Made by a program: the position numbers and the translations under genes. Shown piece by piece: positions 1-64,000 of a DNA stretch of 64,000 bases. The DNA is from a virus (lineage: Duplodnaviria > Caudoviricetes), in the IMG/VR virus record IMGVR_UViG_3300043255_000003, positions 7,224 to 71,223 of that record. One strand, written 5' to 3'. The stretch's first letter is position 1, and every line of letters begins with the position of its first letter. The notes beneath the pieces were generated by a model that was given only the letters and a program-made list of their open reading frames with translations, was not told the origin of the DNA and did not search any database.

Positions 1-946
1 CGTTCGTGTCAATGCCACTCACCCAGTACGTTTGGTCGGCGCAGATGTACAGGCCATCGGCGACCGCTTTCATCACCGTCACGTCTTCAGGGAACATCAG
101 GAAATTCCTGTGCGGCTTGACCAGCCCGTATCGCAGTGGGTCGGTGTACCAGACGATATTGCCCTGCGCCATGTAAATACGTCCGTTGAAATACTCCAGC
201 ACGTCGCCTGCCGGTGGCTTAATTCCGAACTGCGTCTGCAGTCGGATGCCCTGCGCGTTCGTCACATCGGAGATGCGATAGTTGGGCGTGCCGGGTATCA
301 GTTCGCCGAGTCGATACAGTCCTTCGCCGCCCGGACTGGAACAGTACACGCGCACCAGTGAGCCATCGACTGGCGTTGGTATGTCGCGCAGTTCGATTGA
401 ACCCCCGTCCACGATAGTAACTTCAGTCGCCGTCGGCGTGCCGCTTTCCTCGCCCCGGTCGGTCAGGAATGTGATCGCTACCTGATAGGTGCCAGCAGCC
501 AACGTGCCGCCCGCTGCTGCGGCGAGCACCGTGGGCTGGTTCGCCGGGCCATGAACCCCCCATGGCAGATCCTCGCCGGACGGGGAGAGCACACCAGTGG
601 TGACGCCGTTGGAGTAATAGATCTGATCGTTGACGCTGACGTACACCATGGGGCGCGCACCGACATCCAAGCGCACCAGCAAACGCAGCCACTCGTCGTT
701 CAGGAAAGCCAGTTCCCAGAGGTGCCCGGACTCAACGAACAGGGTGCGTCTGCCGTTAGAGTACAGCGTGCCGGGTTGCGGGCTGCCAGCGTAGATGCGT
801 GTGCGCCCACGTCGGCGCGTGATGTCGCCGCCATCGCTGATGTCGAAGTTGACCGCACGACGCAACGCGGTCAGTGGTAACTCTTCACCACCGAGCATGT
901 TGTTCTCGCCATCAGGCCAGCCTTCAAATTTTGGATAGTCAGGCAT
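1..946 (-). CDS. Tail stabilisation / head-closure-like virion protein (partial, runs off left edge)
   Basis: Manual translation from ATG 946: MPDYPKFEGWPDGENNMLGEELPLTALRRAVNFDISDGGDITRRRG..., open to position 1. Beta-rich and directly downstream of 949..1269. Not in the ORF track because its stop codon is outside the window. Confidence 0.7.
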   Translation of the reverse strand, partial: MPDYPKFEGWPDGENNMLGGEELPLTALRRAVNFDISDGGDITRRRGRTRIYAGSPQPGTLYSNGRRTLFVESGHLWELAFLNDEWLRLLVRLDVGARPMVYVSVNDQIYYSNGVTTGVLSPSGEDLPWGVHGPANQPTVLAAAAGGTLAAGTYQVAITFLTDRGEESGTPTATEVTIVDGGSIELRDIPTPVDGSLVRVYCSSPGGEGLYRLGELIPGTPNYRISDVTNAQGIRLQTQFGIKPPAGDVLEYFNGRIYMAQGNIVWYTDPLRYGLVKPHRNFLMFPEDVTVMKAVADGLYICADQTYWVSGIDTN

Positions 947-948
947 CG

Positions 949-1269
949 TCAGCGATCCACTACATACAGAAGCCCTTCGGCTTCGAGTACGTTACCAAGG
1001 TCGGTGCTGACGACGTAGGTCACTTTGTACGTCTTCGTGTCCAGTCCGTCCTCGATGCGCTGCTGTGCCAACTGCAGGTTGAACGTCGCGGCACTCGGAA
1101 ACGTCAGGTCAGTTGTCGCGACCTCGGTCCCATCGGCTTGCACTTCAAGCTGTGTAACAGAGTCAACCGACGTGATGTTTTCCGGCGACGAGCCTCCAAC
1201 CATCTTCGGGCTGAAGTCCATGTCGTAGAGCCGCGATTCGGCAGGTTGTTTTTCCAGAAGATCTGGCAT
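949..1269 (-). CDS. Small virion protein (fibre/tail adaptor-like)
   Basis: 106 aa, beta-rich, with a KQPAESRLYDMDF motif typical of small phage tail adaptor proteins. Tightly packed in the operon. Confidence 0.55.
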   Translation of the reverse strand: MPDLLEKQPAESRLYDMDFSPKMVGGSSPENITSVDSVTQLEVQADGTEVATTDLTFPSAATFNLQLAQQRIEDGLDTKTYKVTYVVSTDLGNVLEAEGLLYVVDR

Positions 1270-1278
1270 GACCGGCTC

Positions 1279-2043
1279 CTAGACAGTGTTACCGCTGACC
1301 CGCATCGTCACCGTTGTGTTCTGCGCGCCGAGACCCGCAGTGAGTGTTAACTGCAACCAGCAACCCTGCGCCGAACCCGCCGTCAGGTTCTGCGAGTTGG
1401 CCACGTCCTTGTCCGTTGAGTCGAACGTGTACCCACCCGTGTGAGTCTGCCGGTCACCCGCGCCGTTGGTATCGGTACCATCCAGTGACGACTCAAGGTC
1501 GAAGGCGACCACCGTTTGCGGGTCTGCGTTCTCGATGATCTGCGCACTGGTCAGGGTCAGGGAGCCGTGCGTGTTGGCGAAAAAGATCTTGTCGTAATAC
1601 TCACGCGTTGAGCCACCCGACGCATCGGCTGCCGCATCGTAGAACGGTCGCCGGATCTCGGTGACGCCCACCTCCAGTGCCGCGATCGTGGTGTCGGTGT
1701 CCTGATCGCGCACGGTACAGATGCCGACCATCGCCGAGCCACCTGTGATCGTGATCTTGAGTATCCGCTCGAACGCGGTGCCCGTTATGGTCACCACCGT
1801 CGTGCCGTTCATGGTGCCGCTGTCGTTGACAAGTTCGCCAGCCGCGTTGCGACCGTAGACGGTCAGGGTCTGATCGGTATCACTGGCGCTTGACGACAGG
1901 AATTCGATTTCATCCGTCGATGCGATGTCGGTAAACACCACGCGGATCGTCTGGTCTTCTGCACCGCCGATTCCCGTTGGTGTGTCGGTGTCCGGCATGG
2001 ATGCTGACCCATACGCGATGATATCTGCTGCTACGATAGGCAT
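1279..2043 (-). CDS. Putative virion structural protein
   Basis: 254 aa, T/G/D-rich, with an upstream GGAG RBS, in the tail operon. Confidence 0.55.
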   Translation of the reverse strand: MPIVAADIIAYGSASMPDTDTPTGIGGAEDQTIRVVFTDIASTDEIEFLSSSASDTDQTLTVYGRNAAGELVNDSGTMNGTTVVTITGTAFERILKITITGGSAMVGICTVRDQDTDTTIAALEVGVTEIRRPFYDAAADASGGSTREYYDKIFFANTHGSLTLTSAQIIENADPQTVVAFDLESSLDGTDTNGAGDRQTHTGGYTFDSTDKDVANSQNLTAGSAQGCWLQLTLTAGLGAQNTTVTMRVSGNTV

Positions 2044-2265
2044 TTAGAATCTCCTGTTTTTGACCTTGCACTGACCATCAGCGCGCCAGCCGGACAGGTC
2101 TCCAACTGCGACCCATACCGACTGTCCGCCCGCAAGTTCTGTGCCGAGCCGAAGTCTGCCGATGTGCATGCGTTCAAAGATTGCGTTTGTTCCCGCTGGC
2201 GCAAGCGTGTACTGCCCGCGATGAATGCGAGTAGAGACCGTACCGGGGAAGACGAGTTGCGCCAC
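2044..2265 (-). CDS. Hypothetical protein
   Basis: 73 aa, abuts both neighbours. Confidence 0.5.
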   Translation of the reverse strand: MAQLVFPGTVSTRIHRGQYTLAPAGTNAIFERMHIGRLRLGTELAGGQSVWVAVGDLSGWRADGQCKVKNRRF

Positions 2266-2266
2266 A

Positions 2267-2824
2267 TCATGGATCTCGCGTCAGGGTGATGTCGCCGGGC
2301 GTCGGTGAGTTCGGCGTGAACGTCATGTTGATGTTGTCGCCGCTGATCCCTGCCACCGAACTTCTACCTGTCGAACTCTCGATCATCGGTGAGCCATCCA
2401 ATAGCCCGGCCATCTGATGCAGTTCATCGATCTTGGGCTGCTGAATCGACACACCTGACACCGCTTGCGAGATCGCCACGTTGACAAACGCACCCGGCGC
2501 AATGGGATTACTGCCGTCATCACTCACCGTGACACCCGCACCGATCTGGGCTTGGACCCAGTCTGGTCCGGGGCGATCTGAGAACATGATCTTCCAGCCG
2601 TCGAGCATGGTCAGAACGATCAGCGAGTTGCCGATGCCGGGGATCGGAACCTTGCCCTCGGCGCGTGAGATCTCATCGTTGTCGATGTAGTCAGGCTGCC
2701 ACCTGTGGAACGCGATCGCATCAACGATCTCCTGCACCGTCATGTCCAATGTCGGCGCAAGGATCTCTACGATCTTCGCAACGTGATCAAACGTAAACCG
2801 GAAGTCCTGAGTATCAGGCATCAC
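2267..2824 (-). CDS. Hypothetical virion-associated protein
   Basis: 185 aa, coupled to neighbours in the tail operon. Confidence 0.55.
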   Translation of the reverse strand: MMPDTQDFRFTFDHVAKIVEILAPTLDMTVQEIVDAIAFHRWQPDYIDNDEISRAEGKVPIPGIGNSLIVLTMLDGWKIMFSDRPGPDWVQAQIGAGVTVSDDGSNPIAPGAFVNVAISQAVSGVSIQQPKIDELHQMAGLLDGSPMIESSTGRSSVAGISGDNINMTFTPNSPTPGDITLTRDP

Positions 2825-3089
2825 GCACCTTCATTGTCGCAAGCACGGTGTCGCGTCGCTTGCACTCTGCCAGCAGTTCTTTCCACTGCCGCTTTTGCCC
2901 GTTAGCTTTAATGATCGCTTCCTCGAACTGCTCGATGTCGTCATCAATCTTGGCGATTGAAGCCGCCAGTTCGTCCGCATCGTACATCGGCCACTTCTCA
3001 CGGAACGCTTTCCGCGCTTCCGGTGAAGGGATCGCGGCACGAACCGCGTCCTCCACCGAGAGAACAGCTTGTCCGTTGCCCTCGCTCAT
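2814..3089 (-). CDS. Small coiled-coil protein (possible tail assembly chaperone)
   Basis: 91 aa, helical and charged, with an ATGA overlap with the upstream 834-aa gene. The chaperone role is inference. Confidence 0.5.
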   Translation of the reverse strand: MSEGNGQAVLSVEDAVRAAIPSPEARKAFREKWPMYDADELAASIAKIDDDIEQFEEAIIKANGQKRQWKELLAECKRRDTVLATMKVRDA

Positions 3090-5590
3090 GTCGCGATGGT
3101 GTCAGAGGTACGAATAGCGGCCTGTGACAGCCCACCAGTATCGACGGTGTTCTCAATCTCGAACGGCAGGATCGGATCAACCGAGCCACCGTTGCGTACC
3201 CTGATGAGCACCGGAATGTCGGCGAGGTACACAAGGTTTGCCGAGGACACGTTCACAGGATCACCACCTGTTGCGATGACATCCAAGATCGGGACGTATG
3301 CCGTGTCGGCAGCATTCAGATCGTAAGGTACCGCGTTGATGGCGTAGGTGTCGGAACCACCCCAGTCATCGCCCGTGCCACCAGTCAGCGGCGTGTGTGT
3401 GATTGAGGTCGCACTGTCGATCGAGGTGATGACGCCCCATGACGAGTCGGTGATGTTCAGGATGATGTCACCGACGATCGGATCGTCGGTCGCATTGGTG
3501 AAGTTCGCCGAGGTGTCAATCAAATTCGTGCCGGTCCCATCTGCCGTGGTCACGCCCGTGCCTTCGGCCACGTTCGCAAGCGTCGCTTCAGCACCCGTGA
3601 ACGACGCATAACGGAAGCGCAGTTCAACGATGTTGACCGTGTCAACGACGCGGATGGTGCCGGACTCTGGCGTGTCATTCGGGAATGACGAATCCACTTC
3701 GATGATCACGTCGCCCTCACCATTGTTCGGGCCTGACGGTGCAGCGATGCCATGCTGGGCACGATCGATCTCGCCGGACGGGGCATCCAGTACAAAGATG
3801 CCAACGCGATCTGCGTCTGTGCCGTTCACACCAGTGATCGTGGCGTTGATAAACAGCGGTGGGCTTCTAACCGTGCCGTCATCATCAACCAACTGGAACG
3901 CCTGCACGTCATCGGCATGCACGTCGGTCAGCACCACACCGGGCGCACCAAAGAAGGTGCCACCAGCGAAGGTTCCGAACGGCGAAGATTTCGGCGTGGT
4001 GATCGTGCGTGTCGATGCCACCGTTGCAAAGTCGGTGTAGGACCCCTGAGTCGCGTTGTCACCAACCTGCGTGATCGTGTTGCTGGTGAAGAACCGCGTG
4101 TTGCGCATGATCAGGTCGCCGGTTGCGCCATCATCATGGTCGGCAACGACCGTGCCTTGCGCGACCAGTGCGTCGCCACTGTCATGGAAGTACAGCACTT
4201 CGCCTTCAACGAACGCGCCGGTCTGGGTGTTGTACTCGGCCTGCAGGTCTTCGCCGATGTATTGCTCGCCATTGATGCCCTCGGCATCGAAGACGAACGT
4301 AGAAGCGCCACCGCGACCGCGCCTGCATTCTGCTTTCACGAACTCGTACAGGTCAGCAACGGTGTTGCCCTCGGCATCGATCGCGATCGAGTACGGGAAT
4401 GCTGACTGACCACCACCGAGGGACACGTCCGTAGCAGCGAACACCACCAGCGGATCAGTGCCCAGTGCTGCCGGGCCGATGTCGGTCGGCGCAACAGCGG
4501 TGGCAACTTCAGCGGAGGTCTGGCCAGTGAATTGCCCGGTCGCGCCAGAGAAGTCTGCCAAGGCTGGGCCGATCAGGTAATAATCAATCGTGAGGTCAGG
4601 TGGCGTGCCAGACGATGCGGTCACGATACCTTGGATGGTGTCATCGGAATCATCCTCGATGACCTCGCCTACGGTGAATTGCCCGGTTGGCCCAACCGAC
4701 ACGACCTGCCGACGCAAGCCCGTCGCGTTGTTCAAGTCAGCACCTGTCGCCAACGGAACCGGCTGTCTGCCGCCCGTGGTCAGATCGATGATGAAGTTGT
4801 CATACGCTGAACCGTACTGGCGGGCGAACACCGTGATCTCGGCGTCATCGATCTCGACACTGGTGGCCAGCACCTTGACCAGAATGTCGATCTGGCCTGC
4901 GCTCCACCAGCGATTCGTTGCGCCGACCTCGCGGCCAATCAGTTCAGCGCCGTCCTGATAGATGTACAGAGTCGTGTTGGCAAAGATCGTGCCCAGTGTG
5001 AACACGTTCGTCCACAGGGACTCGCCGGTTTCCGACGCCACGCCGCCGCCCGAGGCTGCTGCATAGGTATCGGTGAAGTCACCCGCGCCAGAACCGGCTG
5101 TCGTGAATGCTTCGGTCGATGCGTCATCGAACAGGTCGGTGACCGGATCGTCAGGACGTATCCACACCACGCCAGTCTCGGACGCGTAGCGTTCATCGAA
5201 CGCCATGATGGTGCCGGTGTCGCCGGTCGTGGTACCCGTGATGGTCAGGCCGATGTCACTGGTCGCGAACATGGTGCCCGCGCCTGTCGCATCGAAGGAG
5301 ATCGCCCGGATCTCACCAGACGCCCAGCCCGAGGTGGCGAGCGCGCCGCCTGTCAGGTACTGGGTAGACTCATCATCGATGAACCACTGGTTGATCAGCG
5401 TGAACGCGGTCGGTGTCTGGGCAGACATCGGGACCGGATTATCCATCTGGTCCGGCTCATCGAACAGATCTTGCAGCGCCGAATACAGCGCCAGCGTGGT
5501 GTCAGTTACCGTTGGGGTTTCAGTTGTGTCGCGAAAAATCGCCTTCCGCGTGTAATCAACGTCCCAACGATTGCCTAAAAATGTGCCCAT
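3086..5590 (-). CDS. Large virion structural / tail protein
   Basis: 834 aa, acidic and G/T/D-rich beta-type composition. Own RBS (GGGAG) and a 100-nt upstream intergenic region. Confidence 0.65.
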   Translation of the reverse strand: MGTFLGNRWDVDYTRKAIFRDTTETPTVTDTTLALYSALQDLFDEPDQMDNPVPMSAQTPTAFTLINQWFIDDESTQYLTGGALATSGWASGEIRAISFDATGAGTMFATSDIGLTITGTTTGDTGTIMAFDERYASETGVVWIRPDDPVTDLFDDASTEAFTTAGSGAGDFTDTYAAASGGGVASETGESLWTNVFTLGTIFANTTLYIYQDGAELIGREVGATNRWWSAGQIDILVKVLATSVEIDDAEITVFARQYGSAYDNFIIDLTTGGRQPVPLATGADLNNATGLRRQVVSVGPTGQFTVGEVIEDDSDDTIQGIVTASSGTPPDLTIDYYLIGPALADFSGATGQFTGQTSAEVATAVAPTDIGPAALGTDPLVVFAATDVSLGGGQSAFPYSIAIDAEGNTVADLYEFVKAECRRGRGGASTFVFDAEGINGEQYIGEDLQAEYNTQTGAFVEGEVLYFHDSGDALVAQGTVVADHDDGATGDLIMRNTRFFTSNTITQVGDNATQGSYTDFATVASTRTITTPKSSPFGTFAGGTFFGAPGVVLTDVHADDVQAFQLVDDDGTVRSPPLFINATITGVNGTDADRVGIFVLDAPSGEIDRAQHGIAAPSGPNNGEGDVIIEVDSSFPNDTPESGTIRVVDTVNIVELRFRYASFTGAEATLANVAEGTGVTTADGTGTNLIDTSANFTNATDDPIVGDIILNITDSSWGVITSIDSATSITHTPLTGGTGDDWGGSDTYAINAVPYDLNAADTAYVPILDVIATGGDPVNVSSANLVYLADIPVLIRVRNGGSVDPILPFEIENTVDTGGLSQAAIRTSDTIAT

Positions 5591-5623
5591 GAGTGAACTC
5601 CCGTTGCTATTGGGGCTTCAAAA

Positions 5624-5637
5624 GTCACTCTTGCGAC
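5624..5637 (-). promoter_or_regulatory. 14-nt motif GTCGCAAGAGTGAC (copy 1), 33 nt upstream of the 834-aa gene
   Basis: Identical to 16531..16544. Can fold as the hairpin GUCGC-AAGA-GUGAC. Confidence 0.6.
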
Positions 5638-5690
5638 TACAGCCAAGTTGTACCAAAAATTACGTGTGTGTTCTACCTGTCTGAATCATA

Positions 5691-7997
5691 TCAGTCCGCA
5701 AACGTCGCGCCTGCGCTGACGAAAGATTTCGAGGATGCGTCGTAGTCCGCTCCAATGCTATGAGCACCCGTTGTGGTTCTGTCGGCGCGCACGATTGTCA
5801 ACTGTTTAGCATTGTCTACGGCTCTGTCAGCGCGCCGGATGGAACCAACTCCACTGGCGGCTGGCGGGAAGGTGTCCAGATCATCCGTGATTGCGAACAT
5901 CACGTCAATGGCAGGCTGCGTTGTGTTGTTCAAAGATATGGACGGATTGCCTGTCACGCTTTGCTGTGAGTCAACAGCAGAGTCTTCTTGCGCCCCCGTG
6001 GCAGCCTGATTTATCACCGCGAAGGTGATCGCCCGATACGGTACTGCGCCGTCCAGCGTGAGAACAACATCCTTTGTCCCGCTGTCGGCGTCAGGGATGT
6101 CGTAGCGGTACAGGAATATCTCATGGAACTCGCTGCCTTCCTGCACGAAATCAGAGGTGATCGAAGTCATGGCATTGCCGTCATAGGTGAACGAGGTGAT
6201 GCCACGGTTGACGGTGCTGTCCCAGTACGCCCCCGCGACGACCAGCTTGCGTGATGCGCCACCCGGAAGTTTGACCTTGGCGGTGAGCGTGGTGCCAGAG
6301 ACATCGTTGTCGAGTTGCCCGTGCTTGGAGATATCGAAGCGCGTCAAGTCGATCACGCCCGCATTAGTATCTTCAATCATCTGCACAGTGACGCTCATCC
6401 CCGTAGAAACAATACTGCCCGGAGCCGCCACCGGAAAGTACCGGATGTCACCGGGGCTGGACTTACGCACGTTGATGGTTGCGGTCACATCGCCACCATA
6501 CGAATAGGCGGTATCTTGGTACAGCCCGTTGGCGTCGGTGCGGCCTTCCGATACCAGCGAGTTGTCCGACGAATCGCGGATACTCACGAACACGTTCTCA
6601 AGTCCTACGCTTGCCGCGTCATCAACCTGCACAGTCAGCGTCACGGTTTGAATGATGTCCACCGTGCCGGTGTAGCCTGCGGCTTTCATGTAGTTGTTGA
6701 ACGTGCCAGTGCCGTTCGACACGTTGATGGTGATGTCCGCATCCGAGGCGCTGTCGCACAGGAACAGTTCGTTGCCCGTGGTGGTATTTTCGCCGCCGCC
6801 GAAGTTGCTCACTTCCCAGCCATCGATGTTAAACGTGAATGGTCCGGCACCGACCGGGACAACATGCACGCCATGGCCAGTACCGTCGGACACCAGTGTG
6901 AAGTCATCCTGATTGGCCGGGTCAGAACCGTCGTCCCAGAACATCATGCCGTCTGCGTCGGTTGTCCCGTTGAACGTGCAACGCAACGCGTCCATGTCCT
7001 CAAAGATGACCTGACCGCAGTTGTTGAACACGCAGTCGTTTGCTTCGCGTAACGTGCCGCCATCAACTGGGAACGTGATCGTGCCAAGGTCAGTGAACAC
7101 CATCCGATTCAGAGACATGGTTTCAAACGCGGGCGACAGATCCCAGTTCGATACCGTGCCGATGCCAACGATCACTCCATCTGTCAGGATGAACAGGTTC
7201 GTGCCAGAGCCAGTGAGCAGTTCCATGTCCATGTTGCCAGCGGTCATGCCGCCATCGCCAGAGCCGTTACCGTTTATAAATAACTGGAAATCAGAATCCT
7301 CAAAGAACGTGTCAACGGTGGCGTGCCCCCACTCGCAGCCAAAGAACATTTCGTAGGCTTTCGCGCCCACCAGTTCGCGGATGATGCCGTAAGCCTTGCC
7401 CGTCGAAGTGGAAATGTCCTCGGTCACCATTTCAGCGAACGTGCCTCTCGCGCCGGTCGTGCCGCCGCCGATACTCAGCGCGGGCGAGCCGTTCGCGATG
7501 TACGTCATCGAGTCTATGAACACGTTGTCAGCATTACCAGCAGCTTTCGAGTTCATGCCCATCGAGCCGCCAACTGCTGTGATGGCAGAGAGCGTCGGGG
7601 CACTGCCCGCGAGAACCCTGCTGCCGGAAGGCAAACTCGCTGTGTCCAAACGAAAGCTGGACCAACCCAGAACGAAGTGCCCGTAGTTGTCTGACCCGCC
7701 TACCGTGTAGGCATACGCGTTGGCGAATGTGCTTGAAGCGAGAACGATACCGAAGCCATCGCCCGCCTCGGTGTGTGGGTTACCAGAGCGCATCCAAACA
7801 AAGATGGTGCGGTTTTGATAATCCTCGGACGTGATCGCGACGTAAGGATTCTCCCAGTCATTGGACGCCTGATCGCCCATGCACGCAGAACCTTCCCGCT
7901 GGAACCCGGACGGATCATCCAGCGCCGTGCCCGTCCAGTTACCGATCGTGTCGGCAACATCAATGTCGGTCAGGTTTCGGGTGATTGTTACCGTCAT
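5691..7997 (-). CDS. Large virion / tail protein
   Basis: 768 aa, beta-rich and multi-domain, in the tail operon. Confidence 0.6.
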   Translation of the reverse strand: MTVTITRNLTDIDVADTIGNWTGTALDDPSGFQREGSACMGDQASNDWENPYVAITSEDYQNRTIFVWMRSGNPHTEAGDGFGIVLASSTFANAYAYTVGGSDNYGHFVLGWSSFRLDTASLPSGSRVLAGSAPTLSAITAVGGSMGMNSKAAGNADNVFIDSMTYIANGSPALSIGGGTTGARGTFAEMVTEDISTSTGKAYGIIRELVGAKAYEMFFGCEWGHATVDTFFEDSDFQLFINGNGSGDGGMTAGNMDMELLTGSGTNLFILTDGVIVGIGTVSNWDLSPAFETMSLNRMVFTDLGTITFPVDGGTLREANDCVFNNCGQVIFEDMDALRCTFNGTTDADGMMFWDDGSDPANQDDFTLVSDGTGHGVHVVPVGAGPFTFNIDGWEVSNFGGGENTTTGNELFLCDSASDADITINVSNGTGTFNNYMKAAGYTGTVDIIQTVTLTVQVDDAASVGLENVFVSIRDSSDNSLVSEGRTDANGLYQDTAYSYGGDVTATINVRKSSPGDIRYFPVAAPGSIVSTGMSVTVQMIEDTNAGVIDLTRFDISKHGQLDNDVSGTTLTAKVKLPGGASRKLVVAGAYWDSTVNRGITSFTYDGNAMTSITSDFVQEGSEFHEIFLYRYDIPDADSGTKDVVLTLDGAVPYRAITFAVINQAATGAQEDSAVDSQQSVTGNPSISLNNTTQPAIDVMFAITDDLDTFPPAASGVGSIRRADRAVDNAKQLTIVRADRTTTGAHSIGADYDASSKSFVSAGATFAD

Positions 7998-8347
7998 AGT
8001 CGCCGCTCCCGGTCATGCAGCACTATGGCTGCAGCAGAAACCCCGAACAGTGTTCGCACCGGGTTCGCAGTGACAATCCTGACTGACACGTCATGCGGTG
8101 TCTTTGCCAACACATCATGGCTGCTGCGCCCGAACACGTAGGTCGCGGTTTCCAGATGCTCAAACTCGTCAAGCGTTAATTCGCCCCGCTCATCGAACGC
8201 CACCACAGGGCCATCAAACTGGCAATCATCTGCGCTGTCGATCATCTGCAATTCCGCATCATACGATCCGCACACCTCTGCCCACTGACACTTGTCCAGT
8301 TTGGGTGCGCCCCACCTGCTGTCTCGATAGGCAACGACCGTGATCAT
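7994..8347 (-). CDS. SPOUT (SpoU/TrmH-like) methyltransferase-fold protein
   Basis: C-terminal half TYVFGRSSHDVL...VSVRIVT...TLFGVSAAAIVLHDR parallels the SPOUT trefoil-knot motifs (xxFGxExxGL...VxIP...SLNxSxAAAIxLYE). ATGA overlaps on both sides. Confidence 0.55.
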   Translation of the reverse strand: MITVVAYRDSRWGAPKLDKCQWAEVCGSYDAELQMIDSADDCQFDGPVVAFDERGELTLDEFEHLETATYVFGRSSHDVLAKTPHDVSVRIVTANPVRTLFGVSAAAIVLHDRERRL

Positions 8348-11300
8348 CGATCGCCCCTCACGTTCGGTTCCAGTACGGTCCAGCGCGTACCTTGCCGGGA
8401 CGCGTTCCAGACAGTCGATTGAGTCTGCGTACCCCAGTCAGTGTCGTAGGCTTCAGCGAGCCACCCAGTGCAGGGGCCATCTGATGTCCAGAGTCTTTCA
8501 TTGTCTGAGGTCTCCCATGCAGCCTTACGCAGTTCGGCGCACCATGTGCCCCCGATCTCTTCCGGTCTGGCTCCCCACTCCAGATCTGCTGCGTCCGATT
8601 GTTCCACAACTTCCAGTGGTTCGGCTACCCATCCTGAATTCCAGCAGGCTGCTGCCCATTCTGTTGGGTCACAGGCAGCCACCCAGAAGTTGCAGTCATC
8701 AAGGTGCGTAACGAACAGCGCGAACAGTGGGTCGGTCCACTCGATCGGGATGACCGCTTCTGCACCCGGTGAGCCACCCCACTCGACTGGCAAAGTGCTG
8801 GCGGTGTCGGAGATGCCCAGTGCTTCCCACGGGATCATGTGGTCGAACTGTTTGAAAAAGATCTGCTGCCATTCGATCGGCAGCGGGTGGTCTTGGAACA
8901 CCACGACTTCCTGCGCCCACTCGACGGGGATCTCGTTGTCGAGTCCAAGGACCCCTCCCCACTCGAACGGGATCTCGTACTCCGGGGCATCGCAATTCGC
9001 GATCACGTTCAGCGATGACACCGAGTGAACGTCCGAGGCTCCTTCAACGCCAGAGCGATCAACAAACACCAGATTGACGTTGTAGGCAGGACTGGCCAGC
9101 GCACCGATGTCTCGCAGTTCCTCCATGACGGACGTGAGATCTACGGTCGGGCGAACGCCGCCCGGTGACGGCGGATAGGTCAGGTTCGTGAAGGCTGTCG
9201 TCAACGTGTACGTGGTAGGCAGGTGCGTGCCACTCCCGGCAGGCGGGTCCACCGCCAGTTCCGCATGCACGTCCACGTCAATGGTGAGCGTGGTGGTGAG
9301 CGGGCTGGACCCGACATATTCGGCTGACTCGATCGGCTCACCGACCTGCACGTTAAAGCCACCGTAACTCAGCACCATGCGCCATTCCGCACCAGAGGTA
9401 TAACCGAGACGGGCGATACCGAACCAGCCGAACGCCGTGTAGTGCGAGCCAGACGACCATGGCGAGACAGTGACATCATCACAAACGACCCCCAGCGCAC
9501 CGACCCACCCGACTGGAATGCTCGATGTCGGCCCAACGTCAAGCGTCCACTCTGTCGGGATCGCGTTGTCATCAAGTACGGCAAGTGACCACTCGATCGG
9601 CATGGTGTGATCCAGTTGCAGTTCTGTTCGCCACTCGATGGGCGTGACGAAATCAACAGCAGCGAACGGCGTTTGCCATTCCACCGGGATCGATCCGTCG
9701 AGCAACAGTTCGCCGTGGTACTCGACCGGGATCGTGTGATCGCCGAACAGTCCAAGCAGCCACTCGACAGGAATGGTGCGATCGATCTCCAGTTCGAGGT
9801 GCCACTCGATCGGCATCTGCTGATCGAGTTCGAGGAAGATGATCGTCATCCATTCGTAGGGGATGACGTGGTCGGACGTGACCGGACCTGACCAGTTGAT
9901 CGGGATCTCATGCAGCGAAACGATGACGGACTCAAGTAGCCACTCGATCGGCATGCCCTGATCGGCGAAAACATCTAGCGCCCACTCGACAGGGATCGAC
10001 TGATCCAGTTCGAGTTCGGTGGTCCAGTCGATGAGAATTACATAGTCCGATCCCGGATCTGCGAACGGTCCTCGCCATGCGTAGGGGATGACGTGATCGA
10101 CACCAAGTGGGCCTGACCATTGCACTGGAATTTCATTGTCTTGAGATACACCACCTGTCCATTCGGCAGGAACCTGATGGTCCTGCAACAGTGACGTTGT
10201 CCACTCAATAGGAATCGATCTATCAGCGTCGATGACTCCTGACCAGTTGAACGGTATTTCATGATCGACTCCCAGCGGCCCCGACCAAGTGATCGGAATT
10301 TCATTGTCTGTCGCAACGCCCTGCACCCACTCGACAGGGATGACGTGATCACCCGGAACGATTTCGTTGATCCACTCGAACAGGATCTGGTGATCAAGTA
10401 AAAGTTCGGTTGTCCAGTCGATCAGGATAATGCTGTCCGCCTGCACCTCTGGCTGTCGCCAGTCGTAAGGCATCTCATGGTCGCTCGCCAGACCTTGTCG
10501 CCACTCGACAGGGATGGCGTAGTCACCCGGAACGATCACGGTGTTCCATTCAACCGGGATCTCATGGTTCTGCAGGATGCCCTGCGTCCACTCGACTGGA
10601 ACAGAGTTGTCGATCGCCAGACCCTGTAGCCACGCGATCGGGATCACATGGTTTTGTGCGATGCCCTGCCGCCACTCGATCAGGATGGCGTGATCTGATT
10701 CAATGCCGGGGTCCACCTCCAGTTGCCACTCAACTGGGATTTCATGATCGAGCAATAACTCGCCGCTCCATTCGATCGGAGCAGGACGTGTCGCCGGTAG
10801 GGTCCAGAGGTATGGGTAATCAACGCCCTCATCAATGAACCACGTATCCACAAAATCGAAGTTCGCGAACGTGGCTTCTTCTTGCATCAGCGTCGTGGTT
10901 TTAGCCGTGCCCACGCTGCCGGTTCCTTGGGCGGTGGTGGTAGCTACGTCGGAATCAAAATAATTATCGGAGTGCGTAAGGCCGGTGCTGTTTGAATAGC
11001 CGGTAACGCCGCCCACGCGAGTCCCGATGGTTCCCGACAGCCAGACGGCAACCCGGTTACGACGTAAATCAGAATCAGGTGAACCCCCGTTATTGGTGAT
11101 GCCGATCAAACCACCGGCCCTGTCGCCCCCGGTATCTACCTTGCCCTCGACCCAGCAATCCTCAATCAGCCAACCAGTAGTGTTGTGGCCAGCGCCCACC
11201 AGCACCGCCGAATAAAGGCTACTGCTTTGAGCGGTGATGCCAGCGACCGTGGTGGCAACTCCAAGACGACGAATGGTGCCGGTGGTAATTTCATAAAACA

Positions 11301-11745
11301 GACCAAAATTATTCGTCGCGTAAGTGCTGTTCAGGCCGAAGATCTTAAAGCCATGCCCATCCAGTGACCCAGTTAATGGCGTACTGGTAGCGCCCAACGG
11401 CGTCCAGTTTTCTGCGGTCACATCGATGTCATTAGCCAGCGCATAATGCTTGGCCAAGTCCATGTTGATTAGATCGTCGGTGTTATAGATAAGGAGCGGG
11501 CTATCGATACTCAGCCCGTCGCCTTCAATAAAATCGGTAACGTGCTTCAGCGACGAGAACGGAATGACGTAGTCAATGTCGATGGGTTGCGGGTATTTGA
11601 CCAGCACCTCGACGGTGAGTGTCGAGACGCGGGCTGCTGGGTCGCCCCGCCTTAATGCCTCAACGGTGAGTGTCGAGACGCGGGCTGCTGGATCGGCCCG
11701 CCTTAATACTTCGACGGTCAGCGTTGATACGCGTCCGACGGTCAT
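8344..11745 (-). CDS. Tail fibre-like protein: N-terminal repeats, GLUG-type domain, about 35 xxIP(I/V)EW repeats
   Basis: 1133 aa. RVSTLTVE(V/A)L x3 at the N-terminus. The GGDRAGGLIG/GTRVGGVTG segment resembles GLUG-repeat beta-helix domains, followed by a long repeat shaft. Confidence 0.65.
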   Translation of the reverse strand: MTVGRVSTLTVEVLRRADPAARVSTLTVEALRRGDPAARVSTLTVEVLVKYPQPIDIDYVIPFSSLKHVTDFIEGDGLSIDSPLLIYNTDDLINMDLAKHYALANDIDVTAENWTPLGATSTPLTGSLDGHGFKIFGLNSTYATNNFGLFYEITTGTIRRLGVATTVAGITAQSSSLYSAVLVGAGHNTTGWLIEDCWVEGKVDTGGDRAGGLIGITNNGGSPDSDLRRNRVAVWLSGTIGTRVGGVTGYSNSTGLTHSDNYFDSDVATTTAQGTGSVGTAKTTTLMQEEATFANFDFVDTWFIDEGVDYPYLWTLPATRPAPIEWSGELLLDHEIPVEWQLEVDPGIESDHAILIEWRQGIAQNHVIPIAWLQGLAIDNSVPVEWTQGILQNHEIPVEWNTVIVPGDYAIPVEWRQGLASDHEMPYDWRQPEVQADSIILIDWTTELLLDHQILFEWINEIVPGDHVIPVEWVQGVATDNEIPITWSGPLGVDHEIPFNWSGVIDADRSIPIEWTTSLLQDHQVPAEWTGGVSQDNEIPVQWSGPLGVDHVIPYAWRGPFADPGSDYVILIDWTTELELDQSIPVEWALDVFADQGMPIEWLLESVIVSLHEIPINWSGPVTSDHVIPYEWMTIIFLELDQQMPIEWHLELEIDRTIPVEWLLGLFGDHTIPVEYHGELLLDGSIPVEWQTPFAAVDFVTPIEWRTELQLDHTMPIEWSLAVLDDNAIPTEWTLDVGPTSSIPVGWVGALGVVCDDVTVSPWSSGSHYTAFGWFGIARLGYTSGAEWRMVLSYGGFNVQVGEPIESAEYVGSSPLTTTLTIDVDVHAELAVDPPAGSGTHLPTTYTLTTAFTNLTYPPSPGGVRPTVDLTSVMEELRDIGALASPAYNVNLVFVDRSGVEGASDVHSVSSLNVIANCDAPEYEIPFEWGGVLGLDNEIPVEWAQEVVVFQDHPLPIEWQQIFFKQFDHMIPWEALGISDTASTLPVEWGGSPGAEAVIPIEWTDPLFALFVTHLDDCNFWVAACDPTEWAAACWNSGWVAEPLEVVEQSDAADLEWGARPEEIGGTWCAELRKAAWETSDNERLWTSDGPCTGWLAEAYDTDWGTQTQSTVWNASRQGTRWTVLEPNVRGDR
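8740..10790 (-). repeat. About 35 imperfect 14-18 aa repeats (D-H-x-I-P-I/V-E-W) in two blocks
   Basis: Counted 30 repeats from PAPIEW to SSIPVGW, an unrelated insert, then 5-6 more. ccactcgac/ccactcgat recurs in the DNA. Block boundaries are approximate. Confidence 0.85.
11610..11740 (-). repeat. Tandem 51-bp-period repeat encoding RVSTLTVE(V/A)L
   Basis: acggtgagtgtcgagacgcgggctgctgg occurs twice, plus a third degenerate copy. Confidence 0.8.
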
Positions 11746-11748
11746 CGC

Positions 11749-12786
11749 TTATGACTCGATGGTGTAGCCGAATTCGCCGCTGTTGACTTCAGACTCTGTC
11801 CACGCGGCTGCGCCTGATGGGTGATCCTCGAACATATCGGTGTACCACACATAGTCGGTGGTCAGCGCATGCGCCGCACCTTCGCCCTCGGTCGTGCCGT
11901 CTTCTGCCAGCGTCCGCATTTCACGCCCACCAGCGTCATCTTTCTTCGCCCAGATACCTACCTGCACGCCGAGAACATCCTCGGTGTCGGTGGTCAGGTC
12001 GCCGTGCGAGAAGCGATCGTCGTGATCGACTGTGGAGGACTCGTTGTAGGTTGTGTCATTGTCGGTCGGCAGTTCTTCGACGTTCTGATAGTTCGACCCG
12101 GCAGACGGCGTGAAGTCTGACGCCGCGCCAGTGCCATCGGCGACCAGTGTTTCGACAGAGACATCGCCGTAGAAGTCCTGACTGGCAGCATCGTCTGCGA
12201 CATAGAAATCATCAAAATACCAATCGTGCGTTGAGCCTTGCAGCGTGATTCCATCCACATAGGCATTGCCAGCGTTCTGTGTGTCGCCACCGCTGAAATC
12301 GATATCCGGTGTATCGCTGCCGTTGATGCGCAACTCGAACACGCCAACGGTGTTGCTAATCGTCCACTTCATTTCCAGATAGCACCATGTATCGGTGCCC
12401 AACTGAAAGGTGCCGGTTTCAAGAACCGTGCTTGAGCCTCGCTGGATACGAAACGTACCATTAGTGTTCATGATCAACGACAGGTGTAAAGACTGGCTCG
12501 CGGCGGCTTCATCGAATTCAATGATGCCGGTCGCGGAGGAAGGCGCGGTCGCCATCTTGAACGCAATGCCACAAAACCCGGTGACCACGTTCGCCCCCAG
12601 CGCGTGAGTTATTTGCGCAGAACTCTGGATTTTTAACGCTGCACCAGTTGCGGCACCACGCAACCCGGTAGTGACGACATCGTAGTTTGTGTCGCCAGCC
12701 ACTCCAGCCACCCAGCGTCCAGCGCCACCGTACCCGGCAACCTGATCAACAGCCCAGTCGAACCCATCAATGTAGAGCAGGCTCAT
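11749..12786 (-). CDS. Virion protein with LamG/concanavalin-like beta-sandwich character
   Basis: 345 aa, with MSLLYIDGFD start, WCYLEMKWTISNTVGVFELRING and WYFDDFYV segments typical of lectin-fold phage proteins. Confidence 0.55.
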   Translation of the reverse strand: MSLLYIDGFDWAVDQVAGYGGAGRWVAGVAGDTNYDVVTTGLRGAATGAALKIQSSAQITHALGANVVTGFCGIAFKMATAPSSATGIIEFDEAAASQSLHLSLIMNTNGTFRIQRGSSTVLETGTFQLGTDTWCYLEMKWTISNTVGVFELRINGSDTPDIDFSGGDTQNAGNAYVDGITLQGSTHDWYFDDFYVADDAASQDFYGDVSVETLVADGTGAASDFTPSAGSNYQNVEELPTDNDTTYNESSTVDHDDRFSHGDLTTDTEDVLGVQVGIWAKKDDAGGREMRTLAEDGTTEGEGAAHALTTDYVWYTDMFEDHPSGAAAWTESEVNSGEFGYTIES

Positions 12787-13160
12787 GGCAGTGCAGGGAC
12801 TTCAGGTTCAGAGCCGTCTTCGCATTCACCAACGGTGAACTCGCGTTTGGCAAGTTTGCGATAGCGCCCCAGTTGCTCGAACAGGATCTCGTCAAGGCTG
12901 GTGGTGCCGGACTGGCACTTCGCGTTAAGGATGCCTTGGATTCTTTTCACGATGACCCCGACCTCGATGTTGTCCAGTTGACCGGAGAACTTTTGCTCGA
13001 ACTGATCCTGATCCTGCTCATGATAATTCTTGGTCGCGATCAACTGCGTCATCTGGTAGGTCCACGTTGCACCGCCGACGATCAGGCCGATTGCGCTGCC
13101 GAAAATGATCAGCGTCTTGACGATATCCAGTGGACTTGCATGTAGTTTTTCGTCACCCAC
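12783..13160 (-). CDS. Single-TM membrane protein
   Basis: 125 aa, hydrophobic IVKTLIIFGSAIGLIVGGATW followed by a soluble domain with two Cys. Confidence 0.55.
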   Translation of the reverse strand: MGDEKLHASPLDIVKTLIIFGSAIGLIVGGATWTYQMTQLIATKNYHEQDQDQFEQKFSGQLDNIEVGVIVKRIQGILNAKCQSGTTSLDEILFEQLGRYRKLAKREFTVGECEDGSEPEVPALP

Positions 13161-13161
13161 A

Positions 13162-13443
13162 TCACAGCTTCATGTAGGTCATTTCTATGCCAGCCGCCGG
13201 GTTGATGTCACCCGCCGTTGGGTTGACGAAGCGCACTGTCAGCACGTCCGGGGCGGTCGCATGAACCATCGTGCCGTACAGCAGCCCGGCATCCAATGCG
13301 GCCAGATCAAACGCGACGAGATACACCTCGCCGGTCTTCACGCCGGGAACGTCGATGGCGGCGTCTACCGTGGTGATCGTGGTGACGTTCGGGATGTTGA
13401 CATCGATCTGCTTAACGTCGTTTGAATTTACTTTCAAAACCAT
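13162..13443 (-). CDS. Small virion (cement/decoration-like) protein
   Basis: 93 aa beta-sandwich-like, with DVLTVRFVNPTAGDINPAAG, between adaptor and tail genes. Confidence 0.5.
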   Translation of the reverse strand: MVLKVNSNDVKQIDVNIPNVTTITTVDAAIDVPGVKTGEVYLVAFDLAALDAGLLYGTMVHATAPDVLTVRFVNPTAGDINPAAGIEMTYMKL

Positions 13444-13452
13444 GGTGCTCTC

Positions 13453-14223
13453 CTAGAAATAATGACCGACCGAGCGGCGCGGATAATTGCGTTCCTGCCG
13501 ACGTACTCTCAGCAACCGCGCACTGGGACGTTCACCCACCTTGATGGTGAAGCTGTCGAGGAAATCGGCGGACAGTTTCTTGTCCTCGGTCTCGGCATCT
13601 TTTTTCAGGTACGCCAGATGTTTCATGTAGTCGAGCAGATCGAGGTGATGCTGTTCGTCAATCTCTGGCTCGTCTTGGTGACGACGCGTCCACACCATGG
13701 CAGCGAAGGGCAATCTATCGACAGTCAAGTGGATAGCGCCCGCAAGTTCCGGCACCGGGTAGAGATCGAACGAACGATGATCGGCGTCCTCGATGTAGAA
13801 CTCAGGCGTGCCCGCCAGCGCGGCGCTGGCTTCCAGATCCCACTGAGGCTTGTTGAGGTCCATCCACTGCACCGTGCGCTTTTGCAGTTGATGTTCGTCG
13901 CCGTTCGAGTCTACGAACTTGGCGCGACGGATCGACAGGATGCGCCGGTCATACGAGTATCGCTGCGTCGCGATCGAGATCGTGATGTGAGTGATGGTTG
14001 CCTGCGTGTTTGAATCAAGGATCGGCTGACGAAAGCAGAATTCGTTCTGCGCTTCGTTGGCATAACGACAGATCTCCTGATTCTTCCACAGGAGACCCGT
14101 ATCGTCGTTCTTCCAGTTTACGTCGGTGACCGTATCGCCGGGCAGGTCATCAACGTCGAGCCGGAAAAGTGTTGCTAGTTCCTCCAGTGTGAGTGGAGGC
14201 TTGATGTCCTGCGCACTGGCCAT
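13453..14223 (-). CDS. Head-tail adaptor / connector protein
   Basis: 256 aa. ICRYANEAQNEFC...GTPEFY...FDLYPVP...EIDEQHHLDLLDYMKHLAYLKKDAET is typical of podoviral adaptors located after the capsid genes. Confidence 0.7.
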   Translation of the reverse strand: MASAQDIKPPLTLEELATLFRLDVDDLPGDTVTDVNWKNDDTGLLWKNQEICRYANEAQNEFCFRQPILDSNTQATITHITISIATQRYSYDRRILSIRRAKFVDSNGDEHQLQKRTVQWMDLNKPQWDLEASAALAGTPEFYIEDADHRSFDLYPVPELAGAIHLTVDRLPFAAMVWTRRHQDEPEIDEQHHLDLLDYMKHLAYLKKDAETEDKKLSADFLDSFTIKVGERPSARLLRVRRQERNYPRRSVGHYF

Positions 14224-14234
14224 GCGGTGTCACC

Positions 14235-14756
14235 TCAATCTTCGTCGCCGGGTGGGTTCTCGTCTTCTTCGCTTTCCCCATCGCCGTCGCCTTCGCCCGT
14301 GCCGCCATCAGTGGTCCGCAAGGTGCGTTCTTCCTCGATCGCCTGCAGCAGTGTCGAGCGCGCTTGGCCCGACATTTCCATCGTTGCCAACTGCTCCAGT
14401 GCCGGGTCGGACAGTACGCCCAACTGCTCGGAAGCGTCGCGAACATTCATGCCGATGATCGTCTCGCACATCTGCAATTCGATGTCGAGATCTTCCTCGA
14501 CTTTCAGCTTGTCCTCGTCGCTCGGCTCGTCAGGAATTTCAACGATCGGAGCAGACGGTGGCTTCTTCGGTTTCGGCAGTTCGTGGCCAGCCTCTGTGTA
14601 ACACTCAGTGATACTCAGCAGGCGGGCGATGTGCCCCTCGTCTTTTACTTCACAGACGTGAGGGCCACCTTCTTTCGTCGGCTTGAAGTGATAACTCACG
14701 CCGGGAAAATTTACGGTAGTACCTTTCTTTCGTCGCGTGTGGCATTCGATCAGCAT
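14235..14756 (-). CDS. Hypothetical head-module protein
   Basis: 173 aa, MLIECHTRRKKGTTV...YHFKP...HVCEVKDEGHIARLLSITECY with an acidic tail. RBS GGGGAG. Confidence 0.6.
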   Translation of the reverse strand: MLIECHTRRKKGTTVNFPGVSYHFKPTKEGGPHVCEVKDEGHIARLLSITECYTEAGHELPKPKKPPSAPIVEIPDEPSDEDKLKVEEDLDIELQMCETIIGMNVRDASEQLGVLSDPALEQLATMEMSGQARSTLLQAIEEERTLRTTDGGTGEGDGDGESEEDENPPGDED

Positions 14757-14775
14757 AACTAACTCCCCATCTCAG

Positions 14776-14804
14776 AAAAGAACGGGGGCCATAGTAGCCC
14801 CCGT
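14776..14804 (-). terminator. Rho-independent terminator after the capsid genes
   Basis: 8-bp stem ACGGGGGC/GCCCCCGT with a 7-nt loop, followed by TCTTTT on the minus strand. Confidence 0.75.
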
Positions 14805-14844
14805 CAACTCCACAAAGCCAGAACCGCGAAGGTTACTGGTGAAA

Positions 14845-15327
14845 TTACTCGTTGCCGAGGAATTGCGCGCCAAGATCAGGCTGTGAGGTCAGCGTCAGGC
14901 CGAGTTTCCCGACGAGGCCGGTGGCCGATACTGTCTCCAGTGTGATCACGATGAACCTGTCGTAGTTCTGCGGGGCCAACCGGGCTGCCGCAAAACTCAT
15001 GTGGTTCGCACGGGTCGCTGCCGTTTGCACGGCGACGGCTGTTGCGAACAACGTCAGGTCAGTCGTGTCTGCAGGATCTTGAATGCTGTCCTCGATGCCA
15101 ATATCAACAGCGCCCGTCGCACCCGTATCGAGATCGTCATTATCCATGACTAAATCGATGATGCGATGGCCCGCTGGCAACTTGACCACTCGGACTTGAA
15201 GTGCGGCATCTTCCATGCCGAGGACGGTGGTATCGAATTCCCCCCTCTGCACAGTTACCTGACCGGCTTGCGCAGAGGCAACCGCTGGTCCCTGTTTGCC
15301 GCCCATGATAGTTGCTACTGTCGCCAT
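14845..15327 (-). CDS. Capsid decoration / minor capsid protein
   Basis: 160 aa immediately downstream of the MCP, beta-rich (VKLPAGHRIIDLVM). Confidence 0.6.
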   Translation of the reverse strand: MATVATIMGGKQGPAVASAQAGQVTVQRGEFDTTVLGMEDAALQVRVVKLPAGHRIIDLVMDNDDLDTGATGAVDIGIEDSIQDPADTTDLTLFATAVAVQTAATRANHMSFAAARLAPQNYDRFIVITLETVSATGLVGKLGLTLTSQPDLGAQFLGNE

Positions 15328-15379
15328 GATCTCTACCTCTCAAAAAAGTTGATTTCCGTTACTGGGTCACGCCCCGCTA

Positions 15380-16498
15380 TTAGCCCGGATCAGCGGAGTA
15401 GGTATCAACGGCAATGACGCCGAAGTCCGTCGCTGTGCCTTCGATAGTGAATCGCGTTTTCTTCAGCCCGAAGATCGAAGAAGTTGAGATCACAAGCTGG
15501 TTGCCGTTATCTCTGGTCTCTTCATGCCAGTTGAAACGCAACCCGGTTCCGGGCGATCCGAACGAGATCACACTTGCCTGTGCGCCAAGGAACAGTGCGC
15601 GAGCCGCAGGTTCTGCACCACCGGCACCAGCATCCGTGAACCGAATCACACCCTTGTGCGAATGGAGCACGACACTGTTGTGCATGCCGAGACCGCCCTT
15701 GAAGATCGGGGATGACCGGCCTTCAGCAGTCGCGGCAGCCTTCTGGATTTCCAGCCAGTTGGCTGCGCCAGTAGCGGTACGCAAATCGTATGCCTGCCAT
15801 GGCGACATCAGAAGAACGTAGTGTTCCTCGCCGTCGATCATGATTGGCTGAATCTGCGGTATGCCCGCCGTGCCGCCGCCCATCATAATGGCCTTGGTCA
15901 CTGCACGATCGATCTCGGTCGTGGTGATCTGGTCATCATCGGAGATGGTTGCGTAGGAAGTTGCGTCGCCGCCGTACATGACATGCGATGCAGACGGGGC
16001 TTGGATCGTGTTGTTCGCAAACCCGGTGTAGGACGTTGGGAAGATGTACTCGGTGTTCGCACCGCGTGAACCAGAGATGTAGATGAACAGCAGTTCATCG
16101 AATACCCGGCCCCACCATTCCGACTGTCTGGCGCGAGCCACGCGACGCAGATCATGGATCGTGCGCTTGCGGGTCATGCGACCACCGGAATTGACGCCGC
16201 CGCGCATCTGATCGATGTAGACAGCGTCGGTGTAGAACTTGAGATCTTCTTCCGTGCCTTCCTGAATGTCATCGCCCTCAATCGGCTGTTGACGAAGCTG
16301 CATAGAAAGATCAAAAGTAATTTGTTCGCCAGCGTCGTTTTCCAACTGGGGAAGCATCTGGATCGGCATGCCCGACTCAGGTCCTACACCCATAAACTTC
16401 TTGTTGAAATACGACACTCTGGCGGTGTCCACTGCAAGAAACGCAGAGAAGCGTTTTACAGCTTTGGGGTCGTTAAGACCAACTATCGTTCGTGACAT
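15380..16498 (-). CDS. Major capsid protein (N4-gp56 / DUF4043-type)
   Basis: 372 aa. MSRTIVGLNDPKAVKRFSAFL...AGEQITFDLSMQLRQQPIEGD...EEDLKFYTDAVYIDQMRGGVNSGGRMTRKRTIHDLR...GLKKTRF. RBS GGAGG. Confidence 0.9.
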   Translation of the reverse strand: MSRTIVGLNDPKAVKRFSAFLAVDTARVSYFNKKFMGVGPESGMPIQMLPQLENDAGEQITFDLSMQLRQQPIEGDDIQEGTEEDLKFYTDAVYIDQMRGGVNSGGRMTRKRTIHDLRRVARARQSEWWGRVFDELLFIYISGSRGANTEYIFPTSYTGFANNTIQAPSASHVMYGGDATSYATISDDDQITTTEIDRAVTKAIMMGGGTAGIPQIQPIMIDGEEHYVLLMSPWQAYDLRTATGAANWLEIQKAAATAEGRSSPIFKGGLGMHNSVVLHSHKGVIRFTDAGAGGAEPAARALFLGAQASVISFGSPGTGLRFNWHEETRDNGNQLVISTSSIFGLKKTRFTIEGTATDFGVIAVDTYSADPG

Positions 16499-16530
16499 AG
16501 TGACAAACCTCCAACTGTGGTCGGTGAGCC

Positions 16531-16544
16531 GTCACTCTTGCGAC
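16531..16544 (-). promoter_or_regulatory. 14-nt motif GTCGCAAGAGTGAC (copy 2), 32 nt upstream of the MCP start
   Basis: Identical to 5624..5637 and at almost the same distance from the start codon. Confidence 0.6.
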
Positions 16545-16564
16545 GAACCTTAAATTCGAGGGGA

Positions 16565-16789
16565 TCATAACCCCTCGCCCTGAAATATAACACCATCTGG
16601 CGGAAAAACTTCAACCGACACATCGTCAGGTGCATCGATCGCCAGTCTGGCGAACTTGTGGCCTCGTTTGTAGATCAACTGAACCACGACCTTCCGCGTC
16701 TCATCTCCATCCGTGATGCGCAGCTTGTGGTTGGTCGCCAGATCGACTTCCAACCGCCCGCCCCGCTCGATATCGCGGTACAACGACAT
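16565..16789 (-). CDS. CsrA-fold-like small protein
   Basis: 74 aa. The pattern V(V/Q)L-x-x-KRG-x-x-ARLAIDAPDDVSV parallels CsrA [23 protein letters not shown]. It lacks the C-terminal REE. Confidence 0.45.
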   Translation of the reverse strand: MSLYRDIERGGRLEVDLATNHKLRITDGDETRKVVVQLIYKRGHKFARLAIDAPDDVSVEVFPPDGVIFQGEGL

Positions 16790-17860
16790 CTAGTAGTTCC
16801 GAGAATCTAGGTACTTGTCAGCATCCGCCTTCGGCATTTTCGCCAACGCTGCTTCCAAGTCCATGCCCTCCAACGTATCAAGGCTTGAGAATTCGTCCTT
16901 CGCCTCTTTCTCTTCACTCGAAGCAGGGATGTCCGCCAGTGTCTGCGGCGGTGCTGGCTGCTTCTTGTCTTCGAGATCTGCTTTGATCGCATCGGCGGTG
17001 GCGTCCTTCTTGTCGTCCGCCTTGTCGTCGGCCTTGGGTTCCGGGATCTGGAACGCTTCGGCAACTGACTTCGATGCTTCCTGCAGGAACCATCGATACG
17101 ATCGCCCGGCGTTGTCGTCCACGGCATACAGTTCTTCGAGCGCACCGCGCAACGCACCGTAGATGACCGGGTTCTGAAACTGCTGGTTCTCTTCCGCGAA
17201 CCGCTCCACTTCCCACTGCCAATGCTGGTCAGCGATCAGGTCGTTGTTGCCCGCAACGAACTCGGCCTCGCGCTTGATCGCCGTGAGGTCTGCCATCTTG
17301 TTACTCAGGGCGCGGTTTTCTTTGGCGTGCCCGGCGTATTCAATTTCTCCGTCTTCGAGTTTCTTGTCCAGTGCTTCGATAGCGGCGTCGGTATCAGAGA
17401 TTTGCTGTTCGTAGTCTTCGGGCAATCCTCTGGCAGCCAACTGTGCTCGGAACGAATCAACCTGCAAGGGTGGCGGGAGGTCGTCGTCTGCAGCGGCATC
17501 ATCTGCAGCCGCAGCTTCTTTCCCGTCATCACCAGCGCCAGCGTCATCGGCACCCGCTTTGTCGTTCCCGGCATCAGCATCGTCCTTGGCATCGCCCGCC
17601 TTGTCGTCTGCCTTGTCGTCGGCTTTAAGGTCGGAGGCAGCGCCTGCCTCTTCGTCGTCGGCTGTCTGGGGAAGAACTTCCTTCTCCGAATCAGCTTTGG
17701 CACTGCCCCCGTCTGACTTGTCGTCATCCGTGGCTGCCGCTGCAGATTCCTCGTCGCCTGTTCCTTCCGCGTCGCTCTCTTCGAGCGCAGCGATTTCCTC
17801 TTCGGAAAGTCCCGCGTGGGACATATCTTCTTCTGTTACTGCCTTACCCATAGCTATCAC
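16790..17860 (-). CDS. Capsid scaffolding protein
   Basis: 356 aa, highly acidic and low-complexity with a coiled coil, between portal and MCP. C-terminal LDTLEGMDLEAALAKMPKADADKYL. Confidence 0.75.
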   Translation of the reverse strand: MIAMGKAVTEEDMSHAGLSEEEIAALEESDAEGTGDEESAAAATDDDKSDGGSAKADSEKEVLPQTADDEEAGAASDLKADDKADDKAGDAKDDADAGNDKAGADDAGAGDDGKEAAAADDAAADDDLPPPLQVDSFRAQLAARGLPEDYEQQISDTDAAIEALDKKLEDGEIEYAGHAKENRALSNKMADLTAIKREAEFVAGNNDLIADQHWQWEVERFAEENQQFQNPVIYGALRGALEELYAVDDNAGRSYRWFLQEASKSVAEAFQIPEPKADDKADDKKDATADAIKADLEDKKQPAPPQTLADIPASSEEKEAKDEFSSLDTLEGMDLEAALAKMPKADADKYLDSRNY

Positions 17861-17875
17861 TCCTGCGACTGCTGG

Positions 17876-20125
17876 TTATTGAAGAGGGCCACCACCGTTT
17901 ATCGGTGGCGGCGTAGCAAGAGGTTCTAGCGGCGTGGATGACCCGGACGTGTTCGGGTCAACTTCACCACCACCCTCTTTGAAACTTGCAAACAATTCAT
18001 CCATGGCGGCAGCCAACTCTGGATTGGCTGCGATCAATTCAGCGATCTCTGCGGCCTTGGCCATCGTCTCGGCTTCTGCCCGTGACGAATCGCTGAATGT
18101 TTTCGCTGTTCGTGATTCCTTGGTGCCGATGTCAGCTTCCTGATCGCGCTTGTCGCGGTCAGCCTGTTCGGCTTTCTGGTCGGCAGCGGCTTTACGCTGC
18201 TGTTCTGCGTCCGGTGAATCGGGATCGATCTGACCGTTCATTTCTCGGATGCGTCGGACCATCTCGTCTTTGCCCGGCAGATCCGACAGGTCAATGACCA
18301 TGTCGAGTAATTGCAACTGAACCTCTGGGTCAAGCTGGCCCATCATGTTCATCATGGACTCGAACATTGCGAGCCTGACGGTCTCGCGGAAGTCCTGCGT
18401 ATCGACAATGAAATCAGCCATGCTTTTGGTGATGTCATTCTCAACCGACTGCGAACCGTCGTTGGCTTGCATCGGCATGTTGATGTTCTCGAAAACCTCT
18501 GCGCCTTTTTCGTCCGTGATGCGGATGACCTTCGGCTCAGAGTAATACTGTTCGATCAGGGCGAGTTTCTTTTCGCCGTGAATCTGGATTGCAAAACGAA
18601 GGTTGTCGAACAGATCTGCGGTAACGACCGAGCCTTGCGTCTGCCGCAGGCTGATGGCGCTTCCTGAGATCGCGTTCGTGACTTCCCCTCGGTTTTCCTC
18701 GGTCACACCCGATGAGCCTTCGAGGAACTGCATGTCCTGAACCATCAGGTTGACGTGCTCGCGGGCCAGCGTCGTGTCGGAATTGATCTCCAGTTCCGAG
18801 CCACGGTTTTTCTTGATGATGCCGTCCGGGCGAGCGACCTGTTCTTCCAGTTCGTCCCAGTCTTCGACTGCGTCGTCGTCTGCGATCACCTGTTTCGTTG
18901 ACAGGATGTGCAGGGCTTTCGAGCGGCGCTTGTTCAGATCTTCCTGCGGATCTCGCATGTTGCGGATCACACCGTAAGGCTGGTTGTCGCGATCGCGTTT
19001 GAACGCATAGATCGGCGTGAACGGAAACTTGTCGTGCCGATACGGTGAGCCAGTGTCCTGAAGCATGCCCTTGTTGCAGAAAATCGCGACCCGGACTTTC
19101 ATGCGAATCGCGTTGTACACCGACGCGAAGCCGTTGTTGATCAATCGTTCCTGACCCGGCGAACGCTGCTGGCCCAGTTCCATGCCGTTGGCACGCATCA
19201 ACTGGTTGCGCAGTGGCTCACTCATCATCGGGCTGATGTTGCTGCGTAACAGTTCGACTCGCTCAGTGTGTCGGTACCAACACTCGATCAGCCTTACCCG
19301 CTTGCGGCGGATGCCGATGTGAAACGAATCCTGAAACATTGCGCGGCCCGACTGGATGGTGGTCGAGCCGGGTGTGAACGCGTGGTAGAGACCCGTGAAG
19401 CCGAGGTCATCGTCTTCGGTGAACGAGAACAGGTCATGCGATACCGCTGCCTGCCTGATGATCTCTGCGCGTTCCGGGAACATGGTGATCGCGATGTCTT
19501 CGTCCACCCACTTGGAGCGGAACAGGAACCGCGAATCAGAGTTGTCAGGTTCCTTGGCGAGTGGATCGTTCCACATATTTCGCCACGACTCCCAACGATC
19601 GAACAGTGGTTCCTTGGTCGGGTCGGAACGGATGCCGCATTCAAGCCAGCCGACGCCGACTTTCGTGCTGTCAGCAAACGCCATCGAGCGGTGGAACGGC
19701 GCGTGGTTCACGTCGTCCGTGAACTTCATCAACTTGGTTTTGGTTTGCGCTGGCTTCTGGTCGTCGGAGTTGCGGCCATGCACTTTGAAATCTACACGGG
19801 TGCGTCGCTCGGTGCCGAGTATCCAGCGGATGTGCTGCTGGATCTGGTTGAATACAAGCGGTGCCTGACCGCGTTCGCGGAGGACTTCTGCATCATCGTC
19901 CCGCCATTGAAGTCCGTCAAAAAAGTCTGCGTCTATCGTTTGCTCAAACCTGTTGTCCGAGGCTGATGTGCGCGCTTCATTCCACCATTCTTTCAGCACA
20001 GCCTCACGCTTCTTCGCGTCTTCGCTGTCGAGCGGATGAACGGTTTCTTTCTCGATGGGCGTATTAAGCGGACGCAACTCGTAAGGTACGTGTTCCTTTA
20101 CTACCCCGATTTCGATGTCAGGCAC
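17876..20125 (-). CDS. Portal protein (P22-like)
   Basis: 749 aa. DADFFDGLQW...RGQAPLVFNQIQQHIRWILGTERRTRVD...KVGVGWLE...PYGVIRNMRDPQEDLNKRRSKALH. Confidence 0.9.
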   Translation of the reverse strand: MPDIEIGVVKEHVPYELRPLNTPIEKETVHPLDSEDAKKREAVLKEWWNEARTSASDNRFEQTIDADFFDGLQWRDDDAEVLRERGQAPLVFNQIQQHIRWILGTERRTRVDFKVHGRNSDDQKPAQTKTKLMKFTDDVNHAPFHRSMAFADSTKVGVGWLECGIRSDPTKEPLFDRWESWRNMWNDPLAKEPDNSDSRFLFRSKWVDEDIAITMFPERAEIIRQAAVSHDLFSFTEDDDLGFTGLYHAFTPGSTTIQSGRAMFQDSFHIGIRRKRVRLIECWYRHTERVELLRSNISPMMSEPLRNQLMRANGMELGQQRSPGQERLINNGFASVYNAIRMKVRVAIFCNKGMLQDTGSPYRHDKFPFTPIYAFKRDRDNQPYGVIRNMRDPQEDLNKRRSKALHILSTKQVIADDDAVEDWDELEEQVARPDGIIKKNRGSELEINSDTTLAREHVNLMVQDMQFLEGSSGVTEENRGEVTNAISGSAISLRQTQGSVVTADLFDNLRFAIQIHGEKKLALIEQYYSEPKVIRITDEKGAEVFENINMPMQANDGSQSVENDITKSMADFIVDTQDFRETVRLAMFESMMNMMGQLDPEVQLQLLDMVIDLSDLPGKDEMVRRIREMNGQIDPDSPDAEQQRKAAADQKAEQADRDKRDQEADIGTKESRTAKTFSDSSRAEAETMAKAAEIAELIAANPELAAAMDELFASFKEGGGEVDPNTSGSSTPLEPLATPPPINGGGPLQ

Positions 20126-20137
20126 CGATAAACCCTC

Positions 20138-20488
20138 TTAGCTGACGAACTCTGACAGCGAACTCACGATGCCACTGAACAACGCATCTTTCGCCTGCTG
20201 TGGGGCAGGCAACTGATCGTATGGCACAAGGTTCGGATGGATCAGGTTTTCCCGGTCCAATGTTTCCCCAGCTTCGTACCCGTCGGCGTACATATCCTTG
20301 CACCAGTTTTCGTGCATCTCTTCCGGCGACGGGGTCTCTTTTCGTAGCGCGAAACAAACTCCATTCAGGATTCGTTCGCGATCTGTGTTCGGCAGGCAAT
20401 CCCATGTCGGTGAAACCGGGTCGCCGTTAACAATTTGCATCATTCGGCCAGCTTCGTGTGCGATCAGCGCAACTTGATTGATATCCAT
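20138..20488 (-). CDS. RyR-domain-like small protein
   Basis: 116 aa. HENW...GY..G...D.....HPNLVPYDQLP..QQAKD matches the RyR repeat signature. Confidence 0.75.
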   Translation of the reverse strand: MDINQVALIAHEAGRMMQIVNGDPVSPTWDCLPNTDRERILNGVCFALRKETPSPEEMHENWCKDMYADGYEAGETLDRENLIHPNLVPYDQLPAPQQAKDALFSGIVSSLSEFVS

Positions 20489-20994
20489 TAAGCGTCACCT
20501 CTGGCGAGTTCGGACGGATGCGGTGCGACTTCACTGAACCCTTCCGTGCTGTTGATGGTTGTCCCTTCCAGTTCGGCACCTACGGCGATCTGTTCATCAC
20601 CGATCGTCAACATGCCTTCCACTTCGCCAGATGATTTCTGCTGATCGATTTTCATCGGCTTCATGTTAATCAGGTCTTCGAGGCAATCCATAATCCCCTC
20701 GGCTATCCTGAACCGCGTCTGGATATCGTTGCCAAGGCCGAGCATCGCCGCAATTTTCGACGACGCATGTACCATGTATTCGCTGTGTCCGCTGCCCGGT
20801 GAGGCAACGTCATCGACGTATTTCCAAGCAGATTCCTGCGTGACCACCCATGCCCTGCGCCGGATGCTCAGAAAACGATGCGCCCGAATCACCAGTGCAG
20901 GTTCTTCGTTCACATACTGAAACAATATCTCGAAGTCTCCGAACTTACGGGACTTCACTATCGTCGGGTGAATTTGCACGGTGGCTCGCCTCAC
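20488..20994 (-). CDS. Hypothetical protein
   Basis: 168 aa with a GTG start, RBS GAGG, coupled to the RyR gene. Confidence 0.55.
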   Translation of the reverse strand: MRRATVQIHPTIVKSRKFGDFEILFQYVNEEPALVIRAHRFLSIRRRAWVVTQESAWKYVDDVASPGSGHSEYMVHASSKIAAMLGLGNDIQTRFRIAEGIMDCLEDLINMKPMKIDQQKSSGEVEGMLTIGDEQIAVGAELEGTTINSTEGFSEVAPHPSELARGDA

Positions 20995-21094
20995 CCTTCG
21001 TTCGTCTAGCTGTGTGGTTCGGATCTTATTGTTTTCGCGCCTGATCCTAGCGCCGCTATCGTGCCACGCGCAGAGGCTGTTGGCAAAGGTCCCG

Positions 21095-22600
21095 TCAGAC
21101 GGTGCGCCAGTTCGTGGCTTTGCGGCGTTTGCTCTTGACCTGCGACTTAGCTTTCCAGCCGACGGCGAAGGTCTCGAAACTCTTCGATGGGTGCGAAGCC
21201 CAGTCGTGGTGGGCCTTGCTCTTGAAGGTTCCGAGTTTTTCGTCCCACTCTTTTCGGTAATGCTCCAGACCTTTGATCAGATCCGCGCAGTTGGTCTGGT
21301 CGATCCAGCATGTCGGCAACACGTTGCGCACAGCCTCGACGCCGTCCATCTCGTCCTCGATGCGGGCGACCACTCGCAACGGACGCAGCCCCAGTTTCTG
21401 CAGCGTCTCGCGGCGTGACACGCCCGTGCCCATTTCGCGCACCTCGACATCGTGCGGCAGGAAGTGCTGCCCGTAGGTGTACGGTTTGTCCTGCAGGTGC
21501 TTGACGTAGTGAGACAGCGACTCGCCAGTGTTCGAGTAGTAATCGATGAAACGGTTTTCCATGCCGTATCTCTGATGGAAGCAAATACAGGTTTCGTCGT
21601 TCATCCCGAGATCCCAAAATGTATTTACGGGAAGTCGCGGCTCATAAGGCACGCGACAGATGTGCTTCTCCTGTCGCAGCCAGTTCATCTGCTGCTTGTA
21701 GAACGCACCCTCGATGCTGGCGCGGAACGCTTCGTCTGGTGTGGACGGGTACTCACGCAACATGAACTCGCCCTGCTCGGCGCGCTTCTTCACGTACCAC
21801 AGCCGCTGACCCAGATCGATCTTCTGGCCGATCTCCGCTTCCAGCTTGAGGAAGTACGTCAGGTCGTCGCGAGTCATGATCACGCTGTCCTTCGCGGACT
21901 CTGGCAGACGGTACTGGTTCTCACGCCACCACGGGAAGAAATGGAACCGCCAGTCGAGCGTGGTCGGGATCAGCCCCATGCGCTCGTTGTTGCGCGCCTC
22001 TTCGCAGATCTCATGGAAGTGACCGAACGCACCTTCGGCAGTTGATTCGATCGTGACTGACTGACCTGCTTGGACTGTGTTCAGGGCACCCGTGCGCACC
22101 TCGGCAGCTTTCTCAGGATACTTTGCGCACAGCTTTCCGTACTCGGAGATGTGCAGGTAGTTCAGCGTTCCAGAACGCATCGATGTGCCGACGCGGATGC
22201 TGGAGTGATTCGAGAACATATACTCGTTGCTGGTGTCCTGCGTAGGGTGCAGGAAATTCTTGATCTGATCGGGCAGGTGCTCGAACGGATACTTGACCTT
22301 GGTTTGGAAAATTACTTTCGCGTCGTCGCGAGTGTGGGCGATGATGCCGCAGCGGGTGTCAGGATAGAAGGCAGCGTTATCAAGTAACAGGATGTCCAGA
22401 AACGTCGTCATCCCCAACTGTCTCGCCTTCAGGATCACGTTCATAAACCAGAAGTTTTCCAGCAGTTCCTGCTGCGCCCAGTTGAGACGGAAGCGGACCT
22501 GCTCGCCCTTCTTGTCCTGAATCAAGTACAGGTTGTTCAGACGCCAACCCTGATCCTGAAACTGGTCTGCCAGTTGCGCTAACTGTGTTGAGTCTTCCAA
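21095..22600 (-). CDS. terL: Terminase large subunit
   Basis: VILKARQLGMTT (Walker A region), LHISEYGK, VTIESTAEG and TFWDLGMND nuclease motif. Probable TTG start at 22600, 8 nt after GGGAGG. The ORF track start is 22627. Confidence 0.92.
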   Translation of the reverse strand: MEDSTQLAQLADQFQDQGWRLNNLYLIQDKKGEQVRFRLNWAQQELLENFWFMNVILKARQLGMTTFLDILLLDNAAFYPDTRCGIIAHTRDDAKVIFQTKVKYPFEHLPDQIKNFLHPTQDTSNEYMFSNHSSIRVGTSMRSGTLNYLHISEYGKLCAKYPEKAAEVRTGALNTVQAGQSVTIESTAEGAFGHFHEICEEARNNERMGLIPTTLDWRFHFFPWWRENQYRLPESAKDSVIMTRDDLTYFLKLEAEIGQKIDLGQRLWYVKKRAEQGEFMLREYPSTPDEAFRASIEGAFYKQQMNWLRQEKHICRVPYEPRLPVNTFWDLGMNDETCICFHQRYGMENRFIDYYSNTGESLSHYVKHLQDKPYTYGQHFLPHDVEVREMGTGVSRRETLQKLGLRPLRVVARIEDEMDGVEAVRNVLPTCWIDQTNCADLIKGLEHYRKEWDEKLGTFKSKAHHDWASHPSKSFETFAVGWKAKSQVKSKRRKATNWRTV

Positions 22601-23225
22601 TGGTCGAGCCTCCCCGCGATTGTGCAACCAAGTCCATCAGTTTGGCCACACCATCGGTGTCGATCTTGTCTTGCTGGAACAGGCCAAGGATACGCGCTAA
22701 CGAATCGATTGCACCCTTCTTGTCAACAAACTTCACACGCGTCGTGGTGCCGATCGCCACCCGGTTGCTACCGCGCCCTTCGTACTCGGTGAAAACATCC
22801 AGTTGCGCGATCGCTTTGCGAGCGGCCTGCGGTACTTCATGGATCGTTCGCAGCCTGCCGTCTTCATCGAACAGGTCAGCCGGGTCGAAGAATGCGATGC
22901 ACGCGAGTTCATCGAGCAGGTGTTGTTCTTTGATCTGGCTGTTGCGACGCAGTCGCTGGCGACGCAGGTACATATACGCCCGCACCGTTTTGTTTTGCAT
23001 CAACCGGCTGGCTGCCATGGGCACGTTCTTGTCAGCGCCGTTATACCCGGCCTTCTTGTACGCGTTGTACCGATTCTCGTCCGGGTCGGCGAGCATGTGA
23101 TCGCAGAATCTGCGCTGCTTCGCCGTCAGGCCAAACTCGTCCACGGGAATACCGTTGTACGAGCCTTTTTTCTTGGCCCCTTTACGCTTGAACTGAACTT
23201 CCTTCGAGTTGGCTATGCCGCCCAT
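22380..23225 (-). CDS. terS: Terminase small subunit
   Basis: LTAKQRRFCDHML...AYKKAGY...ASRLMQN, LDELACIAFFDPADLFDEDGRL and KFVDKKGAIDSLARILGLF. The C-terminus extends about 220 nt into terL. Confidence 0.85.
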   Translation of the reverse strand: MGGIANSKEVQFKRKGAKKKGSYNGIPVDEFGLTAKQRRFCDHMLADPDENRYNAYKKAGYNGADKNVPMAASRLMQNKTVRAYMYLRRQRLRRNSQIKEQHLLDELACIAFFDPADLFDEDGRLRTIHEVPQAARKAIAQLDVFTEYEGRGSNRVAIGTTTRVKFVDKKGAIDSLARILGLFQQDKIDTDGVAKLMDLVAQSRGGSTIGRLNTVSATGRPVSGSGLASEQPVLDSGQEGRAGPLPSQLGAAGTAGKLLVYERDPEGETVGDDDVSGHPVT

Positions 23226-23733
23226 CTGTCTCTCGTAACGTGATCAGAGTCTGTTGTTCGCGCTTGGTTTTCACGCGGGTCTGGTGGTAGCGAGTATGCC
23301 TTATCACCGCTGGCGTGTCGTCCGCCAGAAACCCCAACTTTACCAGACCGTCGATGATCGGCTTCAGGCCACCTGTCAGGTTGTCTTCATCGAGTAGCTT
23401 TATGCCGCGCCGCTCAATCTCCAGCGAGCAGGTTTTCATGGGGGTCCCGAACAGGCCAAAGCCGCAGTGGCGGATCGACGCGTGATGCAACCGCGTGAGC
23501 CAGCCCGATTTTATCCGGTGGTATTCACGCCACGACTTGAACGTCCATTGGTTGGGCGAGGGGGTCGGGACGAAACAGGTGATGTGGAGGACGCGTTGCG
23601 GCTTCGTGTGGAGTTGGCTGATGCCGGTCTCTTCAGCTTTGCCGCGAGATTTCCCGCGAACGCTTCCACGCGTTCTTCCATTTTTTTTGCTGCCGCTATT
23701 ATTGCCCTGCGTCTTTTTTCGCATCCGCTGCAT
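23182..23733 (-). CDS. rusA: RusA-like Holliday junction resolvase / endodeoxyribonuclease
   Basis: LDEDNLTGGLKPIIDGLVKLGFLADD matches the RusA D-x-D-N-x-x-K-x-x-D...DD catalytic pattern. Start codon uncertain. Confidence 0.75.
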   Translation of the reverse strand: MQRMRKKTQGNNSGSKKNGRTRGSVRGKSRGKAEETGISQLHTKPQRVLHITCFVPTPSPNQWTFKSWREYHRIKSGWLTRLHHASIRHCGFGLFGTPMKTCSLEIERRGIKLLDEDNLTGGLKPIIDGLVKLGFLADDTPAVIRHTRYHQTRVKTKREQQTLITLRETDGRHSQLEGSSVQA

Positions 23734-23738
23734 GCCAT
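23511..23738 (-). CDS. Small CxxC protein MACSGCEKRRR, overlapping rusA in another frame
   Basis: 75 aa. Its ATG overlaps the TAA of the 23738..23905 ORF (TAATG coupling). Confidence 0.45.
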   Translation of the reverse strand: MACSGCEKRRRAIIAAAKKMEERVEAFAGNLAAKLKRPASANSTRSRNASSTSPVSSRPPRPTNGRSSRGVNTTG

Positions 23739-23905
23739 TACTTCTTCACCTTGTCAGGTGGGCGCGGAAGTTTATTCCGCTTGAACTGATTCTCGACAGC
23801 TTTCATGATCCGCGCATTGAACTCCTTATGCTGGCGGCGTCGTCGCGCTGCCGGGTTCTCCGGGACCTTGAGTTTTGGCGGCGGTTTTACTTCAGTTTCT
23901 GGCAC
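23738..23905 (-). CDS. Small basic protein (55 aa, not in ORF track)
   Basis: Manual translation from GTG 23905: VPETEVKPPPKLKVPENPAARRRRQHKEFNARIMKAVENQFKRNKLPRPPDKVKK. Fills the gap between neighbours. Confidence 0.5.
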   Translation of the reverse strand: MPETEVKPPPKLKVPENPAARRRRQHKEFNARIMKAVENQFKRNKLPRPPDKVKK

Positions 23906-24119
23906 CGGCTGCCACCCTGCGCCGCTTGCCCTTGGTGCGGGCTTTGATCCGGTCGAGGATCACCTGACTGTTCTGACCAGAGGCCAGTTGGCTGATGTCT
24001 CTTGCGGACGCGTCCGGTGGACGCGGCAACTTGTTGAACAATTTTTTGGCATCTCCGGTAGGCATATCATTTTCTCCTTTCGCGAGCGCGCTTACGTGCA
24101 GCCTCGCGGTCTTTTTCAA
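23892..24119 (-). CDS. Small basic protein
   Basis: 75 aa, probably starting at MPTGDAKK after an AAGGAG RBS. Contains NKLPRPPD. Confidence 0.55.
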   Translation of the reverse strand: MKKTARLHVSALAKGENDMPTGDAKKLFNKLPRPPDASARDISQLASGQNSQVILDRIKARTKGKRRRVAAGARN

Positions 24120-24212
24120 CTTGCGACTTCGGCTTTTTGGCGGCAGGTGGCCGCAAGATTTTCAGTGCATCGAAAATGTTCTTGGTCGGTTCCTCTGGCT
24201 TGTCGTCAGCCA

Positions 24213-24830
24213 TCAGAACGATCCATGGACTCTGCGGGGCAACTTGCCGCCAGTACCCGCGTCGCTCAAAGTTTCGGACGGGAAGAAACGATTCTGGAAT
24301 GCAACGCGGGTCGGATCGGCATCGCGGCTCTCCTGCGTGCTCCCGCCTTTCTTGAAGAATCGATTAAACGCGGCCTTGGTAGTTGGGTCGGCCTGATTCG
24401 GCACGCTGAAGCCTGATAACGGATCACTCACGCTATCGAAGTTCGCGCCCTTCTGCGCGACAGCGTTTTCACTCAACCCGCCGATGCCAGCGCCCGGCGC
24501 GAGCAGCGCCTGTTGATCACCGGCAGTGTCGCGATTTTCACCACGGTCTGGTGCAGTCACCAAGTGCCGGGCAGCTTCCTGCACGCGAGAAGGATCTGGT
24601 GGGGCTTCGCGGCGGGCAGGTGGTCGGCGCTGTGCGGCGGTGCGTCCGCCTGCAGATCCGCGTGCTTGGAATTCGGTGCCTGTGCGTAGCACATCGCTGC
24701 CTGCCGCCTGATCACGAAACGATCTGCGAACGACGCCGTCGCCCTCGCCCCGAATCTGTCCGAACGTCTGGTTCCTGACCGTGCCGTCTTCGGCATCGGA
24801 GTCACGTTTCTGGGTGCGTCGGATCGCCAT
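24213..24830 (-). CDS. Hypothetical low-complexity protein
   Basis: 205 aa, R/A/G-rich, in the same-strand gene run. Confidence 0.5.
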   Translation of the reverse strand: MAIRRTQKRDSDAEDGTVRNQTFGQIRGEGDGVVRRSFRDQAAGSDVLRTGTEFQARGSAGGRTAAQRRPPARREAPPDPSRVQEAARHLVTAPDRGENRDTAGDQQALLAPGAGIGGLSENAVAQKGANFDSVSDPLSGFSVPNQADPTTKAAFNRFFKKGGSTQESRDADPTRVAFQNRFFPSETLSDAGTGGKLPRRVHGSF

Positions 24831-24967
24831 GATTATTCAGCGGAAGCCGACACGACAACAATGATCGGGCTATCGGGAGTGCGCATGTGCGAGCGCGGGG
24901 GTAGATCGGTTGCCATCGTGTCGGTCCCTAACCTGATGAACAAAGGTCACGGCGAGGGTAGCGCAGA

Positions 24968-25240
24968 TCAGCGAGACGGTCTACCAGATAATCCGCAAAA
25001 GCCTTTCTTGTCCGGCCCCACTGCTCCAGACATCCAGTCCCAGTGCATGCAGCGCGCACCAACGCAGTACGAACCTTCAAACGGTTTGCGCCGTTCAGGA
25101 TGGCGATTCACCGCAGTCACTGCCGGGCCTTCAGGCTGGGGCGAGTTCGGTTGCTGGTCCGCCGTGGTAATGATCGACGCGATGCGCGTCTCAGGGCACC
25201 AGTTTTCTGCTGCCCGTTTTTCTTGAATCGATTGCCCCAT
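24968..25240 (-). CDS. Small Cys-rich (Zn-binding?) protein
   Basis: 90 aa with WCP...CVGARCMHW...GFCGL. Confidence 0.6.
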   Translation of the reverse strand: MGQSIQEKRAAENWCPETRIASIITTADQQPNSPQPEGPAVTAVNRHPERRKPFEGSYCVGARCMHWDWMSGAVGPDKKGFCGLSGRPSR

Positions 25241-25251
25241 GATGTTCTCCG

Positions 25252-25533
25252 TTAAATTTTGTCGATGATCTTTTGAACGAGATCGTTGAATCGGTTGTCA
25301 AGTTTATCCACGTCTTCTTCGTTCTCTTCGACGCCTGCTTCCACGATGACGATGCGCGTCTCATGCTCCTGCACCTGACTCGCGGCCTTCGAGCCTGAAC
25401 TGAGCGCGATCTCGTCACGCGCAATGGTGCGCACATACTGCTCGCCTGCGAAATAAAACACGGCACCCAGAGCGACGATGATCGCCGTTACTGGCGCGGC
25501 AAGAACCTTGGCAGCATCAATGTATTTCTTCAT
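25252..25533 (-). CDS. Single-TM plus coiled-coil membrane protein
   Basis: 93 aa, hydrophobic LAAPVTAIIVALGAVFYFAG followed by heptads. Confidence 0.55.
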   Translation of the reverse strand: MKKYIDAAKVLAAPVTAIIVALGAVFYFAGEQYVRTIARDEIALSSGSKAASQVQEHETRIVIVEAGVEENEEDVDKLDNRFNDLVQKIIDKI

Positions 25534-26305
25534 CGGTCTGCTCCGGTAGCAATGCCTGCAGTTCCTGTTTCAGTCCCTGTCGTTCGCGAGCGCGTCGTTC
25601 TGCCGCCGCACCCTGCGCGTTGAGTTGATCCTGCAGCGCCGCGATCGCCTCGGCGTTGTCGTACACGGTGGACGAAGCCTCTTCGGCCCGTGCATTTATT
25701 TGCAGTTGCCCCTGCGCGACGGCTTCATCGACAGCGCGCCGAGCGTATTCGATCTCGCTGATGTAGCGCCGCTCCATGTAGTCAACGCAAAACCGTTGCC
25801 GCTTTCTGCCGGTGACTTCAAACCCAATAGCATTCCTGAATTTCTTCGAGCCACATTTCAGCAGGGCGCGCACCTCGGCATCGGCTTCCGCTTCGGCTAG
25901 TTGCGACATCCAGCAGTCGTTGTTCAGGTAATGGAAGCCGAGAAACCCGCCTGCACTGCCACCCGCACCACCGCCCTGCGCACCACCGAAGCAACCACTT
26001 GCCTGCGGGAACGTGGTGCTGAACGCAAAAAAATTCGTTTCGTTGGTTGTGTTGATCGTGTTCTCAGTTGATGGGCTGAGAATGCCGCCCTGTCCACCAG
26101 CGGATTGCGCGCCGACTTCACCGCCGCCCGCTTCGCCGAATAGCGAGACGTTGTTCTCGACGGACTGGTTCTGGGTTTGCTCGACGGACTGTGTCTGGGA
26201 CGCGTTCTGTGTGGAGTCGTTGCCGCGATGGGGAGGTCGGTTGTCCGGTGGCGTGGCCAACGCCGAACTTGCTACCAGCAGGATTGCCAAGCCGATCGTT
26301 CGCAT
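25517..26305 (-). CDS. Exported protein with signal peptide
   Basis: Probable start MRTIGLAILLVASSALA (RBS GGAG), then a Q/N-rich linker, a Gly-rich segment, 4 Cys and a C-terminal coiled coil. Confidence 0.6.
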   Translation of the reverse strand: MRTIGLAILLVASSALATPPDNRPPHRGNDSTQNASQTQSVEQTQNQSVENNVSLFGEAGGGEVGAQSAGGQGGILSPSTENTINTTNETNFFAFSTTFPQASGCFGGAQGGGAGGSAGGFLGFHYLNNDCWMSQLAEAEADAEVRALLKCGSKKFRNAIGFEVTGRKRQRFCVDYMERRYISEIEYARRAVDEAVAQGQLQINARAEEASSTVYDNAEAIAALQDQLNAQGAAAERRARERQGLKQELQALLPEQTDEEIH

Positions 26306-26324
26306 GTCTATCTCCAAGTTACCT

Positions 26325-26501
26325 TCAGGCTGGTTCTACTCCCGGATCGCCGAGAAATTTCACTTCCAGTGTCACGCCGGTTGTCGTTACCCGAATGTCC
26401 ACTTCTGCCACTTCGCCCTTGAGTATGATCGGTGAGTCGTCGCTTTCCAACCCTGCCTTCACCAGCGCGGCTGCCTCGATCTTCGTGAGTTTCAACAGCA
26501 T
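26325..26501 (-). CDS. Hypothetical protein (58 aa, not in ORF track)
   Basis: MLLKLTKIEAAALVKAGLESDDSPIILKGEVAEVDIRVTTTGVTLEVKFLGDPGVEPA, with RBS GGGGAG. Confidence 0.5.
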   Translation of the reverse strand: MLLKLTKIEAAALVKAGLESDDSPIILKGEVAEVDIRVTTTGVTLEVKFLGDPGVEPA

Positions 26502-26629
26502 TATTCGTCTCCCCGTCTAGCAAATACTGAAAAATACTTGGTACTGGATCGCGTTTTCCGGGCGCGATACCCCTGTCGATGTTTGACCTGATGCGCTCGA
26601 TCTCCGCAACGAAAAGTTCGCACTGCCGC

Positions 26630-26956
26630 TCAGTCAGCCCTTTCGGCGGCTCCGCTTCCTCCGTTAGTTCCGGCTTGTCTTTCACTGGTCGGTTCCATGG
26701 TGATCTCATGCAGCCTGACGTGTTCGGGCGATCCCTTGACGCCGAGGACACGGATGCGTCTTTGCTCCCATGGCACTTCCGCGAACGACTTGCCGCAGGG
26801 ACCGTCGTGGCATTGTGAGCAGAGATACCACCCTGCTGTAAAGATCTGCGTGGTGTACGGCACCCACCACATGCCGCAGGTCCCGCACTTCTCCGCGTCC
26901 GGGTGCGGCAGCGTATAGCGGACGAGGGCTGAACTTTTCCTAGCTGTCGAGTCCAT
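26630..26956 (-). CDS. Putative zinc-finger protein
   Basis: 108 aa with CGTC...CSQC. Confidence 0.4.
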   Translation of the reverse strand: MDSTARKSSALVRYTLPHPDAEKCGTCGMWWVPYTTQIFTAGWYLCSQCHDGPCGKSFAEVPWEQRRIRVLGVKGSPEHVRLHEITMEPTSERQAGTNGGSGAAERAD

Positions 26957-27290
26957 GCGCCGCGATTTCAGACTGTGCTTGTTTGATCGCCAAGTGCGCG
27001 GCGACCCCGCGCTGCACGCCCATCTGCATGAGCATCAATGCGCCTTGGTGGGAAATCCCGGAATCTTCCGCGAGTTGCACCGCGTGGCGCGACATCCAGC
27101 CGACCATTGCCATGATGGCGTCGGCGTTGGTTTCTTCGTCCATGACGAAACCGAACTGTTTGTGCAGCGCAGCCACCAGCGCCTCAACACGATCTGGCTG
27201 ACACTGCTCTGAGATTGCCAGCCACAGCTTCTCGGCTTCCGCCACGTTGGTGGCAAGCATTTCTTCAACTGTGAATGGTGCGTTCATCAA
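26940..27290 (-). CDS. Hypothetical protein
   Basis: 116 aa, helical, RBS GGAG, operon packing. Confidence 0.55.
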   Translation of the reverse strand: MMNAPFTVEEMLATNVAEAEKLWLAISEQCQPDRVEALVAALHKQFGFVMDEETNADAIMAMVGWMSRHAVQLAEDSGISHQGALMLMQMGVQRGVAAHLAIKQAQSEIAAHGLDS

Positions 27291-27515
27291 TTACTCCGGG
27301 TCGCCATCCCCAGACGGTTTTATAAATGGTGCCACATAACACTCGGCGGCAGTGACCACTGTAAACCCTTCAACGCGCTTCGCATAATTGTCGCACAGCA
27401 TCTTGATACGCTTTTCGTGGTCAGGACCGAGTGCTGCCACGTCTTTGATGTTGTTGAACATCAGCGTTAACAAATCATGCGCGTCTTCGGAGACGACGCA
27501 GATCGGTGGCCTCAT
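27291..27515 (-). CDS. Hypothetical protein
   Basis: Probable start MRPPICVV via ATGA coupling to 27512..27805. Confidence 0.45.
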   Translation of the reverse strand: MRPPICVVSEDAHDLLTLMFNNIKDVAALGPDHEKRIKMLCDNYAKRVEGFTVVTAAECYVAPFIKPSGDGDPE

Positions 27516-27805
27516 TTTCCCGATTTGAAATCTTGACATGCTTGCCTGATCAGGTCGATTTTTGCGCTTGCGAATTCAGATTGCCCGGACTCGACGGTGG
27601 TGTGGAGTTCGCCTAGCCAGCGATCGAGTTGATCGAGGAAACTTTCGTCTCCGTTCTGCAGCGTGACGCGCCAGTCGTTCAGCGAGATCATGTAGGTCAT
27701 GGTTGCATCTGCGGCGATGGGTACCGTGAACCACACCTCACCAGCAGGCGTGCAGTCTTCGTCCATCAGTTGCAGGCCGGTTTTGGTGGTGTAGACAGCC
27801 TTCAC
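27512..27805 (-). CDS. Hypothetical protein
   Basis: 97 aa with a GTGA overlap with the upstream gene. Confidence 0.5.
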   Translation of the reverse strand: MKAVYTTKTGLQLMDEDCTPAGEVWFTVPIAADATMTYMISLNDWRVTLQNGDESFLDQLDRWLGELHTTVESGQSEFASAKIDLIRQACQDFKSGK

Positions 27806-28098
27806 TCTTGCGCCGCCTTCTCAGCCGCTGCGAGTTTTTCTTTGGCCCACTCGGTGCAGGCGACGTGTCCGCCTTCCATGATCATGCTGGCGATCGCAAC
27901 TTCGTTGAGCCGAAGCGTATCGACATCACGCGCACAATCTTGGAATCGCGTCGCCAGTGTGCCGAACACCACTGCGCCGTTGAAGTTCTTTGCTGCCATC
28001 ATGGCCTTGGCGCGCTGCCGCAGAGTCAATGCCAGTTGCGCGTAATCCATGGTGGCCAGATTCGCACGTTGGCCCCCGCCGTTTGATTTTTCGTTCAT
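27802..28098 (-). CDS. Hypothetical protein
   Basis: 98 aa, helical, ATGA overlap. Confidence 0.55.
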   Translation of the reverse strand: MNEKSNGGGQRANLATMDYAQLALTLRQRAKAMMAAKNFNGAVVFGTLATRFQDCARDVDTLRLNEVAIASMIMEGGHVACTEWAKEKLAAAEKAAQE

Positions 28099-28295
28099 CC
28101 TGCACTCGCCAGCGCATTCTTCTGCGGCAGGTCCATCAGTCGAGCCGACGCCTCGGCGAATTCCCCTCGGTCCACCGCGACGCCGACCCGGATCAGGCCG
28201 CGAACCATTTCTGCTTCACGGACACGCCCAACATTTCTTAATTTATTTGCCAGAACGCGATACTCGTTCCAGTCAACGTATTCTTTTTTCGCCAT
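28095..28295 (-). CDS. Hypothetical protein
   Basis: Probable start MAKKEYVDWNEYRVLANKLR (66 aa). Confidence 0.5.
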   Translation of the reverse strand: MAKKEYVDWNEYRVLANKLRNVGRVREAEMVRGLIRVGVAVDRGEFAEASARLMDLPQKNALASAG

Positions 28296-28497
28296 TTCGT
28301 TCCCGGTATTTCTGCATGTCGATAAGTTCCCCGGTGTTGGCATCGACCTCTGTTTGCCTGCACACCGGGCAGCCGTGTCGCGCAGCGATGCGTCGAAAGT
28401 GACGCTCCATGTTTCGTTCCCCCAACAGTCCGCAAATAACCATGCCCAGCACAATCCCACCAGACGCGGACAGCAAGCACAGCAGTGCGGTTGTCAT
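28273..28497 (-). CDS. Small TM protein with CxxC
   Basis: 74 aa, N-terminal hydrophobic helix and CPVC. Confidence 0.5.
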   Translation of the reverse strand: MTTALLCLLSASGGIVLGMVICGLLGERNMERHFRRIAARHGCPVCRQTEVDANTGELIDMQKYRERNGEKRIR

Positions 28498-28503
28498 GGC
28501 GCT

Positions 28504-28944
28504 TTACGTCCCGGTTACATCCACGGTCACACCCGTGATCGGCTCAAGATCGCCGAGCGGAACATTGAACGGCGCAATGATCGGTTGATGCGGCTTGTCC
28601 AGCACAAGGTCGTACAGGACTACCTCGAACTCGTAGTCGCCACCCGCGACATTCGGGAACGATGCCTGCGCCGGGTCCGTACCCGGCACGACCTGCGTCG
28701 GGGTGAAGTCGGGCGCAGCCGATGCCTTCATGCCGATACGAGTCTCGAACTCATCACCGCTTGCCGCCTGCCCGTCTTTGCGTGCAGTCGGATTCGTCCA
28801 CTTTAACAATACATTTCCTGACATAACTGTTACCTCGACGTTTGTGAGTTTATCTAATGGCGGGCCTTTGCCCGGCTTCGGTTTCTTGCGTAACCCTACT
28901 GCTTCCAGAAGCCGCCGCCACATGCGTTTGATTAGTTTCCACAT
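28504..28944 (-). CDS. Fibronectin type III-like domain protein
   Basis: VLLKWTNPT...GDYEFEVVLYD matches the Fn3 W...Y.F.V pattern. Basic amphipathic N-terminus. Confidence 0.6.
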   Translation of the reverse strand: MWKLIKRMWRRLLEAVGLRKKPKPGKGPPLDKLTNVEVTVMSGNVLLKWTNPTARKDGQAASGDEFETRIGMKASAAPDFTPTQVVPGTDPAQASFPNVAGGDYEFEVVLYDLVLDKPHQPIIAPFNVPLGDLEPITGVTVDVTGT

Positions 28945-29489
28945 GCGGCGAATACGGCCACCAGTTCCTGCCCCTGATTGTACGGGGTGACCGCCGATCT
29001 CGGTATCTTGTATGCAAGCACTCCGTTGTCGTCACGCATGCCGACCGATGCCGAGCATGTAACGTCCGCCGTCACAGTGCCAATGTCGAGCAGAACGAGC
29101 GCGTCTTCACTGGTGATAATGATGTACGCCTTTTCCCCGGCGATCGCCACGCCGCCCGGCGGTAGCGGCAACACATCGCTGATCGACTTCGTCGTTTCGT
29201 TGGAGTAGTCCGACTCGTTCGGCGGCTGCTCGTCATCGAATGCAGTGACGACAAAAAACCAGTCGCCTTCCGTGAGGTCAGCGACTGTATAGGTGACCGC
29301 GTCGGGATCATTGATCGTGTGATTGGTTGGATAGTTGCCGGACGTTGCGCCCCAGTACACGATGAATCCACCGGGATCATCGTAGGGTGTGCCGTCTTCG
29401 TTCTGGGTTGGTGCAGTCCACGATAAATCGGCTTGGCCTGCCATGGCTTGTGCTGCGAACAGCAGCGTCAAGAGAAGAAAGTTTTTCAT
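28932..29489 (-). CDS. Exported Fn3-domain protein with signal peptide
   Basis: MKNFLLLTLLFAAQAMA/GQADLSWTAPTQNEDGTP...GFIVYWG...YTVADLTEGDWFFVVTAFD...ESDYSNE is a classic Fn3 pattern. Confidence 0.8.
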   Translation of the reverse strand: MKNFLLLTLLFAAQAMAGQADLSWTAPTQNEDGTPYDDPGGFIVYWGATSGNYPTNHTINDPDAVTYTVADLTEGDWFFVVTAFDDEQPPNESDYSNETTKSISDVLPLPPGGVAIAGEKAYIIITSEDALVLLDIGTVTADVTCSASVGMRDDNGVLAYKIPRSAVTPYNQGQELVAVFAACGN

Positions 29490-29785
29490 GTCTCGGTGTC
29501 CTTCGCGCCCGCCTGAACGCGGCGAAACGCATCTGTTACCCGGTAACAAATATGCTCCCGTGCATCTTCCGGGTCAAAGTACGATTGACAGGGGCACACT
29601 TCGCCGCACGGGAACGTGGTGATGTCAGTGGGCTGAAGGTAGCCGCACTTCTCGGCAAGGGTCTGGATCTCGCCGCCATCCCAGTCGTTGAGGTCGTCAT
29701 AGCCGTCACCGACGACGATCTTGTCGATGAATTGGCACATCGCCGCGTAGTCGGCTTTGCTGATGCTGATCTGATCATCAGGCAT
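29486..29785 (-). CDS. Hypothetical Cys-containing protein
   Basis: 99 aa, DWDGGEIQTLAEKCGYL...PCGEVCPC...CYR, ATGA coupling. Confidence 0.55.
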   Translation of the reverse strand: MPDDQISISKADYAAMCQFIDKIVVGDGYDDLNDWDGGEIQTLAEKCGYLQPTDITTFPCGEVCPCQSYFDPEDAREHICYRVTDAFRRVQAGAKDTET

Positions 29786-29811
29786 TTTTTATCTCTCCCC
29801 CAGACGCCGAA

Positions 29812-30441
29812 CTATACACGGCAACTTCGGTTGCACCAAGCGAGATAGTCGGCGTTGTAGAAGCCGATCAGTTGGGTGGCCATGGTGTAGTCGCGATCGA
29901 ACGCTTCGAGTGTTTCATGGCTGTTGAAATGCGGGATTTCGGTGGTGCAGGTCAGGCCCGTGCGTTGCACCATGCGCGGCCACTCGATGTCGAGTTGTTC
30001 GGTGCGCACCACGGTCGGCGGCGGGCAGTTCGGCAACGCCTCGGCGGCTTGCAAGGTTTGCGGTCGCAGGTGCTCGTCCTCGATGTCGTTGGGGAAGAAC
30101 GTCGTCAGGTGCGCAACGAATTCCGGGAACGGGCAGCCGGGCACGAAACCCAGTTTTCTGAAGCGGCCATACACTGGCGTCTCGTTTGCTTGGTTCAGGT
30201 GATTCCATGCCGACACGGTGCGCGCCAGCGGATGGCGGATGAACACGTAGGTGTGATCGGGTTCCGGCCACGCCAGTCGATTCTTTCCCCGGCCACGCAA
30301 AACTTTTTCGTTGGCTCCGGTGTTGCTGCCGCGATTGATGGCTTGCCCTGCATCGGTACAGAACGCGTTCACGATAGACGTGTGCGCCGACTTGTTGAAA
30401 GCGCAGATGCGTACTCCATCCCGTTGCAGGACATGCGGCAT
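29812..30441 (-). CDS. Carbohydrate sulfotransferase (Sulfotransfer_2-like)
   Basis: 5'-PSB-like NKSAHTSI, 3'-PB-like VFIRHPLARTVSAW, DEHLRPQ and terminal FYNADY. Probable start MPHVLQ at 30441. Confidence 0.85.
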   Translation of the reverse strand: MPHVLQRDGVRICAFNKSAHTSIVNAFCTDAGQAINRGSNTGANEKVLRGRGKNRLAWPEPDHTYVFIRHPLARTVSAWNHLNQANETPVYGRFRKLGFVPGCPFPEFVAHLTTFFPNDIEDEHLRPQTLQAAEALPNCPPPTVVRTEQLDIEWPRMVQRTGLTCTTEIPHFNSHETLEAFDRDYTMATQLIGFYNADYLAWCNRSCRV

Positions 30442-30740
30442 CAGACAAGCCCCGCGTTTTCGAGTCGGGCGAGTTCGCTGGTCAGAAACGTCATCTGCTC
30501 CTGCAGTCTGGCAACCTGTTGATTGATCGCTTCCATCGCGCAATGCGGCGAGACCTGTTCGTCTTTTTCGTTGCGCTCGATGGTTTTCGGCTGTGCGCCG
30601 ACCAGTCGATCGTTGAATCCGTCCAATCGGCGCGCTGCGTCCTGCGCAATCATGGTTTGCTCGGCGAGTTGTTTTTCCAGTTGGCTAAACCACGATTCTC
30701 GAACTTCATCTGCTGCTGCTGCGGTCATTCCACCGTTCAT
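30441..30740 (-). CDS. Small coiled-coil protein
   Basis: Probable start MNGGMT (RBS AGGAG), 99 aa. Confidence 0.55.
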   Translation of the reverse strand: MNGGMTAAAADEVRESWFSQLEKQLAEQTMIAQDAARRLDGFNDRLVGAQPKTIERNEKDEQVSPHCAMEAINQQVARLQEQMTFLTSELARLENAGLV

Positions 30741-30886
30741 TTTTTTCTCCTGTTGGCTTTGCGGGATTGCTTCGCAATTTTTTGGCGTTTGCGTTCGCGT
30801 TTTTTCTGATTCTTGAACCACGGTGCGCCGAAGGTGTCTTCACCGACTTGGTTGCGGGCTTTATTTTTGCGGCTGGTTCCACCCAT
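30737..30886 (-). CDS. Small highly basic protein (49 aa, not in ORF track)
   Basis: MGGTSRKNKARNQVGEDTFGAPWFKNQKKRERKRQKIAKQSRKANRRKK, with ATGA coupling to the downstream gene. Confidence 0.55.
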   Translation of the reverse strand: MGGTSRKNKARNQVGEDTFGAPWFKNQKKRERKRQKIAKQSRKANRRKK

Positions 30887-30922
30887 GGTCAGGCTCCGGT
30901 TTGTGTATCCATTGTGGCTACA

Positions 30923-30974
30923 AAATACCAGAAACTTCCGAAATGACCCCCTGAAACGGAAGTTTCCGGTATTT
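30923..30974. repeat. Long inverted repeat (17 of 18 bp paired)
   Basis: AAATACC-a-GAAACTTCCG ...16 nt... CGGAAGTTTC-c-GGTATTT, in an intergenic position. Confidence 0.75.
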
Positions 30975-30982
30975 CTTGGCGC

Positions 30983-31366
30983 TCAAAAAGGAATATCGTC
31001 GTCGAATTCGGCTTCGGCTTGCTGGGATTGCTTGGGCACGTAACTCGCGGCCATTTCCGCAATCAGTTTTTTCGCCAGATCGTCGTGCGGTTTGCCGTTT
31101 TTCATCGCGAGCATGCACTGGTTCAGCGCGGTTTCGACATTCGGCTCCAGTTTCAACCCGGACTGTGCAGAACGCGGTGCAGACTGCTCTTTGCGCTCGC
31201 CGCAGGTGTCGAAATGCGACGTGTGCTTGTTGCGATCGTAAATTTCATCGCCCGCCTCGTAGGTATCCGCATCGACCGGCATGCGTTTGCCCTTGTAGGT
31301 CCCGATCCAGACAATATCCGCCTCGCACCTGTTACACGACTCGATGTCACCCTGATTTTTCGCCAT
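30983..31366 (-). CDS. Zn-binding domain protein ending in the SSB-type acidic tip DDDIPF
   Basis: CNRC..IVWIGTYKGKRMPVD...HFDTC N-terminal domain and C-terminus EAEFDDDIPF. No OB-fold signature seen. Confidence 0.7.
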   Translation of the reverse strand: MAKNQGDIESCNRCEADIVWIGTYKGKRMPVDADTYEAGDEIYDRNKHTSHFDTCGERKEQSAPRSAQSGLKLEPNVETALNQCMLAMKNGKPHDDLAKKLIAEMAASYVPKQSQQAEAEFDDDIPF

Positions 31367-31604
31367 TTCTCACCTCCCAGTGCTCCAAAACCTTCCGGGC
31401 GATCATGTTGCCGTCGCTGTTGCCCAGATGCGGCCCGTTACCAAGACGCGCAAGCTGGTTTAGCGCAATTTCGTAGTCCTTAATCTTGTCGTGCAGCAGT
31501 TCGATCACGTCCTGCAGTGTCTGTGCGAGTTCAAGTGCTTCCGCACCGTCCCAACGAATTTTCGCCACCCGTTCTGCCACCATTTTTTTATCAAGTTCCG
31601 TCAC
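31347..31604 (-). CDS. Hypothetical coiled-coil protein
   Basis: 85 aa, RBS GGAG. Confidence 0.55.
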   Translation of the reverse strand: MTELDKKMVAERVAKIRWDGAEALELAQTLQDVIELLHDKIKDYEIALNQLARLGNGPHLGNSDGNMIARKVLEHWEVRNGEKSG

Positions 31605-31983
31605 TACCCTCTCCTGTCAGTGGACGACTCGCAACTTCGAGAGCCGTTAAGATTTCGATTTTTATTGGCAGCCGTTTGCGGTAATTTCGCGCCAGTTCCA
31701 GCGCGTATTTTTCCCACTTCGCGTATTCCGGGCAATCGTCCAGACACAAGCCGTGATCAATACCGTCGAGCATCTTCACCGTGAACGTCGTCGCACCCTC
31801 TGGCGCTCGCTCCAGTTGCACCACCAGATCGGTGATGATCTGCACGGCTTCATCGAGTCGTCCTGCGATCGCGTTCATGACAAGTACAGTCAAAAACATG
31901 CTGCTGTCCATCTTCGCCGTCTGGGCACGAATCGCATCCGGCAACTCGGCCAGCGGTATGGTCTGTAAATCAGGTTCCGACAT
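31591..31983 (-). CDS. Hypothetical protein
   Basis: Probable start MSEPDLQT, 130 aa. Confidence 0.5.
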   Translation of the reverse strand: MSEPDLQTIPLAELPDAIRAQTAKMDSSMFLTVLVMNAIAGRLDEAVQIITDLVVQLERAPEGATTFTVKMLDGIDHGLCLDDCPEYAKWEKYALELARNYRKRLPIKIEILTALEVASRPLTGEGSDGT

Positions 31984-32308
31984 CAGCTTTCCCCCACTCA
32001 AAAACAGGCACCTTGTGACCGTCCTCGCTGATCACCTCCGTGGTGTGAATCTGCAACAGCCCGCCCAGCGTCCAGTCGCAACCACGACCCTCCACCCACC
32101 TGCCAATGCACGAAAAATAAAAAACCGTGTCAGGATTCTCCACCTCGGCATCAACAAAATCCTTCAGCGTCTGCGTCTCATGACACGACGCACATTCAAA
32201 CACCCAGTCCTTCACCTTCTCGCCGAATTTTTCTACAGCTTCAGCCTTCCACTCGTCCAACGAGATCTGCCGACGCTCCCGAACCTGCTTGATGGGTTCA
32301 CTCGCCAT
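31970..32308 (-). CDS. VVA0879-like conserved phage protein
   Basis: EWKAEAVEKFG...WVFECASC...FSCIGRW...GCDWTLGGLLQIH pattern. Confidence 0.65.
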   Translation of the reverse strand: MASEPIKQVRERRQISLDEWKAEAVEKFGEKVKDWVFECASCHETQTLKDFVDAEVENPDTVFYFSCIGRWVEGRGCDWTLGGLLQIHTTEVISEDGHKVPVFEWGKADVGT

Positions 32309-32319
32309 TTTTTATTCTC

Positions 32320-32742
32320 CTATCGGTGCGGAACCGCCTCGCGAGCATATTCCGGTTTGTATTTGTAGCCGCCAGTCACATCATCGATCGACAGCCATGG
32401 CCCCTCGTACCGCTGGACGACCTTTCGGTAGACCCAACAGAAACGCTGCAACCGGATCTCCCCGGCCAGCCACGCCTGCCCCTGTCGCGTTAGCTGCCAC
32501 CTGCCGCCCTTGCCCGAGTCGTCGGAAATTTTTTTGACCAGATCCCAGTACGCCAGCTTGGCAAAATTCGTGTACTCGCCCTTGCTGAGACCGATCGACG
32601 CGATCTCCTGCGGACCCAGCCCACCCTTGCCCAACTTCCACAATCCACGCACCAGACCCTTGGCCAGACCGTGTTTGTATTCGACCAGCTTCGCCCCGCA
32701 CTCCGGGCACAACGGATTATCGGACATCACCTGTCCCGCCAT
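32320..32742 (-). CDS. Hypothetical protein (CxxC plus winged-helix-like)
   Basis: 140 aa, CPECG, NFAKLAYWDLV...GRWQLTRQG. Confidence 0.55.
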   Translation of the reverse strand: MAGQVMSDNPLCPECGAKLVEYKHGLAKGLVRGLWKLGKGGLGPQEIASIGLSKGEYTNFAKLAYWDLVKKISDDSGKGGRWQLTRQGQAWLAGEIRLQRFCWVYRKVVQRYEGPWLSIDDVTGGYKYKPEYAREAVPHR

Positions 32743-33163
32743 TTTCAGAAAACGCCCGCCGCATTATATGCAACCTCGGTTGCGACTGATAGCTGTACGA
32801 CTAAAACCGTCAACTGGGGGAGAACCAACTGGTTGAAGGATCAAATAACAAGCAGGCGGGTCCCTCCGCCAAGGGGTACCCCCCCAGCCCTTGGGACTCC
32901 TACGCTTCAGCCTATAAGACCCCCCGGTGGCTGGTGGCACCGTGTCCCTGTCAGCAGGCAGCAGGCTGTGGGCTGTGCGTATAATGGCTATTGAGTTAAA
33001 TAGGAACGTAAGCCCTTGATAAATAAAAGATAAGGGGGGTCGTGTCCTGCTGGCTGTGTGTTGTTGGCCACCCCACCACGCGTAAGTCATTGATAGTACG
33101 TGTGTTTGTGCGCCCAGAAATCTCATGAGATGCGCCACAATAGGGGGATACATGCCCATATCA

Positions 33164-33811
33164 TCACACCTCACCCCCATCAGGCTCATGGTCCAATGCG
33201 CTGATAGCCTTACTGCTTATGGCCTGTAGCCTGTGTGTGCTGTCCGTATCCAGTTCATGTTGGGTGAGCAGGGTGCTGGCCTGCTGCTGGTCTCCGACTA
33301 GGTACACCTTGCTGGGTGTGTCGTAACCTGCTGATTTGTTTCCTGTTTCATGGGAGCCGGGCAGGTAGCGGGGCAGGCTGGCGGGTGGCCGTATAGAGTA
33401 CGTCTGGTACAGGGGCATCCATTCCTTCTTGAGCCACTGTAAGTCGTTGATATTGCACATACAAATACGAGCAAAGCCGCCCATGGCCAGCACACAGGCC
33501 GGGATCAGGGGATCGTCGAAGGCCACGGATCTGGCCTGACCGTGTTCCCGTGCGGCCTTCAGGACCTTCTGCCATGCGGCTTCGGCCTTGTCCTGCGGGC
33601 TTCCCTCGATGATGGCGAGCAGGTCGGCGGGTGTGGGCATGAACCGGCTGGCCTTGATGTGGTGAGCCACTGCGGCCTGTACGGCGGGCAGTGGGTACGG
33701 TTCGAGAGTCTGCCACCACAGGGCGATCGCCTGCTGGGTGACTTCCTGCCGGTAGACTTCCGATGCTGCGATCAGGGCCATGGCGAAGGCTTCGCGGTCA
33801 CTATCCTGCAT
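33164..33811 (-). CDS. Replication protein, helicase loader/inhibitor-like (DUF6475-type C-terminal domain)
   Basis: Follows the initiator. LWWQTLEPYPL.AV..AV..HIKASRFMPTPADL, AEAAW.KV, SVAFDDPLI..CV..MGG. Confidence 0.7.
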   Translation of the reverse strand: MQDSDREAFAMALIAASEVYRQEVTQQAIALWWQTLEPYPLPAVQAAVAHHIKASRFMPTPADLLAIIEGSPQDKAEAAWQKVLKAAREHGQARSVAFDDPLIPACVLAMGGFARICMCNINDLQWLKKEWMPLYQTYSIRPPASLPRYLPGSHETGNKSAGYDTPSKVYLVGDQQQASTLLTQHELDTDSTHRLQAISSKAISALDHEPDGGEV

Positions 33812-34652
33812 CGATGAACCTCTTCGCGGCGGCGACGTTTTTGCTGGTGCGTTCGTTGGTCTGGCTGATCGGATAATCCTCGGTCCACAGGCCAGCGTCG
33901 GCGGCTAGAAAAAACTCGGCTCGCTTGATGAATTCCGTTCCGATTTTCCCGGCTGCCTGTTGTTGGTCCCGGTAGCGTCTCGCCCCGGACATGATGTCGG
34001 CCCAGCCGACGCCTGACGCGACCAGTTTGGCTGCTTTGACTTTGGCCTTGGACCAGCCCTGCGTGCCCTGTCGTTCTGGGTACGTTGCCCTGAAGGCGTC
34101 CCACATCGACTCGCTGATCGGACCACCTGATCCGGTAGGTGTGGGTCTGGGTTTTAGTTTCTGTGTGGGTGTGGGTGTGGGTCTGGGTTTGAGTGGCATG
34201 CTTGGAGCAGTGCTTGGAGGTGTGCTTAGTGCATTGCTTGGAGCACTGCTTGGAGCAGGGTGCTGTGGGGCATCTCCTGAACCCGTCCCGGACAGTTCAC
34301 CGTCGTCTGTGGGTTCCAGCGTGCGGCCATGTCTGGCGGCTGCGGCCTTGCGTGCTCGGGCTGTATTTTTCTCGGCCTGTTCGAGCATCGCATCGCGGAT
34401 CAATTCGAGTCTGGGGTTTCGACCATCGGGGAATTTCGGTGCGAGTTTCGCGCTGTGCTTCGGCCATGATTTTGCGATCATCACCATGGCGTCGGCGTCG
34501 TCGATCGGCACGTCGCCGTTGAGCCACTGAAAGTTCAGCAGTCGCAAATATGCGCCGCATTGTTCGTCAGTGAAAGTGATCGTGCTGGCTGTGAAATCCG
34601 CTGCGTAAAATTGAAACCATGGCCTGAGATTCGAGCCTGTTTTGTGTCCCAC
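33801..34652 (-). CDS. Replication initiator (DUF1376/YdaU-type N-terminus, lambda O-like)
   Basis: PWFQFYAADF...GAYLRLLNFQWLNG, a central repeat linker, and C-terminal WDAFRATYPERQG...EFIKRAEFFL. Confidence 0.8.
   Translation of the reverse strand: MGHKTGSNLRPWFQFYAADFTASTITFTDEQCGAYLRLLNFQWLNGDVPIDDADAMVMIAKSWPKHSAKLAPKFPDGRNPRLELIRDAMLEQAEKNTARARKAAAARHGRTLEPTDDGELSGTGSGDAPQHPAPSSAPSNALSTPPSTAPSMPLKPRPTPTPTQKLKPRPTPTGSGGPISESMWDAFRATYPERQGTQGWSKAKVKAAKLVASGVGWADIMSGARRYRDQQQAAGKIGTEFIKRAEFFLAADAGLWTEDYPISQTNERTSKNVAAAKRFIDAG
34199..34257. repeat. Five 12-bp tandem iterons (TGCTTGGAGCA-N): candidate replication origin
   Basis: Copies at 34199, 34211, 34223, 34235 and 34247 with an internal TGCT/AGCA dyad, inside the initiator gene as in lambda O. 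Confidence 0.7.
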
Positions 34653-34705
34653 CGATGCACACTCCCGATTGCATTTCGCGTTTGTTTTTTCTGTTGCACA
34701 TCACG

Positions 34706-34993
34706 CTAACCCGAAGCGCGATCCGGCAAGCGATCGGCTGGCACAATTACCTCGCCGAGCAGTTCGTCCTTGGTGACCTGATGGCCTTTTTGCTGGGCAC
34801 GTTTTGCGACCAGTGCAGCGTATCGATCGGCCATCTGAAACGGGAGCGCGCCGCGCTGATACCACTTGTCCACCGCCTGTCTGGTGACACGCCAGCCGAG
34901 CCTGCGGCTGATGTAATCTGCCACGTCCTGACGCGTGCCAATGGCGGCGATTGCACGCTGTGTTTTTGTCAGTGTGCTGGTGTCGTTTTCCAT
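34706..34993 (-). CDS. Cro-like HTH regulator
   Basis: 95 aa from MENDTST, with RQDVADYISRRLGWRVTRQAVDKW HTH. First gene of the leftward operon. Confidence 0.7.
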   Translation of the reverse strand: MENDTSTLTKTQRAIAAIGTRQDVADYISRRLGWRVTRQAVDKWYQRGALPFQMADRYAALVAKRAQQKGHQVTKDELLGEVIVPADRLPDRASG

Positions 34994-35235
34994 CTTGAAA
35001 TTCCCCCGTGATCGGACTGCGAAATGTACACGCGATCGTCGCGGCTGGCCAGTTTTATCGTCAACCGGGCTGTGCATAAAGCTGTTGAAAAGCTGTCAAC
35101 TGGTGTCCCAAAAACGTGCGCAGATTCGGCCTGATTCGATCGATTGCCTGATCCAGTAGCATTTATTTTCAAGCGCGAGACTGTTGGGCTGTGGGCGTTG
35201 TGGCCCGGACCTGATCCAGTACCCTGCAACTGGGG

Positions 35236-35265
35236 TTGACAGGAACGCGTTCTGGGCAGTATGGT
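35236..35265 (+). promoter_or_regulatory. Sigma70-like promoter of the early operon
   Basis: TTGACA (35236-41), 18 nt, TATGGT (35260-65). The spacer contains the palindrome GAACGCGTTC, and the hairpin GGTCGCAAGCGACC follows. Confidence 0.6.
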
Positions 35266-35305
35266 CGCAAGCGACCAAAACGCAAACGCAGAAAGGAGAA
35301 AGGAA

Positions 35306-35494
35306 ATGTCTATTACTAGCGCAAAAATCCGCGAAGAAAATTCCCGGCTGGTTGTTGACGCTGTCGTTGACGGTGTCGAGCAGAACGGCTGGGTGATTTA
35401 CGAAGGCACCAGCATCGACCATGAACTGGCGGCGCTCGACTACCTGACCAGTGCAGGCGTCAAGCTGGCCGACATCGATCTGGAGGTGAACTGA
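35306..35494 (+). CDS. Hypothetical protein (62 aa)
   Basis: Start MSITSAK after AAAGGAGAAAGGAA. Confidence 0.6.
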   Translation: MSITSAKIREENSRLVVDAVVDGVEQNGWVIYEGTSIDHELAALDYLTSAGVKLADIDLEVN

Positions 35495-35495
35495 A

Positions 35496-35642
35496 ATGGA
35501 AAACTTCACCGTGTTTTATTTCGACGACGACCTCAACAGGCAGATACTTCTGGTCAGTGACACCGACGCCGAGTCGGCTGAACAAAAAGCGATCGATCAG
35601 GGTCTCGATGTTGACTACGTCAAGCAATCGGAGGTGAACTGA
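35496..35642 (+). CDS. Hypothetical protein (48 aa, not in ORF track)
   Basis: MENFTVFYFDDDLNRQILLVSDTDAESAEQKAIDQGLDVDYVKQSEVN, RBS GGAGGT. Confidence 0.6.
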   Translation: MENFTVFYFDDDLNRQILLVSDTDAESAEQKAIDQGLDVDYVKQSEVN

Positions 35643-35643
35643 A

Positions 35644-35931
35644 ATGGACGGTTTAGTTTTCGGATTGATCGACAACGGCGTGCTGATTCTCGGCGCGTAC
35701 ACGGGTCTGGAAATCGATCGGCTGTTCAACGGTCGCGGCGCACTCGGTGCCGTGATCGGTGCAGGCGTCGGCAACACAATCAGCGACGGTCTGGGGGCGG
35801 CACTTGATCCGACTCTCAACGGCGCACTGATCGGCATCATCGCCGGTTGCATCATCCCGCTGTTCGCCATCCCGGTGATCGAGTGGTTCAAGGCCAATCA
35901 GGCCAGCAGAAAGGAGCAAGGACAATCATGA
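35644..35931 (+). CDS. TMEM65-like small multi-pass membrane protein
   Basis: FGLIDNGVLILGA...GAVIGAGVGNTISDGLG parallels TMEM65 FGFxDNxxMIxAG...AAAxGNxxSDxxG. Confidence 0.55.
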   Translation: MDGLVFGLIDNGVLILGAYTGLEIDRLFNGRGALGAVIGAGVGNTISDGLGAALDPTLNGALIGIIAGCIIPLFAIPVIEWFKANQASRKEQGQS

Positions 35932-36986
35932 AACAGACAGCACAATTTGCGCAGGCCACGCCTGCAGTTTTACTTCAGTCTCTTCGAGCATGCGTGCTCG
36001 CAAAACGCCCTGCATTTACTTGGGGCAATCCGGGCATCGGCAAATCAGATCTGCATCGCAGGCTGGCCGATGATCTGGGCCGGGAGATTTTGGACCTGCG
36101 TGCATCGCAGTGGGACGCCGTCGATACTCGCGGCATTCCGCACGTCATCGAACGCGACGGCGAGACGGTCACACGCTGGGCCATCCCGGATATTTTTCCG
36201 ACTGATCCCAACAGCACCACGATCATTTTTCTGGATGAACTGAACAGCGCCGCGCCGAGTGTGCAGGCTGCCTTGTACCAGTTAATTCTGGATCGCAAGC
36301 TGGGCGAATATCATCTCCCGGACGGCGTCGTGATTCTGGCGGCTGGCAATCTCGAAACGGATCGAGCGGTCACGCACCGAATGAGTTCGGCGCTGGCTGA
36401 TCGGTTTTTTCACTTCCAGTTGCTGGTCGATAATTCAGCATGGGAAGCATGGGCGATCGATCGCGACATCCACATCGCGGTGCTGAGTTACCAGCGGTGG
36501 CGTCCGAGTCACCTGCACTCATGGGACCCGAAGTCGCCGAGCAAATCGCAGGCCACACCACGCGGCTGGGAATACGTCAGCGACGTGTTGAAAGTCATCG
36601 AGGCCGAAGGCATCAACGGCGAAGTCGAGGCCACTTTGATCAGCGGCAAACTGGGCGAGGCAGTCGGTGCCGAGTTCATCGGCTTCCTGAAAATTTACCG
36701 CAACCTGCAGGACCCTGACGCGGTGATTCTCGACCCGGAGCAGGCCACCATCAGCGACGACCCGGCTGTCAATTACGCGCTCTGCGGCGCACTGGCCGAG
36801 CGTGCCAGCGACAGCAACATCGACCGCGTGATCCGGTACGCCGAGCGGCTGCGAGATGATCCGAAGGCGGGCGCTGAGTTCATGACTCTGCTGGTCCGAC
36901 AGGCTGCAGCCCGCAAGCCGGAAGTTCAGCAGACTCTGGGCTTCATCAAGTGGGCCACCGCGAACAAGGAGGTGCTGATCGCCTGA
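35928..36986 (+). CDS. MoxR-like AAA+ ATPase
   Basis: Walker A GNPGIGKS, Walker B IIFLDELN, ILAAGN and SALADRF arginine-finger region. Start MKQTAQ at 35928. Confidence 0.88.
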   Translation: MKQTAQFAQATPAVLLQSLRACVLAKRPAFTWGNPGIGKSDLHRRLADDLGREILDLRASQWDAVDTRGIPHVIERDGETVTRWAIPDIFPTDPNSTTIIFLDELNSAAPSVQAALYQLILDRKLGEYHLPDGVVILAAGNLETDRAVTHRMSSALADRFFHFQLLVDNSAWEAWAIDRDIHIAVLSYQRWRPSHLHSWDPKSPSKSQATPRGWEYVSDVLKVIEAEGINGEVEATLISGKLGEAVGAEFIGFLKIYRNLQDPDAVILDPEQATISDDPAVNYALCGALAERASDSNIDRVIRYAERLRDDPKAGAEFMTLLVRQAAARKPEVQQTLGFIKWATANKEVLIA

Positions 36987-37048
36987 GTCGAAACGGGCTT
37001 CGGCCCGTCTGCCGGTGACTGACCGCCCGGCACTGATGAGACAGGTCA
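36982..37048 (+). ncRNA. Type II hammerhead ribozyme HH1
   Basis: GUC-GAAAC-GGGC(uucg)GCCC-GUC^-UGCCGG(11 nt)CCGGCA-CUGAUGA-GAC. All core nucleotides are canonical. Predicted cleavage after C37009. Loop I UGACC can pair with the 3' GGUCA. Confidence 0.92.
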
Positions 37049-37070
37049 CAACGAGAAAGGAGAAAGGAAA

Positions 37071-37961
37071 ATGGAAACCAAACGACAGCAAGAACTGCTG
37101 ATGATTGTTCGGCTTTCGATCCACCAATGGTACCCGCGCAAGTTCGACAAAAAGGCGACGCGGGATCTGGCCAGCTTGCACGGCGTCAGCGCCGACCGAG
37201 CCGGACGGTTCAACAAGATTCTGGTGGATCTGGAATCGATCAAGCCACTGCAGCAACGTCTGCGAAAATTACGCGATGATCATTACGCCATGACTGCCCC
37301 ATGGGCCGACGGTGGCGAGCGCGTGTTGCCAGCAGGTTTGTACTTCGACTACGTCGCGATGGTTCGCGATGCGGAGATCGACATCGCGAGACTGGCCGAC
37401 GATTACGTCATCCAGTACAGCAGCGAAGTCGATCGCGCCCGGACTGAGTTGAACGGACTTTTCAACGAGGCCGACTATCCGCCAGCGAGCGAACTTCGCG
37501 AGCGGTTTGGAGTCGGCACCAAGTTCGAGCCACTGCCGAATCCTGAAGACGTTCGAGTCTGGGGCATCGGCGAAGAGGCAGCCGAAGAGATCCGCGACCA
37601 AGTGATCGCGAGTCAGCAGACCGCCGTCAAAGAGGCGCAGGACAACGTGGTTTCTCAGGTCACTGAGCGAGCACGCGAGTTCATCTCGAAGGTCCGCAAG
37701 TACGACGCACAGGTCAGCGAAGATGTGAAGGGCGCGAGGCTCTACGACAGCGCGCTGACTAACCTGTCCGACGTTGTCGGTTTGGTCCTGCAAGGGCTGA
37801 ACATTACCGGCGATCAGGAACTGCAGAAACTGGCCGAGGATCTGAGCAAAGAGATCCACAGCCTGAACGCAGACAAGCTGAAAAATTCTCAGCCGACTCG
37901 CGAAAAGAAAACCGAGGCGGTCGAGAAAATCATCGGCAAATTTTCAGGAGTGTACGGATGA
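37071..37961 (+). CDS. Conserved phage protein accompanying AAA/vWA (DUF3150-like)
   Basis: 296 aa helical, with YAMTAPWADGGERVLPA and LFNEADYPPASELRERF, between the AAA and vWA genes. Confidence 0.6.
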   Translation: METKRQQELLMIVRLSIHQWYPRKFDKKATRDLASLHGVSADRAGRFNKILVDLESIKPLQQRLRKLRDDHYAMTAPWADGGERVLPAGLYFDYVAMVRDAEIDIARLADDYVIQYSSEVDRARTELNGLFNEADYPPASELRERFGVGTKFEPLPNPEDVRVWGIGEEAAEEIRDQVIASQQTAVKEAQDNVVSQVTERAREFISKVRKYDAQVSEDVKGARLYDSALTNLSDVVGLVLQGLNITGDQELQKLAEDLSKEIHSLNADKLKNSQPTREKKTEAVEKIIGKFSGVYG

Positions 37962-39370
37962 AAAATTCAATCCACGATCTGGCAGTGCAAGCCGAAAAGA
38001 AGTTGCGAAACCAGCGCGCTCAAGTCGTGCAATCGCATCCTTTTTTCGGGGCGCTACTGCTGAAGCAAAAACTGGTCGCGACGACCGACGTGCAGACTCT
38101 GGCCACGAACGGCAAAGAGTTATTTTTCAATCCCGAGTACGTCATCAATCAGCGGCCTGAGTACCTGCAATTTGATTGCGCTCATGAGGCACTGCATCCC
38201 GGACTCGGTCACCACACGCGACGCGGCGGTCGCCGATTCGACTGGTGGAACGAGGCATGCGATCTGGCCATCAACCCGGTGCTGAAAGAGGCCGGGTTTC
38301 ACTTCCCGCCTGATGCGCTGTTTCGAGAGGACCTGATCGGCGAAGGTGCCGAGCACATATTTAAGGTGCTGGAGGGCGAGCGCAGGCCAGACCCTGACGG
38401 CGACGATCAGGACGACAGCCCCGGCGCTGGTGAGGACACGTCCGAGCCACCTCCGCCCCCGCAGCCACTGCCGCCTGAAGAGTCCGACGACCAGTCCGAC
38501 GAATCCGGCGACGAGGGCGACGCAGGCGACGGTGACGAGGGCGACGACGGCGACGGGTCCACTGGCGAAGGCCAGCCGGACGACTCGGCAGAGGGCGACT
38601 CAGGAGGCGAGGGCGACGGGTCTGGCGAAGGCCAGCAGGTGCCCAGCTTCGGCGGTACTGGCGCAGTGCTCGACGCCCCGGTCGAGAGCGAGGCCGAGCG
38701 AGTCGCCGAGGAAAACGACTGGAAGGTCGCCGCGACTCAGGCAGCGAATCTGGCAGCAGCACAACAGGCGGGTGATCTGCCCGGCGCGCTGCAGGCTCAA
38801 CTCGATGCACTGACAAAGCCGAAAGCAAACTGGCGCGAACTGCTCCGACGCTACATGGATCAATTCGCGAAATCAGATTACACATGGTCGAAGGGCAACC
38901 GCCGATTTTTAGGACAGGGCACCTACCTGCCGAGTCTGCAATCGGAGCAGTTGCCGCCGGTACTTTTTGTGATCGATACCTCCGGGTCCATGCCTGCCGA
39001 TGCACTCGAACAGGCAGCCGGTGAACTGCAGTCGATACTCGATGAACTGCAGCCGGAATACATCGATGTGATCTGCCACGACACGCGGGTCCATGGCGAC
39101 GCGCAGCGGTTCGAGCCGGGCGAAGATCTGGACATCGAAATTCGCGGCGGTGGCGGCACGCGGTTCGCACCAACCTGCGACTGGATCGCCGACTCGGACG
39201 AGGACTACGCGGTCGTGATCTGGTTCACTGACCTGTACGTCAACGACTGGGATCGATGCGACGAGCCGGACATCCCGGTGATCTTCATCGACTACGCCAA
39301 CCGCGAGGACGGCGAAGAGGTCGCGCAGTTCGGCGACGAGGTGATCGGATTAGAAGACGACTGGTCATGA
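37958..39370 (+). CDS. DUF2201-type metallopeptidase plus vWA domain protein
   Basis: HPFFGALL, TLATNG..LFFNP, zincin motif AHEALH, an acidic linker, MIDAS VIDTSGSM, GGGT and IWFTD. Confidence 0.88.
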   Translation: MKNSIHDLAVQAEKKLRNQRAQVVQSHPFFGALLLKQKLVATTDVQTLATNGKELFFNPEYVINQRPEYLQFDCAHEALHPGLGHHTRRGGRRFDWWNEACDLAINPVLKEAGFHFPPDALFREDLIGEGAEHIFKVLEGERRPDPDGDDQDDSPGAGEDTSEPPPPPQPLPPEESDDQSDESGDEGDAGDGDEGDDGDGSTGEGQPDDSAEGDSGGEGDGSGEGQQVPSFGGTGAVLDAPVESEAERVAEENDWKVAATQAANLAAAQQAGDLPGALQAQLDALTKPKANWRELLRRYMDQFAKSDYTWSKGNRRFLGQGTYLPSLQSEQLPPVLFVIDTSGSMPADALEQAAGELQSILDELQPEYIDVICHDTRVHGDAQRFEPGEDLDIEIRGGGGTRFAPTCDWIADSDEDYAVVIWFTDLYVNDWDRCDEPDIPVIFIDYANREDGEEVAQFGDEVIGLEDDWS

Positions 39371-39423
39371 GGACCAGCACGCGAAACAGCCACGCGCCGT
39401 TGGCTGGGAAAGGAGAAAGGAAA

Positions 39424-39729
39424 ATGAAAAAAGCACGCACGCTGAAAGACATCGAACAGCATCCGCTGGTCGAGTCTACCCACACCGAGTGGGATGGCTG
39501 CTTCACTGATTCATGGGGCCGCGAAGTTCAGGGCCGCTGGGTGTATCTGCGACGCGGGTACATCACGGATCAGATGGAGTGCGGCACGATTCATGAGCGG
39601 TCGATCAAGGACTGCTGCGAACTGGTGAACAGCGCCAGACGTGTCACCCGCGATGAAGTTATCGCGGCCTACAAGACCGACCTGTCGGTCGAAGAGTTCG
39701 ACGCCATGGAGTGGGTCGAGGGAGCATAG
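39424..39729 (+). CDS. Hypothetical protein
   Basis: Start MKKARTL after the stereotyped RBS, 101 aa. Its stop codon overlaps HH2 stem II. Confidence 0.6.
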   Translation: MKKARTLKDIEQHPLVESTHTEWDGCFTDSWGREVQGRWVYLRRGYITDQMECGTIHERSIKDCCELVNSARRVTRDEVIAAYKTDLSVEEFDAMEWVEGA

Positions 39730-39784
39730 TCGAAACGGGCAGCGGTGCCCGTCGTCGTCAAACAGGCGACCTGATGAGACTTGA
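39728..39784 (+). ncRNA. Type II hammerhead ribozyme HH2
   Basis: AGUC-GAAAC-GGGC(agcggu)GCCC-GUC^-GUCG(ucaaacagg)CGAC-CUGAUGA-GACU. Predicted cleavage after C39753. Confidence 0.93.
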
Positions 39785-39799
39785 AAGGAGAATGGAAAA

Positions 39800-40186
39800 A
39801 TGAGAACGGAAAACAAAAAACTTGATGCAGGATTTTCGCAGGTCGCGATCTGGCCGGGCACGACGCTCGAAGAAAATCAGGTCGATGACTTTGTGAAGTT
39901 CTTCGCGGACGAGGGCTTCCGAATTCAGTATCTGGAAGAGGTCACCACGGCACCTGATCAGAACGGCGGCGAGCCGGTCCCTGACACGGGCGGACGCGTC
40001 GATCAGTTCTTCGCGGTGCATGGGGATGACATCTCGAAGTTCGCCGTCTGGCGGCTTCAGCTTGGCATACGCTGGATCGAGGATGCGATCAGTTCGGTCA
40101 ACGGGTACCAGTCGAACCCCATCTATCCTGAACGTGTTCTGGAGTACGCGTCATGGAGCACGGCGAGCGCCGACGAGGGCCAGTAG
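39800..40186 (+). CDS. Hypothetical protein bracketed by HH2 and HH3
   Basis: 128 aa (DQFFAVHGDDISKFAVWRLQLGIRWIED) with a strong RBS. Confidence 0.7.
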   Translation: MRTENKKLDAGFSQVAIWPGTTLEENQVDDFVKFFADEGFRIQYLEEVTTAPDQNGGEPVPDTGGRVDQFFAVHGDDISKFAVWRLQLGIRWIEDAISSVNGYQSNPIYPERVLEYASWSTASADEGQ

Positions 40187-40239
40187 TCGAAACGCCCTGC
40201 GGGGCGTCGTCGTCAAACAGGCGACCTGATGAGACTTGG
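40185..40239 (+). ncRNA. Type II hammerhead ribozyme HH3
   Basis: AGUC-GAAAC-GCCC(ugcg)GGGC-GUC^-GUCG(ucaaacagg)CGAC-CUGAUGA-GACU. Predicted cleavage after C40208. Stem III covaries with HH1/HH2. Confidence 0.93.
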
Positions 40240-40253
40240 AAAGGAGAATGGAA

Positions 40254-40520
40254 ATGCGAGACAAGACAGTCAAAACTGAAAACGACAAGTGGGTGATCGA
40301 ACTGGAAGACGGCAGCATCGGCGAGTCCGTAACCATCGGTGAGATCGAACGACAGCGCGATAAGGACACGATCACCAACCGACCCTACACCTACTATGTG
40401 GTGACGCTCGGCGGTGGTCACCGTAACGAGTATCTGGGCACTGGTGAGACGCTGACCGAGGCGAAAGAGATCGCCCGCGACAACGTGTACGAGACACTGA
40501 AATCTGCCGGATTCTTTTGA
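40254..40520 (+). CDS. Hypothetical protein
   Basis: Start MRDKTVK after AAGGAG, 88 aa. Confidence 0.6.
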   Translation: MRDKTVKTENDKWVIELEDGSIGESVTIGEIERQRDKDTITNRPYTYYVVTLGGGHRNEYLGTGETLTEAKEIARDNVYETLKSAGFF

Positions 40521-40558
40521 TCCGGGGCTTATAAAAAAACGCCAAAGGAGAAAGGAAA

Positions 40559-41281
40559 ATGAGAGACGAAACAGAAATCAAAGTTGGTGACCGCTACATT
40601 ATATATGGCGGTGGTCGCCGGTTTAGTTCGCAAAGAAATCTGGGCGAGGTGACGAAGCGCGTTGAGGTCGAGAAGGTGACCGCGACGCAGGTGGTGTTGC
40701 CCGGCAGGATTCGATTCCGCAAAGATCGCTACAACGAAGGCGTCCTGAAAACGGGCGGCGGATCTGGGCACATGAGAGCGGTGCCCGCAACCGACGAAAA
40801 CTTGCAGGCCGCACATGAACACGATCAGGAGGTGCGCAGGGCTGTCAAGAAACAAGACCGCGAGGCCAACAGGGCACAGGTCGAGTTCGACGCACGCCAC
40901 GACATACCTGCCGAGTTTACAGACGCGGAAAAAGAACCGCTGCGCCGACTGGGTGAGTTGATCGATTCATCGCAAGAGGATGTTGATCGGACGATCCGGT
41001 CGCTGACAAATAAAAAGCACTGCCACAATCTGGACGATGTTGAACTGGAGTACGAGACGGTGGCCACGGCGACTGGCGCGGCCAACGACCTGAAACGAAA
41101 GTTCACAGACCCGGACGAGGCGCTGGCAACTGAAGAGATCGTCAAGGAGGTTGCGACGGTTTATGCGCGCAACATTCTCAGCCGCATCGGCAACGGTCGC
41201 AACATTGTCGAGTTGCGAGTAGCCAAGCGAGTGCTCGACGCACTGGCCCGGCACTCCACGTTAGAAGTGGAGATCTGGTAA
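40559..41281 (+). CDS. Hypothetical protein
   Basis: 240 aa with the stereotyped RBS. N-terminal beta-barrel-like segment followed by helices. Confidence 0.6.
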   Translation: MRDETEIKVGDRYIIYGGGRRFSSQRNLGEVTKRVEVEKVTATQVVLPGRIRFRKDRYNEGVLKTGGGSGHMRAVPATDENLQAAHEHDQEVRRAVKKQDREANRAQVEFDARHDIPAEFTDAEKEPLRRLGELIDSSQEDVDRTIRSLTNKKHCHNLDDVELEYETVATATGAANDLKRKFTDPDEALATEEIVKEVATVYARNILSRIGNGRNIVELRVAKRVLDALARHSTLEVEIW

Positions 41282-41472
41282 TGCTGACACCAGCCGAAGC
41301 TGCCACGAATATGCTGAAGTCATATTCAAGCTACAAGGTCGCCCGCGAGATGGCCATGTTTCATCAGATGGATCACTGGGAAGATCGCGCAACGACAGGC
41401 AGCTTCGGTTGGAATTACTGGGGCAGTGTACGAATAGAAATTGACCGACTCATTGAGGAAAGGAAGCAATGA
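41281..41472 (+). CDS. Hypothetical protein
   Basis: 63 aa, TAATG coupling. Confidence 0.5.
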   Translation: MLTPAEAATNMLKSYSSYKVAREMAMFHQMDHWEDRATTGSFGWNYWGSVRIEIDRLIEERKQ

Positions 41473-41912
41473 AAACATTTATTAAAAGAGGCGACCGCGT
41501 TGACGGCGGCGACACCTTCAAGTGGACCGAGCGCGGCTACGAATTAGAAGCCTGCCTGACGCTGGACGAGTACGCGTCCTTGGACGACTTCGAGAAGGGC
41601 TGCACCTTCGACCCGGACGACCCGGATCACGGCGTGACCAACAAGAAGGTCCGCGAAGCATTCGACGGCGGCGTCTGGCACTACTACATCGTGAACGTGA
41701 AGGCGACACGTTGTGGACTGGTTCTGGGGCACGACAGCCTGTGCGCCATCGAGGGTAACTTCGACTACGACGGCAAGGACATCGATGACGGCATGGCCAA
41801 GCTGATCGACAACACCTATTTCAACGAGGTCATCGCGGACTGCGCATCGCAGGCGATGGACGAAGCGAAGGCAAAGATTTTTGAACTGCAGGCGAGCCTG
41901 CTGAACTTGTAA
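41469..41912 (+). CDS. Hypothetical acidic protein
   Basis: 147 aa, ATGA coupling, WHYYIVNVKA...LGHDSLCAIE. Confidence 0.6.
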   Translation: MKTFIKRGDRVDGGDTFKWTERGYELEACLTLDEYASLDDFEKGCTFDPDDPDHGVTNKKVREAFDGGVWHYYIVNVKATRCGLVLGHDSLCAIEGNFDYDGKDIDDGMAKLIDNTYFNEVIADCASQAMDEAKAKIFELQASLLNL

Positions 41913-41924
41913 AGGAGAAAGGAA

Positions 41925-42395
41925 ATGAAACCGAAGACATCACCATGGGTCGCTGAACTGCTCGACACATGGCTCAAGGACATCACCGACAACGATGTGC
42001 TCGACCAGTTCATCAAGCAGATTCAGAAGCGCAAGGCGGAACTTTATCGCGAGAGCGAGGCCGCTGCATTCGAGCGGCTGTGGAAGACCTACAAGGATCT
42101 GAAGATCGGCGACGTGGTCTGGACCATCAAGCCGCTGTGCTCCGCGAAGTCGCCCAAGGGCAACCCGTGGAAGTGGCACAAGGCGAAGTTCAACAAGTTC
42201 TTCCCGCGCAAAAAAGCGATGTATCTGCAGGTGCCATGGAAGACAAAGATCAAACAGCACGGCAAGTATTTTATCTACCTGACTCACCATCAGTTGAAAT
42301 CGTATCAACCCAGCCGGACTGAACCGGACGTGCGCGAGCGAAAGCGCAATCGATCCATGGAAACGGCTGAACAAATAAGGAGAGGCAACCTGTGA
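41925..42395 (+). CDS. Hypothetical basic protein
   Basis: 156 aa with the stereotyped RBS. Confidence 0.6.
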   Translation: MKPKTSPWVAELLDTWLKDITDNDVLDQFIKQIQKRKAELYRESEAAAFERLWKTYKDLKIGDVVWTIKPLCSAKSPKGNPWKWHKAKFNKFFPRKKAMYLQVPWKTKIKQHGKYFIYLTHHQLKSYQPSRTEPDVRERKRNRSMETAEQIRRGNL

Positions 42396-42703
42396 AAGAC
42401 CAAACTATAAAACGAGTTGAGCAGACTGTGTTCGACGCTTACCTTGAGAAAGGTCTGGCGCAGACTGTCAACGACATCGCCGCGCAGTCTCAGTTGAGTG
42501 CATCGGCAATCAGGAACGCGCTTCGCTTGACCAAGCGACTGGCCGAGACTACGGTTGAGGTCCCAGTAATGTCGAAGGTCGATGAGGGACGCGTTCACCA
42601 GTGGCGGGAGATCACCGCCTATTACCCGACCCGGCAGTGGTTAGTCGAGTTCATCGCGCAGACGCGCCGTGAAGCAGACCATCGCAGCCAGTACGGTCAT
42701 TGA
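42392..42703 (+). CDS. Hypothetical protein, possible HTH
   Basis: 103 aa with TVNDIAAQSQLSASAIRNAL. GTGA coupling. Confidence 0.5.
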   Translation: MKDQTIKRVEQTVFDAYLEKGLAQTVNDIAAQSQLSASAIRNALRLTKRLAETTVEVPVMSKVDEGRVHQWREITAYYPTRQWLVEFIAQTRREADHRSQYGH

Positions 42704-42717
42704 GAAAGGAGAAAGGA

Positions 42718-43137
42718 ATGGAAACTAAAATTTTTGCAACGTGCGTCGGCATTCTGTTGGTCGCGGCCTACTTCGATATCGCAGAAGGATACGAACTGAC
42801 CGAGACAGAGACAACAGACTGGTGCCAGTTTTACTCGGAACTGGCCGGTGAGTTTCACCAGCTTGCACAGGACAGCGACAGCAAAGACGAGTACGCGATC
42901 ACGGCAGCCGATTACATTCGGCAACTGGACGAGATCGCGAAGGCCAGCGACTGGACCGAAGCGAATCGACTGACGTGGATTCCAGAGTTCAAGGCGCTGG
43001 CAGTGGCGGCATGGGAGTTGCGCACCGACCTGCAGACCGACGAGGTTGAGCAGGTGATACGCAACCAGTGCTTGGAAAATCATTCGCAGAAAGGAGACGA
43101 TGATGGACTACGAGAAATTCAAAACTGGATCGCTTGA
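42718..43137 (+). CDS. Exported / membrane-anchored helical protein
   Basis: METKIFATCVGILLVAAYFDIAEG hydrophobic N-terminus, with the stereotyped RBS. Confidence 0.55.
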   Translation: METKIFATCVGILLVAAYFDIAEGYELTETETTDWCQFYSELAGEFHQLAQDSDSKDEYAITAADYIRQLDEIAKASDWTEANRLTWIPEFKALAVAAWELRTDLQTDEVEQVIRNQCLENHSQKGDDDGLREIQNWIA

Positions 43138-43849
43138 GCGACCGGACTCATTCGCTGACTTCAGCGACCTGCCGATGTTCCAGCCGGGAGGCTGGGGCTT
43201 CGCCGGGATCTCGCTGACACGCGACAGTGATCCGCTCGCACGCAGTAACTATCGAGCAGCCTGCAAGAAGTTTTTCAAGCTGGACGAGATCGAAGACATC
43301 GAGAAGATCGATGAGCCAGAGGACTCGCCGTTCAAAGTTTACGGTGCCAGTCACTGGGCCTGCGGTTGGGTGGATCACATCATTGTGAACCATGCTGACG
43401 AGGACGCGTTGCGGTTAGCATTCAGCGTGCATGAAGATCTGGAGCAGTACCCTGTACTGGACGAAGAAGACTTCTCCGAGGAAGAAGAACGCGACCAGCA
43501 CCTGACGCTGACCAACTGCTTCGACTGCAACGAAGATGAAGCATGGGCGGTCATCAGTGCATGCCACGAAGAGAGTCGCGAGGTCGATGGACTGAACGAC
43601 GATGAAGTGACCAAGATGCTGAACGAGCACCACTACATCGAGCCGAGCGAGTTGGAGTTGACTCTGGACGCGTGGACCGAGGGCAAGGCAGAGCACGCAG
43701 TTGTCACCACCTATCAGCGACACGTTCGGATCAGCTTCAGCGATGGCCGCACAGCCGGGTTCCCCACTACTGATGCGTGGGCTGCCCCAGCGATCGCGTT
43801 TGCGACCAAGCATGCAGAGTCGGTTGAGGTTATCGAGGGCGAGTCATGA
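43100..43849 (+). CDS. Hypothetical acidic phage protein
   Basis: 249 aa with RDSDPLARSNY, HWACGWVDHI and LEQYPVLDEEDFSE. Confidence 0.65.
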   Translation: MMDYEKFKTGSLERPDSFADFSDLPMFQPGGWGFAGISLTRDSDPLARSNYRAACKKFFKLDEIEDIEKIDEPEDSPFKVYGASHWACGWVDHIIVNHADEDALRLAFSVHEDLEQYPVLDEEDFSEEEERDQHLTLTNCFDCNEDEAWAVISACHEESREVDGLNDDEVTKMLNEHHYIEPSELELTLDAWTEGKAEHAVVTTYQRHVRISFSDGRTAGFPTTDAWAAPAIAFATKHAESVEVIEGES

Positions 43850-44952
43850 GCGACCCGGTGATCAAACATTTCTGCACGCACGCGCTCACTGACCTGATCG
43901 ACAGTCAGAACAGAACTGGTGGCCGGACCAGAGCAGGCGACGTGCTGCCATGGGACGTGTTCCGCATGGGGCTGATTGGTTGGCTACGACAGGCGCAGAA
44001 GTTCGCTGTAACGGAAGATGAACTGATGCACGTCCCTGAAGACATCATCAAGGAATGGATCACTGGCGAGCACATGCGGCTGCCGTTCGAGTTCACCGCG
44101 ATCGAACTGGACCTGATCAACGGCGACAATATGAAGGATGGGCTGACCAATGCGAACGTCGAGTTTACCGGCTGCGTTCTGTTGTGCGCCGACCTGCAGA
44201 AGATCGAGAAACACATCTTCGATGCGATACAGGAGGACATCGACTTCGCGGATGACACTGGCGGGTTTCTGGTCTGGCCGATTGTCCACACGCGGGCGTC
44301 CGGCTTCCAAGTTCACGACACTGAATCGTGGGTGGCGACGCCGACGCTTGCGGTTATGCTGCCAGCCGACGAGATGGTCGAGTGGGTGGCCCGCGCAAAC
44401 AGTGATCAGAAATTCCAGACGCACGGCAACGAGGGCGATCCGTTCCTGATGGTGCAGCACCTGATCGATGGCCAGATGGTGATGGACGAGATCGTGACAG
44501 CTTTTGAAGACACGGCTGGACAATCGTGGCGCGAGCAACCGAAAGCGGAATGGGACAAGCAGTTGAGCCTGCTGATGCAAGGTCTCGGCGAAGTGCTGTT
44601 GCGAAACGTCAAATATGTTTCGGCACTGGCAGTGCTGCTCAACACGAAGAACATCAAGTATCGATTGCACCCGGCACCCGGCAAGCTGAATCACAAGCGC
44701 CGGAAGAAAGGGCGCGAACCGTTCTTCGAGTACAAAACGCTGAACCTGTACCCGGACGATGTGACCTACGTTGGCCCATCGCTAGGACCGCACAGGTATC
44801 GCCGCTCGCCCAAGTTGCACTTGCGGCGCGGCCACGTTCGCAGGCTGGGAGATGGTGGGACCACGTTCGTGAGACAAGCCATCATTGGCAAGAAAAAACA
44901 CGGGCTGGTCCTGAAGGATTACGACGTAAAGCAAAAAGGAGAAACGAAATGA
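43846..44952 (+). CDS. Uncharacterised phage protein with SPxxHxRRGHxR motif
   Basis: 368 aa with C-terminal RSPKLHLRRGHVRRL...VRQAIIG. Confidence 0.65.
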   Translation: MSDPVIKHFCTHALTDLIDSQNRTGGRTRAGDVLPWDVFRMGLIGWLRQAQKFAVTEDELMHVPEDIIKEWITGEHMRLPFEFTAIELDLINGDNMKDGLTNANVEFTGCVLLCADLQKIEKHIFDAIQEDIDFADDTGGFLVWPIVHTRASGFQVHDTESWVATPTLAVMLPADEMVEWVARANSDQKFQTHGNEGDPFLMVQHLIDGQMVMDEIVTAFEDTAGQSWREQPKAEWDKQLSLLMQGLGEVLLRNVKYVSALAVLLNTKNIKYRLHPAPGKLNHKRRKKGREPFFEYKTLNLYPDDVTYVGPSLGPHRYRRSPKLHLRRGHVRRLGDGGTTFVRQAIIGKKKHGLVLKDYDVKQKGETK

Positions 44953-45698
44953 ACCTGAAACTAGAAAGCATCATGGACAAGGGGCACCCGTTGCCGTGGC
45001 CTGAATTGAAACTGCCGCCATACACCGAAGTGAAGTTGGGTGGCTGGCACATCTTCGAGAACACGCCGCCACTGTTGCGCGGTTACTTCCGAGGACTGCA
45101 GCCAATGATTCACAAGAACTGGGTACTCAAGCGCGACGACGAGTTGTGGATGAGCACGACGCCGATGGAACTGGAGAGCGCGATTCATCATGCCGCGAAC
45201 GCAACCGGGCACACGGTGATCATGGGTCTCGGCCTCGGCGTTCTGCTCTACAACGTCCTGCAGCGAGACGAGGTCACCAAGGTGACTGTGGTCGAACTTG
45301 ACCCCAAGGTATTCGACCTGCTCGATCGTTCGGCAGGCATCGGCCTGTGGCCCGGACATGAGAAGCTGGAGATGGTCATCGCTGACGCGTTCGACTATGT
45401 GCCGACGGAACCTGTGGACGTGTTGCTGGTAGACATCTGGCTGAACCTCGGCGACATGCAACTGCGGCCTGACGCGCAGAAACTGTTCAACAAAGTGAAC
45501 CCGACCAACATGGGCGTCTGGGGCATCGAGGCCGATTACATCTCATGGATGAACGAGCAGGGCTTCGAGCCGGGCGACGAAAGTTCGGACACGTTCACCC
45601 AGTACGCAATCGACATCGGCGTGCCGCTGATCGAGCGGGACAACGATGAGTACGCCCGGCTGGCACTGGAAGCTGCGAGGAATATGTTTCTCTCGTAG
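44949..45698 (+). CDS. Class I SAM-dependent methyltransferase (spermidine-synthase-like fold)
   Basis: VIMGLGLG (motif I), VTVVELD, VIADAFDY, DVLLVDIW. Start MNLKLE at 44949. Confidence 0.8.
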   Translation: MNLKLESIMDKGHPLPWPELKLPPYTEVKLGGWHIFENTPPLLRGYFRGLQPMIHKNWVLKRDDELWMSTTPMELESAIHHAANATGHTVIMGLGLGVLLYNVLQRDEVTKVTVVELDPKVFDLLDRSAGIGLWPGHEKLEMVIADAFDYVPTEPVDVLLVDIWLNLGDMQLRPDAQKLFNKVNPTNMGVWGIEADYISWMNEQGFEPGDESSDTFTQYAIDIGVPLIERDNDEYARLALEAARNMFLS

Positions 45699-45753
45699 CG
45701 CACCCGGTGAGCCACTGACGCACATATAATTAGCACATGAAAGGAGAAAGGAA

Positions 45754-46104
45754 ATGGCACAATTTTTTGGAAGCGCACAGGGCCGGGCCGGTCAAGGTAC
45801 CCGGCTCGGTACAAAGAGCAGCGGTCTCACGACTGAAGCGGCAGGCTGGGGCGGGTGCATAGAGACCCGGCTCTGGTACGACGACGTTCAGGACTGCGAT
45901 AAGTTCGAGGTGATCCTGCGACCATGGAAAGGCTCGGAAGGATCTAGTAAGGTACTGGCAAGTGGCCGGGTGGATGCGACAGCGGATGTCGATCAGTTCA
46001 GTCGGACCAATGAGTTTCCGTTCTGGCAGAAGCGCAAGTACGGAAAGCTGAATGCAGATGAAAGCAATCAGCCCGGCAGCAAGGAGCAAGGAGCAAGATC
46101 ATGA
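45754..46104 (+). CDS. Hypothetical protein
   Basis: 116 aa, MAQFFGSAQGRAGQGTRLGTKSSG, with the stereotyped RBS. Confidence 0.6.
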   Translation: MAQFFGSAQGRAGQGTRLGTKSSGLTTEAAGWGGCIETRLWYDDVQDCDKFEVILRPWKGSEGSSKVLASGRVDATADVDQFSRTNEFPFWQKRKYGKLNADESNQPGSKEQGARS

Positions 46105-46610
46105 ATGGAAGCATACCCATCGACCCGGAAAAGGGATTGGACCCGCACCTAATGTTTTGCGTGCGTTGTGGTGGTGAGTCGAACGCGTTGACCATAGGTG
46201 CCATGCGCAAAGCGCAACTGGACGATGGTCGCTGGACCTACGCGATGCGCGGCAAAGGCCGACTGGCAGCGAAAGATCTTGAAGACGCGGGCGTCATCAC
46301 CAACCGGCACAACCTGAAGTGGGTTGAACTGGACGAGCGCGAACGCGTGCCTGATCCAGAGCCGTGCGCAAAATGCAAAGAAGAACTTGAACTGTGGGCG
46401 AAGCTGGTTAGTGAAGGCGGCGTCTATTTCAAGTGCAGCCAGTGTACTGCGACTGGCGTCATCAAACCCGACACTGTGCTGGCGACGGCAGTGAGGGCAC
46501 ACACGAAGATCGAGGCACCGAATTCCGTCGGTATGGAGTTCGAGTCCTGCGATCAACACTCAGTCGCCTTGGACCCTGATGAACAGGAGAATAAAAAAAA
46601 TGACAGCTAA
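46101..46610 (+). CDS. Multi-CxxC (Zn-binding) protein
   Basis: 169 aa, GLDPHLMFCVRCG...PCAKC...CSQC. Confidence 0.6.
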   Translation: MNGSIPIDPEKGLDPHLMFCVRCGGESNALTIGAMRKAQLDDGRWTYAMRGKGRLAAKDLEDAGVITNRHNLKWVELDERERVPDPEPCAKCKEELELWAKLVSEGGVYFKCSQCTATGVIKPDTVLATAVRAHTKIEAPNSVGMEFESCDQHSVALDPDEQENKKNDS

Positions 46611-46839
46611 AAAAACTTATTGCGAGTACGACTGCGGGCGTGAGGCAACTTGCGTACCGCACAACGGAGTGCATACGACGTGTCAGGCGTGTTACATGCG
46701 AATGCGGTACGCGATTGAGAAGGGCACCACATGGATGATCCGGCGTTCGCGTCAGGTTGGTTCGTGGCAGTCCACGCTGGCGTTGCAGTTGGGCGAGGTA
46801 TCCCAGAGTCGTCAGAAGAAGCGGCGTCGAGCAGGCTGA
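46600..46839 (+). CDS. Small zinc-finger protein
   Basis: MTAKKTYCEYDC...CQACY with a basic tail. RBS AGGAG. Confidence 0.55.
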   Translation: MTAKKTYCEYDCGREATCVPHNGVHTTCQACYMRMRYAIEKGTTWMIRRSRQVGSWQSTLALQLGEVSQSRQKKRRRAG

Positions 46840-46840
46840 C

Positions 46841-47635
46841 ATGAACGAGGTGTACCAAGTTCGATCGAGTTCAATCGCGGGGTTCTTTGATTGCCCCGCT
46901 GGCTGGGCGGCGAAGATACTGGACGGCTTACGGCTGCCCAGTACGCCTCCCAGTGTGATCGGTACTGCCGTACACAAAAGCACAGGGGCGTATGACGCGT
47001 CGCGGTTGGACAAGAACCCGGCGCGTCATCTGTCTGCTGACGATGCAGCAGAGGCGCTGATGCAGCACCTCAAGGACCCCGGCGAGGAAGTTGACTGGCA
47101 AGGAATGCCAATAAAGCAAGCCGCCACGGTGGCGCTAGGAGCGCACACGCGGTACTGCACAGAGATTGCACCGCAGTTCCAATACCTCGCGGTGGAGCAG
47201 GAACTTGATGAATTGCTGATCGACTGGGACGAGATGAACATCACGATTCAGTTGACCGGCACACTCGATCGACTGCAGGTCAGGGACGAGTTGCTGGGAG
47301 TCGCTGACGTGAAAACGGGAGCGCGAGCGTGCAGCCAGACGAGCGGAAAACATAAAGCACAATTAGGCGCATACGAACTACTGGCCGAGCACAAACTTGG
47401 ACAGCCCTGCGAACTGCCGAGCATGCTGCTGCAGTTGCAGACATCAACGAATTATAAAGTGGGCACGGCAGAGGTGGCAGACGCCAAGCGCGCCCTACTG
47501 GGTGACGACGAACACACGGGCATGCTGACGCACATCGCCCGCGCATTAAAGACAGGCGACTTCTGGGGCAACCCGTCGAGTTGGCTGTGTTCTGAAAAAT
47601 ACTGTCCGGCGTGGGCAGATTGTATTTACCGATAG
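46841..47635 (+). CDS. PD-(D/E)xK exonuclease, RecB/Cas4-like with Fe-S Cys pattern
   Basis: SSS....DCP, GTAVH, GTLDRL, ADVKTG, QLGAY and CSEKYCPAWADC. Immediately upstream of recT. Confidence 0.85.
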   Translation: MNEVYQVRSSSIAGFFDCPAGWAAKILDGLRLPSTPPSVIGTAVHKSTGAYDASRLDKNPARHLSADDAAEALMQHLKDPGEEVDWQGMPIKQAATVALGAHTRYCTEIAPQFQYLAVEQELDELLIDWDEMNITIQLTGTLDRLQVRDELLGVADVKTGARACSQTSGKHKAQLGAYELLAEHKLGQPCELPSMLLQLQTSTNYKVGTAEVADAKRALLGDDEHTGMLTHIARALKTGDFWGNPSSWLCSEKYCPAWADCIYR

Positions 47636-47641
47636 GAGAAA

Positions 47642-48679
47642 ATGATGAGCACTACGATTGCAGATCTCAGAGGAAAGAAAACCCCGATGAAAGAGGTGAT
47701 GGCGCAGCCACCGAAGCAGCGCATCTCCACACTGCTGCAGGAAAACAAGAAGGAAATTGCAGCGGCATTGCCGAGGCATATCTCTATCGATCGCATGGTG
47801 ACGATTGCGCAGACGGCTGCGACTACGACGCCGCAGTTGCTGGAGTGCTACACGCCGTCGCTGTTCGGCGCGATGATTAAATGCACGCAGCTTGGACTCG
47901 AACCCAACAACGCGCTGGGTCAGGCATACCTGATACCGTTCAAAAACAAGAAGGCCAAGAGAACCGATTGCCAACTGATCATAGGCTATCGCGGCATGCT
48001 GGAACTGGCACGTAGATCCGGGAACGTGTTGTCGTTCACTGCCGGGCACGTTTGTCAGGAAGATGAATTCGAGTGGGAGTTCGGACTGAACGAAACCTTG
48101 CGGCACAAACCTGCCGCTGGCGATCGTGGTCCGCTGACGCACTTCTATTCCTACGCGAAGCTGAAGGGCGAGGGCTACCAGTTTCTGGTCTGGACCCACG
48201 ACGACATGATCAAGCACATGAAGACGCAGACGCAGTCTCGCGGCGAGTACGGCCCATGGAAAGACAACTACATCCAGATGGGCGAGAAAACCATGGCGCG
48301 GATGTTGTTCAAGTGGCTGCCAGTATCGATCGAGATGGCCGACGCGGCTGCACTGGACGCACGCGCAGAAGTGGGCGGCGAGCAGGGTCTTGAGGACGTG
48401 TTGTCAGGAGACTACACGGTGACGGACAGGGATGATGTGCAGGCTTTGCCCGAGCCTATCAGTGATGCGAACGGCGAGATCTTCGACCCGGAACTGCATC
48501 AAGAATCCGACGGCGAACCCGTCTATAACAAGGACGGTTCGTTCAGGAAAAAACCGCAGCGAAAAGCTGCGGCCCCGGCTGCGGCTGCAGCCCCGGCAGG
48601 TGACGATGAGCCACCACCGGACGACGAAGGCCAGACCGGAACCGACGACGGTGAAGGCGAGGACTTCGGCCTTGAGTAA
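47642..48679 (+). CDS. recT: RecT recombinase
   Basis: EIAAALPRHISIDRM...LLEC...GLEPNNALGQAYLIPF...QLIIGYRGMLELARRSG...PWKDNYIQMGEKT...KWLPVSIE. Confidence 0.95.
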   Translation: MMSTTIADLRGKKTPMKEVMAQPPKQRISTLLQENKKEIAAALPRHISIDRMVTIAQTAATTTPQLLECYTPSLFGAMIKCTQLGLEPNNALGQAYLIPFKNKKAKRTDCQLIIGYRGMLELARRSGNVLSFTAGHVCQEDEFEWEFGLNETLRHKPAAGDRGPLTHFYSYAKLKGEGYQFLVWTHDDMIKHMKTQTQSRGEYGPWKDNYIQMGEKTMARMLFKWLPVSIEMADAAALDARAEVGGEQGLEDVLSGDYTVTDRDDVQALPEPISDANGEIFDPELHQESDGEPVYNKDGSFRKKPQRKAAAPAAAAAPAGDDEPPPDDEGQTGTDDGEGEDFGLE

Positions 48680-48699
48680 TCACAGAAAGGAGAATGGAA

Positions 48700-48924
48700 A
48701 TGTTAGTTTTAACTCGCTTTGAAAAAGAGAAGATTCGGCTGCGGCGTCCCGACGGCGACGACATCGTCATCGAGATCTGCAAGTTCGAGCGTGGTCGCGA
48801 AGGCGATTACATGGTGCATGTCGGCATCGATGCGTCGCATGACGTGAACGTGGTGCGTGAAGAAGTTCACCAGCGCAATGTCGAGCGTGGCGACGAGCAG
48901 GGAGACAACCGTGGAAATTACTAA
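48700..48924 (+). CDS. csrA: CsrA/RsmA-family RNA-binding protein
   Basis: MLVLTR...IVIEI...VHVGIDASHDVNVVREE retains the N-terminal MLVLTR and the GI-x-A...V-x-REE signature. Confidence 0.8.
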   Translation: MLVLTRFEKEKIRLRRPDGDDIVIEICKFERGREGDYMVHVGIDASHDVNVVREEVHQRNVERGDEQGDNRGNY

Positions 48925-50335
48925 AATCAGTTGCGATAATTTTCTGCAAATAAAGGCGATGGACATTGATCTGACCACCGCCCCCGTCAACCTGATCGCT
49001 GGCCTGAATGAATCTGGCAAGTCATCGTTGCACGAAGCAATCCGCTTCGCTCTGCTGGGTGAGACTGATCGCGTCTCGTTGAAACGTGACTACCCGAGCA
49101 TGGTGCGTTCTGGTGCGAAGGAAGGTGCTGTCCGGGTCGAATACATCGACGCTGAAGGCAACCACGACTTCGTTCACAGGAGTGTGGGCGACGGCAAGCT
49201 GATCGACGGGTTCGAGGGTGAGCAGGCGTTCGCTGTTGCAGAGTGCATGGACGCAACCAAGTACCCGACGATGAATAGCAAGCATCAACGGGACATGGTC
49301 CGCGACCTGTTGCAGATCTCGATCGACCCTGAAGAGGTGATGAAACTGATCGCCCGGAAGGGACTGCCGGAAGAGATCATGGAGCAGATCAAACCAATGT
49401 TGCGTGCAGGCTTCGAGGCCGCGCACAAAGATGCCAAGGCTCGCCAGTCAGAGGCCCGCGCAAAGTGGGAACAACTGAGTGGTGAAAAGTGGGGAGCGGT
49501 CAAGGGCGGGGAGTGGAAACCCACCCGGCGACCGATCGTTCAGTCGATGGTCGATGCGCAAGAGAAGATTTCGCAGACTGCATTCAAAGCATTCTCAACC
49601 CAGTCGGACAAGGCGGCTGCTCTGAAGGCGTTCTCAGGAGGCACCAGCGCGCCCTGCCCGTCATGCGGCGAGCAGTTAGTGTGGTCCGGGAAAGAAGTCA
49701 AGCTGGCTTCCGATGAGCCAGACCCAGACGAGATGAAAGCGCACACCAAGGCGAAGTCCGAGGCGAACAAACTGCAGGCACTCTGGCAGGCCGAAGTGAA
49801 ATCTCTGGACGAGTTGCAAGTGTCCATGGATTTCAACGAACGCATGGACGAGATCGCCAAGGAGTCGGTGGAATTGCACACGGAGATTCTGCACTGGCTG
49901 CAGGGTGCTGAACTTCTGGCACCCGACGGCATCCCCGGTCAGATCATTGGCGAACTACTGAAACCAGTCAACGATCGGTTGCGCAACACGGCGACGATCA
50001 GCGGTTGGGATCAGGTTCAGATCTCGGCGACCATGGACATCATGGTGGGCACGCTGCCGTACATGCTGGGGTCGGAGTCGTCACAGTGGAGGGCACAAGC
50101 TGCGATCGCAGAGGCGATCAGTTACATTAGCGGCGTCGGCCTGCTCTGTCTCGATCGATTCGACGTACTGGACGTGGGGAACCGCAACCGGCTGCTGAAG
50201 TGGATCAGTAAGATCGCAGACGATCACACCACGATCTTGTTATTCGGTACGCTCAAAGAGCCGCCGAAAAAACTGCCGCCATCGTTCGCGCTTCACTGGT
50301 TGGAGCACGGTGACATGGCGGATCTCGCAGCGTAA
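48911..50335 (+). CDS. Rad50/SbcC-like SMC-family ATPase
   Basis: Probable GTG start. NFLQI, Walker A GLNESGKSS, coiled coils with a CPSCG zinc hook, signature GSESS and Walker B LLCLDRFDVLD. Confidence 0.85.
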   Translation: MEITKISCDNFLQIKAMDIDLTTAPVNLIAGLNESGKSSLHEAIRFALLGETDRVSLKRDYPSMVRSGAKEGAVRVEYIDAEGNHDFVHRSVGDGKLIDGFEGEQAFAVAECMDATKYPTMNSKHQRDMVRDLLQISIDPEEVMKLIARKGLPEEIMEQIKPMLRAGFEAAHKDAKARQSEARAKWEQLSGEKWGAVKGGEWKPTRRPIVQSMVDAQEKISQTAFKAFSTQSDKAAALKAFSGGTSAPCPSCGEQLVWSGKEVKLASDEPDPDEMKAHTKAKSEANKLQALWQAEVKSLDELQVSMDFNERMDEIAKESVELHTEILHWLQGAELLAPDGIPGQIIGELLKPVNDRLRNTATISGWDQVQISATMDIMVGTLPYMLGSESSQWRAQAAIAEAISYISGVGLLCLDRFDVLDVGNRNRLLKWISKIADDHTTILLFGTLKEPPKKLPPSFALHWLEHGDMADLAA

Positions 50336-50446
50336 TCAATAGGGGTGCTACTGAGGTGAAAATGTGTCAACTGGCCACAAGTAACCTGTCAGCTAACAGT
50401 ACGATCCGGGTAGGTCGGATCACCTCTGCCTTTTTTTGGAGCCAAC

Positions 50447-50749
50447 ATGGCATATAGCAAGCAGCAGTTCGAGGCGGGGTTCCAACTGATCACCGCCGTC
50501 TCACACCAGATCATCAAAATCGACTTCAAGGAAATTGAAATCTGGATCGACAAAATGATGGGCGCGAAAGCCCTGACGGATGAAACGGCAAAAGAAAACA
50601 TGCAGAACCTGAAGGCGGTCATGAGCAACTTCGGTCAGATGCAGCAGGTTCTGATGCAGAGAGGTGTACCCGTCCGGGACATCTCAAACTACAAAGAAAA
50701 CATCATCGAGGTAGGTCCCAATGAAAACAATCCCGATCCCAAGCAGTAA
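50447..50749 (+). CDS. Hypothetical protein
   Basis: 100 aa helical, RBS GGAG. Confidence 0.55.
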   Translation: MAYSKQQFEAGFQLITAVSHQIIKIDFKEIEIWIDKMMGAKALTDETAKENMQNLKAVMSNFGQMQQVLMQRGVPVRDISNYKENIIEVGPNENNPDPKQ

Positions 50750-50933
50750 GAAAGGCGCACCGCCGTACACGGTGACACTGGACGGCGAAGAGGGCGACAG
50801 TTGCGAGTGCAAGGCATTCGAGTTCAGCACTCAAGATCCGCCGACCTGCAAACATATCGCGACAGCCAAGGCGCAGATTGCCGCAGAAGATGCCGATCGC
50901 GAGATGGGGATCGACACGTCGCACAAAGAGTAA
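50721..50933 (+). CDS. SWIM zinc-finger protein
   Basis: Y-x-V...SCECKAF...CKHI is the SWIM CxC...CxH pattern. Confidence 0.7.
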   Translation: MKTIPIPSSKKGAPPYTVTLDGEEGDSCECKAFEFSTQDPPTCKHIATAKAQIAAEDADREMGIDTSHKE

Positions 50934-51074
50934 TGGTGGCCAGCCCTCAGAGGGGTTAGACAAAGGCAAATTCGCAAAGCCCCTGCGAACACCGCCGCCG
51001 AATTCACCGTTAAGGGGTCGCAACCTCGGCGGTCGCCGCTCATTTACGACTCAGTGCAGAGGGCTGGCCATAGA

Positions 51075-51599
51075 CTACTTGGCCGCGCCGGATGGCGGCG
51101 ACACTTTTATTTTCGATCCAAACGATGAGCCAAACCAGAATCCCATGATGCCGGTCACGCCAGTTGTCAGGACCAGAACAAGTCCGGCAATCAACTGTCC
51201 GTCGGTACCTTCCGGGATCGCCCATCGCCCTGAGATCAGGCCGAAGATCAAACCGAAGTAGCCCACGATAAAGATCACCGACAGAGAAATCTGCGGCCAC
51301 ATATTCACCTTGGCCATGGACCGCGCATCCTGCACGTCCTTGGTAGCAATCGCGAACACGTCCACCTCTAACTCTTGCATGCGCGTGTCGAACGCGAGTT
51401 CAGCGGTGCGCAATTTCACCAACGCTTCTGGGTCAGATTGCAGAGCGGCCTCGATCGCGGGCCGGGTCGGCTCCACACCGAGCGCAGTGCCAACGGCAGC
51501 GAGTGCCATGTTGACGACTGGCCCGGCGGGACCGGCCAATGCGGTACCGAGAACCTTTGCCACCGGCAGTATTTTTGCCGCTATGCTTTTAAGGCTCAT
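51075..51599 (-). CDS. Holin-like protein (3TM holin type)
   Basis: LGTALAGPAG..., EALVKLRTAEL..., DVQDARSM, two C-terminal TMs ending GFWFGSSFGS. Confidence 0.75.
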   Translation of the reverse strand: MSLKSIAAKILPVAKVLGTALAGPAGPVVNMALAAVGTALGVEPTRPAIEAALQSDPEALVKLRTAELAFDTRMQELEVDVFAIATKDVQDARSMAKVNMWPQISLSVIFIVGYFGLIFGLISGRWAIPEGTDGQLIAGLVLVLTTGVTGIMGFWFGSSFGSKIKVSPPSGAAK

Positions 51600-51606
51600 G
51601 GCAGAT

Positions 51607-51783
51607 TTACTCCTTTACCGTGACATACGCGGACGCGTAGACAGCGACCACAGTAATCAGTCCCTGAACCCAGCCGATGTCCCAGCCAAGCATGACGCCA
51701 GCGCCCTGCACGACGGCAGTCATGAGCGCAGCAGATTCGGCCTTGAACCACTGCATCTGCGGTGCTGTTATTGCAACTTTCAT
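51607..51783 (-). CDS. Small 2-TM membrane protein (holin/antiholin-like)
   Basis: 58 aa from MKVAITA with RBS AGGAG. Hydrophobic, in the lysis cassette. Confidence 0.55.
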   Translation of the reverse strand: MKVAITAPQMQWFKAESAALMTAVVQGAGVMLGWDIGWVQGLITVVAVYASAYVTVKE

Positions 51784-51815
51784 AACCCTACTCCTTTTAG
51801 AAAATCCCCAGATAT

Positions 51816-52259
51816 TTACAGGTCTGCCCACCATTGCTTGACATCAAAATTCGGACACGTCTTCGCGTTTGTCACGTCATTGTGCCCAAGAACTTCAGAG
51901 TCAGGAAATTGGTGGACCAGTCCCGCGACTAACATGCGCAAGGTTTGCCACTGCTTATCGGTATAGTCGTTGACCGCCTTGCCGGTGCGCTTATCCATAC
52001 CGCCGACGAGGCAAATTCCGATACTTGCCTTATTAAAACCACGGGCATGCGCACCTGACCACTCCAGAGGTCGTCCGTATTGCAGCGTGCCGTCGCGCTT
52101 TATTACAAAGTGGTACCCGATATCCCGCCAGCCACGTCCAGCAGGCTTGGGATCGGTGTGCCACTTGCGAATTGCGTTGACTCCGATCAGCGGATGCTGG
52201 TGCGGATCGCGTGGCTTGGTGAAACTGCAATGCACGAATATCTGGTTGATGTCTCGCAT
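51816..52259 (-). CDS. N-acetylmuramoyl-L-alanine amidase endolysin (T7 lysozyme-like, Amidase_2)
   Basis: IFVHCS, GWRDIGYHFVI.RDG, GAHARGFNKASIGICLVGG, GHND and KTCPNFDV. Confidence 0.93.
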   Translation of the reverse strand: MRDINQIFVHCSFTKPRDPHQHPLIGVNAIRKWHTDPKPAGRGWRDIGYHFVIKRDGTLQYGRPLEWSGAHARGFNKASIGICLVGGMDKRTGKAVNDYTDKQWQTLRMLVAGLVHQFPDSEVLGHNDVTNAKTCPNFDVKQWWADL

Positions 52260-52319
52260 AGCCTTGTCCCGCTAATTTCACAAAAATACCGGCGCGCAAA
52301 ATTCGGTTTTCACGCGCCT

Positions 52320-52649
52320 CTACTTTGAAACGTGATCGTCCCACTGCCGACGCAGGATTTCATCCAGCGATCGCAGCACCTGATTCTGCACCGAGTGCAT
52401 CTTCATCATCTCCCCCCGGTGCTCACGCATCAGGTCTTGATTCTGCTGCTCCAGTTCCGTCATCTTTTCGAGGCAGTTATGCAGGTCCATCGCTGTGCAT
52501 GTCGAGCGGTGCTCACCGTCCGAGTCTGGCTGGTGCCAGATGTGCAGGTCCCGGACCTTGGTTGCCAAGTTAGTGATGACGGTGAACATCAGCACCCACG
52601 CGGTGATCAATACACCGTCCCTGAACCCCATGTCTGTAAAAAAATCCAT
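52320..52649 (-). CDS. TM plus coiled-coil protein in the lysis cassette
   Basis: 109 aa with N-terminal GVLITAWVLMFTVITNL. Confidence 0.55.
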   Translation of the reverse strand: MDFFTDMGFRDGVLITAWVLMFTVITNLATKVRDLHIWHQPDSDGEHRSTCTAMDLHNCLEKMTELEQQNQDLMREHRGEMMKMHSVQNQVLRSLDEILRRQWDDHVSK

Positions 52650-52687
52650 TCCGTGTTCCCTTGTAGATAGATGCGTACACGTTGCAC

Positions 52688-55600
52688 CTAAAATAAATCG
52701 ATGAGTGGTTCAACCTGTTTCGCAAGCGCGTTCTTCCGCTTACGCAGGCTCTCCAGTTGCTTCTGGCGGATCTCTGGCTTCAGCCTTTGGTTCAACGCCA
52801 CTTGGTTAAGCTGTCTGTTTACTGCGGTGACCTGCCGCTGGATCGAGCGCAGTCGTTTCCGCGCAGCGAGTATACCGGCTTCGTCTCGACGCAGATCCAT
52901 GGCGGCTTCAAACTGCCCGGTCTCCTGATAGACCTTGAGTGTGCGCGCCAGTCCGTCGGCTTCCTTCATCATCTCCCACAAGAGTTGGTTGTACTTGGTG
53001 CTGGTCGGCACCTTGCTCTGCGCGAACCGCTTCACGACAGGGATGTCATGCAGTGGTAGGGCTGCGATCTCACCAAGCGCACGCGTTGGTCCGTGCAGAA
53101 TGCTATCGGTTAACACGTTGCCGACACCGAGCACGTAGACACCGAGCGCACCGAAGTAGCCTTGGATCAATGCTTCGAGACGTTTCGGTGACTGTAGAAA
53201 GTCCGGCGCGATGTCCGGCAGCGTGCGACCCACGGCACGGGCGAAGCTGCCAGTGCGGAAGTCGTACTGCGCATCGGGCTTCAGGTTCTCCAGTCCCAGC
53301 GGCACGATCGGTGTGCCCCGGAACATATTTCTGTTGGTGGTGTCCTCGATGATCGGGCGCACCAACTGCGGGTACGGGTTGAACGCGAACGTGTGGAATG
53401 CCGACGCGCCCATGCGCTCGAAGAATATGTCCCAGCCTTCCTGTCCTTTCAGTGCCAGCGTCAGGCGTTCAGGGATGGTCGAGAACATGACGCCAGCCTC
53501 GAATGGTTTCGGCAAACGAAAATGCGAGTCGCCAATAAAGAAATGGTAGTACGTGTCCTTGTCCCACTGCGACAGCGCACGGTAGCGTTCGTCGTCGTCG
53601 TTCATCAGCGTGTACGCAATCGACAGCGCAACCAGTGAGCCAGCCTTCATGCTGAACCCGAGCGGATGTTCCTTGGCACCTCTGTAGAACTTGTTCAGAC
53701 CTTGCAGTCGTGCGTTCAGGAACGGCACCATCTGGATCATCATCTGCGTCGCGACCCAGTCACCTGACCGGGTGAAGTTCAACAAGTCCTGTGCTTGGAA
53801 CGCGGCCTCGGATGGTGACGCGATACCTTCCTCGATCGTCTGCGCGGCGGCAGCCTGCGGCGACAGTCCCTGTTGCTCCAGTTCAGCGGTGCGCTTGTGC
53901 CACAACTCGACCTTCGCATTGTAAATGCGCACGCGGTTACCAAACTCTGATGCAGTACCGACGCGTCGCCACAACTTCCACATCTTGCGAGGTGACACGA
54001 TCGTGTTCATGAAAGAGTTCATGTCCGCTTCGGCCACGCCCACGTCTTTGAGCAGGCCACGGATCTGTTCCGGGTTGGTGTCGTAGAACCCACCGCCACC
54101 ACGACCAGCGAACGCGAGGTGCAACATGGCAGGCGAGTCGTTGAACGCTTCACGCACCGCAGTGATGGGAGCGGACAGCGAATTGATCGGTGCGTCCGAC
54201 ACGATGAGCGATGACACCGTGTCCCGCATCCAGTTAGCGATCATGAATGCAGGGTCAGTGGTGACACCTAACGTGAGCCACTTCTTCGACGTGCGGAACG
54301 CAGTCATCCACGAACCGAGTTGATCACCACGCAGGCCAGCGATCGAACGCAGCATCAGCGGGTCGTCAACAAAGTAGTAGGTCGGCTTGCCGTCCACCAT
54401 CAACGTGACCACGTCTTCACCCGGTGGCTTCACGCGTGACCAGAACGTCTGCCATCGCTGTTGCTCATTCTTCGGCCACGTATCGAACACAGCCTCGGCT
54501 GCGTCGGCGCTCTCTTCAGAGATGAGTCCTGACTTCCACAACAGGTTGACCAATTCTTTCTTGCTGACCGTGACGACAGGGCGCGCAACCATCGGTGCCT
54601 TGCGCATCGCCCCTGTCATGGTGCCGAGGTCAGTGATGCGCTTCATGCTTTCATTGCGGTACGAACGCTCCAGCAGGTACGCAGTGTTCATGAACATCGA
54701 CTCGATCACGTTGCCTTCCAGCTTCAGCGGACTGCCTTCGCGATCGACACCGCCACGCAAACGGAACAGACCAGAGCCACCGACATCGATGCGGTCGCGT
54801 CCTGCGCCCGGTGCTGCCCTGTTCTCAAGCTGCGTCATCTCTCTCCAGAACGGAACGTAGTCATACCGACGCCACAGTTCCGCTTCTTCCTTGTTGATCA
54901 CGCCGGTCTCGATTGCGAGATCGATGTTCGCTTGGTTCAGCGTGTCCCAGTTCGCCAGCACTTCCTCGAAGACTTCCTCGTAGGTCCGGCCATCATCAGC
55001 GGTGCGATCGCGTGCCCATGCCAACGTGTCGTCAACAAGTTCCTCTTCGACATTCTTCTCGCGAGCACCCGCCTCGCCGACACGTCCAGCATGGATGTCC
55101 TCATCGATGAGCCTGCGTGATCGTCGTGCGACTGCCCACTTCTCCCAGTTGCGCATCTGTGACTCGCCACTGATCGCACCGAGCGGCAGGAACACTGACT
55201 GGAATGACTGCGCGTCTTCCTGCTCACGGAAGTTGCGGCCAGTCACGGTGCGCTCGACACCGTTCAGGTCTTTGAGTTTCTGCGTCGCTGTTTTCAAGGT
55301 GGGAATGCCATGGCGCATCACCGCACCCATGACGTTGTTCATGTTGCGCAGCGTCGAGGTCGATTTATATGCCGACAGGCTGGCGTCGAGGATCTGACCG
55401 AACAGCGCAAGTTCCTGTGACTTGATCGCATTGAACCCGTCGAAGATACCCTGCGTGACCTCATCGAACGACAGGTCGTGGAACATCTGCAGTGACTGCT
55501 TGATCCTGTCGCTGAACGTCTGCTCGTTCTTCGGCACGTTCATCGCTTTCTTCCAGCGCCCGTCGAGGTCTTCATTCATCGGCGCGTTGTCACTGAACAG

Positions 55601-58600
55601 TGGCTCATTGAACTCTCTGGCCAGACGCTCCAGTGCTGCGCCGACCTGCTCATCATTGCCAGCCTTGCGCAGATCCTTCAGGTTGTCGGACGCGAGGAAG
55701 TCGTTGTACTCCTGCGAGTTGCGATCGACACCGATGCCACCCGCTGCCAGCGCCCGCATCTGTGCGCGACGACGGCTGGCTCGGATCATGCCCATCACTT
55801 CGCTGCTGCCGGGTACGGTTTTGAACCCCAGCTTCTGAACGAACGCCTTGATCTGCGCGATGATCTCTTGCATGGCACCGTTGCGAGTGGCCGAGGTCTC
55901 TGCCATGTACGCGATCACCTCTTCAACGAACACCTCTGGCTTGACAGTGCCGCGACTCTCCACCGCTTCGACCGCACGCATCAGCACCTCGTCCGTACCA
56001 CGATCGATCATCGCTTGGACCTGCGACTGAACCGCGTCGAAGTTTGGCAGCGTGCGCATCGAGTAGTGACCGAACACTTCGTGCATGATCACCCGCTCTG
56101 CATCGGCAGCGTTGTGCAGGTTGTCGGCGACGATGTGAACCTCGTTGCTGCTCGGTGAGAACACACCCTTGATGCGTGTGCCCCGGTTCTTCATGCGAGC
56201 AGGCAGGTCGGACACCGACTGCACTACCTTGATCCTGACCACTGAGTTCATGGTCTGGATGATGTCGATCACCGCCAGACGTGCGTCGTCTGCGTCCATG
56301 CCATCAGCTTCTTTATCGCGACGCTTCGGATCTGTGTACCGAAGGATGCGATCGTCCGCACTCAGGAGTTCGTCTGTCTCTTTGGCGTCACTAAGCTGGG
56401 CTGCTGCACCCGAAGCTGCTGCCGCAGGCCGATCAACCTCGGCGACTGTGGACTGGATTCCTCCAGCGTTGATATCTGCTTCTGTAAGGATCGCACCTGT
56501 AGCTGATTTCCCGGCGGCGGCGGCTTGCGCGGCGGTGTTTGGATTGCCATTAGATTTTGCCCTCTCGATTGCGGCGATGAGTTCCGAGTCAGGAACCTGT
56601 TGCCATGTGTTCAGGTCGATGCCTGCGGTGGGATCACGCTGCTGATCGAACGCGAGCAGCGCCTCGGTTTCTTCCAGCGCGATCAGGATGTCTTTGACAT
56701 CGACGGCACCTTCGTCGGGCACGAACCCGTTCTCCCCGTTCTCCCCGAACTCACCAGTCAGCGATCGATACATTGCATCGGCGACGTTGATACGGATCTC
56801 TGAGTTGAACTGCTCGTCGGTGATTGTGATGCCAAGTTCCGCCGTCAACATGCGGCCCACCCGGAACGCCACCTCTTCCCACTCGATCGCACGCTGCGCT
56901 TCCATCAGCGTTAGCGGCTCAAGCGGAACCTTTACTGCCTTGCCTTTCTTGCCACGCAATCCCTCATAGTCTCGACCCAAGCGACCGTAGCGTTTGCTGT
57001 CGCCATACTTGGTCTGCATGAACTGCTCGGTGATGCCGTGAGCCATCTCATGCGAGACACGCCATGCCAGCGTGTAGGCCGAGTCCTTGAATGAACCTTC
57101 GGAGTTGCGCGGATCATAAATCCACACCGTGCCGTTCTCGTAACCGTCTTTGTTGAGACGCGGGATGTTCACCTCGACGTTCTTTGCCGGGTTGGCTTTG
57201 AACGAAAAGAATTTTACGAGGTACCCGTGTTGCGCAGCTTGGTCGAGCACCTGCTGGGGGTCGGCTGTCAACTGCTCCAGCGGATAGATCTTGAGTTGTT
57301 CCTGTGTGTTCTTCCCTGTGAACGTGCCGAAGCGGCCAGTGATTTCTACGATTGCTTGTCCGAACGTATCGATCAGTCGAGCCAAGGGTACTGGTGCCCT
57401 AATGGGCCTTGGTTCGGATCTTTCCGCTTCTCTTTTTGCGGCTTCGGCCTTGCTTCTGCTGGTGACTTCGCTGGCGACTTGGTTTGAGATCCCGTCGAGA
57501 ACTTTCCGCCGACTACGAAGCCACGGGAGTATATCGGCGAATCCGGCTTCGCTAATCTTATCTTCAATCCACCGGCCTTCCGGGTCGGTGTCCCAGCTTT
57601 CGTCGTTCGGTCCTTCGCCATGGTATTCACCCTCTGCTCTGAACTCTTCGATTATATCAACGTCACCAATCTCACCGTCGATGGAGTTGGCGAAATCTAG
57701 GAACAACCCACGGAATGTAGGGTCCGTTATTCCGTGTAACGACTTACCTGTTTCCGTGTTCCTGAAGTTGATGAACGCGTACTCACCCGGCGCGGTGCGA
57801 GTGAACCCGCCATCGCGATCAACCATGGCTGTCAGGCGGCTGAACATATCCTCTTCCTGCGCCGCCGTCAGTTCATCGGTGAACGTGATGCTGAAGCCAA
57901 CGCTCTTGTCCGCGCCGGTCAGGTTCGGCGCGGCCCTGAACCACGGCACTGCGTCCTGCCGGAACAGGTACTGCGATGCCAGTGAGTACGCGTCCACCTG
58001 TTGCCGACTCGGTGCAGTTTCACCCGTCTCTTGCGATGCCAGCACGCCGCTCAGTCGTAACGGGTTGATGGTCCGCTCACCTTCTTCAGTGACATAGCCA
58101 CCTGTCTCTGTCTGCTGCGTGCCCAGTTCAATACCCAGTTGTGCGGCCAGCAGATCCTCGCCCTGTTCGCCGGTCAGGTTCTCGCCGATGAGCCTGTCGA
58201 GTGTCAGCTTATCCTCGAAGGTTGCCCCTTGCAGTGCCTTACCAATGTCCAGCTTCGTGGACGGCACCGTCTCAGCGGTCGAGAATTGACTGCGTCGCTT
58301 GAGGTTTGTCTGGAAGTCCTCGGACTTTGGCACGAACTCATCAAAAATGGTCTTCGGTTTGTTGTTCGCTGACTTCTTGAGTTGCTGCGCCAACTGTTTT
58401 TTGTTCAGCTTGGCGAGATTTTCTTCCTTCAGCTTGTTGTTTAGCACGCGTATGCTTTCGATCAACTGGCCCTTGCTGTTGTCGGTGGCCAACGCCCGCA
58501 CTGACTTGGCTTGTCCGATCGCAGTCACACCAGCTACCCGTTCTTGCTTGGCTTGAGCCTCATCGTTCTTGACCTTGGTCCAGACAGCGGCCTGCAACAT

Positions 58601-61600
58601 GCGTGGCTTGATGTCTTCGAGGTTCGAGTGCTTACGATTGAATGACTCAGTCGCTCGGATCATGACCTCTCGCCCGAACGCGTACTGGGCATCCGTTGGT
58701 GTTTCCTTGTCGAAGCCCATCAGGCGCATCATCCAGAGATCGATCGTACTGTCATCGCCGAACGTGTCTTCATTGAACAGCGGGTCATGCAGGTTGCGAT
58801 AGAACGACAGGACTTTCTTCTCTACGCCCGCCACATCAGTGGTCATTTTCTCGGCCTTGAGAATGCTATCGATCAGCGGGGCTGTCTTTTTCGGGAACCG
58901 GCCAGCCAGCGGCGCGACGTTGCCATCAAGATACTCATTCAGTGAACGTATCGCCGCCGTTGTGTTAGCCGAGACAGAATTCGCTTGCGAGTACAGCGCC
59001 ATCAGCCGGGTCAGTTGCTCCATCCGCTCCGGGTTACCGCGTGCAACCCTGCGAATCTCCTGCGCGGATCGTTCGTACCAGAACAGCGATGAGTCTTTTC
59101 GGATCGTACCTTTCGCTGCGTTGAAACGGGCCATCGCATTCGTCTTGCTCACCGCGTTGACCATGCGTCGGATCAGCCCGGCGACCTGCCTCTCCGTCTT
59201 GATGCCTTCCGGCGCACCCGAGACATCGCCCTTCGCATTCAAGCGACGCTTGCCGCCTTTGTTTCGCTTCGGGCCGGGGAGTTCTTCGTCAGAGAGTAAG
59301 TCGATCTGCTCTACGATGTCGTCGTCTTCAACAGGAGCGGTGGCGATGTTCCGGGCGACCTGCGCAATCGTTGCGTCATCCGCTGGTGCAGGCACGCCAC
59401 TCTCGGCAGTGAAGTCCACCTCTTCCTGCTCACCGACAACAGCCTTGGCATGAGCCACCTTGACCTCTTCGTCCCGGACAGTTTCTTCCGGCTTAACTTT
59501 CTTGGCCTCGCCCTTCGTTGCTGGTGCGGTCGCGATCGGAGCAGGTGTAGCTGACGCAGCGGCCCGGACGTTCTTCGCGATGGTTGCCTTGTTGTCTTTG
59601 CTCCGTACTGGCACGCCCAGTGCTTCGGCATCACGAACCAGTGCATTGCGTGAGCCAGTGGTCGCGAACTCTTCGTCGGTCTTCGGGGTCAGCACACGCG
59701 TGCGCAGTTCCTTGTCCTTGCGGAACGTCTTCGCCTCTGGTGTCTCGTTGGCAGCCGTCACCTGATTGTCGAACAGGCGCTGACGCTTGACAGTCTTGTT
59801 GCCCGACGATGGCAGGCCCAGATCTTTCAGCGCAGTGGTCAACTGCGCCGAGTCGATGTCGATGTCCGGCAGCGTCTTGTCGTTGAGGGTGATGTTCGGG
59901 TTGTTGAACGCAGCGACAGTCTGCTGTGGTGCCTGACCACCGACACCCGTGACGATCGATGTTACAGCGGCCTGATCCTCGGCCCCCTTGGCTTGCGCTT
60001 CGGCGGTTGCGGCTTTCGGCTTGGCGGCTGCGGTTTCTTTCTTCCCGGTGGTCTTGGCAGGGGCAGCGGCTGCGGCTTTTTCTTTCCGTGCTTCCCCTTT
60101 CCGATCGGGTCTCTCGTCCCGGCCTGTACGTCCGGTCGGCTGTTGAACATCCGCGCCGCCTTCCCCGCTGACGCTGTCGGGCTTAGTCCCTCGTTGCTGA
60201 ACTTTCGCTTCAGTGTCTCGAACTGTTGTGGCACCTTGCACCTCCTGATCTGGTTCCTGAACGGTGGTCTCATCCACCTCTTCGACATTGGCCTGCGCTA
60301 CTCCGCTGGCCTCTTCGGTTGTTACGTTGGCGGCACCGCCTGCAGGTCCAGCGCCGGGATCAATCTCTGGGAGTTCGCCTTCCTCTGCTGCTTCGATGTT
60401 CGCTGCCGCTGCTTCTGCAGGCGGCAGTGGTCTGTTATCCACGATGCCGATCGCCGCACCAGATCCGGGGATCAGGAACGACGCAATGAATGCAGCCGGG
60501 GCGACGCTGACCTCGTCCTTGATTTTCTTTATGGCCTCTTCGACCGTGATCGTTTCCTGTCCCAGTTGGATCAGTGCTTCGGCTGGGCCTTCCGCCCACT
60601 CGGTGACGGCTTCGACCAGACCACGCACGACCTTGGCCTTCACACCGGGGGCAACTTTAAGAAACCGTTCTATACCGACCGCGTTCAGGATGCCGGTGGC
60701 TGCGAACATCATCAGCCCTGCGTTCTCCGCAGTCTCGCGAGACACCTCTTCGGACGCGCCGTTCTCTCGCATGATGGCCAGCGTCTCGCGGTACGTGGAT
60801 GACCCTTCGAGAGCACCGCCTACTGCCAAACCAGCGGACATGCCAGCGGATACCTGCGCCTTGCCGATGCGCGCCACCTTCGCCACCACCAGCGGGTCAG
60901 TCATGTCGAGACTTCGGTTGCCGACTTTGATGATTGTGTCCTTGGCTCCTTTTTCTGCCGCCTTGCCGACGCCTCGCCTGCCTGCTGTCTTGGCCAGTTC
61001 CTTGAGCATGTGCTTTCGCACGGCAGCACTTGCGGCACCAGCCGGGGTGAACGTGGCTGCCAGCGACGGAATGATCGACCCGACCTGAAAGGCCATGAAG
61101 TCACCGTCGAGCCACATCTCCTTGTTGTCGATCAGGTTGCCGGTCGGCAGGTTCGCGGCCCGTACAAAATTCTCTTGGCGTTTCTGCCAATACTTCTCAA
61201 TACTCACGCCCAGATCCGCGACCGCATCGATGCCTACCTCGTAGCCCAGATAGTTCACCACGGTGCCGATCTGTCCTGCCATCCCCAAGGTGCCAGCGGC
61301 CAGACCGCGACCGAAGTTGGCGAACAGTCCGCCGCCCTCGCCCTCGGCTATGGCAGCAGCTTTTGCCTGCAAGGTCTCTGGTGTGTCTTCAGGTGTGACC
61401 ACCCGTAGGGACGGATCTTGAGTCAGGGCTGCCTGAGACGCCGCTGGCGGGGATATCTGCCTGCGTACCTCCGCGAGCATCGCGGTCTGCCTTGCGCCTT
61501 CCTCACGGGCCAACTGACGTGTCTGGGACAGGTTCCTACCAGATCCGTCGGGCTGTACTGGGATCAATGTGCCCGGCGCGACGGTCGGCGGACGCGGCAG

Positions 61601-62077
61601 GCCCGCTCCACCTCGCTCGTTCGCAGCTTGGACTGCCCGCTGCGCCGGGCCTTGGACCTGCGGCTGTGCCCGGTGCCCGTTCAACTGGGCAACCATGTCC
61701 TCGCGAGCCACCGCAGCACGGCGGGCCGCTTCGTCAGGTGATGGCAGCGGGCGGTCGAACCGTGCCCGGAACTCGTTCTGCTCCCGGACCCTGTCTGCCG
61801 GGGCGCGGTCATCAAACGCGGCGATCGGCCCGGTGTCTGTCGCGACCGTGGCCACTGGCAAGTTCTCCAGCGGAGCATTCTGCTTGCCAGCCTGCACGTC
61901 GGTGATGTCGGTGACGATCCTGCGCCCCTGCTCCGGGGAGATCGCGCCTGTGGATAAACCTGTGGCTAAGTTGTTTACATCTTTGAATCTGGGCAGCGCA
62001 CGGGCGTCCCTCAGAATCGCCTCTGGATCAAGCGGATTCAGAGACGGCGAGGTAGGCGGGCGCGGGAGGACTGCCAT
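52688..62077 (-). CDS. Giant polyvalent internal virion / DNA-ejection protein with C-terminal LPD38-like domain
   Basis: 3129 aa. Gly/Ala-rich membrane-active region, SAP-like motif, glycosylase-like helical domain, HEMAH and HEVFGH zincin-type motifs, and C-terminal WDKDTYYHFFIG..HFRLPKPFE.G. Confidence 0.8.
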   Translation of the reverse strand: MAVLPRPPTSPSLNPLDPEAILRDARALPRFKDVNNLATGLSTGAISPEQGRRIVTDITDVQAGKQNAPLENLPVATVATDTGPIAAFDDRAPADRVREQNEFRARFDRPLPSPDEAARRAAVAREDMVAQLNGHRAQPQVQGPAQRAVQAANERGGAGLPRPPTVAPGTLIPVQPDGSGRNLSQTRQLAREEGARQTAMLAEVRRQISPPAASQAALTQDPSLRVVTPEDTPETLQAKAAAIAEGEGGGLFANFGRGLAAGTLGMAGQIGTVVNYLGYEVGIDAVADLGVSIEKYWQKRQENFVRAANLPTGNLIDNKEMWLDGDFMAFQVGSIIPSLAATFTPAGAASAAVRKHMLKELAKTAGRRGVGKAAEKGAKDTIIKVGNRSLDMTDPLVVAKVARIGKAQVSAGMSAGLAVGGALEGSSTYRETLAIMRENGASEEVSRETAENAGLMMFAATGILNAVGIERFLKVAPGVKAKVVRGLVEAVTEWAEGPAEALIQLGQETITVEEAIKKIKDEVSVAPAAFIASFLIPGSGAAIGIVDNRPLPPAEAAAANIEAAEEGELPEIDPGAGPAGGAANVTTEEASGVAQANVEEVDETTVQEPDQEVQGATTVRDTEAKVQQRGTKPDSVSGEGGADVQQPTGRTGRDERPDRKGEARKEKAAAAAPAKTTGKKETAAAKPKAATAEAQAKGAEDQAAVTSIVTGVGGQAPQQTVAAFNNPNITLNDKTLPDIDIDSAQLTTALKDLGLPSSGNKTVKRQRLFDNQVTAANETPEAKTFRKDKELRTRVLTPKTDEEFATTGSRNALVRDAEALGVPVRSKDNKATIAKNVRAAASATPAPIATAPATKGEAKKVKPEETVRDEEVKVAHAKAVVGEQEEVDFTAESGVPAPADDATIAQVARNIATAPVEDDDIVEQIDLLSDEELPGPKRNKGGKRRLNAKGDVSGAPEGIKTERQVAGLIRRMVNAVSKTNAMARFNAAKGTIRKDSSLFWYERSAQEIRRVARGNPERMEQLTRLMALYSQANSVSANTTAAIRSLNEYLDGNVAPLAGRFPKKTAPLIDSILKAEKMTTDVAGVEKKVLSFYRNLHDPLFNEDTFGDDSTIDLWMMRLMGFDKETPTDAQYAFGREVMIRATESFNRKHSNLEDIKPRMLQAAVWTKVKNDEAQAKQERVAGVTAIGQAKSVRALATDNSKGQLIESIRVLNNKLKEENLAKLNKKQLAQQLKKSANNKPKTIFDEFVPKSEDFQTNLKRRSQFSTAETVPSTKLDIGKALQGATFEDKLTLDRLIGENLTGEQGEDLLAAQLGIELGTQQTETGGYVTEEGERTINPLRLSGVLASQETGETAPSRQQVDAYSLASQYLFRQDAVPWFRAAPNLTGADKSVGFSITFTDELTAAQEEDMFSRLTAMVDRDGGFTRTAPGEYAFINFRNTETGKSLHGITDPTFRGLFLDFANSIDGEIGDVDIIEEFRAEGEYHGEGPNDESWDTDPEGRWIEDKISEAGFADILPWLRSRRKVLDGISNQVASEVTSRSKAEAAKREAERSEPRPIRAPVPLARLIDTFGQAIVEITGRFGTFTGKNTQEQLKIYPLEQLTADPQQVLDQAAQHGYLVKFFSFKANPAKNVEVNIPRLNKDGYENGTVWIYDPRNSEGSFKDSAYTLAWRVSHEMAHGITEQFMQTKYGDSKRYGRLGRDYEGLRGKKGKAVKVPLEPLTLMEAQRAIEWEEVAFRVGRMLTAELGITITDEQFNSEIRINVADAMYRSLTGEFGENGENGFVPDEGAVDVKDILIALEETEALLAFDQQRDPTAGIDLNTWQQVPDSELIAAIERAKSNGNPNTAAQAAAAGKSATGAILTEADINAGGIQSTVAEVDRPAAAASGAAAQLSDAKETDELLSADDRILRYTDPKRRDKEADGMDADDARLAVIDIIQTMNSVVRIKVVQSVSDLPARMKNRGTRIKGVFSPSSNEVHIVADNLHNAADAERVIMHEVFGHYSMRTLPNFDAVQSQVQAMIDRGTDEVLMRAVEAVESRGTVKPEVFVEEVIAYMAETSATRNGAMQEIIAQIKAFVQKLGFKTVPGSSEVMGMIRASRRRAQMRALAAGGIGVDRNSQEYNDFLASDNLKDLRKAGNDEQVGAALERLAREFNEPLFSDNAPMNEDLDGRWKKAMNVPKNEQTFSDRIKQSLQMFHDLSFDEVTQGIFDGFNAIKSQELALFGQILDASLSAYKSTSTLRNMNNVMGAVMRHGIPTLKTATQKLKDLNGVERTVTGRNFREQEDAQSFQSVFLPLGAISGESQMRNWEKWAVARRSRRLIDEDIHAGRVGEAGAREKNVEEELVDDTLAWARDRTADDGRTYEEVFEEVLANWDTLNQANIDLAIETGVINKEEAELWRRYDYVPFWREMTQLENRAAPGAGRDRIDVGGSGLFRLRGGVDREGSPLKLEGNVIESMFMNTAYLLERSYRNESMKRITDLGTMTGAMRKAPMVARPVVTVSKKELVNLLWKSGLISEESADAAEAVFDTWPKNEQQRWQTFWSRVKPPGEDVVTLMVDGKPTYYFVDDPLMLRSIAGLRGDQLGSWMTAFRTSKKWLTLGVTTDPAFMIANWMRDTVSSLIVSDAPINSLSAPITAVREAFNDSPAMLHLAFAGRGGGGFYDTNPEQIRGLLKDVGVAEADMNSFMNTIVSPRKMWKLWRRVGTASEFGNRVRIYNAKVELWHKRTAELEQQGLSPQAAAAQTIEEGIASPSEAAFQAQDLLNFTRSGDWVATQMMIQMVPFLNARLQGLNKFYRGAKEHPLGFSMKAGSLVALSIAYTLMNDDDERYRALSQWDKDTYYHFFIGDSHFRLPKPFEAGVMFSTIPERLTLALKGQEGWDIFFERMGASAFHTFAFNPYPQLVRPIIEDTTNRNMFRGTPIVPLGLENLKPDAQYDFRTGSFARAVGRTLPDIAPDFLQSPKRLEALIQGYFGALGVYVLGVGNVLTDSILHGPTRALGEIAALPLHDIPVVKRFAQSKVPTSTKYNQLLWEMMKEADGLARTLKVYQETGQFEAAMDLRRDEAGILAARKRLRSIQRQVTAVNRQLNQVALNQRLKPEIRQKQLESLRKRKNALAKQVEPLIDLF
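56362..56550 (-). CDS. Nested overprinted ORF C (+1 frame inside the giant gene)
   Basis: 62 aa MAIQTPP...SLQKQISTLEESSPQSPRLIGLRQQL. RBS GAGAGGG 9 nt upstream. Host-frame codons are locally atypical. Confidence 0.55.
   Translation of the reverse strand: MAIQTPPRKPPPPGNQLQVRSLQKQISTLEESSPQSPRLIGLRQQLRVQQPSLVTPKRQTNS
57373..57621 (-). CDS. Nested overprinted ORF B (+1 frame inside the giant gene)
   Basis: 82 aa MAKDRT...LKIRLAKPDSPIYSRGFVVGG. RBS GAGGGT 7 nt upstream. The host frame uses AGA/AGG/ATA codons here. Confidence 0.6.
   Translation of the reverse strand: MAKDRTTKAGTPTRKAGGLKIRLAKPDSPIYSRGFVVGGKFSTGSQTKSPAKSPAEARPKPQKEKRKDPNQGPLGHQYPWLD
59962..60234 (-). CDS. Nested overprinted ORF A (+1 frame inside the giant gene)
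   Basis: 90 aa from GTG: VPQQFETLKRKFSNEGLSPTASAGKAARMFNSR. Perfect AGGAGG 6 nt upstream. Confidence 0.65.
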   Translation of the reverse strand: MPQQFETLKRKFSNEGLSPTASAGKAARMFNSRPDVQAGTRDPIGKGKHGKKKPQPLPLPRPPGRKKPQPPSRKPQPPKRKPRGPRIRPL

Positions 62078-62080
62078 GGA

Positions 62081-63271
62081 TCATTGCTGAAGGGTCAGCA
62101 CTACATTGAAATCGTTTTCAACTTCCTCGCGGGCGTCCTCTGGATCGTCGCCGTTACGGATCAGCTTGTTCATCTGTTCGATGGCGGCTTCCTTCGCCAT
62201 CGCCTTGGTGATCGGAATCCGGTCGTTCGGGTCCTGCGGGTTGACCGCAACCTTGACCGGCAGTTGCGTGGCCGGATCAACGTCATCGATGATGTCGTAC
62301 TCGACCGGCCCATTAACAATCGCGTCAACCTGCGGCGTGATGCCCGCGACCTCTTGGAAATTTCCGTCGTCACCTCGGAAGAACTGACGCAGAGAGCCGT
62401 CGGCGGTGTAGCCAATGATCGCTGTATTGGACTGCGCATTTTGCGCGTTTGCTTCCGCGTTGATTCGTGCCGAGTCCGCGCCCTGCTGCGCGATGACCTG
62501 CTGCTGCCGGAACTGTTCGCCGGGGCTGCGAAGGGCAGCCGCTTCCCTCGATTCCTCGATGGTCTTGCCCGGCAACTCACGGAACCTGACACCGCTGGGG
62601 TCTTGTATGAACGTGTTGTTGGCACCTCCCATGTGCAACCTGACCGAACCTTCAGGCAGGTCGCTACTCGGTGGCCGGGAGATCTCGCGGCTGCCATCTG
62701 GTGACACGTTGGCCAGCGAGACCGGCGTTTGCCTGTCGGTAACCGGGGCGATCACTGGCGGCGGTTCCTCCAACGGCGAGGCGGTCTGTTCACTGCCCGG
62801 CGTGCCATCTGTCTGGACGGCTCCCGGCTCACCCTCTGGTGGTCGCGGCGGGTTGGCGGCGTTCGCCTCGTTCGGCAATGCGCCCAAGAACCCACGCGCA
62901 CCACGCACGATTGGCATGATCGGCGCGGTCACGTCTCGGGCCAGAGCGCCCGCTGTCTGGACGGCGTTCGCCCCCACCTCGAAAGCAGTCGTGCCGACCT
63001 CGCCTAACGTCCGGCGAATGTTGCGGCCCACGTCTTCAGCCGACTCGGCGTTCGCCACAGATCTGGCAGTGTGTGGAATGTGAGCAGCAGCTTCACGAAT
63101 CTCTTCGCCCTGTTCGTTGAACTGCCGACGCGTTTCTGGGAACGCACCCTCGACAAGTTCGCCTGCGTTGCGGGCGAGATCGCGACCGAACTCTAATGGT
63201 CCACCGCCACCTTGAGGTGGGCGTTTGATCCGGCGCTGGTCTCTGCGTTTCTTCCGGTCTGATGCTGCCAT
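62081..63271 (-). CDS. Internal virion (ejection) protein
   Basis: 396 aa, flexible P/G/A/Q-rich, directly upstream of the giant gene. RBS GGAG. Confidence 0.6.
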   Translation of the reverse strand: MAASDRKKRRDQRRIKRPPQGGGGPLEFGRDLARNAGELVEGAFPETRRQFNEQGEEIREAAAHIPHTARSVANAESAEDVGRNIRRTLGEVGTTAFEVGANAVQTAGALARDVTAPIMPIVRGARGFLGALPNEANAANPPRPPEGEPGAVQTDGTPGSEQTASPLEEPPPVIAPVTDRQTPVSLANVSPDGSREISRPPSSDLPEGSVRLHMGGANNTFIQDPSGVRFRELPGKTIEESREAAALRSPGEQFRQQQVIAQQGADSARINAEANAQNAQSNTAIIGYTADGSLRQFFRGDDGNFQEVAGITPQVDAIVNGPVEYDIIDDVDPATQLPVKVAVNPQDPNDRIPITKAMAKEAAIEQMNKLIRNGDDPEDAREEVENDFNVVLTLQQ

Positions 63272-63280
63272 GACTATCTC

Positions 63281-64000
63281 CTAGTCGCACGAACACGTTC
63301 TAATGTGCGCCTGCGAAAACTGACTCGCTATATTATTGTTGGTGGACTGACTGAGCGAATTGCTGAACGATGTGCCGATGCTGTAACTCGATGAGTTGCT
63401 GACCACGTTCGAGAAGTTGAACGTCGCTAGTGCCGCCGAGCCTAACTGGCCAGCAATACGTGCGCCAGCGATCACCTGTTCACTCAGCAGGTTCAGCTTG
63501 GTCGCCAGTTCCTCGACCTTCACGCGGGCGGTGTCAACGTCCTTTCTGCCCTTCGCCTCGAATGCCGCGATGTCTGCCCTGAACACGTCCGCTTCTGCAC
63601 CATAGCGCGACGCTTCAGCTTGCGTCTCGCCGACGAAACCACGCACCTGTGCATCATAGATTGCCGCCTCCGCATTGGACTGATCGACAAGGACCCGCGC
63701 TGAATCCACTTCACGGGTGGACACCGCCTCGAAGCCAGTAATGTCTGCACGATGCTTGTCGATCTCACCTGTGAACCGACGCGCTTCGCCATCAACCTGC
63801 GCTGCGTAGGCGCGATTCTTCGAGTCGAACTTGTCGTTGTTCACCCGAGCAGTGTCCACGATGATCGTCGCACCACTGACATCACGGTTGACCTCGGCAG
63901 AGAACGCATCGATCTCACCACGAAACTGATCAACGTCAGCGCCGACACGTCTGGCTTCGGCATCCGAACTGGATGCGAACTTCCGCACCTGCGAATCAAA
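63281..64000 (-). CDS. Virion coiled-coil protein (partial, starts beyond the right edge)
   Basis: Open frame with repeated F-x-x-x-V-D/Y-x-A-x-V heptads and a Ser-rich C-terminus (VSNSSSYSIGTSFS). It is the only long frame here. Confidence 0.6.
   Translation of the reverse strand, partial: FDSQVRKFASSSDAEARRVGADVDQFRGEIDAFSAEVNRDVSGATIIVDTARVNNDKFDSKNRAYAAQVDGEARRFTGEIDKHRADITGFEAVSTREVDSARVLVDQSNAEAAIYDAQVRGFVGETQAEASRYGAEADVFRADIAAFEAKGRKDVDTARVKVEELATKLNLLSEQVIAGARIAGQLGSAALATFNFSNVVSNSSSYSIGTSFSNSLSQSTNNNIASQFSQAHIRTCSCD

Follow-up and report, generated by a model that had tools for sequence, protein, structure and literature searches.

A hammerhead ribozyme cuts 3' of position 17 and leaves a 2',3'-cyclic phosphate and a 5'-OH. 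The early mRNA of phage T7 is processed by a host protein enzyme, RNase III, which cuts the duplex of intercistronic structures, leaving a 5'-phosphate and a 3'-OH, and so yields discrete mRNAs with hairpin ends. Hammerhead clusters in phages were described as flanking single genes or short blocks, and it was proposed that they cut long transcripts into gene-length mRNAs. Three such clusters cleave in vitro and one in E. coli, and a triple arrangement surrounds ardA in Agrobacterium tumefaciens (Perreault et al., 2011; PMC3088659). Reviews repeat the transcript-cutting idea, and in the literature no purpose has yet been proven for hammerheads of bacteria and phages (PMC6765202). In haloviruses HF1/HF2, the hammerhead HHphage precedes by 13 nt the gene that heads an early polycistronic transcript, and a 5' end has been mapped at most 3 nt from the ribozyme's cut site (PMC3088659). 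In Desulfovibrio vulgaris, three type II hammerheads near phage-like genes are active in vivo by cyPhyRNA-seq, 2',3'-cyclic phosphate and 5'-OH fragments having been captured from cells (PMC8782182).

Here, we describe three complete type II hammerheads on the + strand of a ~71-kb uncultivated phage from marine sediment (virus record of 71 kb), within the 64-kb stretch of its DNA that was analysed (the window). All three fit within 3.3 kb, with a block of three genes between the first and the second and one gene between the second and the third. We consider it likely that they are genuine and cut the operon mRNA co-transcriptionally into units with uncoupled stability and yield. This is the standard, and unproven, hypothesis of Perreault et al. 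(2011). Because hammerhead clusters between phage genes have been known since that year, together with the transcript-cutting idea (PMC3088659), the locus is an ordinary example.

Motif identity and layout

Each element (Table 1) runs from the upstream stop codon, which abuts or overlaps the 5' strand of stem II, to just 5' of the next RBS. Reading 5' to 3', the 5' strand of stem II is followed by GAAA, the hairpin of stem III, C17, the hairpin of stem I, CUGAUGA and the 3' strand of stem II. Stems I and III end in loops and stem II is open, as in type II topology. All three carry the required catalytic core (C3 U4 G5 A6 N7 G8 A9, G12 A13 A14 and H17), with CUGAUGA, GAAA, the A15.1-U16.1 pair and C17 intact. 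The core-adjoining pairs (10.1-11.1, 1.1-2.1 and 15.1-16.1) are standard, and stems I (6 bp), II (3-4 bp) and III (6-7 bp) contain no mispair. An earlier, sequence-only reading had described three junctions of stop codon, hammerhead, RBS and ATG, with canonical CUGAUGA, GAAA and GUC core, closed stems and the same three predicted cut sites, and in all of this it was right. It also described the stem differences correctly, except that stem I of HH2 and HH3 (GUCGUC/GGCGAC, including one U-G) has six pairs and not four.

Table 1. Hammerhead elements, genes and other features of the block (positions in the window).
Feature	Coordinates	Strand	Evidence	Parts
Sigma-70-like promoter match, TTGACA / 18 nt / TATGGT	35236..35265	+	consensus match only	head of + strand block
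g1, MoxR-like AAA ATPase	35847..36986	+	Pfam AAA_5/AAA; phrog_1297 ATPase, E 8e-92, aligned from residue 30	TGA stop 36984-86, abutting HH1
HH1, type II hammerhead	36986..37050	+	RF02276 42.5 bits, above 37-bit gathering cut-off	stem II 36987-89 with 37040-42; GAAA 36990-93; stem III 36993-37008; C17 37009, predicted cut between 37009 and 37010; stem I 37010-15 with 37027-32; CUGAUGA 37033-39; pseudoknot loop UGACC 37020-24 with tail GGUCA 37044-48
g2, 296-aa protein	37071..37961	+	ORF list	RBS (GGAG) 37059-62; ATG 37071
g3, DUF2201_N putative metallopeptidase + DUF2201 VWA-like	37958..39370	+	Pfam E 8e-39, 8e-17; phrog_1314	
CGAAAC + 5-bp hairpin (AGCCA/UGGCU), without CUGAUGA box	39381..39410	+	sequence reading	g3-g4 gap
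g4, 101-aa protein	39424..39729	+	ORF in frame with 39256..39729	TAG stop 39727-29, its G being base 2 of HH2 stem II strand AGUC
HH2, type II hammerhead, short-stem-I subtype	39728..39786	+	RF02276 23.2 bits, surfacing only on scanning a 200-nt stretch; subtype model R1 66.9 bits, E 1e-16	stem II 39728-31 with 39778-81; stem III 39735-52; C17 39753; stem I 39754-59 with 39765-70; CUGAUGA 39771-77
g5, 128-aa protein	39800..40186	+	ORF list	bracketed by HH2 and HH3; ATG 39800; TAG stop 40184-86
HH3, type II hammerhead, short-stem-I subtype	40185..40243	+	RF02276 23.4 bits; R1 71.3 bits, E 6e-18	stem II 40185-88 with 40233-36; stem III 40192-207; C17 40208; stem I 40209-14 with 40220-25; CUGAUGA 40226-32
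g6, 88-aa protein	40254..40520	+	ORF list	first gene 3' of HH3; ATG 40254

The descriptor CGAAAC..GTC..CTGATGA has exactly three matches in the 64 kb, all on the + strand, against 0.02 expected in shuffled sequence (none of 100 shuffles reached three). A stricter descriptor, which adds pairing of all three stems to the core, found only HH1, HH2 and HH3 on the two strands. This layout is also the usual one: among 130 type II hammerheads from IMG/VR, 72% have a stop codon at -8 to +1 nt and, 3-70 nt downstream, the start of an ORF, an arrangement seen at 2.7% of random positions. These observations support HH1, HH2 and HH3 as genuine type II hammerheads, each placed at a gene junction of a non-structural block and on its sense strand. 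In isolation, the minimum-energy fold of each is the three-way junction. Once 60-120 nt of flank are included, the best fold lacks the short stem II, and that of HH3 with 120 nt retains no hammerhead pair, in nearest-neighbour models that leave out co-transcriptional folding and tertiary contacts. The Rfam type II model, proposed earlier as a check, passes HH1 and leaves HH2 and HH3 below its cut-off, at which annotation catches one element of the three.

A pseudoknot between loop I and the 3' tail, counted from at least 4 pairs, is found in the majority, not all, of type II examples. HH1 has five pairs and belongs to an enriched class, at least 5 pairs being present in 61 of 140 IMG/VR examples against 9 expected with swapped tails. 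Hammerheads at the ATPase-g2 junction show co-variation of loop and tail when read by eye (UGACC/GGUCA in the window, UGGUU/AACCA, UGAUC/GAUCA). The sequence-only reading had proposed such a pairing for all three elements; it is supported for HH1, and in HH2 and HH3 the complementarity of 4 and 3 bases is at chance level. In mutants that had lost the tertiary contact, cleavage was 20- to >100-fold slower at 0.5 mM Mg2+ (PMC3088659). Given this published loss, and because HH2 and HH3 have no loop I-tail pairing above chance, both could be slow or conditional.

The short-stem-I subtype and related phages

HH2 and HH3 share 34 identical nt (39750-83 = 40205-38). Their subtype, marked by a short stem I, has 18 distinct representatives on unrelated IMG/VR phage contigs. 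Across the subtype the third tail base varies and its proposed partner C is invariant; what is retained instead is an apex of the form GUC-ANNYA-GGC together with a GACUU tail. In the alignment of the subtype, 99.3% of cells are paired, against 26-45% in slid controls. Eight of its 15 pairs change on both sides, and the three varying stem I pairs have no unpaired cell among the 18 contigs. Model R1, built only from these examples, gives the high scores of HH2 and HH3 in Table 1, although the set was chosen by a pattern derived from HH2 and HH3, which fixes 19 of the 55 positions in advance. Other members on unrelated contigs score 26-31 bits with RF02276 or are missed altogether. Judging from these comparisons, the Rfam model under-scores a recurrent subtype.

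The elements lie in a co-oriented + strand block (MoxR-like ATPase, VWA protein, methyltransferase, exonuclease/RecT). The sense strand is + by gene orientation and by AT skew, which switches sign near 34-36 kb, and the label "early operon" is suggested solely by gene content. The promoter match by itself is weak evidence, since five sigma-70-like sites were found and 5.9 expected. The true start of g1 may lie about 30 codons inside the listed frame. Pfam and PHROG gave no match for g2 or g4, and none of the 38 homologues of g5 belongs to a named family. The 3' end of g2 and the 5' end of g3 overlap by 4 nt, and the 44 homologues of g2 are, in the fetched contigs, always flanked by the ATPase and DUF2201 genes.

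In fetched relatives with a g2 63-74% identical, a hammerhead of other sequence form is kept at the ATPase-g2 junction (L127, 48.2 bits; L147, 42.3; L149, 56.5), and in a contig of run X4 an HH3-like element occupies this place. This junction is the only strictly conserved one, as hammerhead positions otherwise move among close relatives. One relative has 283 extra bases between HH2 and g5. An orthologue of HH3 is present in L129 and L130 (L129 g5 is 83% identical). It has C for U at N7, A for C at H17 and U-A for C-G in one stem I pair; the gene after it in L129 is not homologous to g6. These are all changes that a working hammerhead tolerates, one of them compensatory, which supports function. 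L129 also has a complete hammerhead directly 3' of its DUF2201 gene, and the CGAAAC hairpin in the g3-g4 gap is possibly a relic of the hammerhead that L129 keeps at that junction.

Relatives with a g2 53-59% identical carry instead two copies of a conserved long hairpin, which bracket the g2-VWA gene pair (loop ACA(U/G)GGACG and compensatory stem changes in L124, L128 and L148; another hairpin pair in L125). We suggest, as a tentative idea, that this phage lineage may use the hammerhead as one among several "punctuation" modules that can replace each other. If the hairpins act as protein-dependent sites of processing or stabilisation, the lineage would provide a natural swap experiment, which would make the purpose of bacterial and phage hammerheads directly testable.

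Proposed self-processing and alternative explanations

The cut positions and end groups follow from established hammerhead chemistry. Each element would fold during transcription and then cut after its C17. The upstream product would keep its stop codon, and its 3' end would be the G+C-rich hairpin of stem III, carrying a 2',3'-cyclic phosphate. At the start of the downstream product, the hairpin of stem I would carry a 5'-OH and precede a free RBS. The 5' unit would end with the MoxR-like ATPase gene, a first internal unit of 2744 nt would carry g2, the VWA/DUF2201 gene and g4, a second of 455 nt would carry g5, and the remainder 3' of HH3 would start with g6. Such splitting would uncouple the stabilities and yields of the units. 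We infer that cleavage occurs inside infected cells, where it would serve to set relative message amounts.

It is unlikely, though not far-fetched, that cleavage is conditional, with the fold blocked by a terminating ribosome that covers stem II, GAAA and half of stem III. HH2 and HH3 would then be slow, and cutting would depend on upstream translation, Mg2+ or a protein. The contact between stop codon and stem II in all three elements is consistent with this. So are its position within -2 to +1 in 88 of 107 IMG/VR examples, the commonest layout, in which the last base of the stop is the first G of GUCGAAAC (38/107), and the chance-level pseudoknot pairing of HH2 and HH3. Regulated cutting of slow phage variants was also raised by Perreault et al. 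(PMC3088659). However, tight packing may merely reflect compaction of phage genomes, and RNA polymerase precedes the first ribosome, with the ribozyme complete within ~55 nt of the stop, so that cutting may come first. Moreover, the prophage clusters that were tested cut efficiently during transcription and free of factors (PMC3088659).

Improbable, in our view, is that hammerhead and RBS together are mainly mobile or recombinogenic modules at cassette boundaries, cleavage being secondary, or that the 455-nt RNA is circularised by a host RNA ligase. HH2 and HH3 do form 34-base direct repeats around one gene, and the unrelated gene past the HH3 orthologue in L129, the extra bases between HH2 and g5, the HH3-like element at the ATPase-g2 junction and the shifting positions among close relatives could all be read as traces of exchange. 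Yet compensatory stem changes and core changes confined to tolerated ones argue that the RNA fold itself, and not just DNA identity, is under selection, and a role as recombination linker is compatible with RNA processing. As for the circle, spliced or circular products of such clusters were sought by Perreault et al. and none was found (PMC3088659).

It is very improbable that HH2 and HH3, or even the whole set, have lost activity and owe their consensus to recent descent. Two of them score under the Rfam cut-off, and the probable relic between g3 and g4 would indicate that decay occurs in this operon, but all core positions and core-adjoining pairs are intact, the subtype recurs on 18 distinct unrelated contigs with its varying stem I pairs unbroken, and the L129 orthologue has diverged with its fold preserved. 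Chance matches in G+C-rich sequence, for which only the shortness of the core motifs and the chance frequency of CTGATGAG alone can be cited, have practically no probability left and are refuted by the descriptor counts, the strict stem descriptor and the subtype model scores, as well as by stems that all pair, by the placement of all three at sense-strand gene junctions and by retention in relatives.

Comparison with known systems

Self-cleavage at these junctions, the reading we prefer, would resemble the use of RNase III sites in T7 in its mode of action and not in family: in both, intercistronic structured elements divide a polycistronic transcript, but here the RNA is predicted to cut itself, leaving 5'-OH and 2',3'-cyclic phosphate ends. 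HHphage, by contrast, is found in an archaeal virus, in one copy and with a variant core, and its proposed role is salt-dependent (PMC3088659). The D. vulgaris hammerheads are also type II and near phage-like genes, two of them close together (PMC8782182); those loci are chromosomal and in a cultivated bacterium, whereas cleavage of the phage elements is predicted. The RF02276 family matches in core, topology and helices, HH2 and HH3 differing by their 23-bit scores.

The closest systems are the phage clusters of Perreault et al. (PMC3088659). The present cluster belongs to another phage, involves MoxR ATPase / VWA module genes, and has two of its three members in the short-stem-I subtype without an evident pseudoknot. 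Like those clusters, it groups several hammerheads on the same strand over a few kb, around single genes or short blocks of varying identity, and it has in common with them the type II topology, the loop I-tail pseudoknot of HH1 and the same proposed role.

Three hammerheads in a plus-strand gene block

The window spans bases 7224–71223 of an IMG/VR virus record of 71,223 bp with a completeness rating of 95%, and the DNA runs that contain most of its sampled words are metagenomes of marine sediment or one of unspecified type. By AT skew and ORFs, a plus-strand block is flanked in it by minus-strand structural genes (portal, tail and a 3129-aa protein). The block encodes a MoxR-like AAA ATPase (g1), a 296-aa protein of no known family (g2), a DUF2201_N/DUF2201 VWA protein (g3) and small proteins without an assigned family (g4, g5, g6 and more), together with a methyltransferase-like protein, an exonuclease, a RecT-like protein and an SbcC-like protein. 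It would be reasonable to label this block early.

The descriptor CGAAAC, 8–30 nt, GTC, 10–40 nt, CTGATGA matches the window three times, on the plus strand only, against 0.02 matches expected from shuffles. A stricter descriptor, with the core and all three stems paired, returns the same three when both strands of the window are scanned. In each element (HH1 to HH3) the order of parts is stem II 5' strand, GAAA, stem III hairpin, C17 (the base 5' of the cut), stem I hairpin, CUGAUGA and stem II 3' strand. The stem II 5' strand, GUC or AGUC, adjoins or overlaps the upstream stop codon in all three; stem III is a G+C-rich hairpin with the closing pair A15.1-U16.1; and an AAAGGAG ribosome-binding site lies 3' of each hammerhead, with ATG 8–9 nt further on. 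All helix pairs are standard, and the minimum-energy structure of each isolated element is a three-way junction; thermodynamic folding with 60–120 nt of flank was uninformative on the short stem II. Our reading of the sequence bears out the three C17 positions at which the sequence-only reading had placed cleavage.

Coordinates of features in the window and in contigs of relatives
Feature	Location	Strand	Remark
Plus-strand block	~35.2-52 kb	+	
Sigma-70-like match	35236-65		head of block
HH1	36986-37050	+	descriptor match 36989-37039; C17 37009
HH1 loop I/tail	37020-24 with 37044-48	+	UGACC/GGUCA
HH2	39728-39786	+	descriptor match 39731-39777; C17 39753
HH3	40185-40243	+	descriptor match 40188-40232; C17 40208
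Purine-rich leaders	37057-37070; 39411-39423; 39784-39799; 40240-40253		
VWA linker segment	38376-38559		
CGAAAC plus hairpin	39381-39410	+	in g3/g4 gap
Rejected Rfam match	21344-21413	-	
Rejected R1 match	56682-56730	-	
Mixed ribozyme stretch	L035:31-2580		
Long hairpin copies	L124:5930-5975, 8225-8265		
Long hairpin copies	L128:2525-2570, 5000-5040		
Long hairpin copies	L148:1225-1265, 3560-3590		
Different hairpin pair	L125:5935-5975, 8295-8335		

Hammerheads occupy only three of about 25 junctions in the block. HH1 separates the ATPase gene from g2-g3-g4, and HH2 and HH3 bracket g5 alone. Scans at background level gave a sigma-70-like match at the head of the block and no convincing terminators between the ribozymes. 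Stereotyped purine-rich leaders with two GGA motifs (AAAGGAGAAAGGAAAATG or AAAGGAGAATGGAAA) stand after the ribozymes and also before g4, that is, with or without a hammerhead in front. Within the VWA protein gene, contigs from each of the four metagenome runs stack up, end abruptly and differ in length at the GACGA/GGCGA-rich segment encoding an acidic repetitive linker, which is a variable low-complexity region drawing unrelated sequence.

A short-stem-I subtype and the loop I-tail pairing

All three elements had been read as type II hammerheads. With the Rfam model for this class (Hammerhead_II, RF02276, gathering cut-off 37 bits), HH1 stands above the cut-off at 42.5 bits, but HH3 (23.4 bits) and HH2 (23.2 bits, and only in a scan of a 200-nt stretch) fall below it. 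These low scores arise because stem I of HH2 and HH3 is short, with 6 bp (GUCGUC/GGCGAC) and a 5-nt loop. A scan of IMG/VR with their stem I apex and core, GTCANNNAGGCNNNCTGANGAGAC, gave 19 stretches with 18 distinct sequences, and every stretch contained a complete type II hammerhead in which the parts outside the query (AGUCGAAAC, the stem III hairpin, GUC and three more stem I pairs) were all found. IMG/VR gave no exact match to the 28-mer formed by stem I and core of HH2/HH3. When the 18 sequences are aligned, 99.3% of cells are paired, compared with 26–45% after sliding the partners by 1–3 columns; both sides have changed in 8 of 15 pairs, and core position 7 takes all four bases. The hallmarks of this subtype are the 6-bp stem I, an apex GUC-ANNYA-GGC in which a U-G pair never varies, and the tail GACUU. 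Its loci are L132, L035, L133, L118, L135, L139, L143 and 11 further ones in IMG/VR.

A model of the subtype (R1) was trained on those 18 sequences alone. It gives 66.9 bits to HH2 (E 1e-16), 71.3 bits to HH3 (E 6e-18) and 33.3 bits to HH1, with the reservation that the training set was selected by a pattern derived from HH2 and HH3, so that 19 of 55 model positions match by construction. Subtype members in other contigs obtain 26–31 bits from RF02276 or are missed, and the shortfall is therefore the model's and not that of HH2 and HH3. Since the subtype lies far below the Rfam cut-off, such clusters are undercounted by routine annotation.

Two further minus-strand matches in the window were rejected, one (Rfam, 15.1 bits) lying inside a structural-gene ORF without a CUGAUGA box and the other (R1, 12 bits, E 0.57) being weak. 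No twister, pistol, hatchet or other ribozyme family was found at 30–50 kb of the window with E up to 10. Elsewhere, a 3-kb stretch of L035 carries a Twister-P5 match of 44.8 bits, above the Rfam cut-off, next to its short-stem-I hammerhead, as well as sub-threshold matches to pistol (31.7), twister-P1 (29.1) and RAGATH-36 (36.1); classes of self-cleaving ribozyme are known to cluster in this way.

A pseudoknot between loop I and the 3' tail had been proposed for all three elements. At least five complementary loop I/tail bases are present in 61 of 140 distinct IMG/VR type II hammerheads, where 9 are expected with tails swapped, an enrichment that matches the published type II pseudoknot (PMC3088659). 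The five-base pairing of HH1 belongs to this enriched class. HH2 and HH3, with four and three complementary bases, are at the level given by swapped tails, and the pairings put forward for them (UCAA/UUGA and UCAA/UUGG) are not supported by the 18 subtype members, because the third tail base is G, A, C or U across the subtype and its proposed partner C is invariant. The conserved apex, with its U-G pair, and the GACUU tail of the subtype suggest a different contact, or none; HH2 and HH3, in which no tertiary contact can be recognised, may or may not be active.

Gene junctions in relatives and across phages

No match to 35.8–41.3 kb was obtained by blastn among 50,697 deposited phage genomes, and searches with back-translated peptides (g5 and g2 in IMG/VR, g2 in JGI metagenomes) yielded no confirmed relatives. 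By protein searches g2 has 44 homologues and g5 has 38, and the junction elements of the contigs that were fetched form a gradient.

Junction elements in contigs of relatives
Contig	Identity	Elements
Run X4 (DNA run)	~85% DNA	HH3-like sequence at ATPase/g2; HH2-g5 interval 283 bases longer
L129/L130	g5 83%	hammerhead just 3' of VWA gene, another 3' of g5
L127	g2 74%	hammerheads at ATPase/g2 (48.2 bits) and g2/g3 (33.5 bits)
L147	g2 73%	hammerheads on both sides of g2 (42.3 bits before it, 39 bits after it)
L149	g2 63%	hammerhead immediately before g2 (56.5 bits)
L131	g5 60%	no hammerhead found
L148, L124, L128	g2 59-56%	no hammerhead; long hairpin twice, at ATPase/g2 and after VWA gene
L125	g2 53%	same two junctions with another pair of hairpins; hammerhead upstream of ATPase gene (42.4 bits)
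L126	g2 53%	no hammerhead; ATPase/g2 gap of only 11 nt

The junction hammerheads of L127, L147 and L149 are of another sequence form, with a GCC/GGC stem II and an extra U. Compared by eye, their loop-tail pairing co-varies (UGGUU/AACCA in L147 and UGAUC/GAUCA in L149 for UGACC/GGUCA in the window). HH3 has its orthologue in the hammerhead that follows g5 in L129/L130; the gene 3' of this orthologue is unrelated to g6. The orthologue's changes (N7 U to C, H17 C to A, U-A to U-G, and C-G to U-A in stem I) are exactly the kinds that a working hammerhead would tolerate. Selection thus acts on the fold of the ribozymes. As to conservation at particular junctions, the ATPase/g2 junction is in these contigs a preferred hammerhead site, but single copies move, swap and vanish over short evolutionary distances. 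In the window, the g3/g4 gap contains CGAAAC and a 5-bp hairpin (AGCCA/UGGCU) followed by the 19-nt RBS leader of g2, without stem I or a CUGAUGA box; given the full hammerhead at the g3/g4 junction of L129, it may be a decayed copy.

In relatives with g2 at 53–59%, hairpins bracket the g2-VWA pair at the same junctions that hold hammerheads in closer relatives. Those of L124, L128 and L148 keep the loop ACA(U/G)GGACG and differ compensatorily in their stems; CAGAGCGGCCTGGCT is common to both members of the L125 pair. As sites where a protein would process or stabilise the RNA, these hairpins may be the counterpart of the ribozymes, and this swap at the same junctions offers a route to testing the role of the ribozyme.

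Scanning IMG/VR for type II hammerheads whose stem II is GUC/GAC gave at least 120 stretches, several contigs among the matches listed having 2–7 copies. Layout was sampled in 130 copies with enough flank (loci L004–L123), again among the matches listed. An upstream ORF of 50 or more codons has its stop ending between -8 and +1 nt relative to the ribozyme for 82% of these hammerheads (6% of random positions), a downstream ORF starts at 3–70 nt for 88% (46%), and both features are present for 72% (2.7%). The last comparison makes stop codon, hammerhead, RBS and ATG the norm in phage type II hammerheads, and no peculiarity of the window's phage. Among the same listed matches, 107 copies have an upstream ORF, and in 88 of them its stop ends -2 to +1 nt from the first G of GUCGAAAC; most commonly (38 cases) the stop codon ends on this very G, as in HH2 and HH3. 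Stem II is, in these matches, routinely built into the stop codon, which could couple folding to translation termination.

Proposed processing and comparison with known systems

Past the motif itself we infer the following mechanism as the best-supported account, in which product ends and stop placement come from established hammerhead chemistry and the geometry read in the window. During transcription of the plus-strand block, each hammerhead would fold and cut after C17. The stop codon would be kept on the 5' product, 23–26 nt from the new end, and termination would therefore be normal. At its new 3' end this product would have the stem III hairpin and a 2',3'-cyclic phosphate, and the 3' product would open with the stem I hairpin, bearing a 5'-OH, its ribosome-binding site being free. 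The cuts would release internal fragments of 2744 and 455 nt. In bacterial RNA decay, 5'-monophosphate-dependent RNase E or RNase J gains entry poorly at a 5'-OH hairpin, and 3' exonucleases are impeded by a 3' hairpin. The lifetimes of the units would likely become independent, and one of the splits would set the ATPase message apart from the message for its VWA partner.

Perreault et al. (2011; PMC3088659) described the type II class along with its pseudoknot and proposed that long phage transcripts are cut into operon- or gene-length mRNAs. Three hammerhead clusters cleave in vitro and one in E. coli, and circular or spliced products from such clusters were sought and none found (PMC3088659). 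A 2019 review repeated the idea of processing and differential stability and called it unproven (PMC6765202). In Desulfovibrio vulgaris, three type II hammerheads near phage-like genes are active in vivo (PMC8782182). As the arrangement has been known since 2011, the three hammerheads of the window are a small and ordinary case; alone they carry little weight, adding one more phage to that class. The by-products of practical value are the under-scored subtype, the general stop-to-RBS layout and the replacement by hairpins in relatives.

Follow-up and report, generated by a model that had tools for sequence, protein, structure and literature searches.

Three small ORFs, designated A, B and C, lie in the +1 frame of a gene for a giant virion protein, and comparison with related sequences makes it probable that all three are genuine protein-coding genes. 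Ribosomes would initiate independently at the internal Shine-Dalgarno (SD)-like motif and start codon of each ORF, on a late mRNA common with the giant protein, and the predicted products are small basic proteins of 90, 82 and 62 aa. Three independent, well-selected hidden genes within one host gene would be unusual for a tailed phage.

Nested ORFs in a giant polyvalent-protein gene

The window analysed is a stretch of viral DNA of 64,000 nt. The host gene occupies 52688–62077 on the minus strand (9.4 kb, 3129 aa) and encodes a virion protein of the phage-type, LPD38-type polyvalent class: a single polypeptide combines LPD38 (aa 2829–3004, E 2.8e-35) with several unrelated domains, including DUF7178 (aa 980–1171) and the HEMAH zincin-like domain (56543–57415, minus strand, about aa 1555–1845). 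A 109-aa ORF and then an amidase endolysin gene follow downstream, and the giant gene is positioned at the end of the late operon, ahead of the lysis genes. Among its relatives the middle domains are interchanged, with SLT, Zeta toxin, InPase, GNAT and ART-PolyVal domains being found there. The phage-type LPD38 polyvalent proteins described previously (Iyer et al. 2017, PMC5512222) likewise combine LPD38, DUF7178, a zincin-like domain and giant size; a term search of that paper returned no mention of overlapping frames or frameshifts, and our search of the literature found no published description of these hidden genes.

All three ORFs lie wholly inside this larger ORF, on the same (minus) strand and out of frame with it. 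ORF A (59962–60234, 90 aa) begins with GTG at 60234, 6 nt behind the SD-like motif AGGAGG (60241–60246, minus strand). ORF B (57373–57621, 82 aa) begins with ATG at 57621, 7 nt behind GAGGGT (57629–57634, minus strand), and ORF C (56362–56550, 62 aa) with ATG at 56550, 9 nt behind GAGAGGG (56560–56566, minus strand). The initial annotation had proposed these ORFs, their +1 offset from the 3129-codon frame and their SD-like motifs and spacers, and all of these are present in the sequence.

Purifying selection on the +1 frame

Long +1 ORFs are readily expected in this gene. Synonymous-codon shuffles of the giant gene often yield comparable +1 ORFs (p 0.13–0.78), with region A open in 62–78% of them, and eight of the gene's +1 ORFs reach 60 aa or more. 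The lengths and number of A, B and C are within chance expectation, and the case beyond chance therefore rests on comparative evidence; ORF length was dropped as evidence in either direction. The longest +1 ORF (59311–59646, minus strand, 111 aa), which is absent from the ORFs listed in the initial annotation, served as a negative control. It is interrupted by 8 and 3 stops in two relatives and, by this comparison, is a chance ORF; a second control +1 ORF of similar length (55227–54937) also contains stops in relatives.

The initial annotation had further described a switch of the host frame to A/T-ending and AGA/AGG codons within the three ORFs. A/T-ending host codons are indeed more frequent there (45% in A, 44% in B and 52% in C, versus 29% outside), but AGA/AGG codons are enriched solely in B, at 5 of 10 Arg codons. 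Host-frame GC3 and CAI fall inside all three ORFs. Codon adaptation of the +1 frame is only marginally above that of background +1 frames, too small a margin to identify the ancestral frame.

We compared the frames in a four-way codon alignment of giant genes comprising 2781 ungapped columns, in which background amino-acid identity is 0.51 for the host frame, 0.31 for +1 and 0.28 for +2. Identity in the +1 frame exceeds that of the host frame solely at host aa 608–683, 1527–1575 and 1836–1900, the excess being 0.21–0.39 in A, B and C and at most 0.008 in the background. Synonymous constraint on the host frame, which the initial annotation had put forward as a check, is pronounced: host third codon positions are 70–92% identical within the nested ORFs versus 40% elsewhere, and identity in 20-codon windows peaks at 0.92 in A, 0.83 in B and 0.81 in C, against a background of 0.405 ± 0.087 with a maximum of 0.64 (2145 windows). 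The NG86 pN/pS ratio is 0.36 (A), 0.25 (B) and 0.40 (C) in the +1 frame and 1.90, 1.67 and 1.16, respectively, in the host frame; these tests, like those on synonymous sites, rely on simple estimators with a bias where genes overlap, on saturated comparisons, with relatives of retrievable DNA that are only moderately distant (at most about 50% host identity). Within these bounds, the alignments show purifying selection on the +1 frame of A, B and C across relatives that is stronger than selection on the host frame.

Could the ORFs simply be chance products of an Ala/Glu/Lys-rich linker composition, or the mark of an RNA or DNA element or of recent recombination? Shuffles that preserve both protein and codon usage often generate such ORFs, and long alternative-frame ORFs are common in GC-rich genomes. 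Against this, the codon periodicity is phased to +1, with the host first position most variable and the second and third conserved, a pattern that neither an RNA or DNA element nor a recent transfer would produce. Protein-level homologues also occur as separate genes, and the control +1 ORFs are not conserved. We thus consider an explanation of this kind extremely improbable.

Conserved starts and ribosome-binding motifs

In a six-frame HMM search, all significant matches to A, B and C fall in the +1 frame of the giant gene. Every copy has an aligned ATG or GTG behind an SD-like motif (seven nested copies for A and, always with ATG, six for C), so that each ORF appears, at the level of sequence only, to possess its own conserved start and ribosome-binding site; the homology alignment also backs the start codons originally chosen. 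The SD position of ORF A is occupied by aggagg, aggag or aaggga in relatives. The ORF B motif is identical in L002 and has purine-rich counterparts in distant relatives, while that of ORF C is replaced by agggc, gagggc or gagagg in three relatives and by gcaggagc in the L008 copy, located on the L006 contig.

SD-like motifs within genes are able to stimulate frameshifting, as in prfB and dnaX. The conserved peptides could accordingly be alternative C-termini of truncated giant-protein isoforms made by programmed +1 frameshifting, with the conserved +1 stops setting the isoform ends. Several features besides the N-terminal ATG or GTG aligned in every copy make this highly unlikely. Free-standing homologues open with the same Met-Pro-Lys or Met-Ala-Lys, and sequence inspection revealed neither a conserved slippery motif nor a host-frame stop at the sites. 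Moreover, a +1 stop adjoins the start in L008 and lies 4 codons upstream of it in L004 and 6–12 codons upstream in L007, L010, L012 and L013; stops this close leave no room for a shift site ahead of the conserved peptide.

ORFs A and C encode predicted helical hairpins

ORF A has the core MPxQFxxLKxKFxxxGLSPxAxAGKAARxFNSRxDVQxGxRxPIGKG, an LPRPP motif and a basic tail. Its predicted fold is a helical hairpin with helices at residues 3–14 and 19–31, modelled with a pLDDT of 96–98 over residues 1–30 and 91 over residues 31–40. The initial annotation had pointed to similar cores in small stand-alone phage proteins, and such relatives exist for A as well as for B. For A, a profile search recovered 84 small free-standing proteins that align from their own Met1 and share the consensus MPKxYExMRDxFxxxG[LM]SxxAAKxKAAxIYN; ORF A matches the profile from Met1 through the two-helix core, beyond which lies the basic tail. 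The two free-standing relatives whose neighbourhoods we read, P0025 and P0027, are each a gene of their own within a phage head/packaging cluster, one with a portal gene two genes downstream and the other with a small-terminase gene three genes upstream. Because these relatives sit among head/packaging genes, ORF A may have a head/packaging-linked role, and a hairpin with a basic tail may equally serve nucleic-acid binding. The A family has nothing above threshold in Pfam or PHROGs, the nearest being a weak DUF7218 match (E 0.0055), and Foldseek of the ORF A model against the PDB gave no significant match.

ORF C has the core PRKPPxxGNQxQxRxLQKQIxxLExxxPxSPRLxxLRQQL and is also predicted to form a helical hairpin, with helices at residues 16–32 and 37–52 and a pLDDT of 84–92 over residues 21–50. 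No homologue was detected among called proteins of 33–149 aa or among genome contigs, and the family is known only in nested form, from six copies. HHalign matched the N-terminal helix module of L003-type B proteins to C (probability 24%, P 8e-4), too weakly to argue that the two are paralogues.

ORF B overlaps the first motif of the HEMAH domain

The ORF B product is largely disordered and is marked by a pair of short conserved motifs. From the N-terminus it consists of a basic segment, motif 1 PDSPIYSRGFVVGG, an S/P/K-rich spacer and a C-terminal GPLGHQYPWLD, and it carries both signatures of its family, [DP]P[IR][YF]SxGFx[IV]G for motif 1 and LPH[QR]YP[WY][IL]D for motif 2; 36 called small proteins belong to this family. 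The end of ORF B shares the initial 14 codons of the HEMAH domain. In the dual-coding core (57376–57396, minus strand), HQYPWLD in the +1 frame is superimposed on host codons GCA CCA GTA CCC TTG GCT CGA, which encode the first HEMAH-domain motif, APVPLAR. Across eight relatives, host third positions under HQYPW are invariant at four of five codons, with variation at host first positions and in the host residues. No family was found for any of the three ORFs in Pfam or PHROGs, nor did the ESM Atlas provide a usable lead for B or C; a profile search of PDB sequences with the HEMAH domain returned no match.

The initial annotation had suggested that the nested genes encode antidotes, inhibitors or chaperones, each devoted to the effector domain next in line (A to a SAP/glycosylase-like block, B to HEMAH and C to HEVFGH), which would constitute a toxin-immunity-like system within one gene. 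Partial agreement comes from B: of the 27 HEMAH-bearing giant genes examined, 24 carry its motif LPHQYPW[IL]D overlapping the first conserved HEMAH motif. B also accompanies the domain when it appears in other architectures, for instance in the ART-PolyVal giants L013 and L014. Co-translation from one mRNA would also bring their synthesis into step. However, the overlap by itself forces B and the domain to be inherited together. Strict co-occurrence of small protein and domain does not hold: at 7 of 15 metagenome loci B is free-standing, HEMAH is absent nearby and the frame in which a giant gene would lie is not open across B, and a B-like ORF is retained next to C in L005 and L006, which lack the HEMAH domain. 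The free-standing relatives of A occur in head/packaging clusters rather than beside glycosylase-like genes, and in distant relatives C was not detected ahead of the HEVFGH-like domains, contrary to the pairing proposed for C. A, B and C are thus probably not obligate antidotes of the adjacent domains, and we regard dedicated partnership with the following domain as unlikely.

Comparison with known systems and possible origin

A close parallel to genuine nested genes of this type is lambda Rz1 within Rz (PMC5295617), likewise a small gene wholly nested on the same strand, shifted to +1 and provided with a start of its own, in a late phage operon, with both frames selected and a separate small gene in related phages. 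The present case differs in that three unrelated small genes occupy one 9.4-kb gene, their partnership with the host protein is only putative, and a lipoprotein signal, lipobox Cys and transmembrane segment are all missing from A, B and C, which are therefore not spanins. An Rz1-like spanin identity was considered and rejected, the translations having neither a lipobox Cys nor a hydrophobic N-terminus; B, C and A as annotated from GTG 60234 contain no Cys, and a longer reading of A from ATG 60288 contains one, upstream of the GTG. The out-of-frame HNH endonuclease in the ShiLan insertion of a phage methylase gene (PMC11855218) is similarly a pre-existing gene inside a still-open host ORF, where the host frame yields a loop or linker that is tolerated, but ShiLan is a homing element with a recognisable enzyme, whereas A, B and C are small and non-enzymatic and show no signs of homing.

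Overprinting as in phiX174 (PMC8227390) shares with our ORFs dual coding, phase-shifted constraint and basic, partly disordered alternative-frame proteins. In classical overprinting, however, the new frame is less constrained and is without free-standing relatives, whereas here the nested frame is the more constrained one and ordinary-gene versions exist for two of the three families. Together, these two differences suggest that genes already in existence were engulfed and not born de novo; engulfment during gene fusion would be a route to overlap formation that is unlike textbook overprinting. The small genes would have been independent units, later read through by the growing polyvalent gene, and the host "linkers" at these sites would largely be a by-product of translating through the small genes, and not the small genes a by-product of the linkers.

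The products of A, B and C might act as accessory factors that are synthesised alongside the giant protein. A broader proposal, which we offer tentatively and hold to be possible though not favoured, is that giant polyvalent genes grow by reading through small neighbours, which survive in the linkers as hidden, independently translated genes, and that the products of these genes work with the giant protein. The putatively polyprotein-processing zincin-like domain, for instance, could be gated or assisted by B, and A and C could help to load or escort the giant protein in head assembly. If this proposal is true, hidden genes would be a general component, missing from annotations, of these conflict proteins in both phages and conjugative elements. 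The "disordered linkers" of polyvalent proteins should not be taken for mere spacers, as engineering or deleting a linker would knock out genes nested within it.

Occurrence in sequence collections

Nested ORFs are discarded by gene callers, which renders the A, B and C families almost invisible: A and B surface only as occasional "hypothetical proteins", for the most part on short contigs, and C does not surface at all. Our search of genome contigs found no homologue of ORF A, and tBLASTn of cultured phages with a nested ORF A copy and one free-standing A relative gave no match. The middle of the giant gene likewise had no match in the cultured-phage collection by BLASTn or tBLASTn (the latter with host aa 560–1959). 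Fragments of a relative, differing at up to about 16% of positions, are present in sequencing run X5.

The giant gene and its open +1 frame

The giant gene (52688-62077, minus strand) encodes a 3129-aa protein with C-terminal LPD38 (E 2.8e-35) and DUF7178 domains, hallmarks of phage-type polyvalent proteins (PMC5512222). Downstream of it lie a 109-aa ORF and then an amidase endolysin gene. Its source is a 71.2-kb virus contig, ~95% complete according to IMG/VR, of which the window covers 64 kb. Runs with nearly all sampled words of the window were marine-sediment metagenomes and one unlabelled metagenome from another study, and no others. When aa 550-1950 of the giant (host) protein were searched against a collection of 5.8 billion proteins, the nearest relatives showed 46-47% identity across this segment; relatives have the N-terminal ~600 aa and the C-terminal ~1500 aa in common, with a swappable middle. 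Contig fragments of a relative differing from the window at no more than ~16% of positions were present in X5, a marine-sediment sequencing run of another study. The only HExxH match in the protein is HEMAH (aa 1676); HEVFGH (host aa ~1950-1960), previously taken for a second zincin motif, is HExxxH, not HExxH.

ORF A (60234-59962), ORF B (57621-57373) and ORF C (56550-56362), all on the minus strand, are present as the initial annotation described them, in the +1 frame of the giant gene, and on inspection of the sequence their SD-like motifs and spacers matched its description exactly. The shift in host codon usage that it reported held in part: A/T-ending codons make up 44-52% inside the ORFs versus 29% outside, but AGA/AGG codons are enriched in B alone. 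An open +1 frame is by itself not remarkable in this gene. Its +1 frame contains eight ORFs of at least 60 aa, stop-free runs on the opposite strand reach 382 codons, and the observed +1 ORF lengths and counts were typical of 1000 synonymous-codon shuffles (p 0.13-0.78), with region A open in 62-78% of them. The longest +1 ORF (59646-59311, minus strand, 111 aa), which had not been listed initially, carries stops in two of three relatives, and the third-longest (54937-55227, minus strand, 96 aa) carries stops in all three. Judging by these stops, both are chance ORFs and useful internal negative controls.

Conservation at ORFs A, B and C follows the +1 frame

In a codon alignment of the giant gene with those of three relatives (loci L002, L003 and L004; 2781 ungapped columns), overall amino acid identity was 0.51 for the host frame, against 0.31 for +1 and 0.28 for +2, and nucleotide identity at host codon positions 1/2/3 was 0.61/0.70/0.42 over the whole alignment. 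The pattern was reversed only at host aa 608-683, 1527-1575 and 1836-1900, which correspond to ORF A, to B over its C-terminal half, and to C. Across the cores of A, B and C, +1-frame amino acid identity was 0.70, 0.71 and 0.64 (background 0.29), while host-frame identity was 0.48, 0.52 and 0.46 (background 0.52). Host third positions were conserved far above background: in windows of 20 codons, third-position identity peaked at 0.92, 0.83 and 0.81, against a background of 0.405 +/- 0.087 with a maximum of 0.64 (2145 windows). Values of pN/pS were 0.36, 0.25 and 0.40 in the +1 frame and 1.90, 1.67 and 1.16 in the host frame. Within the three regions, the most variable codon position is the host first position. 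Such a phase pattern is what selection acting mainly on the +1 frame should produce. Conservation arising from an RNA or DNA element, or from recent recombination, is not expected to look like this.

The clearest single site suggesting +1-frame constraint is the HQYPW motif of B, which overlies host codons GCA CCA GTA CCC YTG. Across eight relatives, four of the five host third positions are invariant, whereas the host first positions and residues vary (A/S/D, P/A/S, V/I, P/S and L/V). On this comparative evidence, the reading of A, B and C as three real nested genes is strongly supported.

Start sites favor independent initiation

Every copy of A, B and C has an ATG or GTG aligned with its proposed start, preceded by a purine-rich SD-like motif. 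A starts with GTG in the window (60234); four relatives have ATG at this place and two more have GTG. B proteins begin with MAK or MTG, and C proteins with MP in relative L005 and with MA in the other five copies. The +1 peptides might instead be entered by frameshifting from the host frame; however, several relatives have a +1 stop at a distance of 0-12 codons upstream of the start, leaving little room for such entry, which favors independent initiation of translation.

Nested and free-standing relatives

When all giant genes with retrieved DNA were searched in six frames with HMMs, each significant match to A, B or C was offset +1 from the giant frame. A is nested in seven giant genes, including the divergent L007, and C in six. 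B is by far the most widespread: it is found in giant genes bearing SLT, Zeta/InPase and ART-PolyVal domains, and of 16 further HEMAH-bearing loci from IMG/VR, 14 contain it, the most divergent, AT-rich loci alone being without it. Two IMG/VR relatives, L005 and L006, have a giant protein with a replaced middle and no DUF7178-HEMAH; here a B-like ORF that lacks the HQYPW tail (L005:8977-9375; L006:10120-10599) ends 0-3 codons before the ATG of C, so that the two form a tandem pair of hidden genes in the +1 frame.

Free-standing relatives were found for two of the three families. A profile of nested A gave 84 matches at E <= 0.001 among 1.84 billion representative proteins, nearly all of them 37-130 aa long and with alignments that begin at Met1 of the matched protein; their consensus, MPKxYExMRDxFxxxG[LM]SxxAAKxKAAxIYN, is followed by a basic tail. 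By gene calls, the closest match (P0025, E 7e-16) is encoded by a gene of its own, with a small-terminase gene three genes upstream of it, and another family member (P0027) adjoins a holin gene and has an SU10-type portal gene two genes downstream. The A family had no match above threshold in Pfam or PHROGs. The B profile matched 36 proteins called 'hypothetical', and a metagenome scan yielded 15 new loci. The giant frame runs open through B at eight of these; in the other seven it is closed (46-119 codons), so B is free-standing there. Free-standing B has diverse neighbors, namely an ADP-ribosylglycohydrolase together with a DUF3293 protein, lipoprotein-like proteins, or a DAHP synthase gene (~1.4 kb upstream of B in L055, the locus of P0128). 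Small-protein relatives, mentioned in the initial annotation for all three cores, exist for A and B, while C had none beyond its nested copies among the called small proteins and contigs searched. P0019, which may be a split version of the giant gene, stops at the point where C starts.

Some B-family proteins have features of their own. The free-standing P0141 (141 aa; L042:1540-2708, also in L041) has an extra N-terminal hydrophobic segment; its gene lies downstream of the one for the ADP-ribosylglycohydrolase and, at its stop codon, overlaps the open frame of the DUF3293 protein gene that comes next, in what looks like a conflict-system context. P0112 and P0114 (L048:1099-1452) carry motif 1 (PDDPIFSxKFV[IV]GG...ASPxSSK) twice in tandem before a single LPHQYPWID. 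At the free-standing B of L048:1272-1514, the closed -1 frame is 51% identical over 61 aa to the giant-protein host frame, including AAPVPVDRL, either as a by-product of B conservation or as a remnant of a former giant gene.

Origin and function of the nested genes

Embedded genes are known in phages, including Rz1 within Rz (PMC5295617), those of phiX174 (PMC8227390) and a hidden HNH gene within the ShiLan insertion (PMC11855218). When the paper on polyvalent proteins (PMC5512222) was searched by term, neither overlapping frames nor frameshifts turned up, and the literature searched contained no description of genes nested in polyvalent giant genes.

Each nested protein had been proposed as an antidote or chaperone of the effector block that follows it. 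In its favor, B is tightly linked to HEMAH in giant genes (24 of the 27 HEMAH-bearing genes examined overall), although this link is at least partly forced by an overlap of ~14 codons between the two coding sequences. The proposal loses support because A and B also have free-standing copies, none of the seven free-standing B loci having a HEMAH domain within reach, and because B-like ORFs persist without HEMAH. That the nested frame is the more constrained, and that two of the three families also occur as ordinary genes, instead favors an origin in which the giant ORF, during domain accretion, came to read through pre-existing small genes; the host 'linkers' at A, B and C would then be largely a by-product of these genes. 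The three proteins likely serve accessory functions alongside the giant virion protein late in infection, and any specific role is assigned with low confidence.

Searches by fold and by feature yielded no clue to the function of A, B or C. AlphaFold2 predicted, from a 76-sequence alignment, two helices in A (3-14 and 19-31; pLDDT 91-98 over residues 1-40) followed by a disordered basic tail. C is predicted to form a helical hairpin (16-32 and 37-52; pLDDT 84-92 over residues 21-50, with six sequences only), and B appears largely disordered with two short conserved motifs. In three relatives (L003:7119-7250; L004:7284-7424; L006:10171-10341), the helix-turn-helix-like stretch at the start of B (LExQIKRLEExG...PLKxQL) is similar to the C core (LQKQISxLEE..SPRL..LRQQL); profile comparison was weak (P 8e-4), and paralogy between the two is possible.
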